A stretch of DNA of 64,000 nucleotides from Bacteroidales bacterium (GCA_040769065.1 JAXGLU010000001.1:2783556-2847555), one strand, 5' to 3'; counted from the stretch's first letter, positions 1 to 64,000 are shown. The notes: a model not told the origin generated them from the letters alone. Numbers and translations: made by a program.

Positions 1-666
1 CTTCCTTACAAGAGGAGTTACATTGTAAGTGACAGCCAGTGATCTTTTGTCAAACTGGGAAACGGCAGGAACAAGCACATTTCTGCCGGCTTTTGTTCCA
101 TTTATATAAATTTCGTGATATCCGAGGGAATTAACATGAAGTAAGATCAAGCCTTCAGCATCGGCAAGCTCGAATGTTTTTCGCAATTGAGGGCTTATTC
201 CAAGGTCTAGATTGTCTTTCATGCCAATGTAGTCTGAATCCCAGTCATCCTTTTCAAGCAGGCCGATACTGAAGAAGGATGAATTGCTCCATTCAGATAC
301 CCTGTCCTTGTCGTCCCAGACTCTCACTTTCCAGTAACAAACAGAGCGGGATATCAGATCTTTCCCTTCATAGGGAACCAGAACACTCCTGTCGGAAATG
401 ATCTTCCCTGAATTCCACAGATCGCAGGCTTCCTCATTAAGTTTTTCTTCTGAAGTTGCAGCCAGTATCTGGTATGCATTCTGCGATGCCCCGCTTTCCG
501 GGGTGATGATCTTCCAGCTGAGACATGGCTTATCGGTATCAATACCTGAAGGCTCAATAAGGTTTTCGCAAGTCAGACCGGAAACAACAGGACCCTGATA
601 CCTATTGTTACATCCGGTAATGTACAATGTAGCAGTTATCTGAAGTATTACCAGGATTCTTCTCAC
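1..666 (-). CDS. alpha-L-rhamnosidase (GH78-like), N-terminal part; gene runs off the left edge
   Basis: Absent from the ORF track because no stop lies in the window. Manual translation of the reverse strand from GTG (666-664) gives 222 uninterrupted codons. It starts VRRILVILQITATLYITGC (lipoprotein-type signal). It continues ...LTCENLIEPSGIDTDKPCLSWKI...QNAYQILAATSEEKL...LWNSGKIISDRSVLVPYEGKDLISRSVCYWKVRVWDDKDRVSEWS...LLHVNSLGYHEIYINGTKAG. I associate this pattern with the N-terminal domains of bacterial GH78 rhamnosidases. Confidence 0.7.
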   Translation of the reverse strand, partial: MRRILVILQITATLYITGCNNRYQGPVVSGLTCENLIEPSGIDTDKPCLSWKIITPESGASQNAYQILAATSEEKLNEEACDLWNSGKIISDRSVLVPYEGKDLISRSVCYWKVRVWDDKDRVSEWSNSSFFSIGLLEKDDWDSDYIGMKDNLDLGISPQLRKTFELADAEGLILLHVNSLGYHEIYINGTKAGRNVLVPAVSQFDKRSLAVTYNVTPLVRK

Positions 667-841
667 AAGCAATATATTTAATGTCCAAATATGATCATTT
701 TTTCAAACAAATAAACATGGATTATTTCAGACCTTGATCATATTTTAGATATTTTTTCTTATATACTTCATTTCTGTTACGAGTTTTTCCAAAAGAGCAT
801 TCAGCGATTTATTGTAAATTTGAATCAATAGTTGCAGCAAT

Positions 842-1765
842 ATGAGCCTTATAGGAAGAACCGCCATATTATTCTTATTGTTTTCACTTATGGTCTCACT
901 TCATGCCCGGGAAGGCCTTAATCCCGGGAACGATTCATCTGAAGTTGACAAGAAACTCCTGACCGCCGGAATTGTTGGCGGAAGTGCAGTTTATTTGGGG
1001 GCGACAGCATATCTGTTTCATTCTGTCTATGAAGATGATAGCTTTGAGCCATTCCATTTTTACAACGATCGTCGAAGCTTTCTCCAGGTTGATAAATTAC
1101 AGCATGCTTTTGGAACCTACGCAGCAACATACGCCGGATACAATTTCTTGCATTCAGCAGGTTTAAACAGAGAGAAATCCCTGTTTTACAGTGGATCTCT
1201 CGGCTTTCTCCTGGCAGCGCCAAAAGAAATCTTTGACGGTTTTTCAGGCGGAACAGGATTCTCTGTATTTGATTTTACCGCAAATCTGATCGGATCAGCG
1301 TTTTTTACCGGCCAGGAGTTGCTTTTCAGGGACCAGATCATGAAGATTAAGTTCAGCTTCCATAGATCCGAATATGCAGAACAATCAAACGGATATCTTG
1401 GCAGAAATATCCTGGAAAGCTATTTTGATGACTATAACGGACATACATACTGGTTAAGCATTAATGCAAACAAGCTGATATTTAAAGACAAACTGCCTCC
1501 CTGGTTGAATATTGCCGCAGGATACAGTGCAAACGGAATGTTTGGTGCTTTTGAAAACATTGATTCGTACCGTTCAGTAATAATTCCTGAGACCGAAAGG
1601 TACAGGCAATACCTGATTTCTCTCGATGTTGACTGGCCGAAAATAAATACCCGGTCAGGCTTTTTAAATACTATGTGTAAGTTGCTGGTATTTATTAAAT
1701 TACCTTTTCCCGCCCTTGAATTCAACTCAAAAGGAGAATTTAAAGGTCATTGGATTTACTTCTGA
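842..1765 (+). CDS. exported protein, DUF2279 (YfiM)-like
   Basis: 307-aa ORF with signal peptide MSLIGRTAILFLLFSLMVSLHA. VDKLQHAFGTYAATY resembles the D-K-x-x-H core I associate with DUF2279. The family call is from memory only. Confidence 0.4.
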   Translation: MSLIGRTAILFLLFSLMVSLHAREGLNPGNDSSEVDKKLLTAGIVGGSAVYLGATAYLFHSVYEDDSFEPFHFYNDRRSFLQVDKLQHAFGTYAATYAGYNFLHSAGLNREKSLFYSGSLGFLLAAPKEIFDGFSGGTGFSVFDFTANLIGSAFFTGQELLFRDQIMKIKFSFHRSEYAEQSNGYLGRNILESYFDDYNGHTYWLSINANKLIFKDKLPPWLNIAAGYSANGMFGAFENIDSYRSVIIPETERYRQYLISLDVDWPKINTRSGFLNTMCKLLVFIKLPFPALEFNSKGEFKGHWIYF

Positions 1766-1797
1766 ACTCCCTTAACTGATTTATATTTTAACAGCAT

Positions 1798-3576
1798 ATG
1801 TATATAAAAAAAATTCCGGTAATCTTATTCCTGTTTTTTCTGTTCGCCCGGATGAATGCACAACTTCTTCCGGGATTCAAATTGTCCGGATATTTCGGCG
1901 AGCAACAGTTATTAATTGAGGACTCTGCCAGGGAGACCAAGATATTAATCAATGCGCCGGAACATGGATTTAAAGAAAAAGACAGGGTTATGTTGATCTT
2001 CTATGCTCTCCCAAACGGAAGCACAATTGAACAAACCATTGGAAAGACATTGAAGAAAGGTGATGACTGGCATTACGACATTCAGCATATCGGGGCGCAG
2101 ACCAGATTATTAAGGGGCATTCTGAAGGAACGGACAATTGTGATCGCTTACCTTGAATCGAAACAGAAAAGCTGGCCTGCCTGGAAGGCCAACATGCCGG
2201 ATCATGGTGAAAAGATAAAGGACATTGTAAATAATGTAAAGGAATTATTTGTTCAATGGGATCCTGAGATTGTCCTGAATGGACATAGCGGAGGCGGACG
2301 TTTTATTTTCAGTTATATCGACGCTGTTGAATCCATACCCTCCGATATAAAACGGATAGCTTTTCTCGACAGCAGTTACGGGTATGATGATAGTGCACAT
2401 GGCCCTAAACTTGCAGAATGGCTTAAACAGGACAATGAGAGATATCTCTGCACACTTGCTTATAATGACAGTGTGGTTATTTACAACGGGAAACCCCTTG
2501 TGTCTCCTGAAGGTGGAACATGGTATCGCAGCAAATTGATGAAAAACTTTCTGTCAGGGCAATTTAAATTAAAAGAATATGACAGAGACTCTCTCCTGTG
2601 GGTTAGGAATCGATCAGGAAGGATAGAGTTCATCCTTAAAAATAATCCATGCGGGGAGATATTTCATACCACGCAGGTTGAGCTGAACGGATTTATTCAC
2701 AGTACATTAAGCGGCACGAGATGTTCTCAGAAAGGGTATTCCTATTATGGTAAAAGAGCATATTCCGGGCTCATAACCGATTCAGTTGCTGTCCCGGTAA
2801 GACGTCTTAATATACCCGCAAATACAGGAAAGGCAGAGCCGGGTTCAGAATTTATGCACAGAATATCCGGCCTCAGCCTGGAGGAAAGAGAAGAAGAAAT
2901 TTACAAGGCTCTTGCAGGAGGAAATATTCCCCGGTTTCTCAGGAGCACTGTGACACTTTCAGGAAGTTTTTATGACTCTGAAGGCGTTTCACACAGCGTG
3001 ATTTATGAGGCAATGCCCGATTATCTTTCAGTTGGCACCGACGATGATTATTGCCGCATACCAATGAATCCATATACGGCACAGAAGCTGGCTGACAAGT
3101 TTGGAGGCTCATTACTGACTTCGGTCATGAGCGATCATATTTATGAAATGGCTGAAATAAAAATAAAACCTTTTAATTATTTGCCTGTAGGTAATGCTAA
3201 TGAGACGGTCCAAAAGTTCAAAGAGCATAACGATCAAATTGACAGACAAATAAGTGAAGCAGGCGGAAGAAAAGGACAGCTTGTTGCAGGTATAAAGAAA
3301 GATGTTATTCTTTCGCGCGACATAGCTCTGAAGCCTGGCAAGGTTGTTATTTATGGATGGCATAATCCGGGAGGTAAGCCCATACAGCCGGTATACAGCG
3401 GACATATCTGGTGGTATGTCGATTACAGCCACGGTATAAGGCTTGTAAACAACCAGGTTATAATTGATGGCAAGCCAGCTTTATTGTCGGAAATTTTACA
3501 GGATAAAATACTTTACAGGATTTTCAGCAACGAAAATTCACCCATGGAAAAACCTTACTATTCAATACCGGAATGA
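1798..3576 (+). CDS. secreted hypothetical protein with alpha/beta-hydrolase-like N-terminal half
   Basis: 592-aa ORF with signal peptide MYIKKIPVILFLFFLFARMNAQ. It has a nucleophile-elbow-like G-H-S-G-G motif (LNGHSGGGRF). The C-terminal half is unrecognised. Confidence 0.4.
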   Translation: MYIKKIPVILFLFFLFARMNAQLLPGFKLSGYFGEQQLLIEDSARETKILINAPEHGFKEKDRVMLIFYALPNGSTIEQTIGKTLKKGDDWHYDIQHIGAQTRLLRGILKERTIVIAYLESKQKSWPAWKANMPDHGEKIKDIVNNVKELFVQWDPEIVLNGHSGGGRFIFSYIDAVESIPSDIKRIAFLDSSYGYDDSAHGPKLAEWLKQDNERYLCTLAYNDSVVIYNGKPLVSPEGGTWYRSKLMKNFLSGQFKLKEYDRDSLLWVRNRSGRIEFILKNNPCGEIFHTTQVELNGFIHSTLSGTRCSQKGYSYYGKRAYSGLITDSVAVPVRRLNIPANTGKAEPGSEFMHRISGLSLEEREEEIYKALAGGNIPRFLRSTVTLSGSFYDSEGVSHSVIYEAMPDYLSVGTDDDYCRIPMNPYTAQKLADKFGGSLLTSVMSDHIYEMAEIKIKPFNYLPVGNANETVQKFKEHNDQIDRQISEAGGRKGQLVAGIKKDVILSRDIALKPGKVVIYGWHNPGGKPIQPVYSGHIWWYVDYSHGIRLVNNQVIIDGKPALLSEILQDKILYRIFSNENSPMEKPYYSIPE

Positions 3577-3664
3577 ATAATATCAGGACTAATATTCCGG
3601 TTTCTGAATAATGATTATTATCACATCCGGCCTGTTGCTTCAGGGATTTTCATGTCCTGCCGGG

Positions 3665-5338
3665 TTACCATGTATTGGGATTGCGCCGGCCGTAATTCGG
3701 AATGCTGATCCTTGCTTGTCGCTTCTGAATTTTTTTCTTGATTGAAGTGAACTCTGCCGTGCGGTATTCTCCCATATATAATGTTCCGGATATTGTATCA
3801 TTTGTCAATTCGCCTGCAAAGATGAAAGGTATTGAGTCGCCGGGAGCAGTGTATGTACTCTGCAGTCTAACCTTACTGCCTTCAATGGTGCCTGCAATTT
3901 CCTGCCTTGAAAATCCACTCAGATGAATACCCTGTATCCAGTTGCCCTCTTGTTTGTCAAGCAAAAGTTCATGTTTTGCTTCACTATTATAAAACTTGAT
4001 GATAACATCCCAGCGTCCTGTAATGTCATCTGCCGGTTTTTCCATTTCATTGACCAGCGGAGTATGTTTTTGCTTAAGAATTTTGCGGATACGCTCTGCT
4101 ACTGTCTTTTCTTCTCCGGGCTGCATCATCTGTGCATTTACAGATATCGAAGTAGTGCCGGCCGAGAGATCTGAACGGCATCCTATGGCAATCCGCGGCT
4201 TGTTTTTTGCAAAATCTTCAGCTACCTGCTCGCCTGTAATATTGAGCGCCTTTGGATCCCATATGATTGTCATTGAGGCACTTCGGTTATCAACTCCTTC
4301 GGGTTCACGTATTTCACATCTGACGCTCTTGATATCGGAAATCTGCTCAGAAATATATTTCAGCCATGACATCCATGTTTTTTCTTTAGCTGCGTGATCA
4401 GTTCTGACCCATGTTTCCACAGCAGCAAGCATCCCTATTTGTTCCTCACTGTCGACCTTGTTATCACGTCCGGGACCGTGATGAGGTGAACTGGCCTGCC
4501 ATGCAGACAGCAGGATTTCCTTTTTCCCAAGCAGAAGCCCCGCACTCTGGGGGCCACGGATAGCCTTGCCTCCACTGTAGGCAACGATAGTGGCTCCCTT
4601 TTGCAAATGGATATTCGGAATTGTCAAATTTTCTGCTGCAGCGTCGACAAATACCGGGATATTCGAACGCCTGGCAATAGCTACGACATTTTCGGCAGAC
4701 AATGGCCCTTCATAGTACCTTGGAGACCCGGTAAACAGAAAAATCATAGCCGTGCGACTGTTAATGGCAGATGACAGTTCCTCAGGAGAATTGACAGTTA
4801 TTATCCTGGCTCCGGTATTTCTGATAGCATGATCATAAAATATGCGGGAATATGCCGGGATTATTACTTCAGTCTTTTCAAAACCGGTAAGATCAGGTAT
4901 GCGGATAAGCTTTTCCGGATTACCTCCTGTGATACATGCGGTAGTCACATGTTTTATTCCGGCAGCGCACCCTGAAGATACCATTCCCCATTCAGCACCC
5001 GTTATTTCCCCAAGACGCCTGCCAACAGCCATAGCCAACTCATCAAGCTGAACGTATGAAACTGCAGCAAATTCCATTGCCCTGCGAACTTCAGGTAATT
5101 CGGTCGAACCTCCTATCGCAGTAAATGTACCACGGCAGTTGATAACAGGTTCAACACCTATTGACCTGAAAATATCGGGACCGATACTAAGAGCACCAGC
5201 CTCAGCCGAACCTGGAAGCGGAGTCCCGGTATTTAATTTCCCTGCATAAAAGGGGTCATTGATTATTGAATCGAACGAATAAAGTCCTCCTGCAATGGGG
5301 ATAGCTGATAAGTTTTTGATCATTGCCCTGCGTTTCAT
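3665..5338 (-). CDS. SelA-like fold-type-I PLP-dependent enzyme with TAT-type signal
   Basis: 557 aa. The N-terminus MKRRAMIKNLSAIPIAGG is twin-arginine-like. The core resembles L-seryl-tRNA(Sec) selenium transferase-related proteins. The probable PLP-lysine context is AYSGGKAIRGPQSAG. A ~130-aa C-terminal extension follows. Confidence 0.55.
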   Translation of the reverse strand: MKRRAMIKNLSAIPIAGGLYSFDSIINDPFYAGKLNTGTPLPGSAEAGALSIGPDIFRSIGVEPVINCRGTFTAIGGSTELPEVRRAMEFAAVSYVQLDELAMAVGRRLGEITGAEWGMVSSGCAAGIKHVTTACITGGNPEKLIRIPDLTGFEKTEVIIPAYSRIFYDHAIRNTGARIITVNSPEELSSAINSRTAMIFLFTGSPRYYEGPLSAENVVAIARRSNIPVFVDAAAENLTIPNIHLQKGATIVAYSGGKAIRGPQSAGLLLGKKEILLSAWQASSPHHGPGRDNKVDSEEQIGMLAAVETWVRTDHAAKEKTWMSWLKYISEQISDIKSVRCEIREPEGVDNRSASMTIIWDPKALNITGEQVAEDFAKNKPRIAIGCRSDLSAGTTSISVNAQMMQPGEEKTVAERIRKILKQKHTPLVNEMEKPADDITGRWDVIIKFYNSEAKHELLLDKQEGNWIQGIHLSGFSRQEIAGTIEGSKVRLQSTYTAPGDSIPFIFAGELTNDTISGTLYMGEYRTAEFTSIKKKIQKRQARISIPNYGRRNPNTW

Positions 5339-5485
5339 AAGTGAAATTTCATTAATTTGCTGACAGTTAAGTATTATATTGGTTTAATTATCCGTACTTC
5401 AGAGGTATTAAGGCTTATCATCTGTTGCAGACCGGGAATGCCGGTCTAAATATAGGAATTACGCAGATAAATTGCAGACATATCA

Positions 5486-6784
5486 ATGTACAAAATACCC
5501 AGATTGAAAAAGAGGAATGCATATTTCATAATCCGGAAGAAAAGCCTGAAGATGGCAATAACTGTTGGCATCTTCATTTTCATGGCGGGAATTGATCTGG
5601 CCGGACAGGTTTACGGGTGTAAAGATGTATATGCCATCAACTATGACCCTGCAGTTACTATAAATGACGGGAGCTGTGTGTATGAAGACGTTATTGCTGA
5701 TCCTGTCGATTCATTCGTTATGAGTGAAATTGTAGTTGAGACATCCGGACTTATCATCTGGGATGACAAGATATGGACACACAACGACAGCGACGATAAT
5801 AATTTATATGCTATTGACACACTCAATGGAAGTATTATCATGTCATACCGGATGGAGGGGCTTCAGAACACCGACTGGGAGGAAATTTCCCAGGATGATA
5901 GCTACATCTATATCGGTGATACGGGGAACAACCGGAATGGGAACCGGACAGATTTGAAAATCCTGAGAATAGATAAGAATAGCATACTGGCTGGAGACCC
6001 TCAGGCTGATACAATATCATTTTCATATTCCGGGCAGAGTGATCTGTCTCCTTCAGGTGCGAATAATACCGATTTTGACTGTGAAGCATTCATTGTTTCA
6101 TCAGACAGTATCTATCTTTTTACAAAACAATGGAAAAGCTTTAAAACGGCAGTATATTCAATTCCAAAGATACCGGGCAGTTATACTGCACGATTCGTGG
6201 AAGAATATGATATTCAGGGTATGATTACCGGCAGTGTATTTCTTGAAACAAAAAAACTGGTTGTGCTTTGCGGATATGATAATACCTTACAGCCATTTCT
6301 ATGGCTGTTATATGACTTCTCCAAACCATTTTTCTTCAGCGGAAACAAGAGAAAGATGTTTATTTCGTTGCCGTTTCACCAGGTGGAAGGAATAACTACA
6401 TCGGACGGATTAAAATACTATGTATCGAATGAGTCTTATGTTCTGGAATCTTTCATAGACATTCCTCCCAAGCTTCATGTTTTTGACCTGAAGCCGTTTA
6501 TTAAAGATTACCTGGAATCATTTATTTCAGAGGTGCCTGTAACTGAACCGGCTGATTTTTACAAGATTTACCCCATACCCTCCGATCATTTTCTGACTGT
6601 AAAGAGCGATCCGGGAAGCCTTCCTTCTTCCTATGAAATAATCAATCAACTGGGGCAGACTGTTCTAACAGGAAGTTTCACAGAATCGGACACAGTTATC
6701 GATATTTCGCGATTACCGGAAGGCGTCTATATACTTAATTTGGGTAAAACCCGGAAGCAGTCTTTCAAGGTAATCAGAAGGTGA
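5486..6784 (+). CDS. T9SS-sorted secreted protein (function unknown)
   Basis: 432 aa. The C-terminal ~80 aa (YKIYPIPSDHFLTVKS...GVYILNLGKTRKQSFKVIRR) look like a Por/T9SS C-terminal sorting domain. The real start is possibly at 5552 (MAITVGIFIFMAG...). Confidence 0.6.
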   Translation: MYKIPRLKKRNAYFIIRKKSLKMAITVGIFIFMAGIDLAGQVYGCKDVYAINYDPAVTINDGSCVYEDVIADPVDSFVMSEIVVETSGLIIWDDKIWTHNDSDDNNLYAIDTLNGSIIMSYRMEGLQNTDWEEISQDDSYIYIGDTGNNRNGNRTDLKILRIDKNSILAGDPQADTISFSYSGQSDLSPSGANNTDFDCEAFIVSSDSIYLFTKQWKSFKTAVYSIPKIPGSYTARFVEEYDIQGMITGSVFLETKKLVVLCGYDNTLQPFLWLLYDFSKPFFFSGNKRKMFISLPFHQVEGITTSDGLKYYVSNESYVLESFIDIPPKLHVFDLKPFIKDYLESFISEVPVTEPADFYKIYPIPSDHFLTVKSDPGSLPSSYEIINQLGQTVLTGSFTESDTVIDISRLPEGVYILNLGKTRKQSFKVIRR

Positions 6785-6788
6785 AGGA

Positions 6789-7727
6789 TTAATTCCTGAT
6801 CAGGCCGGCAAGCCATTTCAGATAATCTGATGTTATATCTGATGATGAAGCTTTTATGCTCTTTCTGATCGCTTTTATCACATCCTTTTTCTCTTTTGAT
6901 GGGTATCCTGCGGTCGAAGCATTTGCAGCAATATCGAACAGAGCCTGTTTCGCCCCGTTTTGTGCCACAGGATCCTGGTCTGCCATCAGGTCCGCAAGGG
7001 GTTGAATGATCTGGGCACCAAGGCTGGCGGCAGCATTAATGCACTGGCTCCTTGCCATTTCATTTCTGAAGTGTAATCCGCGTATCACATATTGTGGATC
7101 GGTATCGAGATCGATGATACAAATGTTCCTGAATTTTGCGAACTGATTTTCCTTCTCGGCATGGTTTCCCTGAAGGCCGATATATCCGGTAAATGGCTTC
7201 CCTTCCATGGATTTTACCGTGTCGATGTCAGCTCTTGTGGTAATTTCGCCATTTATTGAAACAGTTACAAGGTTTCTGTCGCATGATATTTCCATTTTAT
7301 ACCATCTTCCGGTTGTTTCGTCGGGTCTGTTTGATACAGCCACATGCCCGTACAGGGATCCGGTGCAATGCAGGTCGTCACGCCATGGTGTCCAGGGTGC
7401 AAGAAGCTGAACCTCAAATCCCGATCCTGGTACTGAAGGATCGCGTCTGATAAACACCCCGCTGTTACCCACTTCCGACAGTAAAAATTCAAGCCTGAGT
7501 ATGAAATTTCCATACTGTTTGATTGTGTACATATCGTTGCCTGATCCAAAGCTCCTTGTTACGAGTTCCCCGTTTATTACCTCAAAACTGCCTGGTTTAT
7601 CGGGGCGCCAGTCCGAAAGATCCCGGCCATTGAATAATTGCATGCAATCCCCGGAATTCTGTGCACCGGCTATAAAAGGCAGTAACAGTGCTGCAAGAGT
7701 AAGAATTCTGATCTTTTTCATCCGCAT
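6789..7727 (-). CDS. DUF1080 (3-keto-disaccharide-hydrolase family) domain protein with C-terminal helical-repeat region
   Basis: The track ORF 6789..7802 reads through the upstream cassette. The real start is most likely MRMKKIRILTLAALLLPFIAGAQ at 7727 (or 7721). Family motifs: LFNGRDLSDWRP...FEVINGELV...GNFILRLEF...NSGVFIRR...GFEVQLL...GYIGLQGNH. Confidence 0.7.
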   Translation of the reverse strand: MRMKKIRILTLAALLLPFIAGAQNSGDCMQLFNGRDLSDWRPDKPGSFEVINGELVTRSFGSGNDMYTIKQYGNFILRLEFLLSEVGNSGVFIRRDPSVPGSGFEVQLLAPWTPWRDDLHCTGSLYGHVAVSNRPDETTGRWYKMEISCDRNLVTVSINGEITTRADIDTVKSMEGKPFTGYIGLQGNHAEKENQFAKFRNICIIDLDTDPQYVIRGLHFRNEMARSQCINAAASLGAQIIQPLADLMADQDPVAQNGAKQALFDIAANASTAGYPSKEKKDVIKAIRKSIKASSSDITSDYLKWLAGLIRN

Positions 7728-7817
7728 ATTATTTATTTTAAAGGTCGAATGGGACCCACATGTTTGAAAATTATATACATACGTGTTTGTGTTTGAGTTC
7801 AATCATGTGGGTTTCAT
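7728..7817 (-). promoter_or_regulatory. start-codon-abutting palindromic cassette, copy C1 (function unknown; candidate promoter/operator/leader module or MITE-like element)
   Basis: Reverse strand reads ATGAAACCCACATGATTGAACTCAAACACAAACACGTATGTATATAATTTTCAAACATGTGGGTCCCATTCGACCTTTAAAATAAATAAT followed directly by ATGCGGATGAAAAAG of the DUF1080 gene. Confidence 0.8.
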
Positions 7818-7841
7818 ATTTTTCCAGAAGTGAAGTTCTTA

Positions 7842-9137
7842 TTAAAGAGACAATGACCAGGGCTTCCTGTATTCTCGTTCAAGCAGGTAATCAGCAGCTT
7901 TGTCGCCAATAAACTGTTCCCTGACGGAATCCCACATGAGTTTTCTTTTCAGGCGGAAAGAGATAACAGCCAGATGCATTGGTATTGTCATCTCACGTAC
8001 ATATAACAGGTTGCTTTCGGGTTGTTTTCTTGATTTTACGGCATCTATGAAGTTCTGCTGATGTCCTGGTGAGCGTGGGAGAGTTTTCGGCACTTCATGA
8101 ATATCATTCAGGAACTCATTGTTTATATGTATTGTACGCGTTTCATAATCGCAGGTCAGAGTGCCCTTGTCCCCTTCAAAATGTGCGCCGATATGCATTT
8201 TTTCAGAGCCAGGAACCTCTGGAGGCGTTGTTGTCCAGTAAACATCAAGATCCCTGAACTTAAAATCGGCCTCTATCCATTTAGGGGCATCTGCTATGCC
8301 ATCGAAGGGTCTTTCTCCTCTTGCTTCAACACTGTACAATCCCTTCGGAGCTACAGACATGAACAATATATCAGCTATATGGCACCAGAAGTCGGCAAAG
8401 ACGCCTCCTGAATAATCAAGAAAGTAACGGTATGAACCGTGACAACGGACGGGAGTATATTCCGCCCAAGGAGCAGGCCCAAGCCATAAGTTCCAGTCAA
8501 GAGTGTCCGGGGGGTTCTGATTTGGAGGAAATCCAAGCCCGGGCGACCCGCCTGTTTTCCACAGTCGTACTGTATGTATCTTTCCAAGTATGCCGGCCTG
8601 AATTATTTCAGCAACCCGGTGGAAATTCTCTCCGGCATGGATTTGAGTTCCGAGCTGGAATACAGACTTGTTTTTTACAAGACTGGCAAGCATAGCCTGA
8701 CCTTCTCTGAGAGTGTAAGATAAAGGTTTCTCTCCATAGACATCCTTTCCTGCACTGAAGGCCATAGTCGCTATCAGTGCGTGCCAGTGGTCAGGTGTGG
8801 CACATGCGATGGCATCAATGTCTTTTCTGTCAATTACATGACGGAAGTCGTGATAAATTTCTGCACGGGAGCCGGGATTGATTTTCTGAAGCTGTTTGCG
8901 AGCCTCTTCAACCCTTAATTTATCTAGATCGCAGAGTGCTGCCACCTCGACGTCAGGCAGTGCATTGAACCAGTTCATATGAGCTCTGCCCTGGTTTCCC
9001 AGGCCAATGACAGCCACTCTTACCCTGTCGCTTGGAGCAACACCGGAAACAATACCAGGAATATATTTCATGCCAGCCATTCCCATTGCGGCGGTCTGTA
9101 TGAATTTGCGCCTGCTGATCCCCGACACTTTTCTCAT
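7842..9137 (-). CDS. Gfo/Idh/MocA-family oxidoreductase with TAT signal
   Basis: 431 aa. The TAT signal is MRKVSGISRRKFIQTAAMGMAG. The Rossmann start is RVAVIGLGNQGRAH. The family-typical segment is GKDVYGEKPL. Confidence 0.8.
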   Translation of the reverse strand: MRKVSGISRRKFIQTAAMGMAGMKYIPGIVSGVAPSDRVRVAVIGLGNQGRAHMNWFNALPDVEVAALCDLDKLRVEEARKQLQKINPGSRAEIYHDFRHVIDRKDIDAIACATPDHWHALIATMAFSAGKDVYGEKPLSYTLREGQAMLASLVKNKSVFQLGTQIHAGENFHRVAEIIQAGILGKIHTVRLWKTGGSPGLGFPPNQNPPDTLDWNLWLGPAPWAEYTPVRCHGSYRYFLDYSGGVFADFWCHIADILFMSVAPKGLYSVEARGERPFDGIADAPKWIEADFKFRDLDVYWTTTPPEVPGSEKMHIGAHFEGDKGTLTCDYETRTIHINNEFLNDIHEVPKTLPRSPGHQQNFIDAVKSRKQPESNLLYVREMTIPMHLAVISFRLKRKLMWDSVREQFIGDKAADYLLEREYRKPWSLSL

Positions 9138-9232
9138 CAGTATATAGTTTTTATTTTAACGGTATGATGGAACCCACATGTTTGAAAATTATACACATAC
9201 GTGTTTGTGTATGCAATACATATGGGTTTCAT
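9138..9232 (-). promoter_or_regulatory. start-codon-abutting palindromic cassette, copy C2
   Basis: Reverse strand reads ATGAAACCCATATGTATTGCATACACAAACACGTATGTGTATAATTTTCAAACATGTGGGTTCCATCATACCGTTAAAATAAAAACTATATACTG followed directly by the ATG of the oxidoreductase. Confidence 0.8.
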
Positions 9233-9443
9233 AGGAGGTTAATTAAGGTTACACACCATGAAGATAACAAATTTTGACTAAATCAAATTAGACTACGCCA
9301 TACAGTATATGAAGAATAGTGCTTCCTTTCTGGTGTGAAAGTGATCAATATATGCTGACTAATGGAGAATTCAATAAAATTTACAGTAAAATGAATTAAT
9401 TTGGCATTTTTATTTAGATTAGGAATTGAAATTTGTTTAGTGT

Positions 9444-10343
9444 ATGCGATTTGAGAACATTTTAGAGACAATTGGAAATACCCCACTGGTAACGATTGAA
9501 AACCTGAATCCCAACAGATCAGTGAAAATCAGTGCAAAGGTTGAGGGTTTTAATCCGACAGGAAGTATCAAGGACAGAATTGCGCTGAAAATGGTTCAGC
9601 AGGCTGAAGCCGGGGGGTGCCTTGATAAGGAAAAGACAATCATTGAGCCCACCTCGGGGAATACAGGTATCGGACTGGCAATGATAGGAGCTGTGAAAGG
9701 ATACAATGTTGAAATTGTTATGAGCAGCGCTGTTTCTGTTGAAAGAGTAAAAATGATAAAGGCTTACGGAGCAAACGTGATTTTGACTGATGCGGGATCA
9801 GGAACGGATGGTGCCATATTGAAAGCCAGGGAACTGATACAGTCAAATCCATCGAAGTATTTCATGCCCGATCAGTTTTCAAATACCTATAATAATCTGG
9901 CTCATTATAAAACCACGGGTGAAGAGATCTGGAAACAGGCAAACGGCAGAATTGATTATTTTGTGTCGGCAATAGGTACCTCAGGAACAATCATGGGAGT
10001 GGGCAGGGCTCTTAAGGAAAATGACCCCCGGATCAGGATCGTTTGCGCTCATCCCGTCAGAGGTCATTATATCCAGGGATTGAAAAATATGGAAGAGGCA
10101 ATAGTGCCGTCAATTTACGATCCGTCGATGATCGATGAAACTATAATGGTGGAAACAGAAGAAGCCTACAAGATGTCACGCCTTATTATACAGAAAGAGG
10201 GAATTTTCGTGGGCATGTCGAGCGGAGCGGCCATGTATGCAGCATATGAAATAGCCAGGAAAATCAAAACCGGTAACATTGTAGTCATATTTCCCGATAG
10301 GGGTGAAAAATACCTAAGCACTAACTTATTCAAGGGATTTTAA
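9444..10343 (+). CDS. cysteine synthase (CysK/CysM family, PLP-dependent)
   Basis: 299 aa. Motifs: IGNTPLV...KVEGFNPTGSIKDRIALKMV...EPTSGNTGIGLA...GTSGTIMGVG. Confidence 0.85.
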   Translation: MRFENILETIGNTPLVTIENLNPNRSVKISAKVEGFNPTGSIKDRIALKMVQQAEAGGCLDKEKTIIEPTSGNTGIGLAMIGAVKGYNVEIVMSSAVSVERVKMIKAYGANVILTDAGSGTDGAILKARELIQSNPSKYFMPDQFSNTYNNLAHYKTTGEEIWKQANGRIDYFVSAIGTSGTIMGVGRALKENDPRIRIVCAHPVRGHYIQGLKNMEEAIVPSIYDPSMIDETIMVETEEAYKMSRLIIQKEGIFVGMSSGAAMYAAYEIARKIKTGNIVVIFPDRGEKYLSTNLFKGF

Positions 10344-10471
10344 CTTTATCCGGATTTTTCAGATTCCTGCATTTGTGTTAATTTTAGGGGGATAATTAAT
10401 CAATATCAAATAATTCCTTAGGAGAAGTAAATTGCGGTATCAAATTTGTAAAATCATAAAAAAACTATGTT

Positions 10472-10566
10472 ATGAAACCTACATGTGTTAAATACGCAAA
10501 CACGTAATAAATATAATTATCAATCATGTGTGGGTTCCATCATACCATTAAAATCAAAATTATATT
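10472..10566 (+). promoter_or_regulatory. start-codon-abutting palindromic cassette, copy C3
   Basis: ATGAAACCTACATGTGTTAAATACGCAAACACGTAATAAATATAATTATCAATCATGTGTGGGTTCCATCATACCATTAAAATCAAAATTATATT followed directly by the ATG at 10567. Confidence 0.8.
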
Positions 10567-11256
10567 ATGAAAAAAACAATTGTTATTCTCAGCAGTCTGC
10601 TTTTTTCTTATTTTCAGCTTTCAGGCCAGGTTTATGAGCCTGTTACGGTTTCTGCCGGAACCCCTGTATTAAAGTATTTCCCCCTGGAGGAAAGATATCG
10701 TTATCCGGATTTCAAAGACGGGCAGATTAACTATAAAAACGGTTCAGTAAGTAAAGGCAGGTTCAATTACAATTTTCTCAAGGGAGACATTGATTTTATT
10801 CAGCTTAACGATACACTTTCCCTTGTGACAAGGAGAGAAATGAGTTTTCTGACCATAGGTTCTGATACTTTCTACTTTGATAATGGTTATATAGAACAAA
10901 TTTCAGGAGGCAATCTTATTGTAGGAGTAAAACAGTTCGTCAAGCTGAAAGATGTTCTCAAAAAAGGTGCTTTCGGAACTATAAACAGGCATTCGGCCAT
11001 TGAGTCATACAAACCGGTAACCCGGGGTGGTTTCCAGGACTGGATTCCCAATGAAGACTGTGTGTTTCAGATGGAACGGGAATATTATTTTTCAAATAAC
11101 GGAAACATATTTGTTCTGTTTACGCGAAAAAAGACTCTTGAAATGTTTCCCTGGCATAAAGACAAAATCCAGGGTTATTTAAAATCAAACAAGATAAATT
11201 TCAGTTCAGAAGATGACCTTCTTCGACTGGCTGAATATCTCCGCAGTCTATCCTGA
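10567..11256 (+). CDS. secreted hypothetical protein
   Basis: 229-aa ORF with signal peptide MKKTIVILSSLLFSYFQLSGQ. No family recognised. Confidence 0.6.
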   Translation: MKKTIVILSSLLFSYFQLSGQVYEPVTVSAGTPVLKYFPLEERYRYPDFKDGQINYKNGSVSKGRFNYNFLKGDIDFIQLNDTLSLVTRREMSFLTIGSDTFYFDNGYIEQISGGNLIVGVKQFVKLKDVLKKGAFGTINRHSAIESYKPVTRGGFQDWIPNEDCVFQMEREYYFSNNGNIFVLFTRKKTLEMFPWHKDKIQGYLKSNKINFSSEDDLLRLAEYLRSLS

Positions 11257-11320
11257 TTTGCATGGCGCAGCTTCTTATAAAAGTGAATAATAATTTGTTA
11301 ATTTTTCATACTGGTACAAC

Positions 11321-12322
11321 ATGAAAACTTCCAGAAGGAAATTTATTGTAAGATCGGTTCTTGCAACAGCAGGATTATCAGCCGTTACGGAAACACTTTC
11401 AAAGGGCATGGAGCCAAACACCGGATCAATATCCGGTTCCGCAGGTAAGATTTCGGATCCTTTCACAATTAGTATTTTCTCCAAGCATTTGCATTGGCTT
11501 GATTGGGAAGAAATGGCAAAAACTGCTGCCGGAATGGGATTCGACGGAGTGGACCTTACAGTGAGACCCGGAGGCCATGTATTGCCCGAAAATGTTGAAA
11601 CAGACCTTCCTAAGGTTATGGAAGCTGTGAAAAAAGCGGGAATCAATATTCACATGATCACAACTTCCATAACAAATGCCGGCGATCCTTTAACCGGCAA
11701 GATCCTCAGAACTGCTTCATCCCTTGGAATACGTCATTACAGAACCGGATACGGGTACTATGACGATTCATTGAGCATCAGGGAGAACATCGCGATTATG
11801 AAGGAAAGACTTTCGGGACTGGCTGAGATTAACGAAAAATATTCAATAATAGGGGAATACCAGAATCATTCAGGTGTTTCCGGCGCCGGGCACTATTTTG
11901 GAGGCCCGCTCTGGGATCTGGGGTGGGTTTTAGATGAAATAAATTCAGAATGGCTTGGAGCACAGTATGATATCTATCATGCTATGATCGAGGGAGGGTA
12001 TTCCTGGCCTGTCGACCTTAAATTTATTGCACCGTTTATAAAGTCGCTCGATGTTAAAGACTTTGTTTGGAGTAAAAATCAGGGGAAATGGTCTTCAGAT
12101 ACTGTTCCTTTGGGCGAGGGCATGGTTGACTTCGGGAAGTACCTGGCTCTGATAAAGCAGTACAATATCAGTGGCCCTGTATCCATTCATTATGAATACC
12201 CCCTTGGAGGTGCTGAACATGGGGATAGAACATTGACTATGAAAAGAGACGATGTTATTTCAGCTATGCGAAAGGATCTGGCAACATTGAAACATCATCT
12301 TAAAGAAGCGAAACTGGTATGA
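11321..12322 (+). CDS. sugar phosphate isomerase/epimerase (xylose-isomerase-like TIM barrel) with TAT signal
   Basis: 333 aa. The TAT signal is MKTSRRKFIVRSVLATAGLSA. The TIM-barrel family pattern includes GFDGVDL, GEYQNH and YDIYH. Confidence 0.7.
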   Translation: MKTSRRKFIVRSVLATAGLSAVTETLSKGMEPNTGSISGSAGKISDPFTISIFSKHLHWLDWEEMAKTAAGMGFDGVDLTVRPGGHVLPENVETDLPKVMEAVKKAGINIHMITTSITNAGDPLTGKILRTASSLGIRHYRTGYGYYDDSLSIRENIAIMKERLSGLAEINEKYSIIGEYQNHSGVSGAGHYFGGPLWDLGWVLDEINSEWLGAQYDIYHAMIEGGYSWPVDLKFIAPFIKSLDVKDFVWSKNQGKWSSDTVPLGEGMVDFGKYLALIKQYNISGPVSIHYEYPLGGAEHGDRTLTMKRDDVISAMRKDLATLKHHLKEAKLV

Positions 12323-12655
12323 ACCCCGGTCTCTGTTAACTCACCGGGCATTATCCTGTACAAACCCCACGTGCAGGATAATATTCGCATATATCAATAT
12401 TACCGATCACCCCGGGGCCAAAAGGTTGCCTGATAATGCTGTTCACTATTGAGCCGGTCCTGATGAAGTTGTTGTCAATTGTAACTGTATGTATTATTAC
12501 CTTTACGGAAGGGAATTTGCTGTATAAGCAGTTTAAGTGAAATCATGCAATTATCCGGTATAAATCCAAACAAATTTGTATTTTTATTATCCTTTCAGGG
12601 AAGTTTTATTTCTTACGTTTTCAATATATTTAATATAACCCCATCGCTCTGAGAT

Positions 12656-13186
12656 ATGAAAAAACTTGTTTTGATAATTTTCCTGCTCGGCAGCCATATT
12701 GTATCAGGACAATCGTGTTCTGACATAAAGACTGTCAGTGACAGTTTTTTTAATGTCAACACTCACACTTCACCTGTTCTGACAAGTGACGCACAGGTTG
12801 ATGATGATAAAACAACCTTCAAGGTGTTTGCCGTAAAGCAGACATTCGAATTGGAGCCGGAATACTCATTGATGTTTACACTGACGACTCCGGTTCTCGA
12901 TTTTGAGGGTCATGGCGTCATCATTTTGCTTGAAGACGGATCAAAAATTGAAAAGCCTCAATTAAAAATGATGTTTGAAGGAGGTTCAGAGGAAACCGTC
13001 TGCAAATATTCAATTAAAATGGTCATAGAAAAGGAAGAACTGGACTTGTTGATGAAAAACAGCATCACAAATCTCAGGTTTTTTGCTTTTGACTCTGAAC
13101 ATCCGGTTTTATTCAATATAGGTGATCAGCCTGACAGTCCTGGTACAAAGCTGTTGTTCTACCTTAACTGCCTTTGGAATAAATAA
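12656..13186 (+). CDS. secreted hypothetical protein
   Basis: 176-aa ORF with signal peptide MKKLVLIIFLLGSHIVSGQ. No family recognised. Confidence 0.5.
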   Translation: MKKLVLIIFLLGSHIVSGQSCSDIKTVSDSFFNVNTHTSPVLTSDAQVDDDKTTFKVFAVKQTFELEPEYSLMFTLTTPVLDFEGHGVIILLEDGSKIEKPQLKMMFEGGSEETVCKYSIKMVIEKEELDLLMKNSITNLRFFAFDSEHPVLFNIGDQPDSPGTKLLFYLNCLWNK

Positions 13187-13287
13187 AAAAGGCTCTTGGC
13201 TGAACCCTGTCCGGGGCATTTGATTCGCCGTGCTTGTGTTCCAGGTTCTTTTAATTTTGCAGTCAGGGTTTTATTTCAGGATATCTG

Positions 13288-14871
13288 TTAGTGCATTACC
13301 ATGATTTTCTGTGATCTGATGGAACCGCCAAAAAATATGCGGCAGAAATACAAGCCTGAAGGATAATTAACGGCGTTCCATACTATGGAATGTGTTCCTG
13401 CATTAAGCTGCCGGTCTGTAAGCACTTCTGCAAGCATCCCTTTAGAATTTAACACTTCAGCACGCACATGTCCGCCAGAGGGTATGACGAATATTATTCT
13501 GGTGGTAGTTCGTACAGGATTGGGAAAATTCTGTTCCAGGGTAAAAAGCATTTCATTGTTTATCGTTCCATATTCATACGATTCATTAACCATATGCCAG
13601 TATGGCTCATTGCCTCCGTTGTAGTCGCGTCGAAGGTAATTTGTTTTAAGAGGGTATCTCTTAAAACTGTTTAATTCCGCACGTTTTGCTCCTTCATCCT
13701 TATCCCATTCATACAACGGGATCTCGGCCGGATTGATGGCAGATGACATTCCCCTTTCCTTTGCTATATGAAATAGTCCGAAATTACCCGGTTCGTGCCC
13801 CCCGAGATAATGACCGATAGTATCGACATGATATTGGTTGCGGCCGAAAATAATGTAGTTGGTCATGTAATCAGTTGCCAGCCCATCTTTTCCCGGCCCG
13901 TCCATAAAATTGCCGTCTCTTCCGTATATGCCTTCTATGATATGAAGTCCTGCCAGTGTTACCGAGTTATTATCAATACATCGGTTTGCCCAGGTCTCCT
14001 GCCATATGCCTCCGCTGCTTCCCGGCCTGTCCCATCGCGGGATGCCTGAAGCTTTATGCCTGTTATAGCTATCTAATAACTCGGCATTTGCTGAGGGATT
14101 AAGATCGCCCGGATCCACTCCGTTCATCAATTCACCGAAGGATTTGCAGTGAGCCTGGTAATTCATTGCTATTGTTCCCTGGAGGTTTTTGGCGCACAGC
14201 GTCAGTCCCATGCTGTGGGTTTTAAATTTTGAGATATTCAGGAGAAAGGTATCGGGTGCATTAACCGGCCAGAGATATGGTATTCTTTTAAACCATACCC
14301 CGTCTGGTACATCAATCCATTGTATCTTTTCATGGCTTAGTTCACCGGCCGGAGTATCTATGCACTGCAAATCTATCCCGGTACGTGTGGCCATTTCGGT
14401 ATATCCCCCGTCTGCAAGATCATCAGGACAATTAACCTCACGGATGTAGAATTGGCCCGGGCTAAAACCCAGATCCCGGAGGCTGTTTATTATGCCTTCG
14501 ACAAAGAAAGCATCAGTTACTATTCCCATTGACTTTTCAATAGTGTAACCGGGATGATTTCTTGACCGACAGGTAAGATTTGGCTTGATTACCACTTTAT
14601 GGGTAAGAGGAATGCCATTTTCTTCATCGTCAGTCAGGCAGAATACAGAGCGACCGAAATCCAGCCCGGCATTTCTTATTTCAGATGAATCGGTCTTCAT
14701 GTCCACCTGAGTGCGCATAATAAAAACAGCTTCCGGATTCTGGAGTATAAAAGGATTAATGCCCGCAAGAGCACCATTTTTAGGTCTGTTGAAATCCCTG
14801 AATGAGGGTATTGCCATGCATGCTCCCGCAAGCAGTGACGATTGAACAAACTTTCTTCTGCTTATTGTCAT
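13288..14871 (-). CDS. DUF362-like protein carrying both a TAT signal and a T9SS C-terminal sorting domain
   Basis: The track ORF starts at 14931. The likely start is MTISRRKFVQSSLLAGACMAIPS (14871). DUF362-like motifs are KVVIKPNLTC and FKTHSMGLTLCAKNLQG. The C-terminus is LEQNFPNPVRTTTRIIF...AGTHSIVWNAVNYPSGLYFCRIFFGGSIRSQKIMVMH, which is a T9SS CTD pattern. Confidence 0.65.
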   Translation of the reverse strand: MTISRRKFVQSSLLAGACMAIPSFRDFNRPKNGALAGINPFILQNPEAVFIMRTQVDMKTDSSEIRNAGLDFGRSVFCLTDDEENGIPLTHKVVIKPNLTCRSRNHPGYTIEKSMGIVTDAFFVEGIINSLRDLGFSPGQFYIREVNCPDDLADGGYTEMATRTGIDLQCIDTPAGELSHEKIQWIDVPDGVWFKRIPYLWPVNAPDTFLLNISKFKTHSMGLTLCAKNLQGTIAMNYQAHCKSFGELMNGVDPGDLNPSANAELLDSYNRHKASGIPRWDRPGSSGGIWQETWANRCIDNNSVTLAGLHIIEGIYGRDGNFMDGPGKDGLATDYMTNYIIFGRNQYHVDTIGHYLGGHEPGNFGLFHIAKERGMSSAINPAEIPLYEWDKDEGAKRAELNSFKRYPLKTNYLRRDYNGGNEPYWHMVNESYEYGTINNEMLFTLEQNFPNPVRTTTRIIFVIPSGGHVRAEVLNSKGMLAEVLTDRQLNAGTHSIVWNAVNYPSGLYFCRIFFGGSIRSQKIMVMH

Positions 14872-15018
14872 TCTATCGGTATTGATCTGACAACAGACCT
14901 TGAAATTACAAAATCGCAGGCTGATAGGCAAGCTTAGTTGAGGAATCTCATTTTCTCAAGTCGGTTCCCAATGGAGATTTGATCTTACCTTGGAATTGAG
15001 ATATTATGATAACATTAA

Positions 15019-15537
15019 TCATAAAAACTCAGCTATTTCTTCCGTTGGTTTTCTGTTCTTAACCTGCGACTTTTCAAATCCCGCCTTTGGATATCCCAAA
15101 GGTGTTATTCCAAAAGGTACTTGATTTTCTGTAAGATCAAGAGCCTTAGAAAGCAATTCCGGATCAAATGCTGCAATCCAGCATGAGGCTACACCTTCAT
15201 TTTCAGCTGCAAGGATTATATGAGTCATTGCTATTGCTGCATCGGTTTCCACAGAATTGTATCCGTCATAGCTTCGGTTCCATGCCTGATCTCTCAGCCC
15301 GACAACCACAATGATATGAGGAGCATCCTTAAACCATTCGCGGTGGTAACAGGTTCTGACCTTTTCAAGCATTTCAGGGGAAGAAATAACAATGAATTTC
15401 CAGGGCTGCCTGTTATTTGCTGAAGGGGCAAGCCTCCCGGCTTCTATAATTCTTTCCAGAACCTCAGCCGGCACCAAACGGTCGGGATCATAATTTCTGA
15501 CACTTTCACGTTTCCTTATAAGATTGCTGTATTCCAT
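15019..15537 (-). CDS. nitroreductase family protein
   Basis: 172 aa. Motifs: RESVRNYD...AGRLAPSANNRQPWKFIVI. Confidence 0.8.
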   Translation of the reverse strand: MEYSNLIRKRESVRNYDPDRLVPAEVLERIIEAGRLAPSANNRQPWKFIVISSPEMLEKVRTCYHREWFKDAPHIIVVVGLRDQAWNRSYDGYNSVETDAAIAMTHIILAAENEGVASCWIAAFDPELLSKALDLTENQVPFGITPLGYPKAGFEKSQVKNRKPTEEIAEFL

Positions 15538-15647
15538 TGCTGATAAATGTTGTGATTATGTAAATCATTATTTTAGTATATATTCGTTGAATCGCGGAAA
15601 TGAACTTTAAATTCTAAGGTCTGAACAATATCCAAAAACAAAATGAA

Positions 15648-18287
15648 TTGAACAAGTGTTTCCTGATAATAACTTTTCTGGTACTCACAGTGAAAGCTGC
15701 TTCACAGTATGCCATTCCTTCTGAAGAAAGGATAATGGAAGCTGATGTGGTGGTGGTTGGTGAAATCACAGGTTCTTCTTCATTCTGGGATATACAGCAC
15801 AGGAACATATACACCAGCTATACAATAAAAGTGATAAACACCCTGAAAGGTGCCGGATCAGATGAATTGGAAGTTGTGACCATTGGTGGTATTGTTGAAA
15901 ATATAAGGCAATCGGTAAGTACATCTCCTAACCTGGAAACAGGAAAAACAGGGCTTTTTATACTTAAGAAGTCTGATAATGAGTATGGTATCCATGTGGA
16001 TATAAAAAACAGTTACATTTTATTTGGAGGACAGAAAGGATTTTTCGAGACAACATATCCGAACGATAGTGCGTTGAACTTCAAATCGATACGCGAGAAT
16101 ATGATTTATGAACCGGTAAAAATATTGCAGTCCGGAATTAAAGTTCAGGACATCCAAAATCGTTATTTGGCTAAAGGAGGTTTCGCAGAGCATATCATCA
16201 CAGGCATAGCCCCTGACACAATAACTGCCGGAACGGGTTCAATACTTAGCATAAGCGGAGAAGGATTCGGGGCCAGTCAGGGAGAGGGTCAGGTATGGTT
16301 TGTAAATGCCGACAGGCCTGAGTACATTTTTACAAGCGATGATTTTGACATTAAAACCTGGACCGACACCCTCGTACAGCTTGCAGTGCCCCATAATGCA
16401 GCTACCGGAATAGTTGCCATAAACATCGCCGGCGAGAATGTGAACAGTCCGGAAGTCCTATATATCAGATATTCATACAGTAATTTTGAAAACAAGCCTT
16501 ATATTTTGATTAATTCAGATCAGGCTGGCGGTTATACATGGCGTTATACCACAAATCTGAATTCCAATAATACAGCCGCAAACATCGTAAGCAAAGCTAT
16601 TGATAAATGGATTTGTGCCACAAGCGTGCCATGGCAGACAGGAGAGCCGGTTGAGGCAGTCGCAGGCATGGATGGTATCAGCTCAATATCATTTGGAACG
16701 GTAACAGACGGGCTTGGCGTAACATCAGTTTTTTCAGAAGGGATTGTGAATAATTCCGTTGTTACTGCATGGGCGGTTAAGGAGATAGATATTGTTTTAA
16801 GAGATGATGTTGATTGGTGCTATGACCTGTCTGATATCCTGCCTGCACAATATGATTTTGAAACAGCTGTCCTGCATGAACTGGGACATGCCCATTTGCT
16901 TGGTCATGTTAATAATGCCCTGGATCTGATGCATTCCGATATAACAACTCAGAGCATCAGGGAAATTAATAGTGCAAATGAAGATTGTGGTGCTTTCATT
17001 CTCAATAAATGCCTTGATTTCTCTCATCCGAATTACAGAACAATAATTCTTTCAGACAAGTTCCGGGTAGGCAAGGCGGGTACCATAACAGGCAATCCGG
17101 CCATTTGCCGGGGCCAGGAACCTGTAACCTTCACCGTGCCATTAATAGAGAATGCTACATCTTACATCTGGACTTTACCGGAAGGAGCATCGGGAACAAG
17201 TTCGACCAACAGTATTATTGTGAACTTTGGGCCTGATGCCGTATCAGGAAATATTACGGTGAGAGGTAGAAATTCCTGTAATACAGGCGAGCCTTCCGTG
17301 CTGGCTGTGACAATTAATTCTGTTCCCGGGGCAGCAGGCGAAATAGCAGGCCCAAACACTGTTTGCGGGGGACAAAGCTCTGTTAACTACACTGTTCCCT
17401 TAATTGAAAATGCAGCTTCCTATGTATGGACATTGCCTGAAGGAGCATCGGGAACAAGCTCAACAAACAGTATTACAGTCAGTTTTGGACAGGAAGCTCT
17501 TCCGGGAAAAATAACTGTTCAAGGCATAAACTCCTGTGGTGCGGGAGAAAGCTCATCACTCTTTATCGCTGTAAACTCCTCACCTGCAATCCCGTTGGCG
17601 ATTTTTGGCTATCAGGTTGTGTGTCAGGGACAAAACTCTGTAGTCTATACCGTTCCTCCTGTTGAAAGAGCGGATTCATATACCTGGACCTTACCTTCCG
17701 GGGCTACAGGCACTAGCCTGACAAACAACATTGCAGTCAATTATGGTTTGAATGCTCTGTCAGGTGAGATAACCGTATCTGCAACAAATACATGTGGCAG
17801 CAGTGTGCCGTCATCACAGGAGATAACAGTGTTAAGCAAGCCGCCTGCTCCAACTATAACATTGACTGACAACATTTTGCGTTCAGATGCAGCAGTCGGG
17901 AACCAATGGTTTGTTGCGAACACTATGATTGCAGGGGCAACAGGCCAGGATTACGCTGTGACCAAAACAGGCGATTATTATGCAATTGTTACAATAGCCG
18001 GCTGCAGCTCCGGTGCTTCAAATATTATTTATGCCGTTTCTCCGGGGCATGAGTTCGACGATGCAAAAATTTATCCGAATCCGGTAGTGGAAGAGCTGAA
18101 CATTGAACTTCCCGGTAATTCCGTGCAGATGAATTATGAGATCATAAACGCTGCGGGCCTGATAGTAATGAAAGGATTTTTTACGGAAAAAGCTGTAATA
18201 TCAACTATTAGCCTTGCCCCGGGGATGTACCTTGTTAAATTTGGAAGCGAGGAGGTTTTTGATATCAGGAAAATAATAAAAGAATAA
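15648..18287 (+). CDS. large T9SS-sorted zinc metalloprotease-like protein with three tandem ~86-aa modules
   Basis: 879 aa with a TTG start and a signal peptide. The zinc motif is HELGHAHLLGH. Three repeats of C-x-G-Q...YTVP.IE.A.SY.WTLP.GA.GTS.TN.I.V.FG are present. The C-terminal sorting-domain pattern is KIYPNPVVEELNIEL...GMYLVKFG. Confidence 0.7.
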   Translation: MNKCFLIITFLVLTVKAASQYAIPSEERIMEADVVVVGEITGSSSFWDIQHRNIYTSYTIKVINTLKGAGSDELEVVTIGGIVENIRQSVSTSPNLETGKTGLFILKKSDNEYGIHVDIKNSYILFGGQKGFFETTYPNDSALNFKSIRENMIYEPVKILQSGIKVQDIQNRYLAKGGFAEHIITGIAPDTITAGTGSILSISGEGFGASQGEGQVWFVNADRPEYIFTSDDFDIKTWTDTLVQLAVPHNAATGIVAINIAGENVNSPEVLYIRYSYSNFENKPYILINSDQAGGYTWRYTTNLNSNNTAANIVSKAIDKWICATSVPWQTGEPVEAVAGMDGISSISFGTVTDGLGVTSVFSEGIVNNSVVTAWAVKEIDIVLRDDVDWCYDLSDILPAQYDFETAVLHELGHAHLLGHVNNALDLMHSDITTQSIREINSANEDCGAFILNKCLDFSHPNYRTIILSDKFRVGKAGTITGNPAICRGQEPVTFTVPLIENATSYIWTLPEGASGTSSTNSIIVNFGPDAVSGNITVRGRNSCNTGEPSVLAVTINSVPGAAGEIAGPNTVCGGQSSVNYTVPLIENAASYVWTLPEGASGTSSTNSITVSFGQEALPGKITVQGINSCGAGESSSLFIAVNSSPAIPLAIFGYQVVCQGQNSVVYTVPPVERADSYTWTLPSGATGTSLTNNIAVNYGLNALSGEITVSATNTCGSSVPSSQEITVLSKPPAPTITLTDNILRSDAAVGNQWFVANTMIAGATGQDYAVTKTGDYYAIVTIAGCSSGASNIIYAVSPGHEFDDAKIYPNPVVEELNIELPGNSVQMNYEIINAAGLIVMKGFFTEKAVISTISLAPGMYLVKFGSEEVFDIRKIIKE
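17085..17858 (+). repeat. 3 x ~258-bp intragenic tandem repeat (protein modules of the metalloprotease)
   Basis: Units start near 17085, 17343 and 17601. Units 1 and 2 share long identical runs, e.g. cctgaaggagcatcgggaacaag. Confidence 0.8.
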
Positions 18288-18587
18288 CAGATCATTTTAC
18301 CTGTCTTCATCCCGGTCAGAATACGGCCAACAAAGGTATTTCCTGCTATTTATGTCTGTATATTATCTTGTTGCTGTTGGCATTATAAACGTATCTGTTG
18401 CAGCTTCCGAGTACTAAAACGGAAAAAACGACAATTTTAAGGATCATCATGAAGGAAAGCATCAGCTTGTATGATTTCTTAAACTTCATATTTGCTACAG
18501 ATCGTGGTGAACGGATCGTTACAAAACATTATTGCTAACAAATGAATGAAATGTACCGGTTATTACTGATCCTGAATTTATTATACA

Positions 18588-18671
18588 ATGAAACCCACAT
18601 GTATCAAATACATAAAATTATGTAATTTTCTGTCATGTGTGATTCCATCTGACCTTTAAAGCAAATTAAAT
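18588..18671 (+). promoter_or_regulatory. start-codon-abutting palindromic cassette, copy C4 (orphan: followed only by a 21-codon stub)
   Basis: ATGAAACCCACATGTATCAAATACATAAAATTATGTAATTTTCTGTCATGTGTGATTCCATCTGACCTTTAAAGCAAATTAAAT, then ATGGATGAAAAAGAT..., with a stop at 18735-18737. Confidence 0.7.
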
Positions 18672-19263
18672 ATGGATGAAAAAGATATTGCCGGGTTACG
18701 GTGCATCAATCTTATGTGTATACTCAACAAACCATAGTTAAATCTTGTTAAATTCTTGGAGCTGGTGCTGTTAATTATATTAATTTTCCCCTGATTTAAT
18801 CCCGGTTTTCCGATAAATTACATATGCTGTCGGAAGAATTCAGCATTGTTAGCAGCAGGTTTTAACTAATATCAGATTCAAACCTGCTATTTTATAACGC
18901 TAACAAAACGTTTGCGGGTATGCCTGGATCTCTGCGGACAATTCTCATTCTTGGCTGTACAGAGCATTTATATTCATTAAGTATTATTGTACTTTAAGAG
19001 TAGGAATTACTGAGAAAAACAGAGACACAAAGAATACTGAAATTATGAATTTTAAGATAAATTTGTTATATCAGTTTTTACATATAGGTTACTCCTTCAA
19101 CCGGATCAACTCTGACAAGGATTGTTTATTTAACGATAAAAGATCTAGGTATCTGATTTTTGTAAAGTTGAAGGATCGTCAGGTTTATGAAGAAAGCTTG
19201 AGTACCATTTCAACAATTATTTTGACATTGCTGATCTTATAAAAAACTTTTAATCAATTAAAA

Positions 19264-19848
19264 TTGGTTGATTTTCCAAGTGATAATGAACTTATTGAAA
19301 GGCTTCAGAAAAATGATATTGAGGCTTTTGATCTGATATATAAAAAATACTCAGGAAAAATATACCGTTTTGGATTAAAGTATCTTAGAGTCAGTTTTGA
19401 TGCTGAAGGTCTGGTCCAGACAGTTTTTCTTAAGATATGGGAAAACCGTAAAATCATTAGAAAAGGACCATCCTTTTATTCATATCTTTTTACGATTGCG
19501 TACAATGATATTTGCAAAACTTTCAGAGAAAGAAGTTACCTGAGAAAGTTCATTGTTGACACTCTTGCTGAAAATCGTCCCTATTCCTATAAAATTGAAG
19601 ACAACATTGATTATCAGTCGTTTTTAGAAAGAGTTCATAGGATAATAGATACCCTGCCGGAAAGGCAAAAAACAATTTTCAAAATGAGCAGGGAGGAAGG
19701 TAAAACAACAAAAGAAATTGCTAAAGAACTGGACCTTTCGCCCGGCACCATTGATAATTACGTGTCTGCATCCATAAGATTCATCCGCAACCATTTGAAA
19801 AATGAAAATCTGACTATGATGTTTTTCTTTTTCCTGTATTGCCTCTAA
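19264..19848 (+). CDS. ECF (sigma-70 family, group IV) RNA polymerase sigma factor
   Basis: 194 aa with a TTG start. Region 2 is NDIEAFDLIYKKYSGKIYRFGLKYL...VQTVFLKIWE. Region 4 is LPERQKTIFKMSREEGKTTKEIAKELDLSPGTIDNYVSAS. Confidence 0.85.
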   Translation: MVDFPSDNELIERLQKNDIEAFDLIYKKYSGKIYRFGLKYLRVSFDAEGLVQTVFLKIWENRKIIRKGPSFYSYLFTIAYNDICKTFRERSYLRKFIVDTLAENRPYSYKIEDNIDYQSFLERVHRIIDTLPERQKTIFKMSREEGKTTKEIAKELDLSPGTIDNYVSASIRFIRNHLKNENLTMMFFFFLYCL

Positions 19849-20135
19849 TAATTGCTTTTACATAAAGTTTTTCAAGGAACAATCAAATTTAAATATGAGA
19901 ATATGAATATTTCTGCCATTAAAGAAAGAGTTTGAACATCAGTTGGATGGTCAGATTAACTGTCAGATATTGATAGATTTATTCACCTTTTATTCTGCAA
20001 TACCTACGGATGTTTTCATTTAAATCCTTGTGCTATTGTTAAAAATTTATAAATAAATCAAAATCATTTCATATTTAATATGAGATTGAGTCTGCTCATG
20101 GATATTATATTATAAATATTAAACCACCTATAGTT

Positions 20136-21191
20136 TTGAAACCAGAAGAATTAGAAATTATTGATCGCTACATAAAGGGTACAGCGTGCGACAGTGAAAT
20201 AAAATTTGTGGAATCCCTTCTTGTTGAGGGAGAAACGAACCTCTATTTACGGAATTGTTTGGAAAAAGACTGGAATTCTTTTCTTGATCAGAATATATCT
20301 TCTGAGGCTGATTTGTCCCATTTACTTGACAGGATATATCATAAGATCGGGATGAAAGAGACAAGCAGACCGCTTAAGCCTTTACAGAAGATGTTACTGA
20401 TTTACAAGAAAGCAGCTGCTGTTCTGCTGATTCCAATTGTGCTAGCCGGTTTGTTCTTTTATAGTTTACAGTATGACAAAGAACAGAATATTGAAGGAGA
20501 GAGTGCTTCAACCAGGATTATTGCTCCAATGGGATCGCGTGTTTCATTCAATCTTCCGGACGGAACCAGGGGAATGCTTAACAGCGGATCATATCTTGAA
20601 TATTCCGCTCCTTTTGTTTCTGACCGGAAAGTAAAACTTGAAGGAGAAGCCTGGCTTGATATCAGTCATGATGATGAACACCCTTTTCAGATCACAACCG
20701 GAAGCTCGGTTGTAAGAGTACTTGGTACACGTTTTAATATCAGTGCATATCCTGCTGAAAATTACATCGAAGTGGTGCTTGATACGGGTAAAGTTGAATA
20801 TCACAGCAATATATCAGGAGAAAGTATAATCCTGTTACCCTCGGAAAGGCTGGTTTGTCATGAAGGCATAACCAGTAAGTCTGTTGTAGATCCCGAAAAA
20901 TACAATGCCTGGACTGAGGGCAAGCTTATTTTCAGGGGTGATCCGATGGCTGAAGTGGTAAAGAGAATTGAACGATGGTATAACGTAAAGATTGTTATTG
21001 CAGACAAAGAGCTTGAGAAATATTCATTCAGGGCAACTTTTCAGGATGACAAACTTGAAGATGTTCTATCATTCCTATCCATGACTTCTCCGATTAGGTA
21101 TGAAATATCATCGCGTAAATTATTACCGGACGGAACCCTGGAAAAACAGATAGTAACTATACATAAAAAGAATGATTCTGTTAACACTTAG
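20136..21191 (+). CDS. FecR-family anti-sigma factor / transmembrane sensor
   Basis: 351 aa. It has a central TM segment (AAAVLLIPIVLAGLFFY) and a FecR-type periplasmic domain (LPDGTRGMLNSGSYLEY...AWLDISHD...PFQITTGSSVVRVLGTRFNI). It lies directly downstream of the ECF sigma gene. Confidence 0.85.
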   Translation: MKPEELEIIDRYIKGTACDSEIKFVESLLVEGETNLYLRNCLEKDWNSFLDQNISSEADLSHLLDRIYHKIGMKETSRPLKPLQKMLLIYKKAAAVLLIPIVLAGLFFYSLQYDKEQNIEGESASTRIIAPMGSRVSFNLPDGTRGMLNSGSYLEYSAPFVSDRKVKLEGEAWLDISHDDEHPFQITTGSSVVRVLGTRFNISAYPAENYIEVVLDTGKVEYHSNISGESIILLPSERLVCHEGITSKSVVDPEKYNAWTEGKLIFRGDPMAEVVKRIERWYNVKIVIADKELEKYSFRATFQDDKLEDVLSFLSMTSPIRYEISSRKLLPDGTLEKQIVTIHKKNDSVNT

Positions 21192-21307
21192 AAATTAAAT
21201 CTATGGAAACAATAAACGGACCTTGAAAAAAGAAAAAAAGGAAATCGCGCCAACGATTTCCCAAAAACATCTGATCGACATTTTTAATCTTAAAACACTG
21301 CAAATTT

Positions 21308-24300
21308 ATGAAAAAAAAGCAACCCCTCAGAGAGTGTATATTCCCTTCTCTGAAAAAACCCTTACTAATTATGCGTATTGCCGCTTTTCTTATGATTCTA
21401 GGATTCCTGCAGGCATATGCAGTTGAAACCTATTCGCAGAAAACGAAGCTTTCTTTAGACTATTCAAATACGGAACTGATAAAGGTTCTTGATGATATTG
21501 AAGTTGAAAGTGAATTTTATTTTCTCTACAACGAAAAGCTTCTCAACACGAACCGGAAGGTCAGTATTGATGTGGATGAACAACCGATTAATGCAATACT
21601 GGATAATCTGTTTTCCGGTACCGATGTGAAGTACACTATTATTGACAGGAAAATAATCCTTGCCCCGGAATATCTGACAAAAGGAACAGATAGTAATGTT
21701 AACCTTCAGCAACATACAATAACAGGAAGAGTAATTGACAGTCAGACCATGGAACCCATGCCGGGTGTAAATATTGTGGTGAAAGGTACTACAATGGGTA
21801 CAGTAACCGACATAGAAGGCGGATATACTTTAAACATCAGTGATCCGAATTCTATTATTGTTGTTTCATTCATAGGATATATCCAACAGGAGATTGCCGT
21901 AACAGGAAGAAGAAATATTGATTTACTGATGACGCCAAGTGTTGAAACTCTTGATGAGGTAGTTGTTACAGCTCTTGGTATTCAGCGCGAGAAAAAAACG
22001 CTGACCTACTCATCGCAGCAGGTAGCTGGTGCGGAAATTATGAAAGCCAAGGATATCAACTTTATGAATGCGCTAAGCGGGAAAACAGCCGGACTTGAAA
22101 TTAAAAAGGCAGCATCCGGAGCAGGAGGTTCGACAAAAACGGTACTCAGGGGCTCAAAATCGTTTAGCGGCAATAGCGCGCCTTTGTATGTGATAGATGG
22201 TGTGCCGATAACTAACCGTATAGGAGGCCAGGCTGGTCTGTGGGGAGGTTATGATGAAGGTGACGGAATTTCGCAGCTTAATCCCGACGATATCGAAAGC
22301 ATCAGTCTGCTTAAAGGAGCGAACGCAGCTATTCTTTATGGAAGTCAGGGAGCTAATGGCGTTGTTATGATCACAACCAAAAAAGGCAGAGAAGGTACGA
22401 TGGACGTCAGCATTAGCAATGCTACGATGTTTGAAAGCATACTCGCATTTCCCGAATTGCAGTATAAGTATGGAGCCGTAGGCGATGCTAAAGAAAGTTG
22501 GGATGTTACACCTCTTTCAAGTTATGACGATACGTTTGTTAGGGATTTCTTCCAGAGAGGCCATAACATTGTTAGCAATGTTTCAATAAGCGGCGGTAAT
22601 GAAAGGACTACAGCTTATTTTTCTTACGCTAATACACTATCAAAAGGAATTATTCCTGAAAACCATTATCGTAAAGACAACGTAACTCTCAACCAGTCTA
22701 CAAAAGTTTTCAAGGATAAGCTGACAGTATCATCAAAGGTGATGTTTACATCTGAAATGGCGTATAACAGGCCTCCTAACGGATGGTATATGAATACCCT
22801 TACCGGACTCTACTGGTTCCCCCGACAGAAAAGTATCAGCGATTACAGAGATGGAGATAACTGGAAGGAATGGATACCAGACCGGTACATGTATAAAATG
22901 CACTGGCATGTTACCGACCACCACCAGTCGAACCCTTGGTGGATAACAAGAATGCAGCCCAGGGAAGACGGCGGGAAGAGAGTGATCGCAGGTCTTAATG
23001 TTACATATGATATATCAAAGAGCCTCAAATTTACTGTAAAGGGGAATTATGACTATGCCAATAAAAAGAATGAACAGAGGCATTGGGCTGGCTCAAACAC
23101 TACCAACGTTTCCAAAAACGGTACATGGAATTTCAGGGAGTTTAAAGACTGGATGTCGTATATAGACGCTATTCTGTCGTACAATAAATATTTTGGCAAT
23201 TTCAGTCTCAACGCCCTTGGAGGAATAAGTTACCAGGAAACAAGTTATGGTGATGGAGTCAGCGTAAACAATGGAGCTTCCTATCCCTTAATGCTTCCTA
23301 ATGAATTTTCACTTCAAAATATGCCTCATACTGTTGTAATAAATACAACCTTTCCGTCAAGAACTATTAAAGAGGGATATTTTGCCAACGCATCAATAGG
23401 ATATAAGGAAATGGTTTTCCTCGATCTTTCTGGCAGGATGGACAGATCGTCAACTCTTGCGTTCACGGAAAACGGCGTTGCATATTTCTATCCTGCCGTA
23501 GGTTTTAGCGGCATCATCAATCAAATGGTTTCGCTTCCCGATTTTGTGACCTTCGGCAAGGTAAGAGGTTCATATACAACAGTTGCAAACGACGTGGGAT
23601 TTGATAATATTATCCAGAGAATGACCATAAACAACAGGTCAGTTACTTCACCGGCAGGCAGTACCAGCGTAACATCTTCTGCATCTGTCAGCGCACCTAC
23701 AAGTCCTGATTGGCTTACAGCTAAGCCCGAAATGATTACAAGTGTTGAAATAGGTACCGATTGGAGATTCCTGGATGGAAAAGTGGGATTTGATTTTACC
23801 TATTATAACATTACAAGCACAGACCAGCGTATGTCAATACCAACCCTGCAGGGAGTAGGTTTTAATAGTATGCTCATTAATGCCGGTAAGATTACAAATA
23901 AAGGTATTGAATTTATAATTGACGCTGAACCCATTTCAAGAGGTTCTTTTTCATGGATAACTTCCCTCAATTATGCCCATAACAGAAATAAGATTGTAGT
24001 AGTTAACCCTGATGATACAAATCAGATAATAAACCTCGGATCATCTGAGGGTTACTATAGTCGGATCAAAAGCGGAGGCTCCTTTGGCGACCTTTATGCT
24101 TTCAATTTCGAGTACGATGATCAGGGCAGAATAAAACTTGACGATAATCAGAATCCGCTGAAAACAACAGAACCTGTATTTGTTGGAAGAATTGATCCTG
24201 ATTTTACTCTGGGATGGAACAACACATTCAGCTACAAGCGCCTTTCAATGGGATTTCTTGTTAACGGAGTATTCGGAGGAAACGTTTTGAGTTACACAGA

Positions 24301-24715
24301 AGCCATGCTCGACAATTATGGAGTATCGAAAAGAAGTGCTGATGCGAGAGACAAAGGAGGTGTTACAGTAAATGCCGCAATGCCTGATGGATCTGCAGTA
24401 ACGACGGTAGATCCTGAAAAATGGTATAGAGCAATCGGAAACATTAACGGATTATTGGGAGCTTATATATATGACAGAACAAATGTAAGACTTACCCAGT
24501 TCTCGCTGAATTATAACATTCCTATGGGAAGTCTTAACCTGCCTGTAAAGTCGGCAACGATAGGGCTTGTGGGGCAGAACCTTTTCTTCCTCTACAGGAA
24601 TGCTCCCTACGATCCTGAGTTAACAATGAGCGCGGGCACCAGCTCACAGGCATTGGATAATTTCAACTTGCCTTCGACGCGGACGTATGGTTTCAACATA
24701 AAAGTTAATTTTTAA
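21308..24715 (+). CDS. susC: SusC/RagA-family TonB-dependent outer-membrane transporter with N-terminal signalling (STN-type) extension
   Basis: 1135 aa. It has an N-terminal extension typical of sigma/anti-sigma-coupled transducers, a carboxypeptidase-regulatory-like domain (ITGRVIDSQTMEPMPGVNIVVKGT), a plug (VVVTALGIQREKK) and a terminal ...TYGFNIKVNF. Confidence 0.9.
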   Translation: MKKKQPLRECIFPSLKKPLLIMRIAAFLMILGFLQAYAVETYSQKTKLSLDYSNTELIKVLDDIEVESEFYFLYNEKLLNTNRKVSIDVDEQPINAILDNLFSGTDVKYTIIDRKIILAPEYLTKGTDSNVNLQQHTITGRVIDSQTMEPMPGVNIVVKGTTMGTVTDIEGGYTLNISDPNSIIVVSFIGYIQQEIAVTGRRNIDLLMTPSVETLDEVVVTALGIQREKKTLTYSSQQVAGAEIMKAKDINFMNALSGKTAGLEIKKAASGAGGSTKTVLRGSKSFSGNSAPLYVIDGVPITNRIGGQAGLWGGYDEGDGISQLNPDDIESISLLKGANAAILYGSQGANGVVMITTKKGREGTMDVSISNATMFESILAFPELQYKYGAVGDAKESWDVTPLSSYDDTFVRDFFQRGHNIVSNVSISGGNERTTAYFSYANTLSKGIIPENHYRKDNVTLNQSTKVFKDKLTVSSKVMFTSEMAYNRPPNGWYMNTLTGLYWFPRQKSISDYRDGDNWKEWIPDRYMYKMHWHVTDHHQSNPWWITRMQPREDGGKRVIAGLNVTYDISKSLKFTVKGNYDYANKKNEQRHWAGSNTTNVSKNGTWNFREFKDWMSYIDAILSYNKYFGNFSLNALGGISYQETSYGDGVSVNNGASYPLMLPNEFSLQNMPHTVVINTTFPSRTIKEGYFANASIGYKEMVFLDLSGRMDRSSTLAFTENGVAYFYPAVGFSGIINQMVSLPDFVTFGKVRGSYTTVANDVGFDNIIQRMTINNRSVTSPAGSTSVTSSASVSAPTSPDWLTAKPEMITSVEIGTDWRFLDGKVGFDFTYYNITSTDQRMSIPTLQGVGFNSMLINAGKITNKGIEFIIDAEPISRGSFSWITSLNYAHNRNKIVVVNPDDTNQIINLGSSEGYYSRIKSGGSFGDLYAFNFEYDDQGRIKLDDNQNPLKTTEPVFVGRIDPDFTLGWNNTFSYKRLSMGFLVNGVFGGNVLSYTEAMLDNYGVSKRSADARDKGGVTVNAAMPDGSAVTTVDPEKWYRAIGNINGLLGAYIYDRTNVRLTQFSLNYNIPMGSLNLPVKSATIGLVGQNLFFLYRNAPYDPELTMSAGTSSQALDNFNLPSTRTYGFNIKVNF

Positions 24716-24728
24716 TAACTGAACTAAC

Positions 24729-26357
24729 ATGAAAAAGATTATAAGTATTATCATATTAATAATTTTTATATCTGCCTGCGTGAAGGAAGACAGGTTTGAA
24801 TATATTAACAGAAGTGGCTCCGCTATAACATCTGAATCTTTAGGTCAGGATTTGAATTTTGGTTCAAGATTCCCGAATATACTTAGAGATATGGGGTTCC
24901 GTGTCGCCTGGGGTGATGCTCAATATGGTGTAGACTGGGGATGCGATAACTTTATGCGCCACACGGGCACACCTTTGGATGAAGCAGGTGGCAGAGACAT
25001 GATGAGCTATTATATGGTCGACTACTGGAATGAAGTTATATGGAACACTACATATAACAATGTTATGGCCCCGGCTAACGTGAATAAAAAAATGGCTCTG
25101 GAAGCAAATGCTACCTTGTTTGCAGCCTGGGCAGAACTATTTCAGGTAATCGCTCTGTCGAGGGCTACCGTCTACTATGGTCCGCTTATTTATTCGGAAT
25201 ATGGAGAGTTGAAAAAACAATTTGACTATGACAGCGAAGAATTTTTATATGAACAGTTTTTTGATAAACTCGACGAGATTCAGGATGTATTTGAAACTTA
25301 TGCACAAGCAAACAACCAAGATCTGGCAAGATTTGACGCTTCATATAACGGCGACCTTACAAAATGGCTGAAAATGATAAATTCGCTGAGGTTAAGGCTT
25401 GCAATGCGAATAGTTAAAGCCGATCCTATTCTTGCCAAAGCCCAGGGCGAAAAAGCAATATGTGATTCGGTCGGGCTCATACTTTCCAATACGGAGAATT
25501 TCAACACCTCTCTTTTAGGCGGAACATACCCTGTATGGACAATGAGCGACAGCTGGAATGACAATAGAATGGGATCAGGAATGGAAGAAGTGCTGATAGG
25601 ATATAAGGATCCAAGGATACATGTGTATTTTCAACCGGTGGATCCGAGCAATCAGGACTTATATGCCGATCATCCCGACTGGCCTTATAAAGGTATTGCC
25701 GGCGGAGCATATCTTAATAAGAAAGACAACTACATACCTTTTTCCAAGCTAGGTACATATTTTAGTCCCTCAGGAGCCGGAGGAAGTTTCAGGAAAATTC
25801 TGACCGCCGCGGAAGTAAATTTCATACTTGCAGAGGCTGCATTGAGAGGATGGAGCGGCGTGCAAAAAACAGTCCAGGAATATTATGAAGAAGGTGTTAG
25901 AACATCATGGGAAGATTGGGGCGCAACCGGAGACCTGGCGGCATATCTTGCCGATGATACAAGTGTGCCGATAGATTATATTGACCCTACAGATGAGAGG
26001 AATAATTACAATACCAAAATCACCATAACCATCAAATGGGATGAATCTGCAGGAGATGAAGAGAAGCTTGAACGGATTATGATGCAGAAATGGATTGACT
26101 CTTTCCAGAAAGCTAACGAAATGTGGAGTGACCACAGAAGAACAGGTTATCCAAAACTTAGCGATGTATCTAAGAACGATAGTAACGAAACCTGGGGCAT
26201 AATAGAACCCGGCGATGTTCTGAAGAGATATGTCTTTGTTTTGGCTGAAAGACTTAATAATCCGGCAGGCGTAGAGGAAGCAACGAAGAAGCTGGGACCA
26301 GGAGGCAATAAAATCAGTACTCGTCTCTGGATACACCCGGACAAGCCAAACTTCTAA
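24729..26357 (+). CDS. susD: SusD/RagB-family outer-membrane lipoprotein
   Basis: 542 aa. The lipoprotein signal is IILIIFISAC. It lies 13 nt downstream of susC. SusD-like helical-repeat patterns are present (WLKMINSLRLRLAMRI, MQKWIDSF...EMWSDHRRTGYPKL). Confidence 0.85.
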   Translation: MKKIISIIILIIFISACVKEDRFEYINRSGSAITSESLGQDLNFGSRFPNILRDMGFRVAWGDAQYGVDWGCDNFMRHTGTPLDEAGGRDMMSYYMVDYWNEVIWNTTYNNVMAPANVNKKMALEANATLFAAWAELFQVIALSRATVYYGPLIYSEYGELKKQFDYDSEEFLYEQFFDKLDEIQDVFETYAQANNQDLARFDASYNGDLTKWLKMINSLRLRLAMRIVKADPILAKAQGEKAICDSVGLILSNTENFNTSLLGGTYPVWTMSDSWNDNRMGSGMEEVLIGYKDPRIHVYFQPVDPSNQDLYADHPDWPYKGIAGGAYLNKKDNYIPFSKLGTYFSPSGAGGSFRKILTAAEVNFILAEAALRGWSGVQKTVQEYYEEGVRTSWEDWGATGDLAAYLADDTSVPIDYIDPTDERNNYNTKITITIKWDESAGDEEKLERIMMQKWIDSFQKANEMWSDHRRTGYPKLSDVSKNDSNETWGIIEPGDVLKRYVFVLAERLNNPAGVEEATKKLGPGGNKISTRLWIHPDKPNF

Positions 26358-26380
26358 TGTCAGATTATTAATTATAACTT

Positions 26381-26452
26381 AAAGAGGCTGTTAAGAATAA
26401 TATAAAAACTCTTGTTACATAACTTAACTGTGAAATCTTTAACAGCCTCTTT
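26381..26452 (+). terminator. 14-bp inverted repeat downstream of susD (possible terminator or structured element)
   Basis: AAAGAGGCTGTTAA (26381-26394) pairs with TTAACAGCCTCTTT (26439-26452). It is followed by TTAATTC. The 44-nt loop is long for a classical intrinsic terminator. Confidence 0.35.
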
Positions 26453-26585
26453 TAATTCAAAAGAAATATTGTAAATGCCGGATCTTACAACTGAAACAGC
26501 AGGAATAATAGATCCCCCCTGATGCACAACATTTCTCTTTTTTTATGTTCATTATTTTATTTTAAAGTTTATTAATAACAGATTT

Positions 26586-27521
26586 ATGAATAATAATCGG
26601 CAAAAAAGCCTTTTAGATTATTTTTTGTCCTCCTGTTTGTTGATTGCCCTTGCTTTCACAACAACGAATGCTCAGAAAGAGGCAACTGCTGAATTATTCA
26701 AATCTTCTGTCTTAACTCCTGTTAATAGTTTTACGTCTGATGTTGAAGGGCCGGGAGTAGACAGAGAGGGTAATTTATATGCTACCAACTTTCACCATTC
26801 AGGAACGATAGGTAAGGTTACGCCTGAAGGAATAGCCAGTGTTTTCCTGGAACTCCCGTCCGGAAGCATCGCTAACGGAATCCGTTTCGACAGCCATGGA
26901 AATATGATAATATCTGATTACGCAGATCATAAAATATTTAAGGTTAATATGGCTACAAAAGAGCTGACCCTTTTTATTAGTGAACCAGAGATGTCCCAGC
27001 CTAATGATATTGCAATTGACAGTAAAGACCGTATTTATGCAAGCGATCCTGACTTCAAGGCCAGAACAGGTCGTGTCTGGCGCATAGATCCTGATGGAAA
27101 AATCATCCTTCTTGATGATGAAGGTATCGGACTGGCAAATGGAATTGAAGTCAGCCCCGATGAAAAATCATTGTATGTTAATGCATCGCGAAGGCTATGG
27201 GCTTATGATCTGTCTGAAGAAGGAGAAGTCAGCAACAGACGGTTGTTACTTGAACATACAGCAGGATTTGACGGGATGCGGTGTGATATACAGGGAAACA
27301 TCTGGGCTTCATGTATTGGTAATGGAACTGTAGCTAAAATTTCTCCTGGAGGGAAGCTGTTGCAGGAAATACCTCTGATTGGGAAAAAGCCTACTAATGT
27401 AGCATTTGGGGGGAAAGACGGATGTACAATCTATGTAACTATAATGGATCAGGCCAATATAGAGAGTTTTCAGGTTGACATTCCCGGTCGTGAATGGATA
27501 ATGCAAAGGGGGAAGATGTAA
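26586..27521 (+). CDS. SMP-30/gluconolactonase/LRE-like beta-propeller protein
   Basis: 311 aa with a signal peptide. Repeated propeller motifs: NGIRFDSHGNMIISD, PNDIAIDSKDRIYASD, ANGIEVSPDEKSLYV, DGMRCDIQGNIW. Confidence 0.75.
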   Translation: MNNNRQKSLLDYFLSSCLLIALAFTTTNAQKEATAELFKSSVLTPVNSFTSDVEGPGVDREGNLYATNFHHSGTIGKVTPEGIASVFLELPSGSIANGIRFDSHGNMIISDYADHKIFKVNMATKELTLFISEPEMSQPNDIAIDSKDRIYASDPDFKARTGRVWRIDPDGKIILLDDEGIGLANGIEVSPDEKSLYVNASRRLWAYDLSEEGEVSNRRLLLEHTAGFDGMRCDIQGNIWASCIGNGTVAKISPGGKLLQEIPLIGKKPTNVAFGGKDGCTIYVTIMDQANIESFQVDIPGREWIMQRGKM

Positions 27522-27523
27522 CT

Positions 27524-28483
27524 ATGAGCTTTAAATCTGATATTGCAACTATCATAACCTTATCTGTAATCTTAATATCACTGGGATGTTTAAACCAGAA
27601 GATTAATTACAGAGCCGTTCCGCAAATTAATAACGGATTATTTACCATTAAAGTTAATAATCTGGAATTAGAGATCGATCCTGGCACCGGAGGACGAATT
27701 ACTTCGCTCAAAATTGACGGGGAGAATTTTTTTACTGAAAAATCGGTGGATTCAAGTAATTGGGGCTCCACTTTCTGGCCCAGTCCCCAAAGTGCCTGGA
27801 ACTGGCCTCCTCCTCCTGTTTTGGATAATAAGCCATACAGCGTTGTTGTAGAGGATAATGTGGTAAAAATGGTTAGCGGGAAAGATCCTGAATTTGGGTG
27901 GATATTTACCAAGGAAATCTCAGGTAATAGAAAAGAGGGCTCTTTTGATTTGAAATTTAAGATTACTAACGGCTCTGATTCCGCACAATCTGTTGCCCCC
28001 TGGGCAGTTTCGAGGGTACACACAAACGGCCTCACTTTTTTCCCGATCGGAGAAGGTGAGAGACATGGAGGACTGCTTCCTCTTGTTGTGGAAAAAGACG
28101 GAATCTTCTGGTTCTCTTATAAACAGGATGAATTACCTAAAAATGGGGATCGGCAATTGTACGTGGATGGTGCAGAAGGATGGTTAGCGCAGGTTAACGA
28201 CGGAGTGATTTTAATAAAGAAGTTTCCCGATATTCCGTTGGAGAAAAATGCACCAGACAAAGCAGGTCGTTTTGAAGGTGAAATAGAACTATTTGTAAGT
28301 AGAGTTTCTCCTGAAAGAGGCGTCTATGTTGAGATAGAACATCAGGGAGCATATGAAGAGTTAATGCCTGGTGAATCATCAACCTGGGAAGTGACCTGGC
28401 TACTGAGAAAACTGCCTGATAATATTAAACCTGAAGTCGGAAATAAAGACCTGGTTGATTATACAAGAAAACTGGTTAAATAG
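27524..28483 (+). CDS. lipoprotein, possibly galactose-mutarotase-like (DUF4380-like)
   Basis: The likely start is MSFKSDIATIITLSVILISLGC (27524). The track ORF starts at 27494, overlapping the previous gene. LELEIDPGTGGRITSLKIDGENF... resembles mutarotase-like DUF proteins, recalled from memory only. Confidence 0.35.
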   Translation: MSFKSDIATIITLSVILISLGCLNQKINYRAVPQINNGLFTIKVNNLELEIDPGTGGRITSLKIDGENFFTEKSVDSSNWGSTFWPSPQSAWNWPPPPVLDNKPYSVVVEDNVVKMVSGKDPEFGWIFTKEISGNRKEGSFDLKFKITNGSDSAQSVAPWAVSRVHTNGLTFFPIGEGERHGGLLPLVVEKDGIFWFSYKQDELPKNGDRQLYVDGAEGWLAQVNDGVILIKKFPDIPLEKNAPDKAGRFEGEIELFVSRVSPERGVYVEIEHQGAYEELMPGESSTWEVTWLLRKLPDNIKPEVGNKDLVDYTRKLVK

Positions 28484-28708
28484 AATAGTTAATTATAAAG
28501 AATAATGTTTTCGTCAACCCATTACCTCAAAAGCTTCCCTGATCTGATTCTTTGTTATCTTTGGGTGCGCTTTAAGGACAGACACTTTGGCACTCAGGCA
28601 CTGAGATGATTTGTGATTAAAAGAAAACCTGCAAAAGGGATTTGTATTACAAGAACTGAAAATTTCAGATAAATAGTTGAATCATTTAAAATTGATAATA
28701 ACGAAACA

Positions 28709-30235
28709 ATGAAAAGGAGAAAATTTTTCAAGTCGGTTGGCGCCCTGACTGCCGCCACATATGCTTTTCCAAATAAGGTAATTGATGAAGCTTCCGGTCT
28801 TTTTTATCATGGAAAGTTAATGGAAGCACCAAGAATCTTTTTTGACCAGGACAAATACAATAGCATGGGTCCTGAAGATGGACCAAACCAGCCTATGGGG
28901 CAGGCCTTGGGCATCAATCCGGGACGTGTGGTGTGGGCCTGGAATCCAAGTGCCACCAATGCGGATTGTAAAAATGTCCTGGAAAATAACGACTGGTATT
29001 TTAATCCCGTAAACTTCGATCAGAAGATTATTGATAGCATGTTTTCGGAATCAATAAAGGAACTGACGGGGAAGCGTAGTCTTAAAAAAGCATGGGACCT
29101 GCTTTTTCGCTATCACAACCTGAAAAAGCACAATAAAAACATTGGATATACTCCCGGTGAGAAAATATATATTAAGATCAATCAGGGAACTTCAGACTGG
29201 TTACTAAGCAGAGAAGATAAGCAAAATGGATATTTTGTTCCGAATTACCCGCTTAAGCCAGGTGTAAGAGTAAGGGGATACGGTGCAATGGAAACAGGCC
29301 CTTACATTGTTTTGGAACTGTTAAGGGAACTTGTTAATGAATGTAAAATAAATCAGTCGGATATATACATTGGTGATCCCCATAAGCATATCTTCGGACA
29401 TAATTACGCTTACTGGCATAATGAATTTCCCGATGTCAGATATCTTGACAAAGCCTCCGAAGATTTTAACCGTACTGTGGTCAACGTAACTGAAAAGGTG
29501 CTTCTTTTTTATTCAGACAAAACAATTGACGACAAGCTTTTTGATGTGATTGAAAATGCCGATTACATGATTAATCTGGCAAATTTCAAACCTCATGGAT
29601 CAGCAGGTATTACCCTTACGGCAAAGAACCATTTCGGCTCGATAGCCGGAAGAGCTTCCCGGCTTCATTATTCCAATGTAGCCCCGTCGTGGGAAACATC
29701 TCCGAGGCAAGTAGGCAATCCCAATAACGGCGGTTACAGAAAATACAGATCAATGGTCGACCTGATGGGTAGCAAATACCTTGGCCGGAATACCATGCTA
29801 TACATTATTGACGGATTATTCGGCGGTGGATCTGATGAAACAAAAGGCCCCGTAAAATATCTTATGCACCCTTTCAATAATCACTGGAGTTCTTCAATAT
29901 TCATATCGCAGGATCAGGTAGCGCTTGAATCTGTCTGTTTCGACTTTCTCAGAACCGAATGGGACGGGAAAAACAAACATGACCCGGCAAATGCAATATG
30001 GGAGTGGGTGCCCAACATGCCGGGAGTAGATGATTATTTACATCAGGCTGCTGATTCAAAGAACTGGCCTGATGGTATCATTTACGATCCGGATAACAGC
30101 GGATTGCCATTGCCAAGCCTTGGTGTCCACGAACACTGGAACAATCCCTTCGATATGCAATACTCAGGAAATCTTGGTCGTCGGGGTGGAATAACATTGG
30201 TAAGAGTAGGCGGGAATGTTGTTAGGAGAACCTGA
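28709..30235 (+). CDS. DUF362-like protein with TAT signal (paralogue of 13288..14871, no T9SS domain)
   Basis: 508 aa. The TAT signal is MKRRKFFKSVGALTAATYA. DUF362-like motifs are EKIYIKINQG and NFKPHGSAGITLTAKNHFGS. Confidence 0.6.
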   Translation: MKRRKFFKSVGALTAATYAFPNKVIDEASGLFYHGKLMEAPRIFFDQDKYNSMGPEDGPNQPMGQALGINPGRVVWAWNPSATNADCKNVLENNDWYFNPVNFDQKIIDSMFSESIKELTGKRSLKKAWDLLFRYHNLKKHNKNIGYTPGEKIYIKINQGTSDWLLSREDKQNGYFVPNYPLKPGVRVRGYGAMETGPYIVLELLRELVNECKINQSDIYIGDPHKHIFGHNYAYWHNEFPDVRYLDKASEDFNRTVVNVTEKVLLFYSDKTIDDKLFDVIENADYMINLANFKPHGSAGITLTAKNHFGSIAGRASRLHYSNVAPSWETSPRQVGNPNNGGYRKYRSMVDLMGSKYLGRNTMLYIIDGLFGGGSDETKGPVKYLMHPFNNHWSSSIFISQDQVALESVCFDFLRTEWDGKNKHDPANAIWEWVPNMPGVDDYLHQAADSKNWPDGIIYDPDNSGLPLPSLGVHEHWNNPFDMQYSGNLGRRGGITLVRVGGNVVRRT

Positions 30236-30413
30236 CAGGAAAGGCTTCAGATAATTAATCCCGGGGTTCCCGGATGCAGAATTTCCGGTTTGTTCACGTC
30301 AAACCCGGGAAATCAGAATCTTTTTACTGCAAATTACCGGTTTGCCAAACACAAAATGACCTGCATAAAAGTCTGTGGATAACATTTAAAAAACATAAAC
30401 ATTGGGGAAACGG

Positions 30414-30476
30414 ATGAATCAAAAGCATATAATGCTGTTTGCTGTTTTAATGCTGGTTCTGCCTGATTCTGTATAA
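30414..30476 (+). pseudogene. remnant of a thermonuclease 5' end (signal-peptide fragment)
   Basis: 30421-30463 matches 36921-36963 (start of the intact thermonuclease gene) at 39/43 nt. The stub translates to MNQKHIMLFAVLMLVLPDSV*, compared with MGKKMSQKLIMLFAVLMMVLPLNA in the intact gene. Confidence 0.6.
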
Positions 30477-30587
30477 AGTGCTCAAAAAGGAAGGCTTCGG
30501 AACATAAGAAATTTCCGTCTGCTCCGATCAGCTTGTTTTTTTATTAAGTTTGAATAGCTTTTTCATTTCAAGCTGTTTTTACATATC

Positions 30588-30684
30588 ATGAAACCCACAT
30601 AATTGAATTCAAATGCAAACACATAATGAATATAATTTTCAATCATATGCGGTTTCATCATACCATTAAAATCAAAATTATATT
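30588..30684 (+). promoter_or_regulatory. start-codon-abutting palindromic cassette, copy C5
   Basis: ATGAAACCCACATAATTGAATTCAAATGCAAACACATAATGAATATAATTTTCAATCATATGCGGTTTCATCATACCATTAAAATCAAAATTATATT followed directly by ATGATGAAA at 30685. Confidence 0.8.
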
Positions 30685-31857
30685 ATGATGAAATCCAGCC
30701 GCCGTACTTTTATCAGAACATCCCTTGCATCGGCAACAGGGCTCTCAGCTTTGTCGATGTTCTCTCAGGACATCTTTTCAAGGGAAGGCTATAATAATTC
30801 CACTCCCGTTGAGGTAATACTGAAGCCTGAAAAACGACCTGCCCCGGCCAACTCAATCAGGTTCTCGGTAATAGGCCTTAATCACGGGCATATATATGGA
30901 ATGGCTGATGCGCTTCTCGGAGGAGGAGGCAAGCTGGTTTCGGTGTATGCCAGGGAACCGGAGTTGCTTGCAGCATTCACAAAGCGTTATCCCAATGTGA
31001 AAGTAGCCGGTAGTGAGGAGGAGATCCTTGATGACAGTTCAGTGCAGATGGTGGCCAGCGCATCGATACCCGTCGATCGCGCCCCGCTCGGGATAAGGGT
31101 GATGAAGGCAGGAAAGGATTTCATGGCCGACAAGCCCGGCATTGTAACCCTCAGCCAGTTTAAAGAGGTGAAAAAGGTACAGGAACAGACTAAACGCATC
31201 TATTCGATCATGTACAGCGAACGTCTCGGGAACCCGGCTTCGGTGAAAGCAGACGAACTGATTCGCAGTGGCGCTATCGGCAGGGTGATACAGACAATAG
31301 GCCTCGGGCCCCACAGGATGAACCCTTCCACACGTCCCGACTGGTTCTTTGACCCCGGGAAGGCAGGAGGAATCCTTTGCGATATCGGATCGCACCAGTG
31401 CGACCAGTTCTTGTTCTATACCCGATCAACCGAAGCGGAAGTGGCACTTTCCCAGATCGGCAACTTCAATACGGTCAATTATCCTGCCTACCAGGATTTC
31501 GGCGATATGATAGTCAGAAGCCCCAATGCTTCAGGCTATATCCGGATCGACTGGTTCACTCCCGGCGGACTGGCAACATGGGGCGACGGCAGAACCTTTA
31601 TACTTGGCACCGACGGCTATATTGAGATGCGCAAATACATCGACATAGCCGGAAGAAATGGTGGCAACCACTTGTTCCTTGTCAATCAGAAGGAAACCAA
31701 ATACTTCGATTGTTCAAATGTATACATGCCATACGGTGAACAGCTTGTCGACGATGTGGTCAACCGCACAGAAACCGCCATGACGCAGGATCACTGCTTC
31801 CTTGCCACCTGGCTGGCCCTGACTGCCCAGAAAAAAGCTGCCAGGATCACTTCCTGA
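30685..31857 (+). CDS. Gfo/Idh/MocA-family oxidoreductase with TAT signal
   Basis: 390 aa. The TAT signal is MMKSSRRTFIRTSLASATGLSA. The Rossmann start is RFSVIGLNHGHIYG. The family-typical segment is GKDFMADKP. Confidence 0.75.
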   Translation: MMKSSRRTFIRTSLASATGLSALSMFSQDIFSREGYNNSTPVEVILKPEKRPAPANSIRFSVIGLNHGHIYGMADALLGGGGKLVSVYAREPELLAAFTKRYPNVKVAGSEEEILDDSSVQMVASASIPVDRAPLGIRVMKAGKDFMADKPGIVTLSQFKEVKKVQEQTKRIYSIMYSERLGNPASVKADELIRSGAIGRVIQTIGLGPHRMNPSTRPDWFFDPGKAGGILCDIGSHQCDQFLFYTRSTEAEVALSQIGNFNTVNYPAYQDFGDMIVRSPNASGYIRIDWFTPGGLATWGDGRTFILGTDGYIEMRKYIDIAGRNGGNHLFLVNQKETKYFDCSNVYMPYGEQLVDDVVNRTETAMTQDHCFLATWLALTAQKKAARITS

Positions 31858-31922
31858 AAACCCTCACTTTCTTTTATGCAATCTTTTATCTTATCCTGAC
31901 CTGCAAAACGATACTTACACAG

Positions 31923-32017
31923 ATAAAACCCAAATGATTGAATTCAAACGCAAACATGTATTTATATAATTTTCACTTATGTGGGTTCCATCATTCCATT
32001 AAAATCAAAATTATATT
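31923..32017 (+). promoter_or_regulatory. start-codon-abutting palindromic cassette, copy C6
   Basis: ATAAAACCCAAATGATTGAATTCAAACGCAAACATGTATTTATATAATTTTCACTTATGTGGGTTCCATCATTCCATTAAAATCAAAATTATATT followed directly by ATGATGAAA at 32018. Confidence 0.8.
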
Positions 32018-34525
32018 ATGATGAAAAAATTAACGGGCCTTTTATTCCTGTTACTGATTACAGGAATCACAACTGCACAAAACAAAACTGTATGTCAGGA
32101 TTGGAGAATCTCCGGAGTAACCCGAGTGTTTCTGCCGTTCTTTGCTGATCAGCCATCGGTTGACGGCAAAAAGTTTGACACTGCAGCCCTTCTCGAGAAT
32201 GTACTAACTGACGATGCAGACCTTAAATCATGGCCTGTTGTAACCATTCCGGACGACAGCCTGCTCACTTCAGTCAACGGAGAGAACCAGATGGTCAGGA
32301 TGGCCGGTTTCGTCAGCAGTGACCGTTGGACCAAAGCTTCGGTCAATATTTCAACAAACGCCATCTTCGAGCTCAGCCTCAACGGTAAAAAGGTAAAGTC
32401 ACAGGGCAAGCCATCGGACCGGCCTGTTAAGATTGACCTGACACTGGGAACGGGAATTCACGAGTTAAGCCTGAAACTCATCAGTATGGAAAAAACTCTC
32501 AGGTTCGCCGCTGATGTATCAGCAGCTAATGATTCGGCGGTACTGTCATGGAGCACGAACCCCGCCCGGACACTTACAATAAACGATGTCCTTGAAGGAG
32601 TAAGCATATCAGGAGCAAGGCTTTCCAATTCAGGCAAATATCTTCTTATCCAGACCAATGAGGTTTTGCCGGGGAGCGGGAAAACCCAAAGCTCCTTCCG
32701 GGTTTATGATATGGAGCTGAAAAGGAACCTTTTCGCCCTGCGAAACAATGCCCTCCGGGCAGACTGGATGCCAAAATCCGACCGCTTCTGTTACCAGGTT
32801 AACAGGGATGAAACAAGTGATGTGATCATATATGACATGAAGAGCGGAACAGAGAGCGTTGCCGCATCAGGGCTGAAATCGGCCGGCAGGATTGTCTGGT
32901 CACCAGCCGAGGATTATTTTATTTACTCACGGAGTGAGGAGGCTGAGAAAACAGGTGATATGAAACGGGTTTTTGACAATGATGACCGTATCCCCGGAAC
33001 ACGCAACCGGAGTTATTTGTATATGTATAATCCGGGTACGAAAGTGTCACAACCCCTTACCGCCGGATCACGGTCAGCCATGCTGCACGCAATCAGCCCC
33101 GATGGCCGGAGAGTTCTCTTCTCTGTTTCACGCCAGGACTACAGCGAGGTTCCTTTCTCAAAACAGACTCTCTATGAACTGGAAATAAGTACTATGCGCC
33201 TCGATACAATCTGGAGTGACAAGCTGCATGGCGGCTCATGCCAGTACTCGCCTTACGGAACGCAACTGCTCGTATCAGGCGGACCGGAGACTTTCGGCAG
33301 CCTTGGGGTGAAGGTGAGCGAGGGCAGGATCCCAAACAGCTATGATACGCAGCTCTTTCTTTTTGATCTGAAGACCAGAAAAGCAGAGCCTCTCACACGC
33401 GATTTTGACCCTGCGGCAGAGATGGCGCACTGGGCTTCAGACGGCAAAATATACCTTACAGCTACGGAACATGACTACGTGAATCTCTACAGGCTTGACC
33501 CGAAAAGGCGGAGTTTTACAAAAATTGATGTGCCGGTGGAGGTCATCACTTCCGTTGACTATGCGAAGAACAGTAATGTTGCTGTATTTCGCGGAACAAG
33601 CATCGGCACTCCGGACAGACTCTATAAAATTGACCTGGCAACCGGGAAATCGACATTGCTCTGTGATCCGGCTGCAGGCCGGTTGGATGATGTGTTGGCC
33701 GGGCGGACTGAAGAATGGAATTTCAAAAATTCCCGCGGCACAACCATCTATGGAAGGGTTTACTACCCGGTAAATTATGACCCTTCAAAAAAGTATCCTC
33801 TCATTGTAAACTTTTATGGCGGGACTACACCGACAAGCAGATCGTTCGGAGGCCGCTATCCGAAGGAGATATGGGCTGCCGAAGGATATATGGTTTATGT
33901 CCTGCAGCCCTCCGGAGCAACAGGATTCGGGCAGGATTTCTCAGCCTTGCACGTAAATGGATGGGGGCGTGAGGCAATTGATGATATAATTGAAGGTACA
34001 AAGAAGTTTCTGGCAGCATTCCCGTCTGCTGATGCCGACAATGTAGGATGTATCGGTGCTTCATATGGCGGGTTCACCACGATGATGCTGCAAACCCGTA
34101 CAGATATTTTCCGGACTGCAATTGCCCATGCCGGTATCAGCGATATTTCCAGCTACTGGGGTGAGGGCTACTGGGGCTATTCTTACAGCGCGGGTGCCAC
34201 AACGGGAAGCTATCCCTGGAACAGGAGGGATATATACGTGGATAACAGCCCCTTATTCAACGCTGATAAATTCAGTAACTCCATACTGCTCCTTCACGGA
34301 ACGGCAGACACCAACGTGCCGGTAGGTGAGAGCCTGCAGTATTATGCAGCCCTGAAGATCCTAGGCAAGGATGTGGAGATGGTACTCGTCAGTGGCGAGA
34401 ATCATCATATTCTTGACTATAAAAAACGTATTGAGTGGCATAATACAATCATGTCGTGGTTTGACATGAAACTCAAGAACCAGCCTCAGCACTGGAACGA
34501 TATGTACCCTGACAAGAATCTCTGA
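32018..34525 (+). CDS. S9-family serine peptidase (prolyl oligopeptidase / dipeptidyl-peptidase type) with N-terminal beta-propeller region
   Basis: 835 aa with a signal peptide. The C-terminal alpha/beta-hydrolase triad contexts are GCIGASYGGF (Ser), LLLHGTADTNV (Asp) and GENHHI (His). Confidence 0.8.
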   Translation: MMKKLTGLLFLLLITGITTAQNKTVCQDWRISGVTRVFLPFFADQPSVDGKKFDTAALLENVLTDDADLKSWPVVTIPDDSLLTSVNGENQMVRMAGFVSSDRWTKASVNISTNAIFELSLNGKKVKSQGKPSDRPVKIDLTLGTGIHELSLKLISMEKTLRFAADVSAANDSAVLSWSTNPARTLTINDVLEGVSISGARLSNSGKYLLIQTNEVLPGSGKTQSSFRVYDMELKRNLFALRNNALRADWMPKSDRFCYQVNRDETSDVIIYDMKSGTESVAASGLKSAGRIVWSPAEDYFIYSRSEEAEKTGDMKRVFDNDDRIPGTRNRSYLYMYNPGTKVSQPLTAGSRSAMLHAISPDGRRVLFSVSRQDYSEVPFSKQTLYELEISTMRLDTIWSDKLHGGSCQYSPYGTQLLVSGGPETFGSLGVKVSEGRIPNSYDTQLFLFDLKTRKAEPLTRDFDPAAEMAHWASDGKIYLTATEHDYVNLYRLDPKRRSFTKIDVPVEVITSVDYAKNSNVAVFRGTSIGTPDRLYKIDLATGKSTLLCDPAAGRLDDVLAGRTEEWNFKNSRGTTIYGRVYYPVNYDPSKKYPLIVNFYGGTTPTSRSFGGRYPKEIWAAEGYMVYVLQPSGATGFGQDFSALHVNGWGREAIDDIIEGTKKFLAAFPSADADNVGCIGASYGGFTTMMLQTRTDIFRTAIAHAGISDISSYWGEGYWGYSYSAGATTGSYPWNRRDIYVDNSPLFNADKFSNSILLLHGTADTNVPVGESLQYYAALKILGKDVEMVLVSGENHHILDYKKRIEWHNTIMSWFDMKLKNQPQHWNDMYPDKNL

Positions 34526-35150
34526 AAGGGAAGGGCAGGGCGAGTGACGGAAAACATCCGGTGATGATGTTGTCAGATGTTCGATAATAATATTGCCGGC
34601 CCCTGTCTTCTTGAAAATTGTTTCTCAATCTGCCTTTCAATCATATATGTTGAGATCATATTCCACAATGCAATTATGTTTTGGGAATACAATCCCCAAA
34701 TATGTATTATACGTATTTTTTTAATTATTCTCCTGCTTTGGAAACTGCGCATAGATTGAGGATGACTCAAAAAGTCGCGTACAGAATGCTGCCTGCCACA
34801 CTCAGATTTAACCAATAATTTCCAGGGCAAGTATGAAGCTTACTACAAGGTGGTGGAAGCCACAAAACAGGAAAAAGAAGATGTATTACATCATAATTAC
34901 AAAAAACTTATATTTGTTAACCTGTGGTCTGAAAAAAGGTAGTAATTAATTTTACCCATGTTGTACTTATTTTTCCCAAAAACCAATTTACAACATTGGG
35001 TCCCGATAAACCGGGATACGGGGAGTAACTCTCTTATTTTTTTAGTCGGACATCGATAGTATCGGATATCCCATGTAATTTCAGCGACCTGATTCCGTTC
35101 ACTTTATGTATAAGTATAGCAACAGTTTTTCAGGAAACAGATTAACTACC

Positions 35151-36146
35151 ATGCCAAAGAATAAGAACGCCTATGTCAGGTACCTGATAATCCATTCGCA
35201 GATAAAGCGGAACAGGTACAAATATGGATTCCCTACCCTCGAGAATCTCAGGGAAGAGCTTGAGGATCAGGGCTACAATGTTTCCTTATCCACTATCGAA
35301 AAGGATCTCAGCTTCTTGAAAAATGAAAGGGGCGCTCCCATTGAATACGACAGGACACAGCGGTGCTACTGCTATACTGAGGAATGGGAGTTCGACATTC
35401 CTCTGTCGCCTGAGGATGTCAGGATGATCAGGATGCTCGTTCACAAGCTGGAGATATTCGGGGAGGCTGAGGAATTCAAGATGCTGAAGGAATCTATCGA
35501 CAGATTGACTAATCAATTTGACCTGATGAACCAGTATCCAAACGACAAGATCAATAAGTACATACTGTTTGAATATATGAAAGGCTTTGCAGGTAAACAC
35601 ATGCTCTCGGATATCTATGAAGCCATTTACAATAAGAAGGAAATAAGATTCACCCATTGCAGATTCGAATTGGACCAGCCCACTCAAAGAACTCTCCAGC
35701 CATACATCCTGAAGGAGCATCGTAACAGGTGGTATGTGATCGGCAAGGAGAAGGGTTCCCCGAAAATCTTCGGCCTCGACAGGATAAGCAACCTTGCCGT
35801 AACTGACAATGAATTTATCAATGATCCGGACTTTTACGACGAGATATTCAGGGTGCTTTATGATTCAGTGGGAGTCTTTGCCTTTGGAGTCAGGTCAGAA
35901 GATGTCGTTCTTCATTTTACCGAAGATGAAGCCCCCTATATCAAATCGCTTCCCCTCCACCGTTCACAGCAGATAATTGATGACAGCGAAACTGAAGGAT
36001 TGACTGTAAAAATTCATGTCAAGGTAACCCCCGAATTTATCAAGGACTGCATCCTCCGCTTCGGCGACAAGGTAAAAGTCGTTTCGCCCGAAAGCCTAGC
36101 CGCGGAAGTCAGGGAAATATGGGAGAGAGCTCTTCGCCAGGCATAA
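35151..36146 (+). CDS. WYL-domain transcriptional regulator (HTH-WYL-WCX architecture)
   Basis: The track ORF starts at 35106; MPKNKNAYVRYLII at 35151 is the likelier start. The N-terminal region is wHTH-like (LSTIEKDLSFLKNERGAPIEYD). The WYL core is PYILKEHRNRWYVIGKEKGSPKIFGLDRI. A C-terminal extension follows. Confidence 0.75.
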   Translation: MPKNKNAYVRYLIIHSQIKRNRYKYGFPTLENLREELEDQGYNVSLSTIEKDLSFLKNERGAPIEYDRTQRCYCYTEEWEFDIPLSPEDVRMIRMLVHKLEIFGEAEEFKMLKESIDRLTNQFDLMNQYPNDKINKYILFEYMKGFAGKHMLSDIYEAIYNKKEIRFTHCRFELDQPTQRTLQPYILKEHRNRWYVIGKEKGSPKIFGLDRISNLAVTDNEFINDPDFYDEIFRVLYDSVGVFAFGVRSEDVVLHFTEDEAPYIKSLPLHRSQQIIDDSETEGLTVKIHVKVTPEFIKDCILRFGDKVKVVSPESLAAEVREIWERALRQA

Positions 36147-36236
36147 ACGGCAGGTAGTAAATGACGCCCTATTTCCCGATTGACTCCGCAAATACAATGC
36201 AGAGTGGCAGTTTTTATTTGTCTCAAATTTCAGAGC

Positions 36237-36868
36237 ATGGATAGTGGAAACTTTTTTGACCGGAATCTTCTGGGCCGGCTGGAGCATGTCTCTTCAGCCG
36301 CTTCCGGAAGAGAACTGTCATTCAGGGAAGTGATCGAATCGGGATCCGATGTGGAAGAGATAGCTTCCTTTCTCGGGATATCCCCCGTTAAGGCGTTTTT
36401 TTTTCCTGTTTTACAGAACTGAGTCTCCAGAGGACAGTCACCCTCGAGACATTGTCGAAACATCTCAGGTGCAGTGTCCTTAGACTTATCAACTGTATGA
36501 ATGAATTTGAAGCGCTTGAGAAAAAGGGTTACCTTCATAAAAGCTTCAGGAAAAGGGGCAGGAAACACACTTGCACCGACATGTCCTTCTCAGTTCCCCA
36601 CCACTTCATTGAAGCTTTGAGGAAGGCCGACCATGCCATAAACACCATCCAGAAAATCCTCCTTCAGTCCCTGGAGAATTTTGAGGGTATACTTATCGCC
36701 ACCACCAATCTTAGCTTCAACCTCGATAAAGCCTTTGAGAGGCGCTTCACTTTCAGGATAGAGTTCCCGATGCCCGACGCCGGCGCGAGAAAGAGGGTCG
36801 GGTATTTAATTCCTGGCAGCCGGTTGCTGCAGTGGCGAATGAAATCTTATGGAATTGATCAAGCATAA
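36237..36868 (+). pseudogene. decayed AAA+ ATPase gene (frameshift in a T9 run plus loss of the Walker A/B core)
   Basis: Frame A reads MDSGNFFDRNLLGRLEHV...EEIASFLGISPVKAFF and stops at 36420-36422. Shifting one frame at the T9 run (36396-36404) continues as FSCFTELSLQRTVTLETLSKHLRCSVLRLINCMNEFEALEKKGYL. Later only the AAA lid-proximal part survives (LLQSLENFEGILIATTNLSFNLDKAFERRFTFRIEFPMPD). No GxxGxGKT or DExx block is present. Confidence 0.7.
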
Positions 36869-36901
36869 AAGCCTGTGCAAAACGTTTGAATAGTATAAAC
36901 A

Positions 36902-37429
36902 ATGGGAAAAAAGATGAGCCAGAAGCTTATAATGCTGTTTGCTGTTTTAATGATGGTCCTGCCGCTTAATGCCCAGCGCAACAGGAAGTCCGGCGAGAAA
37001 GTCGTTTTTTATCCTGTTTCAAGGATAGTTGATGGCGACACTTTCTGGATTGACGATGGAAGCGAAAAGGGGATCAAGATAAGACTCACGGGCATTGATG
37101 CACCCGAGACCAGGAACAGCAGGAACAGGGTGAAATCTGCTTTCGGGGAGGAATCAACCCGCTACCTGACCGGCCTGATAGCCGGGAAAAGGGTAAGGCT
37201 CGAATATGATATTGACACTCTCGATCGCTACGGCCGTACACTGGCTTATGTGTATCTCGAGGATGGCACCTTTGTAAATGCCAGCATGGTAAGGAACGGC
37301 TATGCCTCTGTCATGACCACTCCGCCAAACGTGAGATATGCAGAAACATTTGTGGAACTGGCGCGAAAAGCCAGGAAAAGGAAGTTGGGACTGTGGAATG
37401 AAACGACGCTTTCAGGAAATGAATTCTGA
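36902..37429 (+). CDS. secreted thermonuclease (staphylococcal nuclease, SNase family)
   Basis: 175 aa with a signal peptide. Motifs: VSRIVDGDTFWI...IRLTGIDAPET...DRYGRTLAYVYLEDGTFVNASMVRNGYA...ARKRKLGLW. Confidence 0.85.
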   Translation: MGKKMSQKLIMLFAVLMMVLPLNAQRNRKSGEKVVFYPVSRIVDGDTFWIDDGSEKGIKIRLTGIDAPETRNSRNRVKSAFGEESTRYLTGLIAGKRVRLEYDIDTLDRYGRTLAYVYLEDGTFVNASMVRNGYASVMTTPPNVRYAETFVELARKARKRKLGLWNETTLSGNEF

Positions 37430-37459
37430 AAGCTGTGATTAATACCGAAATGCCGGCTG

Positions 37460-37525
37460 TGATATCATAATGATATCATTTTAGTATCAATATGATATCT
37501 TTTTGACATCATATTGATATCATAA
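37460..37525. repeat. six phased 11-bp tandem units built on the palindrome TGATATCA
   Basis: Units start at 37460 TGATATCATAA, 37471 TGATATCATTT, 37482 TAGTATCAATA, 37493 TGATATCTTTT, 37504 TGACATCATAT and 37515 TGATATCATAA. The array lies between the convergent 3' ends of the nuclease gene and hsdM. Confidence 0.8.
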
Positions 37526-37636
37526 TATCCTGAATAATTTGTAAAAGAGATATGGAAGCTTTCTATTTATGCTCTTAAACCTCATAATCAAAGAATAATA
37601 CTCTTAAAAACAATTTAGTACGGGTGCGGAGGCTCT

Positions 37637-39247
37637 TTAAATTGGAGATAATCCCAATTCTTTCAAAAATTCATTGTGTTTATCTGTATTCATTTTTATG
37701 CTTTTATTTATTTCCGTTAATCTTGTATTTACTTCCTTTAAGTCAACTTTCGCTTCCTCAACGGACGTACTTACATATCTGGAAATATTAAGGTTATAAC
37801 CGTTTTTTTCTATTTCTGCCATTGAAACCCTGCGTGAATAACGTTCTCTTTCTTGTCGGAATTTATAGGTATCTACAATTGTTTTAATATGTTTATCACT
37901 TAAGCTATTCTGCCTTTTTTCTTTATTAAAGTGTTCGCTTGCATTAATAATTAAAACATCATCTTCCTTTTTACATTTCTTTAGCACTAAAATACAAACA
38001 GGAATACCTGTTGAATAAAACAGATTTGAAGGCAAACCAATAACTGTATCAATATTGTTATCTTCTAAAAGCTTTGTGCGTATTCTTTCTTCTGCACCTC
38101 CACGGAATAAAACTCCGTGGGGCAGAATAATTGCCATAACACCTTCTTTTCCGAGGAAGTGAAAACCATGTAACAAAAATGCAAAATCGGCTGCTGATCT
38201 TGGCGCTAATCCATAACTTTTAAATCTGAAATCTTCTGCTATAGTATCGTCCGGATTCCAACGTAAACTAAAAGGCGGATTTGCTACTATTGCATCAAAT
38301 TCTATTTTTTTTGCCGGATTCATCTCGCTGAATATGTCCCATTGATTGAGTAAAGTATCTCCGTGAAATATCTCAAACTCGGTATCTTTCATTCCATGCA
38401 AAAGCATATTCATGCGAGCAAGATTATAGGTTGTGATGTTTTTCTCCTGACCGTATATTTTACCTACACTTCCGCCATTTTCTTTTATACGCTTCCTCAC
38501 ATTCAGTAATAGGGAACCCGAACCACAAGCAAAATCCAGTATTTTATCAAATTTTTTCTTCTTGCCCATACTTGGATCTTGACTATCTAAAGTAACAATC
38601 TCGGATAGAATAGTTGATATTTGCTGTGGAGTATAAAATTCACCTGCTTTTTTGCCGGAGCCTGCGGCAAACTGTCCAATCAAATACTCATAAGCATCTC
38701 CAAGCGTATCTGAATCCATTGAAAAATCAGCAATTCCCTCAGCAATTTTCTGGATTATGGTACAAAGCTTTTTATTTCTGTCTGCTGATGTTTTACCTAA
38801 CTTTTCCGAATTCAGATTGATTTCGGAAAACAAACCCTGAAAAGTGCTTTCAAACGATTCGTTTTCTATATATCTAAATCCTTTATCTAAGGTAACAAGC
38901 AATTCTTTACTTTGGATTCTTGCCATTTCCGCAATATTGCTCCACAAATATTGGGGTTTGATTACATAGTGGATCTTGCGACGCATTTGCTTTTCAAAAT
39001 CTACTATATCTTTTTGATTTTGTTCGTACCAAATAGACAAAGATGTTTTACCTCCATTGCCATTTAAAACAGGATAATCTCTTCCCAATTCTTTTTTTGC
39101 CGCTTCCTCGTAGTTATGAGATAAATACCTAAGAAATAAAAACGAAAGCATATAATCGCGGAAATCGTCCGCGTTCATTGCTCCACGCAATTCATCTGCA
39201 ATTTTCCAAAGTGTATTTCCTAATTGTGTTTGATTATTTTCTGTCAT
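37637..39247 (-). CDS. hsdM: Type I restriction-modification system, DNA methyltransferase subunit M
   Basis: 536 aa. The HsdM N-terminal domain is LWKIADELRGAMNADDFRDYMLSFLFLRYLS. The AdoMet motif is ILDFACGSGSLL. The catalytic motif is IVANPPFS. Confidence 0.92.
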   Translation of the reverse strand: MTENNQTQLGNTLWKIADELRGAMNADDFRDYMLSFLFLRYLSHNYEEAAKKELGRDYPVLNGNGGKTSLSIWYEQNQKDIVDFEKQMRRKIHYVIKPQYLWSNIAEMARIQSKELLVTLDKGFRYIENESFESTFQGLFSEINLNSEKLGKTSADRNKKLCTIIQKIAEGIADFSMDSDTLGDAYEYLIGQFAAGSGKKAGEFYTPQQISTILSEIVTLDSQDPSMGKKKKFDKILDFACGSGSLLLNVRKRIKENGGSVGKIYGQEKNITTYNLARMNMLLHGMKDTEFEIFHGDTLLNQWDIFSEMNPAKKIEFDAIVANPPFSLRWNPDDTIAEDFRFKSYGLAPRSAADFAFLLHGFHFLGKEGVMAIILPHGVLFRGGAEERIRTKLLEDNNIDTVIGLPSNLFYSTGIPVCILVLKKCKKEDDVLIINASEHFNKEKRQNSLSDKHIKTIVDTYKFRQERERYSRRVSMAEIEKNGYNLNISRYVSTSVEEAKVDLKEVNTRLTEINKSIKMNTDKHNEFLKELGLSPI

Positions 39248-40383
39248 GCCGTTATTGTTGTATTTTGTTCATTAAAGATTTCAGGAAAATAAAATTCATA
39301 TTTTTCCAAAAATTCATTTAAAATTCGTTTGAATAATTCCTTATTATCATCTCCCATTTCTACGGGGTCAAAAATTGAATATTTGCCATGGCTAAACAGT
39401 TGCAAAGCACGTTCAAAAAGTATTTCATCATCCAAGCCTTGGATGCATTTGTCAATTTTGTTGTAACCAAAAAAACTTGCAGTTTTTTCCAGTATACTTC
39501 TTAATGCATTAAAATGATAAGTGTATATCTTATTGGATTCTACAACTTGCTTTAATTCACTGAGTATTGCGATATGATGGAAAAAAGGTGTATCGCTGGT
39601 ATCTTGCAAAGAATATTCGTTAGGCCCATTAAAATGCAAAAAATAGCGTTTGTTCTTTACCTTTCTGCCAAATTCATTGAATAACACATTAAAGAACAAA
39701 CTGTGGTGCGTCGAAATCACTGTTTTTATTTCATTATCTTCTCTTGTAAGTAAGTTTGCTAAATCGCAAGCTACAGAAATAGCGTTGTTTTCATCTAATG
39801 ATGAAACAGGGTCGTCGATGTAAATATATTTAACCCAATTATAGGCAGGGTCTTTATCAATCGCTAACTGACAAATTGCTAAGAAAAAACACCAGATGAA
39901 TAGGTTTTCCTCACCACGAGAAATTTTTATATTTTCTATTCTTTGTTCATTACCATCAACAACTATACTTCTTGAAAAAGCAACTGTGGAAGTTTCGTAA
40001 TTAATATCAAATCGTAAATCGGCATAATTGTGAAAAAAGGATTCAATTTTAGCATCTAAATCTAATTCTCGTAAGCCTTCAAAGAAAGCTGAATCGGAGT
40101 TTAACTTTAAATACCTGTCAATGTCATTCACAAAGTCGTTATGCCAAGAGAATAAATCTTCAGTAAAAGCATTAAAGTATAAAGTATCTCTTGAAATCAC
40201 ATTGCCATCTGCATCAAACTGTTTTCCAGCCTGTTTAAACTCCATCGACAGTCTTGTCTTTCCTATACCATTATGTGCAAAAAGAAGTACTAAATCTTTC
40301 TCTTTACGGTTATCGCCTGTTAAGTCTTTACGGAGATGGCTGGCTATATCAGTTAGATTGTTAAATTTTGCTATTGTACTCAT
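39244..40383 (-). CDS. PrrC-like ABC-type ATPase embedded in the Type I R-M operon (candidate anticodon nuclease)
   Basis: 379 aa. Walker A is AHNGIGKT (36-43). The ABC-signature-like motif is ISRGEEN (154-160). Walker B/D-loop is YIYIDDPVSSLD (186-197). The H-loop is STHH (224-227). The C-terminal region has R295-x3-E299 and H332. The start overlaps the hsdM... end of the previous gene arrangement: ATGA overlap with hsdM, and a 2-nt gap to hsdS. Confidence 0.55.
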   Translation of the reverse strand: MSTIAKFNNLTDIASHLRKDLTGDNRKEKDLVLLFAHNGIGKTRLSMEFKQAGKQFDADGNVISRDTLYFNAFTEDLFSWHNDFVNDIDRYLKLNSDSAFFEGLRELDLDAKIESFFHNYADLRFDINYETSTVAFSRSIVVDGNEQRIENIKISRGEENLFIWCFFLAICQLAIDKDPAYNWVKYIYIDDPVSSLDENNAISVACDLANLLTREDNEIKTVISTHHSLFFNVLFNEFGRKVKNKRYFLHFNGPNEYSLQDTSDTPFFHHIAILSELKQVVESNKIYTYHFNALRSILEKTASFFGYNKIDKCIQGLDDEILFERALQLFSHGKYSIFDPVEMGDDNKELFKRILNEFLEKYEFYFPEIFNEQNTTITA

Positions 40384-40385
40384 TC

Positions 40386-41627
40386 TTAGTTATTCATTTT
40401 AGGAAACAATCCCTGCATTAATCCTTTTTTATGTAGTTTTAAATGCTCTATTTTTTCCGCTTGTGCTGTGATGAGTTCATCTAAGGAGGATAGGCAAGAG
40501 GATATTTTTTGTTGTTCTTTAATACTTGGTACTAATAATTCTAACTCTTTAATTCTTGAAACTGATACAACATTTTTAATGGCACCACCAGCCGATTGTA
40601 ATAATAAATTGTTTTGGATATTTTCAGTTTCCAATGTGGTTTTGATAAACAAATTGTCATAACCTTTTTTTACTGTTAACTTCAAAAGAGCCTGATTAAT
40701 CACTCCTTCTTTATAATCTTGTGGTATAATGGCAAATTTTCCCATTGTGCCAGAACAGCTCATAATTAAGTCTCCAGACTTAACACAAAACCTCTTTAAT
40801 TCTGAAAACTTATCTTCTTTTATGTAATATCTAAAAGAACTAAAATCACTATAAATAGCATGTGATTGCTCATAAACGGCATATCCTTCTTTTACAAATA
40901 TTTCCTTTTTTAATGCGCTTCCAAAAGGACCTCTAACAAGTTTACATAATTCGTCAAGTCGTTTTGTAATCCATTCCCCATCTTTTTCAAACTCCTTAAA
41001 CCTTAACTTAGGCACTTTTTCACCTTCTTGTGGGAAAAGGTTTTGCATCAAACCTTTTTTATGCTCTTTAAGCAAGTCTAACTTTTGGCTGTGGACTTCA
41101 ATTACTTCATCTAAAGATGAAAGACATAAGGCGATTTTTTGTTGCTCGGATGGTTTTGGAATAGGAACTAGAAGTCCATTAACATCATTACTATTTATGG
41201 CATCAAAGGTTCCTCCTTGAGAAATTTTCTCCCAAGACGATTCGTAAGAAAACAACCATTGATAAAGATATTCTTGGGAATTTGGTTTTTTTGCTCTAAT
41301 AGCCGATAGACCTCTTCCTATACAAGCATTATGTAAAGATTTTGCAACAGTACCAACAGGAGCTCTTACACTCAATAAAATATCTCCAACTTTACATTCT
41401 TTGGTAATTTCAGTTGTATAAATTCTTGGAACTGACAATCTGTTTTTTATATCTGCATTTCCTTGTAATAATGGAAGTCCAATTTTATTTTCATTGTAAG
41501 ATGTGGAACTTGGTGACGACCCCATAATAATATCTGAAACATTTAATAAGTTCAGTATATCCCACTCACCATCGTTTTTAAACTCAGGAAATCTTAATTC
41601 AGGTATTATTTTATTATCTTTACTCAT
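40386..41627 (-). CDS. hsdS: Type I restriction-modification system, specificity subunit S
   Basis: 413 aa. It has two target-recognition domains, each preceded by (E)LRFPEF/KLRFKEF and followed by conserved helices (LKEHKKGLMQNLFP / LKLHKKGLMQGLFP). It overlaps hsdR by 8 nt. Confidence 0.9.
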   Translation of the reverse strand: MSKDNKIIPELRFPEFKNDGEWDILNLLNVSDIIMGSSPSSTSYNENKIGLPLLQGNADIKNRLSVPRIYTTEITKECKVGDILLSVRAPVGTVAKSLHNACIGRGLSAIRAKKPNSQEYLYQWLFSYESSWEKISQGGTFDAINSNDVNGLLVPIPKPSEQQKIALCLSSLDEVIEVHSQKLDLLKEHKKGLMQNLFPQEGEKVPKLRFKEFEKDGEWITKRLDELCKLVRGPFGSALKKEIFVKEGYAVYEQSHAIYSDFSSFRYYIKEDKFSELKRFCVKSGDLIMSCSGTMGKFAIIPQDYKEGVINQALLKLTVKKGYDNLFIKTTLETENIQNNLLLQSAGGAIKNVVSVSRIKELELLVPSIKEQQKISSCLSSLDELITAQAEKIEHLKLHKKGLMQGLFPKMNN

Positions 41628-44586
41628 AAGTTGCTAATCCTGAAATTTCACGCCCTTGGGCTAATTTTTTTAATAATGGTACTAAGTCTTCCATCAGTGC
41701 CAATTCTTTCCCCTTACGTTCTCTCCAGCCAAGTTCTAATGGTTCAAACAGGTCTGTAAGTTTTTCGCCGTCAAAAATCATCCGACTCATAATCTGTTCC
41801 ACAAAGGTTTTCAAATCTGCTGTTTTTATCCCAATTTTGTTTGCAAGGTCAGACAGTTCTTTGTTGTATTTATTGTCTCTAAATATGTCGTAACCCTTAC
41901 GCAAAGTTTCTACGTCTTGCCCGCTGTTCCAGTCCAAACCATTGATATATTCGGTTAAATCTTCCTGTTCGTCCATCAGGTTGGAACTTGAACTTAGCAA
42001 ACTAATAACCTGTGCTTTGGTCATTTTCTGTTTGGCAGGTTTCTTTTGCGTACTGTCGGCAATCAGATTCATAATATAGTCGTAGTCAATGATTGCCGAA
42101 GCAAACAACACAAATTCAAAATCCAATTGTTGTACTTCGGGTGCTGCCGAATCGCCTTCTTTTTGCTGTATGGTTCTTAGCTGCTTAGCGGTTTCGATAT
42201 ATGAACTGCGAAACTCCTGCAATTTCTCTTTTGGTAAAATTGCCTCAATTTCAGCTTGCTGTGATTCATCTATATCAGTATATTGGTCTAATTGGGTTTT
42301 TAATCGTTGTATTTCTTTGAAGTTTTTTATAAATGCAATTCTGGCTGCATCGCCTTTCAGGTTATATACTTCCTGCGGTTCGTTTACCAGATTATGTTCC
42401 TGCATAAATGCCCCCAAAGCTTCAATGGCATTTTTGTATTTGTCAATTACCACAGGAGCGGGATCAACCAACCATATTTCTCTGGCTTTTCCGCTATCTT
42501 CGCCTGAGAACAAAGCAATAGCCTGATTCACGGCTTCCTGTTGCGAACGGAAATCTAAAATATTACCGTAAGGTTTGGTGTCGTTTAGTATCCGGTTGGT
42601 GCGAGAGAATGCCTGAATTAATCCGTGGTATTTCAGGTTTTTGTCAACGTACAAGGTATTAAGGTATTTTGAATCAAAGCCAGTGAGCAACATATCCACT
42701 ACAATGGTAATATCAATCTTGTTTTTGGGCGGATAATCCTTGTTGCTGTATTTTTGGTTCTTTATTCGCGTTTGAATATCCTGATAATACAAATCAAAAT
42801 CGTAGATGTTGTGATTTGTGCCATATTGTAGATTATAATCTTCAATAATGGTTTTTAATGCAGCTTTCTTTTCTTCAGGATTTTGTTTGTTATCCTCTTT
42901 CTCCTGTACCAAATCTTCTTGTATTTGCTGAATGTCTTTATTCCCTTCGGCTGGAGGAGAAAACACACAAGCAATATTCAAAGGAATATAGTCTGGATTT
43001 TCGTTTTGCTTTTTCTTCTGAATTTCTTCGAATAACTGATAATACTCAATAGCATTATTAATAGATGCCGTCGCCATTATAGCATTGAAACGTCTTGAAT
43101 TTGTTGCCGCATCGTGTTTTTCTAAAATGGCTTCAACAACGGCTTGTTGGGTGATGGGTTCGCCTGGCTTTGGATTTTGATTGCCTTTGCCCTTGTAATA
43201 ATCAATGTGAAAACGCAATACATTTTTATCCTCTATGGCGTGCGTTATTGTATAGGCGTGTAATTGTTTGTCAAAAAGATCTTGTGTGGTTTTATAAGAG
43301 GCATAATCCCCTTCTCTGATGTTATAAGTAGCGTTTTCATCAAAAATGGGAGTGCCTGTAAAACCAAATAATTGAGCATTTGGAAAAAACTCTTTTATGG
43401 CTTTGTGATTATCGCCAAACTGTGAACGGTGGCATTCGTCAAAGATGAAAACCATACGCTTTTTGCGAAGAGTTTCTAAACGCTCTTTATAATTCCTTTT
43501 GTATGTGCCATCTAAAGCCAGTCCTAGTTTTTGAATAGTTGTTACAATAACTTTATTGGCATAATCGGTCGATAGCAAACGCCTTACTAATGTTTCGGTA
43601 TTAGTGTTTTCTTCAACGCTTCCCTCTTGAAATCTATTAAATTCTTCTCGTGTTTGTCGGTCAAGGTCTTTACGGTCAACTACAAACAAGCATTTTTCTA
43701 TTTCATTATTGCCTTTGAGTAATGTTGATGCTTTAAAGGAAGTTAAAGTTTTGCCACTTCCCGTGGTATGCCAAATGTAGCCGTTCCCTCTGTTTTGCAT
43801 AACACACTCTTCAATTGCTTTTACTGCATAAATTTGGTATGGTCTCATTATAAGCAGTTTTTGTTCGCTTTCTATCAAAACCATATACTTGCTGATCATT
43901 TCACCAAGTGTGCACTTTTTTAGAAACTTTTTTGTGAAAGGTTCAAGGTGTGTGATTTTCTTATTGTTCTCGTCGGCTAACTGGTAAACAGGTAAAAACT
44001 GTTCATCTGCATTGAATGCAAAATGCTGCATCTTGTTGTTGGCAAAATAATAGGTGTTGCTTCGATTGCTCACTATAAACAACTGCATAAAGCAAAGCAA
44101 TGAATTACCATAACCGTTTCCGGCGTCATTCTTGTAATCCACAATTTGCTGCATTGCTTTTCGTGGTGAAACATCAATTTTCTTTAATTCGATTTGCACC
44201 ACCGGCAAGCCGTTTATCAACAAAATAATATCATAGCGGTGACTACTGTTTTCAGTGTTGATACGTAATTGGTTAATGACCTCATAATCGTTTTTACACC
44301 AATCTTTAATGTTTACCAAAGTGTAATGTAAAGGCGTTCCATCTTCACGCTCAAAATAATCTTGTTCGCGAAGCATCTTCGATGCTGTAAATACATCAGG
44401 ATTTATAATTTTCTCACGCAAACGCAAAAATTCACTTTCAGAAAGATTTACACGGTTAAGTGCTTCAAACTTTTTTTTGAAATTTTGTTCAAGCGTTCTA
44501 CGGTCAACTATATCGGGTCGATAGCTGTACTTTAACTCAGTGAGTTGCCTGATAAGGTTTTCTTCTATTTGAAATTCTTTAGCCAT
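41620..44586 (-). CDS. hsdR: Type I restriction enzyme, endonuclease/translocase subunit R
   Basis: 988 aa. The N-terminal PD-(D/E)xK region is RYDIILLINGLPVVQIELKK. The SF2 helicase motifs are WHTTGSGKTLTSF and FIFDECHRSQ. Confidence 0.92.
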   Translation of the reverse strand: MAKEFQIEENLIRQLTELKYSYRPDIVDRRTLEQNFKKKFEALNRVNLSESEFLRLREKIINPDVFTASKMLREQDYFEREDGTPLHYTLVNIKDWCKNDYEVINQLRINTENSSHRYDIILLINGLPVVQIELKKIDVSPRKAMQQIVDYKNDAGNGYGNSLLCFMQLFIVSNRSNTYYFANNKMQHFAFNADEQFLPVYQLADENNKKITHLEPFTKKFLKKCTLGEMISKYMVLIESEQKLLIMRPYQIYAVKAIEECVMQNRGNGYIWHTTGSGKTLTSFKASTLLKGNNEIEKCLFVVDRKDLDRQTREEFNRFQEGSVEENTNTETLVRRLLSTDYANKVIVTTIQKLGLALDGTYKRNYKERLETLRKKRMVFIFDECHRSQFGDNHKAIKEFFPNAQLFGFTGTPIFDENATYNIREGDYASYKTTQDLFDKQLHAYTITHAIEDKNVLRFHIDYYKGKGNQNPKPGEPITQQAVVEAILEKHDAATNSRRFNAIMATASINNAIEYYQLFEEIQKKKQNENPDYIPLNIACVFSPPAEGNKDIQQIQEDLVQEKEDNKQNPEEKKAALKTIIEDYNLQYGTNHNIYDFDLYYQDIQTRIKNQKYSNKDYPPKNKIDITIVVDMLLTGFDSKYLNTLYVDKNLKYHGLIQAFSRTNRILNDTKPYGNILDFRSQQEAVNQAIALFSGEDSGKAREIWLVDPAPVVIDKYKNAIEALGAFMQEHNLVNEPQEVYNLKGDAARIAFIKNFKEIQRLKTQLDQYTDIDESQQAEIEAILPKEKLQEFRSSYIETAKQLRTIQQKEGDSAAPEVQQLDFEFVLFASAIIDYDYIMNLIADSTQKKPAKQKMTKAQVISLLSSSSNLMDEQEDLTEYINGLDWNSGQDVETLRKGYDIFRDNKYNKELSDLANKIGIKTADLKTFVEQIMSRMIFDGEKLTDLFEPLELGWRERKGKELALMEDLVPLLKKLAQGREISGLATYE

Positions 44587-45380
44587 TACTCTTTTTTCAA
44601 TAAATCTTTGGGATTAACATCCAAAATCTTTGCTATTTCATAAAGTACCTCAAGTCTTGGTTGCTGTCTGTTCTGAACATAGGAATTTACCATTTGATAT
44701 AAAACTGTTATTATTTCTGGGACATCTTGATCAAACCCTTGATTTTCTCTTTCTTTTTCCTTTTGATCTTCTCTGTCAATATTACTTAGAGGCGTTTTAA
44801 TATAGTGGTCAAATAAATCTCTGGGTCCAAATTCGTCTCTATCACGAATGAGAGGACAGCAGAATAGACATTCCATTGGAATTGTCAATCGAAGCAAATT
44901 AGTTGAATTAATTCTTTGTCTAGGGTGATTGAATACTAAATTGTATATTTCTTTTGTTGAACAAATATGTAATGTAACAGGACTTGAAGGTAGTTGACAC
45001 CTTTCAACTCCTTCTTGCTTTCCATAAAGTGCATATAAATGATAAAAGCTTTGTACTGAGCTTGAATTAAGTAATAAGTCTATCTGTAAGCCATTTTTGT
45101 TATTTCTTGCCAAGTAATAATAATGATCAATTCCACACTTAACTTTCTTTGCTTGAATACGCAATTTAAAACAGCCATTTCTTAATATCATCCACCAATC
45201 CCAATCCGCACCATAGAATTTTCCTTTTTTTTGTCTATTGAACTGATAATATCTTATATGATTAGTATGTTGGTCAAAATAATCAAGCAACCAATCTGTG
45301 ATTGACTTTTCTTTTAACTCAGGCTGTCTTGTTAACCAACCATTTACATAAATTTTAGCATCTCTTGCGGTTTGACACAT
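44586..45380 (-). CDS. uncharacterised protein, first gene of the hsd operon (nuclease-like motif plus degenerate XRE-HTH tail)
   Basis: 264 aa. Its stop TAA overlaps the hsdR ATG (TAATG). It contains YGADWDWWMIL...FKLRIQAKKV (D ... Q-x-K, PD-(D/E)xK-like). The C-terminal NRQQPRLEVLYEIAKILDVNPKDLL looks like the last helices of an XRE-type HTH. Confidence 0.6.
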   Translation of the reverse strand: MCQTARDAKIYVNGWLTRQPELKEKSITDWLLDYFDQHTNHIRYYQFNRQKKGKFYGADWDWWMILRNGCFKLRIQAKKVKCGIDHYYYLARNNKNGLQIDLLLNSSSVQSFYHLYALYGKQEGVERCQLPSSPVTLHICSTKEIYNLVFNHPRQRINSTNLLRLTIPMECLFCCPLIRDRDEFGPRDLFDHYIKTPLSNIDREDQKEKERENQGFDQDVPEIITVLYQMVNSYVQNRQQPRLEVLYEIAKILDVNPKDLLKKE

Positions 45381-45520
45381 ATCATATTATTAGTTTTTCT
45401 TTATTTAAAGTCCTTTATTCAGATTGTGGTTTCTGTCTTTCTTACTATTGCCGGCAACGGCTTGGGTTATGTGCAGTGGTGGATTTATGGACAATTTTAT
45501 GTCAGCGCGACAAGTAAAAT

Positions 45521-45547
45521 CGTACGTGAATACGACCTACACGTACC
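45521..45547 (-). promoter_or_regulatory. inverted repeat between the 332-aa gene and the hsd operon (terminator or operator)
   Basis: GTACGTG (45522-45528) and CACGTAC (45540-45546) are separated by 11 nt. On the reverse strand it is followed by ATTTTAC, which is only a weak T tract. Confidence 0.3.
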
Positions 45548-45584
45548 ACCAAAACCGACATTATAGTATTAGCTGCTACCAAAT

Positions 45585-46583
45585 TTATTCTTTTATCATT
45601 TCGTCTATTTTTAAATCAGGAACTATACTAAATCCTGTGGTCTTTGAGAATTTCATATTGTGTTTGAAGTTTCTCATGGAGTCCGAAGGGTCTAATGTTT
45701 CAAAATTTAATCGTTCAATTGTCTGTCTTGGAATAGCAACCGATAAAATTGTTTGTTGTTCTAAATGTCCTGTTGCTAGATTTACTAATTCACTTTGAAC
45801 GTTTATAAAAACAAACTCAACGGGTAAAAACGAAAAAATTTCTCTTGCTACACGGAGAACGCAACCACAAATGTAGTCTTGGTATAATTCGTTAAATTTC
45901 CCCTTTGGCATATTTTTTTTGGAAACTTTTCCGGATCTAGTTTGTGTCAGCACGAAATTAGGAATAACAGTTGTTCCATTTGCGTTCAAAGTTACAGAAA
46001 GATGATTTTTGTCAAAGGAAATGGATAAACCACTACCAATTTCATTAATGTCCGAAAATGGGTCTAAATATTCAAGAATTTTTTTGTATGTCTCGGGGTC
46101 TTGGGCAAGAGCTCCTTTTGCCATTTGTTGATACTTTGTCCATTCTGCAAAGTCTTTTTCATATTTTTTTTGTTCTTTTTCAAATTGTTTCTGGTCTTCA
46201 AATTTTGAATTTTGAATTTTGACTTCAAGTTTTTTTATCTTTTTAGCTTTCAGGCCAAATAGTTTATCAAGGAATGAAGGATTGTAATTAGCAAGGTCTT
46301 TTTCAGCCGTTTTTTGCTGTTTGTTGGTTAGTGTCGGTTTTGTCGGTGCCTGTTCTTCAAACACTTCTTGCCAATCAATAGGTTCACTTGTTTCCTTATG
46401 TATTGAAGAAATGAGTTCTATATATTCGTCATATTCATAAACAACACGTTGCCCATTTTCAAATTCTTGCTGTTTGAGCATTGCTTTATACTGTCTCGCA
46501 GATTCGGTTACTCTCCGTTTCTCAGCTCGTTCCATTCGTCTTACGATTGCTACGACTGTTCGCATATTTCCTCTAAAACTCAT
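45585..46583 (-). CDS. uncharacterised protein with basic/coiled-coil N-terminal half and globular C-terminal domain
   Basis: 332 aa. The N-terminus is MSFRGNMRTVVAIVRRMERAEKRRVTESARQYKAMLKQQE, and the middle is K/E/Q-rich. The C-terminal part is ELYQDYICGCVLRVAREIFSFLPVEFVFINV...ERLNFETLDPSDSMRNFKH. No family name can be assigned from memory. Confidence 0.55.
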   Translation of the reverse strand: MSFRGNMRTVVAIVRRMERAEKRRVTESARQYKAMLKQQEFENGQRVVYEYDEYIELISSIHKETSEPIDWQEVFEEQAPTKPTLTNKQQKTAEKDLANYNPSFLDKLFGLKAKKIKKLEVKIQNSKFEDQKQFEKEQKKYEKDFAEWTKYQQMAKGALAQDPETYKKILEYLDPFSDINEIGSGLSISFDKNHLSVTLNANGTTVIPNFVLTQTRSGKVSKKNMPKGKFNELYQDYICGCVLRVAREIFSFLPVEFVFINVQSELVNLATGHLEQQTILSVAIPRQTIERLNFETLDPSDSMRNFKHNMKFSKTTGFSIVPDLKIDEMIKE

Positions 46584-46961
46584 AATCGTATGTTGTTATT
46601 TGTCATTTATTGGGTGTAGCCAATTCGTTTATATATGTATAACAACTTCCATAATCTCCCTCCGGAGATATTATATGAATTCGTCTATGAATTTACAAAT
46701 TTAATTGTCTCGAGCCGTTTTTTACACAGTCCTTTCCTGTTGATCACAAAAGAGAATCCCGCCACTCCTTATAAATTATCCGATATATGGGAGTTCTAAA
46801 GATAACGTCACTAAATATCGGTTATCGTGTAAAGAAAGGGAGCCAATTTGTACTGATCCCCTCATAAAAAATAGTTGTTTTCAAATTAACAGCACTAATC
46901 CTTAACCTGGAATTTTATCAGACTGCCCTGCTCTTATCCCCAAAGGAACTTTTTACACAAG

Positions 46962-47008
46962 AGGCAAAAAACAAAAAATCCTGTAAACTTTAAGTGATAC
47001 AGGATTTT
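46962..47008 (-). terminator. intrinsic terminator downstream of tRNA-Ala
   Basis: Reverse strand reads AAAATCCTGTA-TCACTTAAAGTT-TACAGGATTTT, followed by TTGTTTTTTGCC. This is an 11-bp stem plus a T-rich tract. Confidence 0.6.
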
Positions 47009-47029
47009 GTATTAACATGCCTTGTGTTC

Positions 47030-47106
47030 TGGTGGAGATTAGGGGAATCGAACCCCTGACCTTTTGACTGCCAGTCAAACGCTCTAGCCAACTGAGCTAA
47101 ACCCCC
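47030..47106 (-). tRNA. tRNA-Ala (anticodon GGC), CCA encoded
   Basis: Reverse strand reads GGGGGTT TA GCTC AGTTGGCTA GAGC G TTTGA CTGGCAG TCAAA AGGTC AGGGG TTCGATT CCCCT AATCTCC A CCA. It folds as a cloverleaf with the G3:U70 alanine identity pair. Confidence 0.93.
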
Positions 47107-47362
47107 CTTCAATATGTCAAAATTTCATATGCGACCAGCCGATCTAAAATCCCGGTCAGTAAACGGCAAATGTAATAAAAATCGGAAAATAACAAAACAG
47201 TCCTTAAATGCTGTTATTTATTACTTTGCTGTAAAGATGTGATTTTGTAATTTTGGCACTGATTTGAAAAAACCATTTTACCGTTGTTGCGCAAGCTGCG
47301 ATTTTTGGCATCGGAATTGACATGTAATTGAATATGTACTGAAAAACAGGAAGTGCTCGAGA

Positions 47363-48196
47363 GTGAAAAACCGGAACAGAGATAAGCAATCAAGTGTCAA
47401 TAACGATAAACATTCCTTCAGGATAAAGGATTTCGACGACCTGGTCTTTGAGAACAGGAACAGGGAATACGGAGCATATAAACTGCGCAAAAGATATAAC
47501 CGGGCCCTTCTGACCGGTGTAATCATAGGCTCTTTGCTAATGACTGCCGTAGTTCTCATCCCTTTTTTAAAGAGGCCCCCGGTCGACCGGATACTTAGCG
47601 GAGGCGCTGGATTTAGATCGGTTCAGATGGAAAACTACATGCCTCCCGAGGAAGAGATATATGTACCGCCGGCACCTCCCCCTCCTCCACAGCAGGAGAA
47701 GATTCAGGAATCAGTGAAATATGTTCCGCCGGTGGTGGTAGATACTGTTCCTGCCCTGGAACAGGCTCCGGCAACTATTGATGAGGTCCTTGCCGGCACC
47801 GATGTTGAAGACCTGACAATAACAGGTACGGGAGGAAGCGGAGGCGGTGACCTGAATGGTTATGGCAGCGGTGATACCGGAGAACCGTTCTTCATAGTTG
47901 AAGTGATGCCGCTTTTCAGGGGAGGAGACCTGAATAAATTCAGGGAATGGGTCCAGAAACGTACTAACTATCCTGAGGAGGCAATTCAAAAGAAAATAAA
48001 AGGCCGCGTATTCCTGACCTTTATCGTTGAACCCGACGGTTCGGTAACAAATGTAACAGTGGTAAAAGGCGTAGCGCCGATTATTGACAATGAAGCCGTT
48101 AAGGCAATTCAGGCTTCGCCTAAATGGAGCCCCGGACTGCAGAGAGGCCAGCCCGTAAGAGTAAGGTTCTCAATGTGGCTGAACTTTGTGTTTTGA
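47363..48196 (+). CDS. tonB: TonB-family energy transducer
   Basis: 277 aa with a GTG start. It has a TM anchor (LLTGVIIGSLLMTAVVLIPFL), a Pro-rich linker (PPAPPPPPQQ) and a TonB C-terminal domain (GRVFLTFIVEPDGSVTNVTVVKG...). Confidence 0.8.
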   Translation: MKNRNRDKQSSVNNDKHSFRIKDFDDLVFENRNREYGAYKLRKRYNRALLTGVIIGSLLMTAVVLIPFLKRPPVDRILSGGAGFRSVQMENYMPPEEEIYVPPAPPPPPQQEKIQESVKYVPPVVVDTVPALEQAPATIDEVLAGTDVEDLTITGTGGSGGGDLNGYGSGDTGEPFFIVEVMPLFRGGDLNKFREWVQKRTNYPEEAIQKKIKGRVFLTFIVEPDGSVTNVTVVKGVAPIIDNEAVKAIQASPKWSPGLQRGQPVRVRFSMWLNFVF

Positions 48197-48378
48197 CAGG
48201 TATTAACTTGCTGACCACTTGACCGGTTTCAGACAATTTATGTATTATTCCTGCGTTTAAATGACAATTAATGTAATTTTGGTATTAAGCTTTCATCCGA
48301 CATAAAGCGGAACAATAAAAAACGATAAAGATTCCATAAGAACTACTTAATTTACAATCATATAATATTATTTCCATT

Positions 48379-49551
48379 ATGAAACGGCTGATTCCTTTTC
48401 TACTTATTACAGTTTTGCTTGCTTCAGCATGCGGGTCATCAAAGAAAAGCCTTGAAAGGGGCGATTATGATTCAGCTATTATGCAGGCAGTGAAAAAGCT
48501 CCGGAAAGATCCCGGTGATGATAAGCAGATCGCTATACTCGAGCGTTCTTATAAAATCGTAAATGAAGAGGACAACGAAAGGATAAGGTTCCTGAAAATG
48601 GAAGGAAAACAGGAAAACTGGGATGAGATCTACCTGATCAATAAAAATATGGCCGACAGGCAGACGCTTGTCCGTTCTGTTACCCCCTTACACAAAAATG
48701 GAAGAACCATCGATTTCCCCTTTGTTGACTATCTTCCTGAAATGGTAGCCGCAAAACGCAAGTCGGCCGATTTCTACTATGCTCATGGAAATGAACTGAT
48801 GAAGAGTGGGCTGAAGGATTCATACCGCCAGGCTTTTTATGAATTTGTCAGGGCCAAGGAATATGTTGGAGATTATGAAGGCATCGACAACAAGATTCAG
48901 GAAGCCAAATATCTTGGGATGAGCAGGGTTATGGTAACCTTTCAGAATAAATCACTTTCACAGTATCCCCGGGAATTTGAAGAAGGAATCCTCGCCCTTG
49001 ACCTGCCCCGCCTTAACAGTGAGTGGGTGGAATACCACACCGAGAACCTGGACGGGAATACCGAGTATGATTATTTTGTGAATATTGTTATCAGAAACAT
49101 TGCCGTTAGCCCTGACCAGACATTGCAGAGGGATTCAGTAATTAAACGCAATGTTGAGGATGGATTCAGCTATCAGCTCGACAATAGGGGCAATGTTATG
49201 AAGGATTCCCTGGGCAACGATATTAAGACAAAGAAATATAAAACACTCCAGTGCGCTCTTATTGAAACGGTACAGACAAAAATATGCAGGATAGAGGGTG
49301 ATGTGGAATTGCTCCAGCTCAATCCCAGCAAGGCGATCAGGAAAGAGCCAATAGGTGCTGAAACGGGCTTTGAACATGTATCTGCCAGGGCACTGGGCGA
49401 CACGGGGGCATTGAATGCAACTCAGCTTGCCAAAACCAGGGTTAAGCCTCTTCCGTTCCCAACCGATACTGAAATGATAATCCGTTGTACTGACATACTC
49501 AAGAGGGCAATAGATGATGCCATGCGGAGCAATAAACGGTTTATTCTCTAA
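48379..49551 (+). CDS. hypothetical lipoprotein
   Basis: 390 aa. The lipoprotein signal is LLITVLLASAC. No family recognised. Confidence 0.55.
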   Translation: MKRLIPFLLITVLLASACGSSKKSLERGDYDSAIMQAVKKLRKDPGDDKQIAILERSYKIVNEEDNERIRFLKMEGKQENWDEIYLINKNMADRQTLVRSVTPLHKNGRTIDFPFVDYLPEMVAAKRKSADFYYAHGNELMKSGLKDSYRQAFYEFVRAKEYVGDYEGIDNKIQEAKYLGMSRVMVTFQNKSLSQYPREFEEGILALDLPRLNSEWVEYHTENLDGNTEYDYFVNIVIRNIAVSPDQTLQRDSVIKRNVEDGFSYQLDNRGNVMKDSLGNDIKTKKYKTLQCALIETVQTKICRIEGDVELLQLNPSKAIRKEPIGAETGFEHVSARALGDTGALNATQLAKTRVKPLPFPTDTEMIIRCTDILKRAIDDAMRSNKRFIL

Positions 49552-50778
49552 ATGACCGGTACCGGAACAGAAAAGCTGAAAGCAATTCTTGTCGGATTGG
49601 TTTACCCTGGCCAGAAGGAAGAGGAGGCTAAAGAATATCTTGACGAACTATCGTTTCTTACTGAAACAGCAGGTGCTGAACCATATGCCCGTTTCCTCCA
49701 GAAACTCGAAATGCCCGATCCCCGTACCTTTGTCGGATCGGGGAAAATACAGGAGATCGCTGCATTTGTTTCGGCGCACAATATCGGACTTGCTATCTTC
49801 GACGATGAACTCACTCCGGGTCAGTTAAGGAACATTGAAAAACACCTGGAATGCAGGATCCTTGACAGGACCAATCTTATTCTAGATATATTCGCCAGCC
49901 GCGCAAGAACCTCCCATGCAAAAACCCAGGTGGAGCTTGCACAATACCAGTATCTGCTTCCCAGACTAGCCGGAATGTGGACCCACCTTGAGAGGCAACG
50001 TGGAGGTATAGGACTGAGAGGGCCGGGTGAAACGGAAATCGAAACCGACAGGAGAATAATAAGGGATAAGATTGCATTGCTTAAACAACGCCTGAAAAAG
50101 ATTGACATACAGATGTCAACACAGCGGAAAAACCGCGGTCAGATGGTGAGGGCTGCCATTGTCGGATACACCAATGCTGGCAAATCAACTTTGATGAATC
50201 TGCTGAGCAAATCGGACGTTTTTGCTGAAGATAAACTCTTTGCAACGCTCGATACAACTGTGCGAAAGGTGGTCATCGGCAACCTTCCTTTCCTGCTGTC
50301 CGATACAGTCGGCTTTATAAGGAAGCTGCCCCACCATCTTGTGGAATCTTTCAAGTCAACACTCGATGAAGTCCGTGAATCGGACCTGCTTCTGCATGTT
50401 GTTGATATTTCTCATCCCGGATTCGAGGAACAGATGAATACTGTCAATGACACGCTGCAGCAGCTGAAATCCGAAAACAAACCCCTTGTAATTGTTTTTA
50501 ACAAAACTGATCTGTTCACATACGTATCAAAGGATGAGGATGACCTTAGCCCCGCCACTAAAGAAAATTATTCGCTCAATTACCTGAGAAAAACATGGAT
50601 GGCTTCGGAAGCAAATCACCGGGTTGTTTTTATCTCAGCTAAAACCAGGGACAATATTGAAGAATTACGAAAGATACTTTATGAAGAAGTTAAGCGAATC
50701 CATATCACAAGGTATCCGTATAACAATTTTCTTTATCAGCCTGAAGAGCAGAAAAGTGAACCGGAAGAGCCGGCCTGA
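49552..50778 (+). CDS. hflX: GTPase HflX
   Basis: 408 aa. It has an HflX N-terminal domain. G1 is VGYTNAGKSTLMN. The following motif is DTVGFIRKLPHHLVESFKSTL. G4 is FNKTD. Confidence 0.9.
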   Translation: MTGTGTEKLKAILVGLVYPGQKEEEAKEYLDELSFLTETAGAEPYARFLQKLEMPDPRTFVGSGKIQEIAAFVSAHNIGLAIFDDELTPGQLRNIEKHLECRILDRTNLILDIFASRARTSHAKTQVELAQYQYLLPRLAGMWTHLERQRGGIGLRGPGETEIETDRRIIRDKIALLKQRLKKIDIQMSTQRKNRGQMVRAAIVGYTNAGKSTLMNLLSKSDVFAEDKLFATLDTTVRKVVIGNLPFLLSDTVGFIRKLPHHLVESFKSTLDEVRESDLLLHVVDISHPGFEEQMNTVNDTLQQLKSENKPLVIVFNKTDLFTYVSKDEDDLSPATKENYSLNYLRKTWMASEANHRVVFISAKTRDNIEELRKILYEEVKRIHITRYPYNNFLYQPEEQKSEPEEPA

Positions 50779-50898
50779 TTTTCTACATACCTCATCCTCA
50801 TACGGAAATTGCACAAAAAAGGCTTTCCCGGATTATCCTATGAATTTATCAGTCTTCTGACGGTAAAGGAGGAGCTCAGGGTATCCCCGGAACACCGG

Positions 50899-51888
50899 CT
50901 ACAGCAGGTTAGCTGCAATGTATTCGGCTATCTGCACTGCATTTGTGGCAGCACCTTTCCTGATATTGTCCGATACTATCCACAGGTTCAGGCATTTTTC
51001 CCTTGAATGATCCCGCCGGATCCTTCCAACGAATACCTCGTCCCTGTTATGTGCTGTCAACGGCATCGGATACTTGCATTCGGCAGGGTCGTCATATACG
51101 ACAACACCCGGAAACTGGCCGATAAGCGTTCGAACATCATCAATGTCGAAATCATTTTCAAACTCAATATTTACAGCTTCGGAATGCCCTCCCACAACGG
51201 GAATCCTCACAACGGTGGCAGTAACCTGTATGCTTTCATCTTCAAGAATCTTCCTGGTCTCATCAAGCAGTTTCTGCTCCTCGGTAGTATATCCGTCACT
51301 CTGGAAGGAGCCGCCGTGAGGGAAGCAATTCAGATCTATCTGGTATTTGTATGCCATTTCCCCTTTTATGCCGCGTCTCTCATTTTCCATCTGAGTTACT
51401 GCTTTCACTCCGGTTCCGGTCACCGACTGATAGGTTGCCACAACAAGACGCCTGATCCGGTATTTCCTGTGAAGCGGAGCAAGTGCCATAACCATTTGAG
51501 TGGTTGAGCAGTTGGGATTCGCTATAAGCCTGTCACCTTTCTTTATTGCATGGCTGTTGATCTCGGGTACGACAAGCGGAACATCTTTATCCATACGCCA
51601 TGCGGATGAGTTGTCTATTACAATTGAACCGTTATCGGCAAAAGCCCGAGCCCATTCTTTCGATATTGACGCTCCGGCTGAAAATATTGCAAATACAGGT
51701 TTGGCTTCCACAGCTTCCATAACACTCACCACCTTTACGGGTTTCCCTTTGAAAAGGATCTCTTTTCCAACCGATCTCTCCGATGCGGCAGGGATTAATT
51801 CTGTTAAGGGGAAATTCCTTTCCTCAAGCACTCTGATCATTGTCTGACCTACCATTCCGGTGGCGCCAACAACAGCTGTTTTCATCAT
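50899..51888 (-). CDS. asd: aspartate-semialdehyde dehydrogenase
   Basis: The track ORF begins at 51924, inside the upstream cassette. The real start is MMKTAVVGATGMVGQ (51888 or 51885). The active-site context is IANPNCSTTQMV. Confidence 0.9.
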   Translation of the reverse strand: MMKTAVVGATGMVGQTMIRVLEERNFPLTELIPAASERSVGKEILFKGKPVKVVSVMEAVEAKPVFAIFSAGASISKEWARAFADNGSIVIDNSSAWRMDKDVPLVVPEINSHAIKKGDRLIANPNCSTTQMVMALAPLHRKYRIRRLVVATYQSVTGTGVKAVTQMENERRGIKGEMAYKYQIDLNCFPHGGSFQSDGYTTEEQKLLDETRKILEDESIQVTATVVRIPVVGGHSEAVNIEFENDFDIDDVRTLIGQFPGVVVYDDPAECKYPMPLTAHNRDEVFVGRIRRDHSREKCLNLWIVSDNIRKGAATNAVQIAEYIAANLL

Positions 51889-51981
51889 AATATTTGATTT
51901 TAACGGTATGATGAAACCGAACATGATTGGAAAATAAATTCATTATATGTTTGCGTTTGAATTTTATCATGCGGATCTCAT
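51889..51981 (-). promoter_or_regulatory. start-codon-abutting palindromic cassette, copy C7 (most diverged arms)
   Basis: Reverse strand reads ATGAGATCCGCATGATAAAATTCAAACGCAAACATATAATGAATTTATTTTCCAATCATGTTCGGTTTCATCATACCGTTAAAATCAAATATT followed directly by ATGATGAAAACA of asd. Confidence 0.7.
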
Positions 51982-52073
51982 CTTTTAATTTGTAAAGATT
52001 AAAGTAATTTTCTATATTTACTGTTAAGAAAAGCCGTTAAAAATAACGTTTTTTTTACAATTCGTCTCGCTGC

Positions 52074-53771
52074 ATGAAAAAAGTTATATTACTGGCCTTG
52101 CTGGTGCCTGCTATGGTATCCGGCCAGGTAAATGAATTGACCGGTCATATTCTTATAACAGAGCTTATGGCTGATCCTGATCCTGTTGTCTCTCTGCCCG
52201 ATAAGGAATATATCGAAATCGGTAATATTGCAACTTTCGATGTTGATATTGGTAAATGGTCGCTTCTGGCGGGCGACCATGAAATTGCCATTCCCGGTTT
52301 TACAATTTATGCCGGTGAGTATGTAATACTTACATCTGTAAAGGATACCGCTGTTTTTGCAGGATATGGTAAAGTGATAGGAATGAAATCTTTTCCGGCT
52401 TTGGTCAATAAGGGAATGATCCTGGCGCTTAAGAACGACAAGGGAGAACTGATACATGGTATCGAATATTCTCAAAAATGGTATTGCAATGAATTGAAGT
52501 CGGAAGGCGGCTGGTCGCTCGAGATGATTGATGCCGCTTATCCTTTCCAGTTCGATGGAAACTGGAAAGAATCAGTATCGAGGTCAGGAGGGACACCGGG
52601 AACAAAAAACTCAGTTTCGCGTGAGAATAGGGATATTGTTTTTACCGGTATAGTGAATGCGTTCCCCGACGATAGTCTTTCTGTCAGGGTAAGATTCAGC
52701 GAACCTGTCTTTTGTGTTCCGGAGTTAACTGGCGGGATCAGAATAAACAGTAAGCCGGTGAAATCTGTTGAGGCAGCAGATCCTCTTCTCAGGGAGTACA
52801 TCATTGTACCGGAAGTTTTTATTGAAAGAGGCAGGATTCACACCCTGAGTTTTCCTGAAGACCTGGCCGATGTTGCCGGAAACAGGGCTGACCGTATGTC
52901 ATATGACTTTGGCATACCCGGGGATGCTGCCGAAGGCGATATCCTTTTCAACGAGGTTCTTTTTAATCCGATGCCCGGAGATCCTGATTATATAGAATTC
53001 TACAACAATTCAGAAAAGATAATTGATGCTGCACGTCTGATACTTGTATCGGTTAATCAGTCGGGTGATACTTCGTCGGTTGTTTTTGTGTCTGAAGAGC
53101 ACCGCTGCATTATGCCGGGTGATTATTACGCTATTACCGTTAACAGGGAAAGAATACTTCAGGCCTATCCTTTTTCCGATCCGGAGCACATCTTTGAAAC
53201 TGGGTCTCTTCCTTCGATGCCTGACAACAAGGGTCATCTGATACTTATGACAAGGGAGCTCGATATTGTTGATGAATTAATTTATGATGATGACATGCAT
53301 TATCCCCTGCTTGTGTCGGATGATGGAGTTGCTTTAGAGAAGATTATGCCCGGAGGTGCCTCGGCAGACAGGTCAAACTGGCATTCTGCTGCCGCGACGT
53401 CAAACTGGGGAACTCCGGGCGCGGCTAATTCTGTTGTGGCTGAAACGCCGGTAAGCAAAGACGGAATAGCATTGTCTTCAACCAGAATCAGTCCTGATAA
53501 TGACGGATATGAAGATATTCTTACAATAAGTCTGTCCTTAACAGAAACAGGAAATTTAGTTTCGGCTGAGATTTTTGATGAGACAGGCACGTTTGTTAAA
53601 AGCCTTGCCGGCAACCTGCTGGCAGGGCCTGATGTATCACTTAACTGGGATGGAACAGCAAAAGATGGTTCACTGGTTGACTCCGGTATCTATATAATAT
53701 TTGTTTCAGCCCTCAATCCCGGCGGCAAAACCATCCAATGGAAAAAAGTATGCTCTGTACTTAGGAGATAA
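52074..53771 (+). CDS. secreted protein with two lamin-tail-domain-like (LTD) modules
   Basis: 565 aa with a signal peptide. There are two segments of the type ILITELMADPDP...EYIEIGN and ILFNEVLFNPMPGDPDYIEFYN. The C-terminal part is Ig-like. The family call is from memory. Confidence 0.4.
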   Translation: MKKVILLALLVPAMVSGQVNELTGHILITELMADPDPVVSLPDKEYIEIGNIATFDVDIGKWSLLAGDHEIAIPGFTIYAGEYVILTSVKDTAVFAGYGKVIGMKSFPALVNKGMILALKNDKGELIHGIEYSQKWYCNELKSEGGWSLEMIDAAYPFQFDGNWKESVSRSGGTPGTKNSVSRENRDIVFTGIVNAFPDDSLSVRVRFSEPVFCVPELTGGIRINSKPVKSVEAADPLLREYIIVPEVFIERGRIHTLSFPEDLADVAGNRADRMSYDFGIPGDAAEGDILFNEVLFNPMPGDPDYIEFYNNSEKIIDAARLILVSVNQSGDTSSVVFVSEEHRCIMPGDYYAITVNRERILQAYPFSDPEHIFETGSLPSMPDNKGHLILMTRELDIVDELIYDDDMHYPLLVSDDGVALEKIMPGGASADRSNWHSAAATSNWGTPGAANSVVAETPVSKDGIALSSTRISPDNDGYEDILTISLSLTETGNLVSAEIFDETGTFVKSLAGNLLAGPDVSLNWDGTAKDGSLVDSGIYIIFVSALNPGGKTIQWKKVCSVLRR

Positions 53772-53788
53772 CTATTGAGGTTGAAAAT

Positions 53789-54604
53789 TTAGAAAGAATT
53801 TATCAGTTCAGTTATTATGACAGTCATGCGGGCTTCGGCTTTTTCAGCTTCTCTCTGCACCGATTCATGAGTTGTATACTCTATTTTGCCCTCAACACCC
53901 AGGTCGGTGATAATGCTTACTGCAAAACAGGGCAATCCCATGTGCCTTGCAAGAATAACCTCAGGAGTGGTTGACATCCCCACAGCATCTGCCCCTATAA
54001 TCCGGAAATATTTATATTCTGCAGGGGTCTCAAAGGTAGGTCCTGTTGTTGAAAGGTATACTCCCTTCTGTACCTTTATGCCGTTCTTCTCTGCTATTAT
54101 CTGGGCCTTGTCAATAAGCGATTTGTCATAAGCTTTGCCCATGTCGGGGAAGCGTGGCCCGATCCTGTTATCATTTCTCCCGATAAGCGGATTTGGAAGC
54201 AGGTTAATATGATCTGAAATAATCATTATATCACCTATCTGGAAGTCAGGATTAACTCCCCCCGCTGCGTTGGACAGGAATAATCCCCTGATTCCAAGGT
54301 ATTTCAGAACCCTTACCGGCAACGATATCTGTTCCGTGCCGTAACCTTCATAATAATGAAACCGCCCTTTCAGGGCTACGATTTTCCTGTTGCCTAAATC
54401 CCCATAGATTAATTTCCCTGCATGCCCTTCAACAGTGGAAAGAGGGAAATTGGGTATTGCGCTGTAATCTGTTTCAATCCGGTTTTCAATTTTTGTTGTA
54501 AGTCCACCCAGTCCGGTTCCCAGGATAATACCGGCGTCAGGATCCTTTATCCCTCTGCTTCTCAGAAACTCTACCGTTTCCTTTATTTTTTCCAGCATAC
54601 TCAA
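53789..54604 (-). CDS. purine nucleoside phosphorylase (PNP/MTAP family, trimeric type)
   Basis: 271 aa. Motifs: GIILGTGLGGL...GHAGKLIYG...GRFHYYEGY...SNAAGGVNP...TGPTFETPAEYKYFRIIGADAVGMSTTPEV. Confidence 0.88.
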   Translation of the reverse strand: MSMLEKIKETVEFLRSRGIKDPDAGIILGTGLGGLTTKIENRIETDYSAIPNFPLSTVEGHAGKLIYGDLGNRKIVALKGRFHYYEGYGTEQISLPVRVLKYLGIRGLFLSNAAGGVNPDFQIGDIMIISDHINLLPNPLIGRNDNRIGPRFPDMGKAYDKSLIDKAQIIAEKNGIKVQKGVYLSTTGPTFETPAEYKYFRIIGADAVGMSTTPEVILARHMGLPCFAVSIITDLGVEGKIEYTTHESVQREAEKAEARMTVIITELINSF

Positions 54605-55655
54605 GAATCAGATTGTCAAATTCAATATCTGTCCCGTTAAGGAATGCAACACCTGCGGGTATGTAGTAAAAAGCCCTTTTCAGGGGTTCTGCAATATTAC
54701 TAAAATATTTCAACCTTACTGAATCTTTTTCCGTGGTGATGGCATACTTAACAGGCGACCTCATTTTCTCCCATGCAATGAGCATCTTTTCATAATCGCC
54801 GGCCCTGTAGTTGTAATGATCAGGGTAATTCAGATGTACTATTTCCCCGAAGAAGTTCTCGAGATATCTCTTCAGCGGTTCGGGGGAAGCTATTCCTGTA
54901 ATTAAAAGCGCTCCGCTATTGGCATGCTCGAGATTCTCGGGAATAAGCTTATGCCGGACTGATCCTTCAAAAAGTGGACGTGGGCTTCCGTATGTTATTG
55001 AAGTGAAATAGACATTCTTTCCGGCTGAAGGGCCAAGACCGCGAAGGGCTGTTTTCATGTTCTCATTTGTGATGTCCGCGGGTGATTTGGTGAATATTAT
55101 TATATCAGCTCTCCGGAGGTTCTTTTTATTTTCCCTGAGATTGCCATATGGCAGGAGATGATCTGTTGAAAGCGGCCTGTTGTAATCGATCAGCACTATT
55201 GACAACCCCGGTTTTATACGCCTGTGCTGAAAGCCATCATCCATCAGGACAACTTGTATATCAGGATTATTTTGAAGTATTGAATTGACACCGTGCACCC
55301 GGTTATTATCCACTGCCACCATTACATCGGGGAATTTTTGCCAGATCTGGAATGATTCATCCCCAATATCGCTGACTGTAGTACCGGCTGTTGCCATTTG
55401 AAATCCGGCTGTTTTCCTCTTGTAGCCCCTGCTCAGCAAAGCCACTCTGAACCTGTCTTTCAGTAGCCTGATCAGGTATTCGGTAAGCGGCGTTTTGCCG
55501 GTTCCCCCGGCTGTAATATTGCCGGTACAAATTACAGGTATCTCAAACTCTGTTGAATGGAGGAAGCCTGAATCATATAGGTAATTCCTGATCCCGGTTA
55601 TCGATCCGTAAATAGATGCAAGAGGATAAAGAAGACAGGACCTGCTTTTTCCCAT
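54537..55655 (-). CDS. lpxK: tetraacyldisaccharide 4'-kinase
   Basis: 372 aa. The P-loop is GNITAGGTGKTP. The motif LSRGYKRK is present. The 3' end overlaps the annotated PNP start by 68 nt. Confidence 0.85.
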   Translation of the reverse strand: MGKSRSCLLYPLASIYGSITGIRNYLYDSGFLHSTEFEIPVICTGNITAGGTGKTPLTEYLIRLLKDRFRVALLSRGYKRKTAGFQMATAGTTVSDIGDESFQIWQKFPDVMVAVDNNRVHGVNSILQNNPDIQVVLMDDGFQHRRIKPGLSIVLIDYNRPLSTDHLLPYGNLRENKKNLRRADIIIFTKSPADITNENMKTALRGLGPSAGKNVYFTSITYGSPRPLFEGSVRHKLIPENLEHANSGALLITGIASPEPLKRYLENFFGEIVHLNYPDHYNYRAGDYEKMLIAWEKMRSPVKYAITTEKDSVRLKYFSNIAEPLKRAFYYIPAGVAFLNGTDIEFDNLILEYAGKNKGNGRVSEKQRDKGS

Positions 55656-55658
55656 GCT

Positions 55659-64000: not shown

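What the first reader, a model, noticed from the sequence alone, without database searches (positions are those of the whole stretch)
37637..45380. Five-gene translationally coupled operon: unknown gene - hsdR - hsdS - PrrC-like ATPase - hsdM
All junctions on the reverse strand are tight.
- The 264-aa gene and hsdR share TAATG.
- hsdR and hsdS overlap by 8 nt.
- hsdS and the ATPase are 2 nt apart.
- The ATPase and hsdM overlap by ATGA.

The embedded 379-aa protein has ABC/SMC-type NTPase motifs: AHNGIGKT, ISRGEEN, YIYIDDPVSSLD and STHH. Its ~130-aa C-terminal region contains R295-x3-E299 followed 33 residues later by H332. As I recall it, the E. coli PrrC anticodon nuclease is ~396 aa. It sits inside the EcoprrI Type I R-M locus. 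It uses an Arg-x3-Glu ... His triad with almost the same spacing. If this protein is a true PrrC, the locus is a two-layer defence: DNA restriction plus tRNA-Lys cleavage triggered when phage inhibits the R-M enzyme. Here it carries an additional, unexplained first gene.
Basis: partly seen in the sequence, partly recalled or inferred. Interest (0 to 1): 0.55.

Follow-up and report, generated by a model that had tools for sequence, protein, structure and literature searches.

The report
PrrC-guarded restriction operon, chimeric first gene
This is an ordinary member of a widespread family of phage-defence operons, in which a DNA-cutting Type I restriction system carries an embedded PrrC "suicide" tRNA nuclease; its puzzling first gene is a strain-specific fusion of two broken genes.

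Summary

The 379-aa protein is a PrrC anticodon nuclease.
- It scores E=2e-134 over its full length on the PADLOC PrrC model. Its C-terminal domain alone scores 5e-42.
- It is 34-36% identical to canonical EcoPrrC.
- Walker A, signature, Walker B and H-loop motifs, the PrrC box, and R295/E299/H332 (= R320/E324/H356) plus R325, H270 and H290 are invariant in 79/79 homologues.

The order hsdR-hsdS-prrC-hsdM is the rule in this clade. It is complete in 62 of 80 loci across many phyla, with the same junctions. It differs from E. coli's M-S-PrrC-R. The E. coli tRNA-Lys recognition peptide is not conserved, so the RNA target is unknown.

The "unexplained" first gene is a chimera.
- Residues 1-230 are a DUF6615 protein with a predicted PD-(D/E)xK nuclease fold. 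It lacks its last ~34 residues.
- Residues 230-264 are the tail of a ~62-aa XRE regulator gene. In related loci that gene precedes hsdR with the same overlap.
- The break sits at a 4-nt ATGG microhomology inside the recognition helix. The fusion was found in this strain only.

Verdict: a new member of a known kind, of low to moderate interest.

The parts
44586..45380 (-). Chimeric first ORF (264 aa): a DUF6615 N-terminal 230 residues fused in frame to the last 35 residues of an XRE-type HTH leader gene. Its stop overlaps the hsdR start (TAATG).
   Evidence: ORF and junction. Pfam DUF6615 matches residues 24-129 and a half HTH_3/HTH_26 matches residues 228-262. Homologues split into DUF6615 proteins covering about 87% of the query and XRE proteins covering the last 13%. 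The same fusion appears in an independent assembly, L091.
44694..45380 (-). DUF6615-derived segment (residues 1-229). The predicted fold is PD-(D/E)xK-like and the family-invariant residues E24, D59, Q76-A-K78 and C128/C171/C174/C175 are retained. The family's conserved last ~34 residues are missing.
   Evidence: Family alignment. BLAST to 8 DUF6615 proteins ends at residue ~230, whereas they align with one another to their ends. AF2 model pLDDT 86. Foldseek hits are Rep15, then Hjc, SwaI, HinP1I and the SPARDA nuclease in PDB, and Cas4, UL24 and VRR-NUC in BFVD.
44586..44693 (-). Remnant of the ancestral small XRE HTH leader gene (residues 230-264 plus the stop). It starts in the middle of the recognition helix; helices 1-2 and the promoter/operator region are gone.
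   Evidence: The protein is 34/35 identical to the C-terminus of the 68-aa ORF L007:5649-5855. DNA similarity to L007, L021 and L042 begins abruptly at the ATGG at 44693. The intact 62-aa protein aligns end to end with PDB XRE proteins 3bs3 and 3omt.
41620..44586 (-). hsdR, the Type I restriction subunit (988 aa) with an EcoR124-type C-terminal domain.
   Evidence: Pfam HSDR_N, SWI2_SNF2/ResIII, T1R_D3-like and EcoR124_C. TIGR00348 hsdR at 389 bits. PADLOC REase_I at 1080 bits. 32% identical over its full length to the HsdR of the EcoPrrC locus.
40386..41627 (-). hsdS, the specificity subunit (413 aa) with two target-recognition domains.
   Evidence: Pfam Methylase_S, two stretches. PADLOC Specificity_I full length, E=6.5e-90.
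39244..40383 (-). prrC, an anticodon-nuclease homologue (379 aa): an N-terminal Rad50/SMC-like ABC NTPase plus a C-terminal HEPN-type RNase domain.
   Evidence: PADLOC PrrC E=2e-134; the C-domain alone gives E=5e-42. Pfam AAA_13. 34-36% identical to canonical EcoPrrC. The AF2 N-domain matches Rad50/SMC/PtuA heads.
39388..39501 (-). Codons for the catalytic core of the nuclease domain: R295, E299, R325 and H332, corresponding to EcoPrrC R320, E324, R349 and H356. R325-x6-H332 forms the HEPN Rx4-6H motif.
   Evidence: These residues are invariant in 79/79 aligned PrrCs. Their roles in EcoPrrC come from PMC1484252 and PMC3025547. The HEPN assignment comes from PMC3710099.
37637..39247 (-). hsdM, the N6-adenine DNA methyltransferase subunit (536 aa) and last gene of the operon.
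   Evidence: Pfam HsdM_N plus N6_Mtase, E=8e-106. TIGR00497 hsdM at 394 bits. 36% identical to the HsdM of the EcoPrrC locus.
37430..46970 (.). Low-GC island (about 9.5 kb) that holds the operon plus one upstream ORF (45585-46583). It abuts the 3' side of a tRNA-Ala gene at 47030-47106.
   Evidence: GC profile and per-gene GC of 0.32-0.37. tRNA-Ala(GGC). No repeat of the tRNA 3' end was found in the window.

Best explanation
[quoted passage not shown] All genes are translated from one translationally coupled transcript.

Shown here:
- the gene identities, their order and the coupling
- full-length PrrC family membership
- intact NTPase and RNase catalytic residues
- conservation of this exact R-S-PrrC-M architecture in many phyla

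Inferred from what is established for E. coli PrrC/EcoprrI:
- HsdM2S methylates host DNA and HsdR2M2S cuts unmodified incoming DNA.
- PrrC is held latent by contact with the restriction complex.
- When a phage anti-restriction factor disables that complex, the ABC NTPase domain relays the signal (GTP hydrolysis and dTTP binding in E. coli).
- The HEPN-type C-domain then cuts a tRNA anticodon loop. This stops translation and aborts the infection.

Which tRNA is cut is unknown, because the E. coli Lys-anticodon recognition peptide is not conserved in this clade.

The first gene is not a designed fifth component. An illegitimate recombination at a 4-nt ATGG microhomology joined the first 230 codons of a DUF6615 gene (a predicted PD-(D/E)xK nuclease-fold protein) to the last 35 codons of the small XRE-type HTH gene that precedes hsdR in related operons. 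This destroyed the regulator and removed its promoter region, but kept its TAATG coupling to hsdR. By inference, the cassette is now transcribed from the DUF6615 promoter without its own repressor.
For: ORFs and junctions.

Type I subunits.

PrrC identity:
- PADLOC PrrC at 446 bits over residues 7-372.
- EcoPrrC control at 489 bits, and the C-domain alone at E=5e-42.
- L081 carries a 396-aa PrrC with K46, K171, D222, H251, D287, S288, F292, Y294, R320, E324 and H356 and the peptide KYGDSNKSFSY at the published positions. The window protein aligns to it at 34-36% identity.
- K42, K153, S155/G157/E158, D190/D191, H226, H270, H290, R295, E299, R325 and H332 are 79/79 invariant.
- The PrrC-box residues N71-A-F-T-E-D-L-F78, W80 and N82-D83 are invariant in the 11-sequence alignment that includes EcoPrrC.
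- More than 8000 homologues were found, many named 'anticodon nuclease'.

Architecture:
- 62 of 80 genome loci have the complete R-S-PrrC-M order. The other loci are truncated contigs or R-PrrC-M-S variants. None has M-S-PrrC-R.

Chimera:
- Homologue coverage splits into two sets, with supporting alignments.
- There are 13 related loci with a 60-72-aa homologous HTH ORF abutting hsdR, plus 5 with other small HTH ORFs ending 40-50 nt upstream.
- DNA similarity begins abruptly at the junction, at the ATGG microhomology.
- An independent assembly carries the same junction.
- No other protein in the 5.8-billion-sequence search combines DUF6615 with the HTH tail.
Against: - No biochemical evidence is available. 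Latency, the trigger and the RNA target are extrapolated from E. coli.
- The LARP tRNA-Lys determinant is absent, and EcoPrrC-essential N321 and H297 are Ser296 and Ala272 here.
- HsdR and HsdM are only 32-36% identical to the EcoprrI-type subunits, and PrrC is flanked by S and M rather than by S and R. Its regulatory contacts may therefore differ.
- The AF2 model of the C-domain has low confidence around R325-H332, and no solved PrrC exists for comparison.
- Promoter scans gave nothing above chance, so the transcriptional consequence of the fusion is inference only.
- The chimera keeps all DUF6615 invariant residues, so it may still be functional.
Confidence: 0.85

Rival explanations
1. The chimeric first gene is a working third effector. 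On this reading, a DUF6615 PD-(D/E)xK-type nuclease has been recruited as a new first cistron, translationally coupled to HsdR. That would add a further nuclease layer, or a new sensor, to the RM-PrrC cassette.
For: - All family-invariant residues are kept: E24, D59, Q76-A-K78 and the four cysteines.
- The model is confident over residues 1-190, with a nuclease-like fold.
- The reading frame is open and runs in frame into the inherited TAATG junction.
Against: - The fusion was found in this strain only, among 5.8 billion proteins.
- None of the 80 related PrrC loci has a DUF6615 gene.
- DUF6615 genes have no constant neighbours and were linked to a Type I system in none of the eight contexts read.
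- The conserved C-terminal ~34 residues of the family are lost.
- An in-frame join is expected one time in three by chance.
Confidence: 0.15
2. The 379-aa protein is a generic AAA_13/ABC ATPase accessory of the restriction system, RloC-like or of another kind, and is not an anticodon nuclease.
For: Pfam and NCBI-style annotation see only 'AAA_13' or 'AAA family ATPase'. NCBIfam has no model for it. The LARP peptide is missing.
Against: - It matches the PrrC model over its full length, with the next-best family at 34 bits.
- The C-domain alone hits only PrrC.
- Every residue shown to be catalytic in EcoPrrC is invariant.
- At 379 aa it lacks the long coiled-coil/zinc-hook insert that, per PMC3458546 (abstract), characterises the Rad50-like region of RloC.
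Confidence: 0.04
3. The operon is a decaying relic. Loss of the HTH regulator and promoter silenced the cassette, so it no longer functions in defence.
For: The regulator gene and everything upstream of it were replaced. No convincing promoter was detected.
Against: - All four cassette genes are full length against homologues, with no frameshifts or stops.
- The catalytic residues are intact.
- Most related loci have no HTH leader at all and are presumably expressed.
- An upstream DUF6615 promoter is likely to read through.
Confidence: 0.1

Closest known systems
E. coli prr locus (EcoprrI Type IC R-M with embedded PrrC anticodon nuclease)
   Same: - A PrrC gene sits directly after hsdS inside a Type I R-M operon.
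- Same two-domain protein: an ABC NTPase plus a HEPN-type RNase.
- Same catalytic residues and PrrC box, and similar length (379 against 396 aa).
- HsdR carries the EcoR124-type C-terminal domain.
   Different: - The gene order is R-S-PrrC-M instead of M-S-PrrC-R.
- Only 34-36% identity for PrrC, 32% for HsdR and 36% for HsdM.
- The Lys-anticodon recognition peptide is not conserved; TPFFHH takes its place.
- N321 is Ser and H297 is Ala.
- The host is a Bacteroidota bacterium.
The R-S-PrrC-M clade of PrrC loci (e.g. IncC plasmid pNDM102337, Flavobacterium, Chitinophaga, Bacteroides, Paenibacillus and Paraburkholderia genomes)
   Same: Identical architecture and junction types. PrrC is 47-91% identical and HsdR and HsdM 58-83%.
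   Different: - The window has no extra gene between hsdR and hsdS, whereas about ten relatives carry RhuM-like, YhcG-like, ORF6N/KilA-N-like or other inserts there.
- Its HTH leader is broken and fused to DUF6615.
RloC (wobble-nucleotide-excising anticodon nuclease)
   Same: An ABC NTPase fused to a related C-terminal RNase domain with the shared Arg/Glu/His residues (PMC2610378 and PMC3025547).
   Different: According to the literature, RloC has a Rad50-like region with a zinc hook and is rarely linked to R-M (PMC3458546 abstract). The window protein is short and is R-M embedded.
RptR-RMS-DarTG island of EPEC (small HTH repressor as the first ORF of a Type I R-M operon with an embedded abortive-infection module; PMC12255303)
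   Same: The related loci, and the ancestor of the window's operon, begin with a small HTH gene followed by a Type I system with an embedded suicide module.
   Different: - No RptR entry appeared among the PDB sequence matches of the leader; its nearest solved relatives are XRE proteins 3bs3 and 3omt.
- It is coupled to hsdR rather than hsdM.
- In the window it is destroyed.
DUF6615 (Pfam PF20320)
   Same: Residues 1-230 of the first gene are 42-76% identical to family members and keep all invariant residues.
   Different: - It lacks the family's conserved C-terminal ~34 residues and carries a foreign 34-residue tail.
- The family has no published function.

Membership tests
PrrC anticodon nuclease | Full-length match to a PrrC profile, including the C-terminal nuclease domain | tested here: met
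   PADLOC PDLC02360 gives E=2e-134 and 446 bits, residues 7-372 against model positions 18-354 of 372. The C-terminal 142 aa alone give E=5e-42. The canonical EcoPrrC control scores 489 bits.
PrrC anticodon nuclease | N-terminal ABC-type NTPase motifs: Walker A Lys (K46), pre-signature Lys (K168), signature (K171), Walker B Asp (D222) and H-loop His (H251) | tested here: met
   K42, K153, S155-R156-G157-E158, D190/D191 and H226 align with these residues and are invariant in 79/79. The exception is R156, which stands for K171; K171R is functional in EcoPrrC. The AF2 N-domain matches Rad50/SMC heads.
PrrC anticodon nuclease | 'PrrC box' (EcoPrrC residues 68-94), unique to the family | tested here: met
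   LY-NAFTEDLF-W-ND is invariant between the window, EcoPrrC and 9 other homologues. The box is defined in PMC1484252.
PrrC anticodon nuclease | Catalytic Arg320-Glu324-His356 triad, plus essential Arg349, His295 and His315 | tested here: met
   R295, E299, H332, R325, H270 and H290 are invariant in 79/79. The spacing is R-x3-E-x32-H, against R-x3-E-x31-H in EcoPrrC.
PrrC anticodon nuclease | Genetic linkage to a Type I R-M system | tested here: met
   The gene is embedded between hsdS and hsdM with a 2-nt gap and a 4-nt overlap. The same holds in all related loci with enough sequence.
PrrC anticodon nuclease | Lys-anticodon recognising peptide (LARP, KYGDSNKSFSY), present in the tRNA-Lys-specific subset only | tested here: not met
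   The window has DTSDTPFFHH at this position, and the clade motif is TPFFHH. The literature says LARP occurs in only a subset of PrrCs. This limits the tRNA-Lys claim, not family membership.
PrrC anticodon nuclease | Anticodon-loop cleavage activity, latent in complex with the R-M enzyme and activated by an anti-restriction factor | not testable with these tools
   This needs biochemistry and phage assays.
Type I restriction-modification system | Separate HsdR, HsdM and HsdS subunits with their diagnostic domains | tested here: met
   TIGR00348 hsdR at 389 bits, TIGR00497 hsdM at 394 bits, and Methylase_S in two stretches. PADLOC REase_I, MTase_I and Specificity_I all match.
Type IC subfamily (EcoR124I/EcoprrI) | Close relatedness of subunits to EcoR124I/EcoprrI (classically defined by complementation and cross-hybridisation) | tested here: inconclusive
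   HsdR has the EcoR124_C domain, but it is only 32% identical, and HsdM 36%, to the subunits of the EcoPrrC locus. Complementation cannot be tested here.
RloC | Large Rad50-like ABC ATPase with a coiled-coil/zinc-hook insert; usually not R-M linked | tested here: not met
   The protein is 379 aa with no insert between the Walker A and signature regions beyond about 110 residues, and it is R-M embedded. RloC features come from the PMC3458546 abstract.
DUF6615 (PF20320) | Full-length family domain (about 265 aa), including the conserved C-terminal N-x-N...EY...GS segment | tested here: not met
   Only residues 1-230 are homologous and the last ~34 family residues are replaced. The Pfam match is above threshold but partial: 25.2 bits against a 23.8 cutoff.
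XRE/Cro-type HTH regulator | Complete five-helix HTH_3 domain | tested here: not met
   Only model positions 23-54 of 55 match, and the score is below the Pfam cutoff. The break falls inside the recognition helix, as seen against intact 62-aa relatives and PDB 3bs3.

The most novel reading that the evidence does not exclude
There are two novel readings, and neither is excluded by the evidence.

(1) PrrCs of the R-S-PrrC-M clade may cut a tRNA other than tRNA-Lys, and may be wired to the restriction complex differently from E. coli PrrC. They carry TPFFHH in place of the E. coli Lys-anticodon peptide, Ser in place of essential Asn321, and are flanked by HsdS and HsdM.

(2) In this strain the recombination that destroyed the HTH leader may have produced a de-repressed cassette. 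Its new first cistron, a DUF6615 PD-(D/E)xK-fold protein, may itself be active.
Probability: 0.25. Interest if true: 0.45.

Novelty: new member of a known kind. Interest (0 to 1): 0.22.

Why it matters
PrrC is the textbook 'guardian' of a restriction system. This locus shows that the guardian is common in Bacteroidota and many other phyla, in a gene order (R-S-PrrC-M) that the E. coli-centred papers read here do not describe, and with a different putative substrate-recognition motif. That gives a ready set of natural variants for asking what determines PrrC's tRNA target and how it reads the state of the restriction complex.

The chimeric first gene is a clean, datable example of how illegitimate recombination rewires a defence operon. 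It removes the operon's repressor while preserving translational coupling. It also gives a first structural hint, a PD-(D/E)xK fold with a Cys cluster, for the uncharacterised DUF6615 family. None of this changes current understanding, so the find is useful but not surprising.

Tried and rejected
- NCBIfam has no model for PrrC or the upstream ORF, and the only hit for the first gene was a spurious HTH-tail match to Wmk.
- No solved structure resembles PrrC by sequence. Foldseek of the AF2 model matched only the ABC head; the C-domain was too poorly modelled to test a HEPN fold.
- I looked for a constant partner of DUF6615 that might explain the fusion as a simple deletion. Eight contexts showed no shared neighbour and no Type I system.
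- I tested whether the 332-aa upstream ORF belongs to the system. It is a conserved Bacteroidota hypothetical (phrog_38135) found in unrelated contexts, so I left it out.
- I searched for an att-like repeat of the tRNA-Ala 3' end and for island-flanking direct repeats. None was found.
- Sigma-70 and Bacteroidetes-type (TTTG...TAnnTTTG) promoter scans and the terminator scan were at chance level, so I claim no promoter.
- I asked whether the leader HTH is an RptR homologue. No RptR entry appeared among its PDB sequence matches, only generic XRE proteins, so I treat it as an analogue only.
- No paper mentions DUF6615.
- I rejected misassembly of the chimera, because an independent assembly has the same junction. 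The three differences between the assemblies are single-base homopolymer length errors.

Full report
OBSERVATION. On the minus strand they are:
- a 264-aa ORF (45380..44586)
- hsdR (44586..41620)
- hsdS (41627..40386)
- a 379-aa ORF (40383..39244)
- hsdM (39247..37637)

The junctions are TAATG, an 8-nt overlap, a 2-nt gap and ATGA. The quoted motifs and R295, E299 and H332 are present. The block, plus one more upstream ORF, forms a low-GC island. Genes there are 0.32-0.37 GC against about 0.42-0.46 outside. The island abuts the 3' side of a tRNA-Ala(GGC) gene at 47030-47106. The surrounding genes (SusC/SusD pair, ECF sigma/FecR, TonB, S9 peptidase) mark a Bacteroidota chromosome.

THE TYPE I SYSTEM. 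HsdR, HsdS and HsdM are unambiguous and full length.
- HsdR has HSDR_N, SWI2/SNF2, T1R_D3 and EcoR124_C domains and matches TIGR00348.
- HsdS has two Methylase_S domains.
- HsdM has HsdM_N and N6_Mtase domains and matches TIGR00497.

THE 379-aa PROTEIN IS A PrrC. It matches the PADLOC PrrC model over nearly its whole length (E=2e-134, 446 bits), with the next family at 34 bits. As a control, a 396-aa plasmid protein from L081 scores 489 bits on the same model. That protein carries every published EcoPrrC landmark at the published number: K46, K171, D222, H251, D287, S288, F292, Y294, R320, E324, H356 and the peptide KYGDSNKSFSY. The window's C-terminal 142 residues alone hit only PrrC, at E=5e-42. 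The window protein is 34-36% identical to this canonical PrrC.

In a MAFFT alignment of 79 PrrCs spanning 34-91% identity, the following are invariant in 79/79:
- Walker A Lys (K42)
- K153 (= essential K168)
- the signature S155/G157/E158
- Walker B D190/D191
- H-loop H226
- nuclease-domain residues H270 (=H295), H290 (=H315), R295 (=R320), E299 (=E324), R325 (=R349) and H332 (=H356)

The functional importance of these residues in EcoPrrC comes from PMC1484252 and PMC3025547. The family-specific 'PrrC box' (NAFTEDLF-W-ND) is also invariant. R325-x6-H332 is the Rx4-6H motif by which PrrC is classed in the HEPN superfamily (PMC3710099). An AF2 model (pLDDT 75) gives a Rad50/SMC/PtuA-like head for the N-domain. 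The C-domain is poorly modelled, and no PrrC structure exists for comparison.

WHAT DIFFERS FROM E. COLI.

(i) Gene order. E. coli-type loci run M-S-PrrC-R (L081; the same is reported for S. mutans). The window runs R-S-PrrC-M. This is not peculiar to the window:
- Among 80 genome loci recovered with the protein (47-91% identity), 62 have the complete R-S-PrrC-M order. They come from Bacteroidota, Bacillota, Pseudomonadota, Cyanobacteria, Planctomycetota and others.
- Five loci are R-PrrC-M(-S) variants. The rest are truncated contigs consistent with the same order. None has the E. coli order.
- The junction types are conserved too.
- An IncC resistance plasmid, pNDM102337, carries the same arrangement.

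(ii) Substrate determinant. The Lys-anticodon-recognising peptide of EcoPrrC is absent. The clade has a conserved TPFFHH motif instead. The literature already notes that LARP exists in only a subset of PrrCs and that the others probably have other targets. Essential N321 and H297 of EcoPrrC are Ser296 and Ala272 here, and N352 is Gln, a substitution tolerated in EcoPrrC.

(iii) HsdR and HsdM are only 32% and 36% identical to those of the EcoPrrC locus. 'Type IC' membership is therefore suggestive (EcoR124_C domain) but not established.

THE FIRST GENE IS A CHIMERA. A search of 5.8 billion proteins returned two disjoint sets of homologues:
- about 30 DUF6615 (PF20320) proteins of about 265 aa that cover the first ~87% of the query
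- XRE-family HTH proteins that cover only the last 13-28%

DUF6615 proteins align with one another to their ends but with the window protein only to residue ~230. The family's conserved C-terminal segment (N-x-N..G...EY.S.F.GS.G) is missing.

Thirteen of the related PrrC loci have a 60-72-aa ORF homologous to the window's tail that overlaps or abuts the hsdR start. Five more have other small HTH ORFs ending 40-50 nt upstream. The Paludibacter version (L007) ends ...SYNMVNSYVQNRQQPRLEVLYEIAKILDVNPKDLLKEE followed by TAATG. This matches window residues 230-264 at 34 of 35 positions.

At the DNA level, similarity to L007, L021 and L042 starts abruptly at an ATGG at 44693..44690. The same ATGG occurs at the corresponding point of a DUF6615 gene (TTATATAAAATGGAG in L083). 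The join is therefore a 4-nt microhomology.

The intact 62-aa protein is a complete XRE domain, aligning end to end with PDB 3bs3 and 3omt. The break lies inside its recognition helix, so the window retains no DNA-binding domain, and Pfam sees only model positions 23-54 of 55, below threshold.

The fusion is real. An independent metagenome assembly (L091) has the identical junction and differs from the window only by three homopolymer length errors in 2.6 kb. It is also unique, since no other protein combines the two parts.

WHAT DUF6615 MIGHT BE. The family has invariant E24, D59, Q76-A-K78 and four cysteines. The AF2 model (pLDDT 86, pTM 0.81) resembles human Rep15 and then a series of PD-(D/E)xK nucleases:
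- in PDB: Hjc, SwaI, HinP1I, the SPARDA nuclease and MspJI
- in BFVD: Cas4, UL24, VRR-NUC and YqaJ

TM-scores are modest, so the fold assignment is plausible rather than proven. DUF6615 genes sit in variable, often mobile contexts with no constant partner and no Type I linkage. No paper mentions the family.

MECHANISM.

Shown: a single translationally coupled operon encoding a complete Type I system and an intact PrrC, preceded by a chimeric ORF.

Inferred from the E. coli paradigm (PMC1484252, PMC3710099, PMC12707154):
- HsdM2S modifies host DNA and HsdR2M2S restricts incoming DNA.
- PrrC is held latent on the complex and is activated when a phage anti-restriction factor disables it.
- PrrC then cuts a tRNA anticodon loop, aborting the infection.

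Inferred for this strain:
- The recombination removed the leader regulator and its promoter/operator.
- The cassette is therefore now read from the DUF6615 promoter without autoregulation.
- The closest functional analogue is a small HTH first gene controlling a Type I operon with an embedded suicide module, RptR of EPEC (PMC12255303). No RptR entry appeared among the leader's PDB sequence matches.
- Promoter scans were uninformative.

VERDICT. The extra gene is explained as a lineage-specific chimera.
- The system is a new member of a known and very common kind. More than 8000 homologues were found, and a standard defence-system profile recognises it at E=2e-134.
- Interest is low to moderate.
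- What remains of value is the under-described R-S-PrrC-M clade with a different putative recognition motif, the recurrent HTH leader, and a first structural hint for DUF6615.

Noticed in passing
window 47030-47106 (-), with a hairpin at about 46975-47007: A tRNA-Ala(GGC) gene followed by a terminator-like hairpin sits exactly at the right edge of the 9.5-kb low-GC island. No integrase lies in the island, and no repeat of the tRNA 3' end occurs elsewhere in the window.
   Followed up: partly
window 45585-46583 (-): A 332-aa ORF lies just upstream of the operon in the same island. It belongs to a conserved hypothetical family of about 330 aa in Bacteroidota, with no Pfam match. It matches phrog_38135 (E=7.5e-35), and one UniRef cluster is named 'restriction endonuclease'. 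Its homologues lie in unrelated contexts, one of them next to an MNT/HepT toxin-antitoxin pair.
   Followed up: partly
window 35106-37429 (+): Three genes lie next to the island: a WYL-WCX regulator-like protein (35106-36146), a remnant of an AAA+ ATPase gene with only the C-terminal part left (36452-36868), and a secreted staphylococcal-nuclease homologue (36902-37429) that hits PADLOC model C3a212 'SNc+LTD'. This may be a second, partly decayed accessory or defence patch.
   Followed up: partly
L002:7932-8786, L025:7973-8830, L063:3946-4809, L010:7684-8757, L012:7743-8771, L033:7684-8709, L026:7316-8023, L039:7900-8808, L042:7820-8638, L043:7935-8774, L019:4211-4543, L020:8368-8817: About a dozen related R-S-PrrC-M loci carry one extra, variable gene between hsdR and hsdS. 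By eye these look RhuM-like, YhcG/DUF1016-like PD-(D/E)xK, ORF6N/KilA-N-like, DinD-like or GxxExxY-like. I did not run them against Pfam. The R/S junction appears to be a hot spot for embedded cargo.
   Followed up: no
L034, L036, L038, L040 (Bacteroides, Dysgonomonas, Epilithonimonas, Butyricimonas): A sub-variant has prrC directly after hsdR. Here hsdS follows hsdM and, in L034, L036 and L038, is accompanied by a second, inverted hsdS copy. This resembles phase-variable hsdS shufflons.
   Followed up: no
L082 (E. coli IncC plasmid pNDM102337, NC_019045.2: 135596-150699): A conjugative multiresistance plasmid carries the same clade of PrrC (52% identity). A TrlF-family AAA-like ATPase and an 'RNA-binding domain' gene are inserted between hsdR and hsdS.
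   Followed up: no
L002, L007, L008, L013, L014, L021, L024, L025, L042, L048, L051 and others (ORF ending at the hsdR start): A recurrent 60-72-aa XRE-type HTH gene is translationally coupled to hsdR (TAATG or ATGA) in Bacteroidota R-S-PrrC-M operons. It is an apparent analogue of RptR or C-proteins for a Type I system. No paper describing it turned up in the searches run here.
   Followed up: partly
L083:8001-13928: An intact DUF6615 gene on a conjugative element (relaxase, coupling protein, integrase). It is followed by a 1675-aa protein with sacsin-type HATPase, Schlafen/AlbA_2 and caspase (Peptidase_C14) domains, possibly an uncharacterised defence pair.
   Followed up: no
window about 45204 (A8 tract in the first gene), about 45935 (A8 in the 332-aa ORF), about 44597 (A6): The only differences between the window and the independent assembly L091 are one-base contractions of three poly-A tracts, each of which would frameshift a gene in L091. 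These are most likely sequencing errors in L091, though slippage-prone tracts cannot be excluded.
   Followed up: partly
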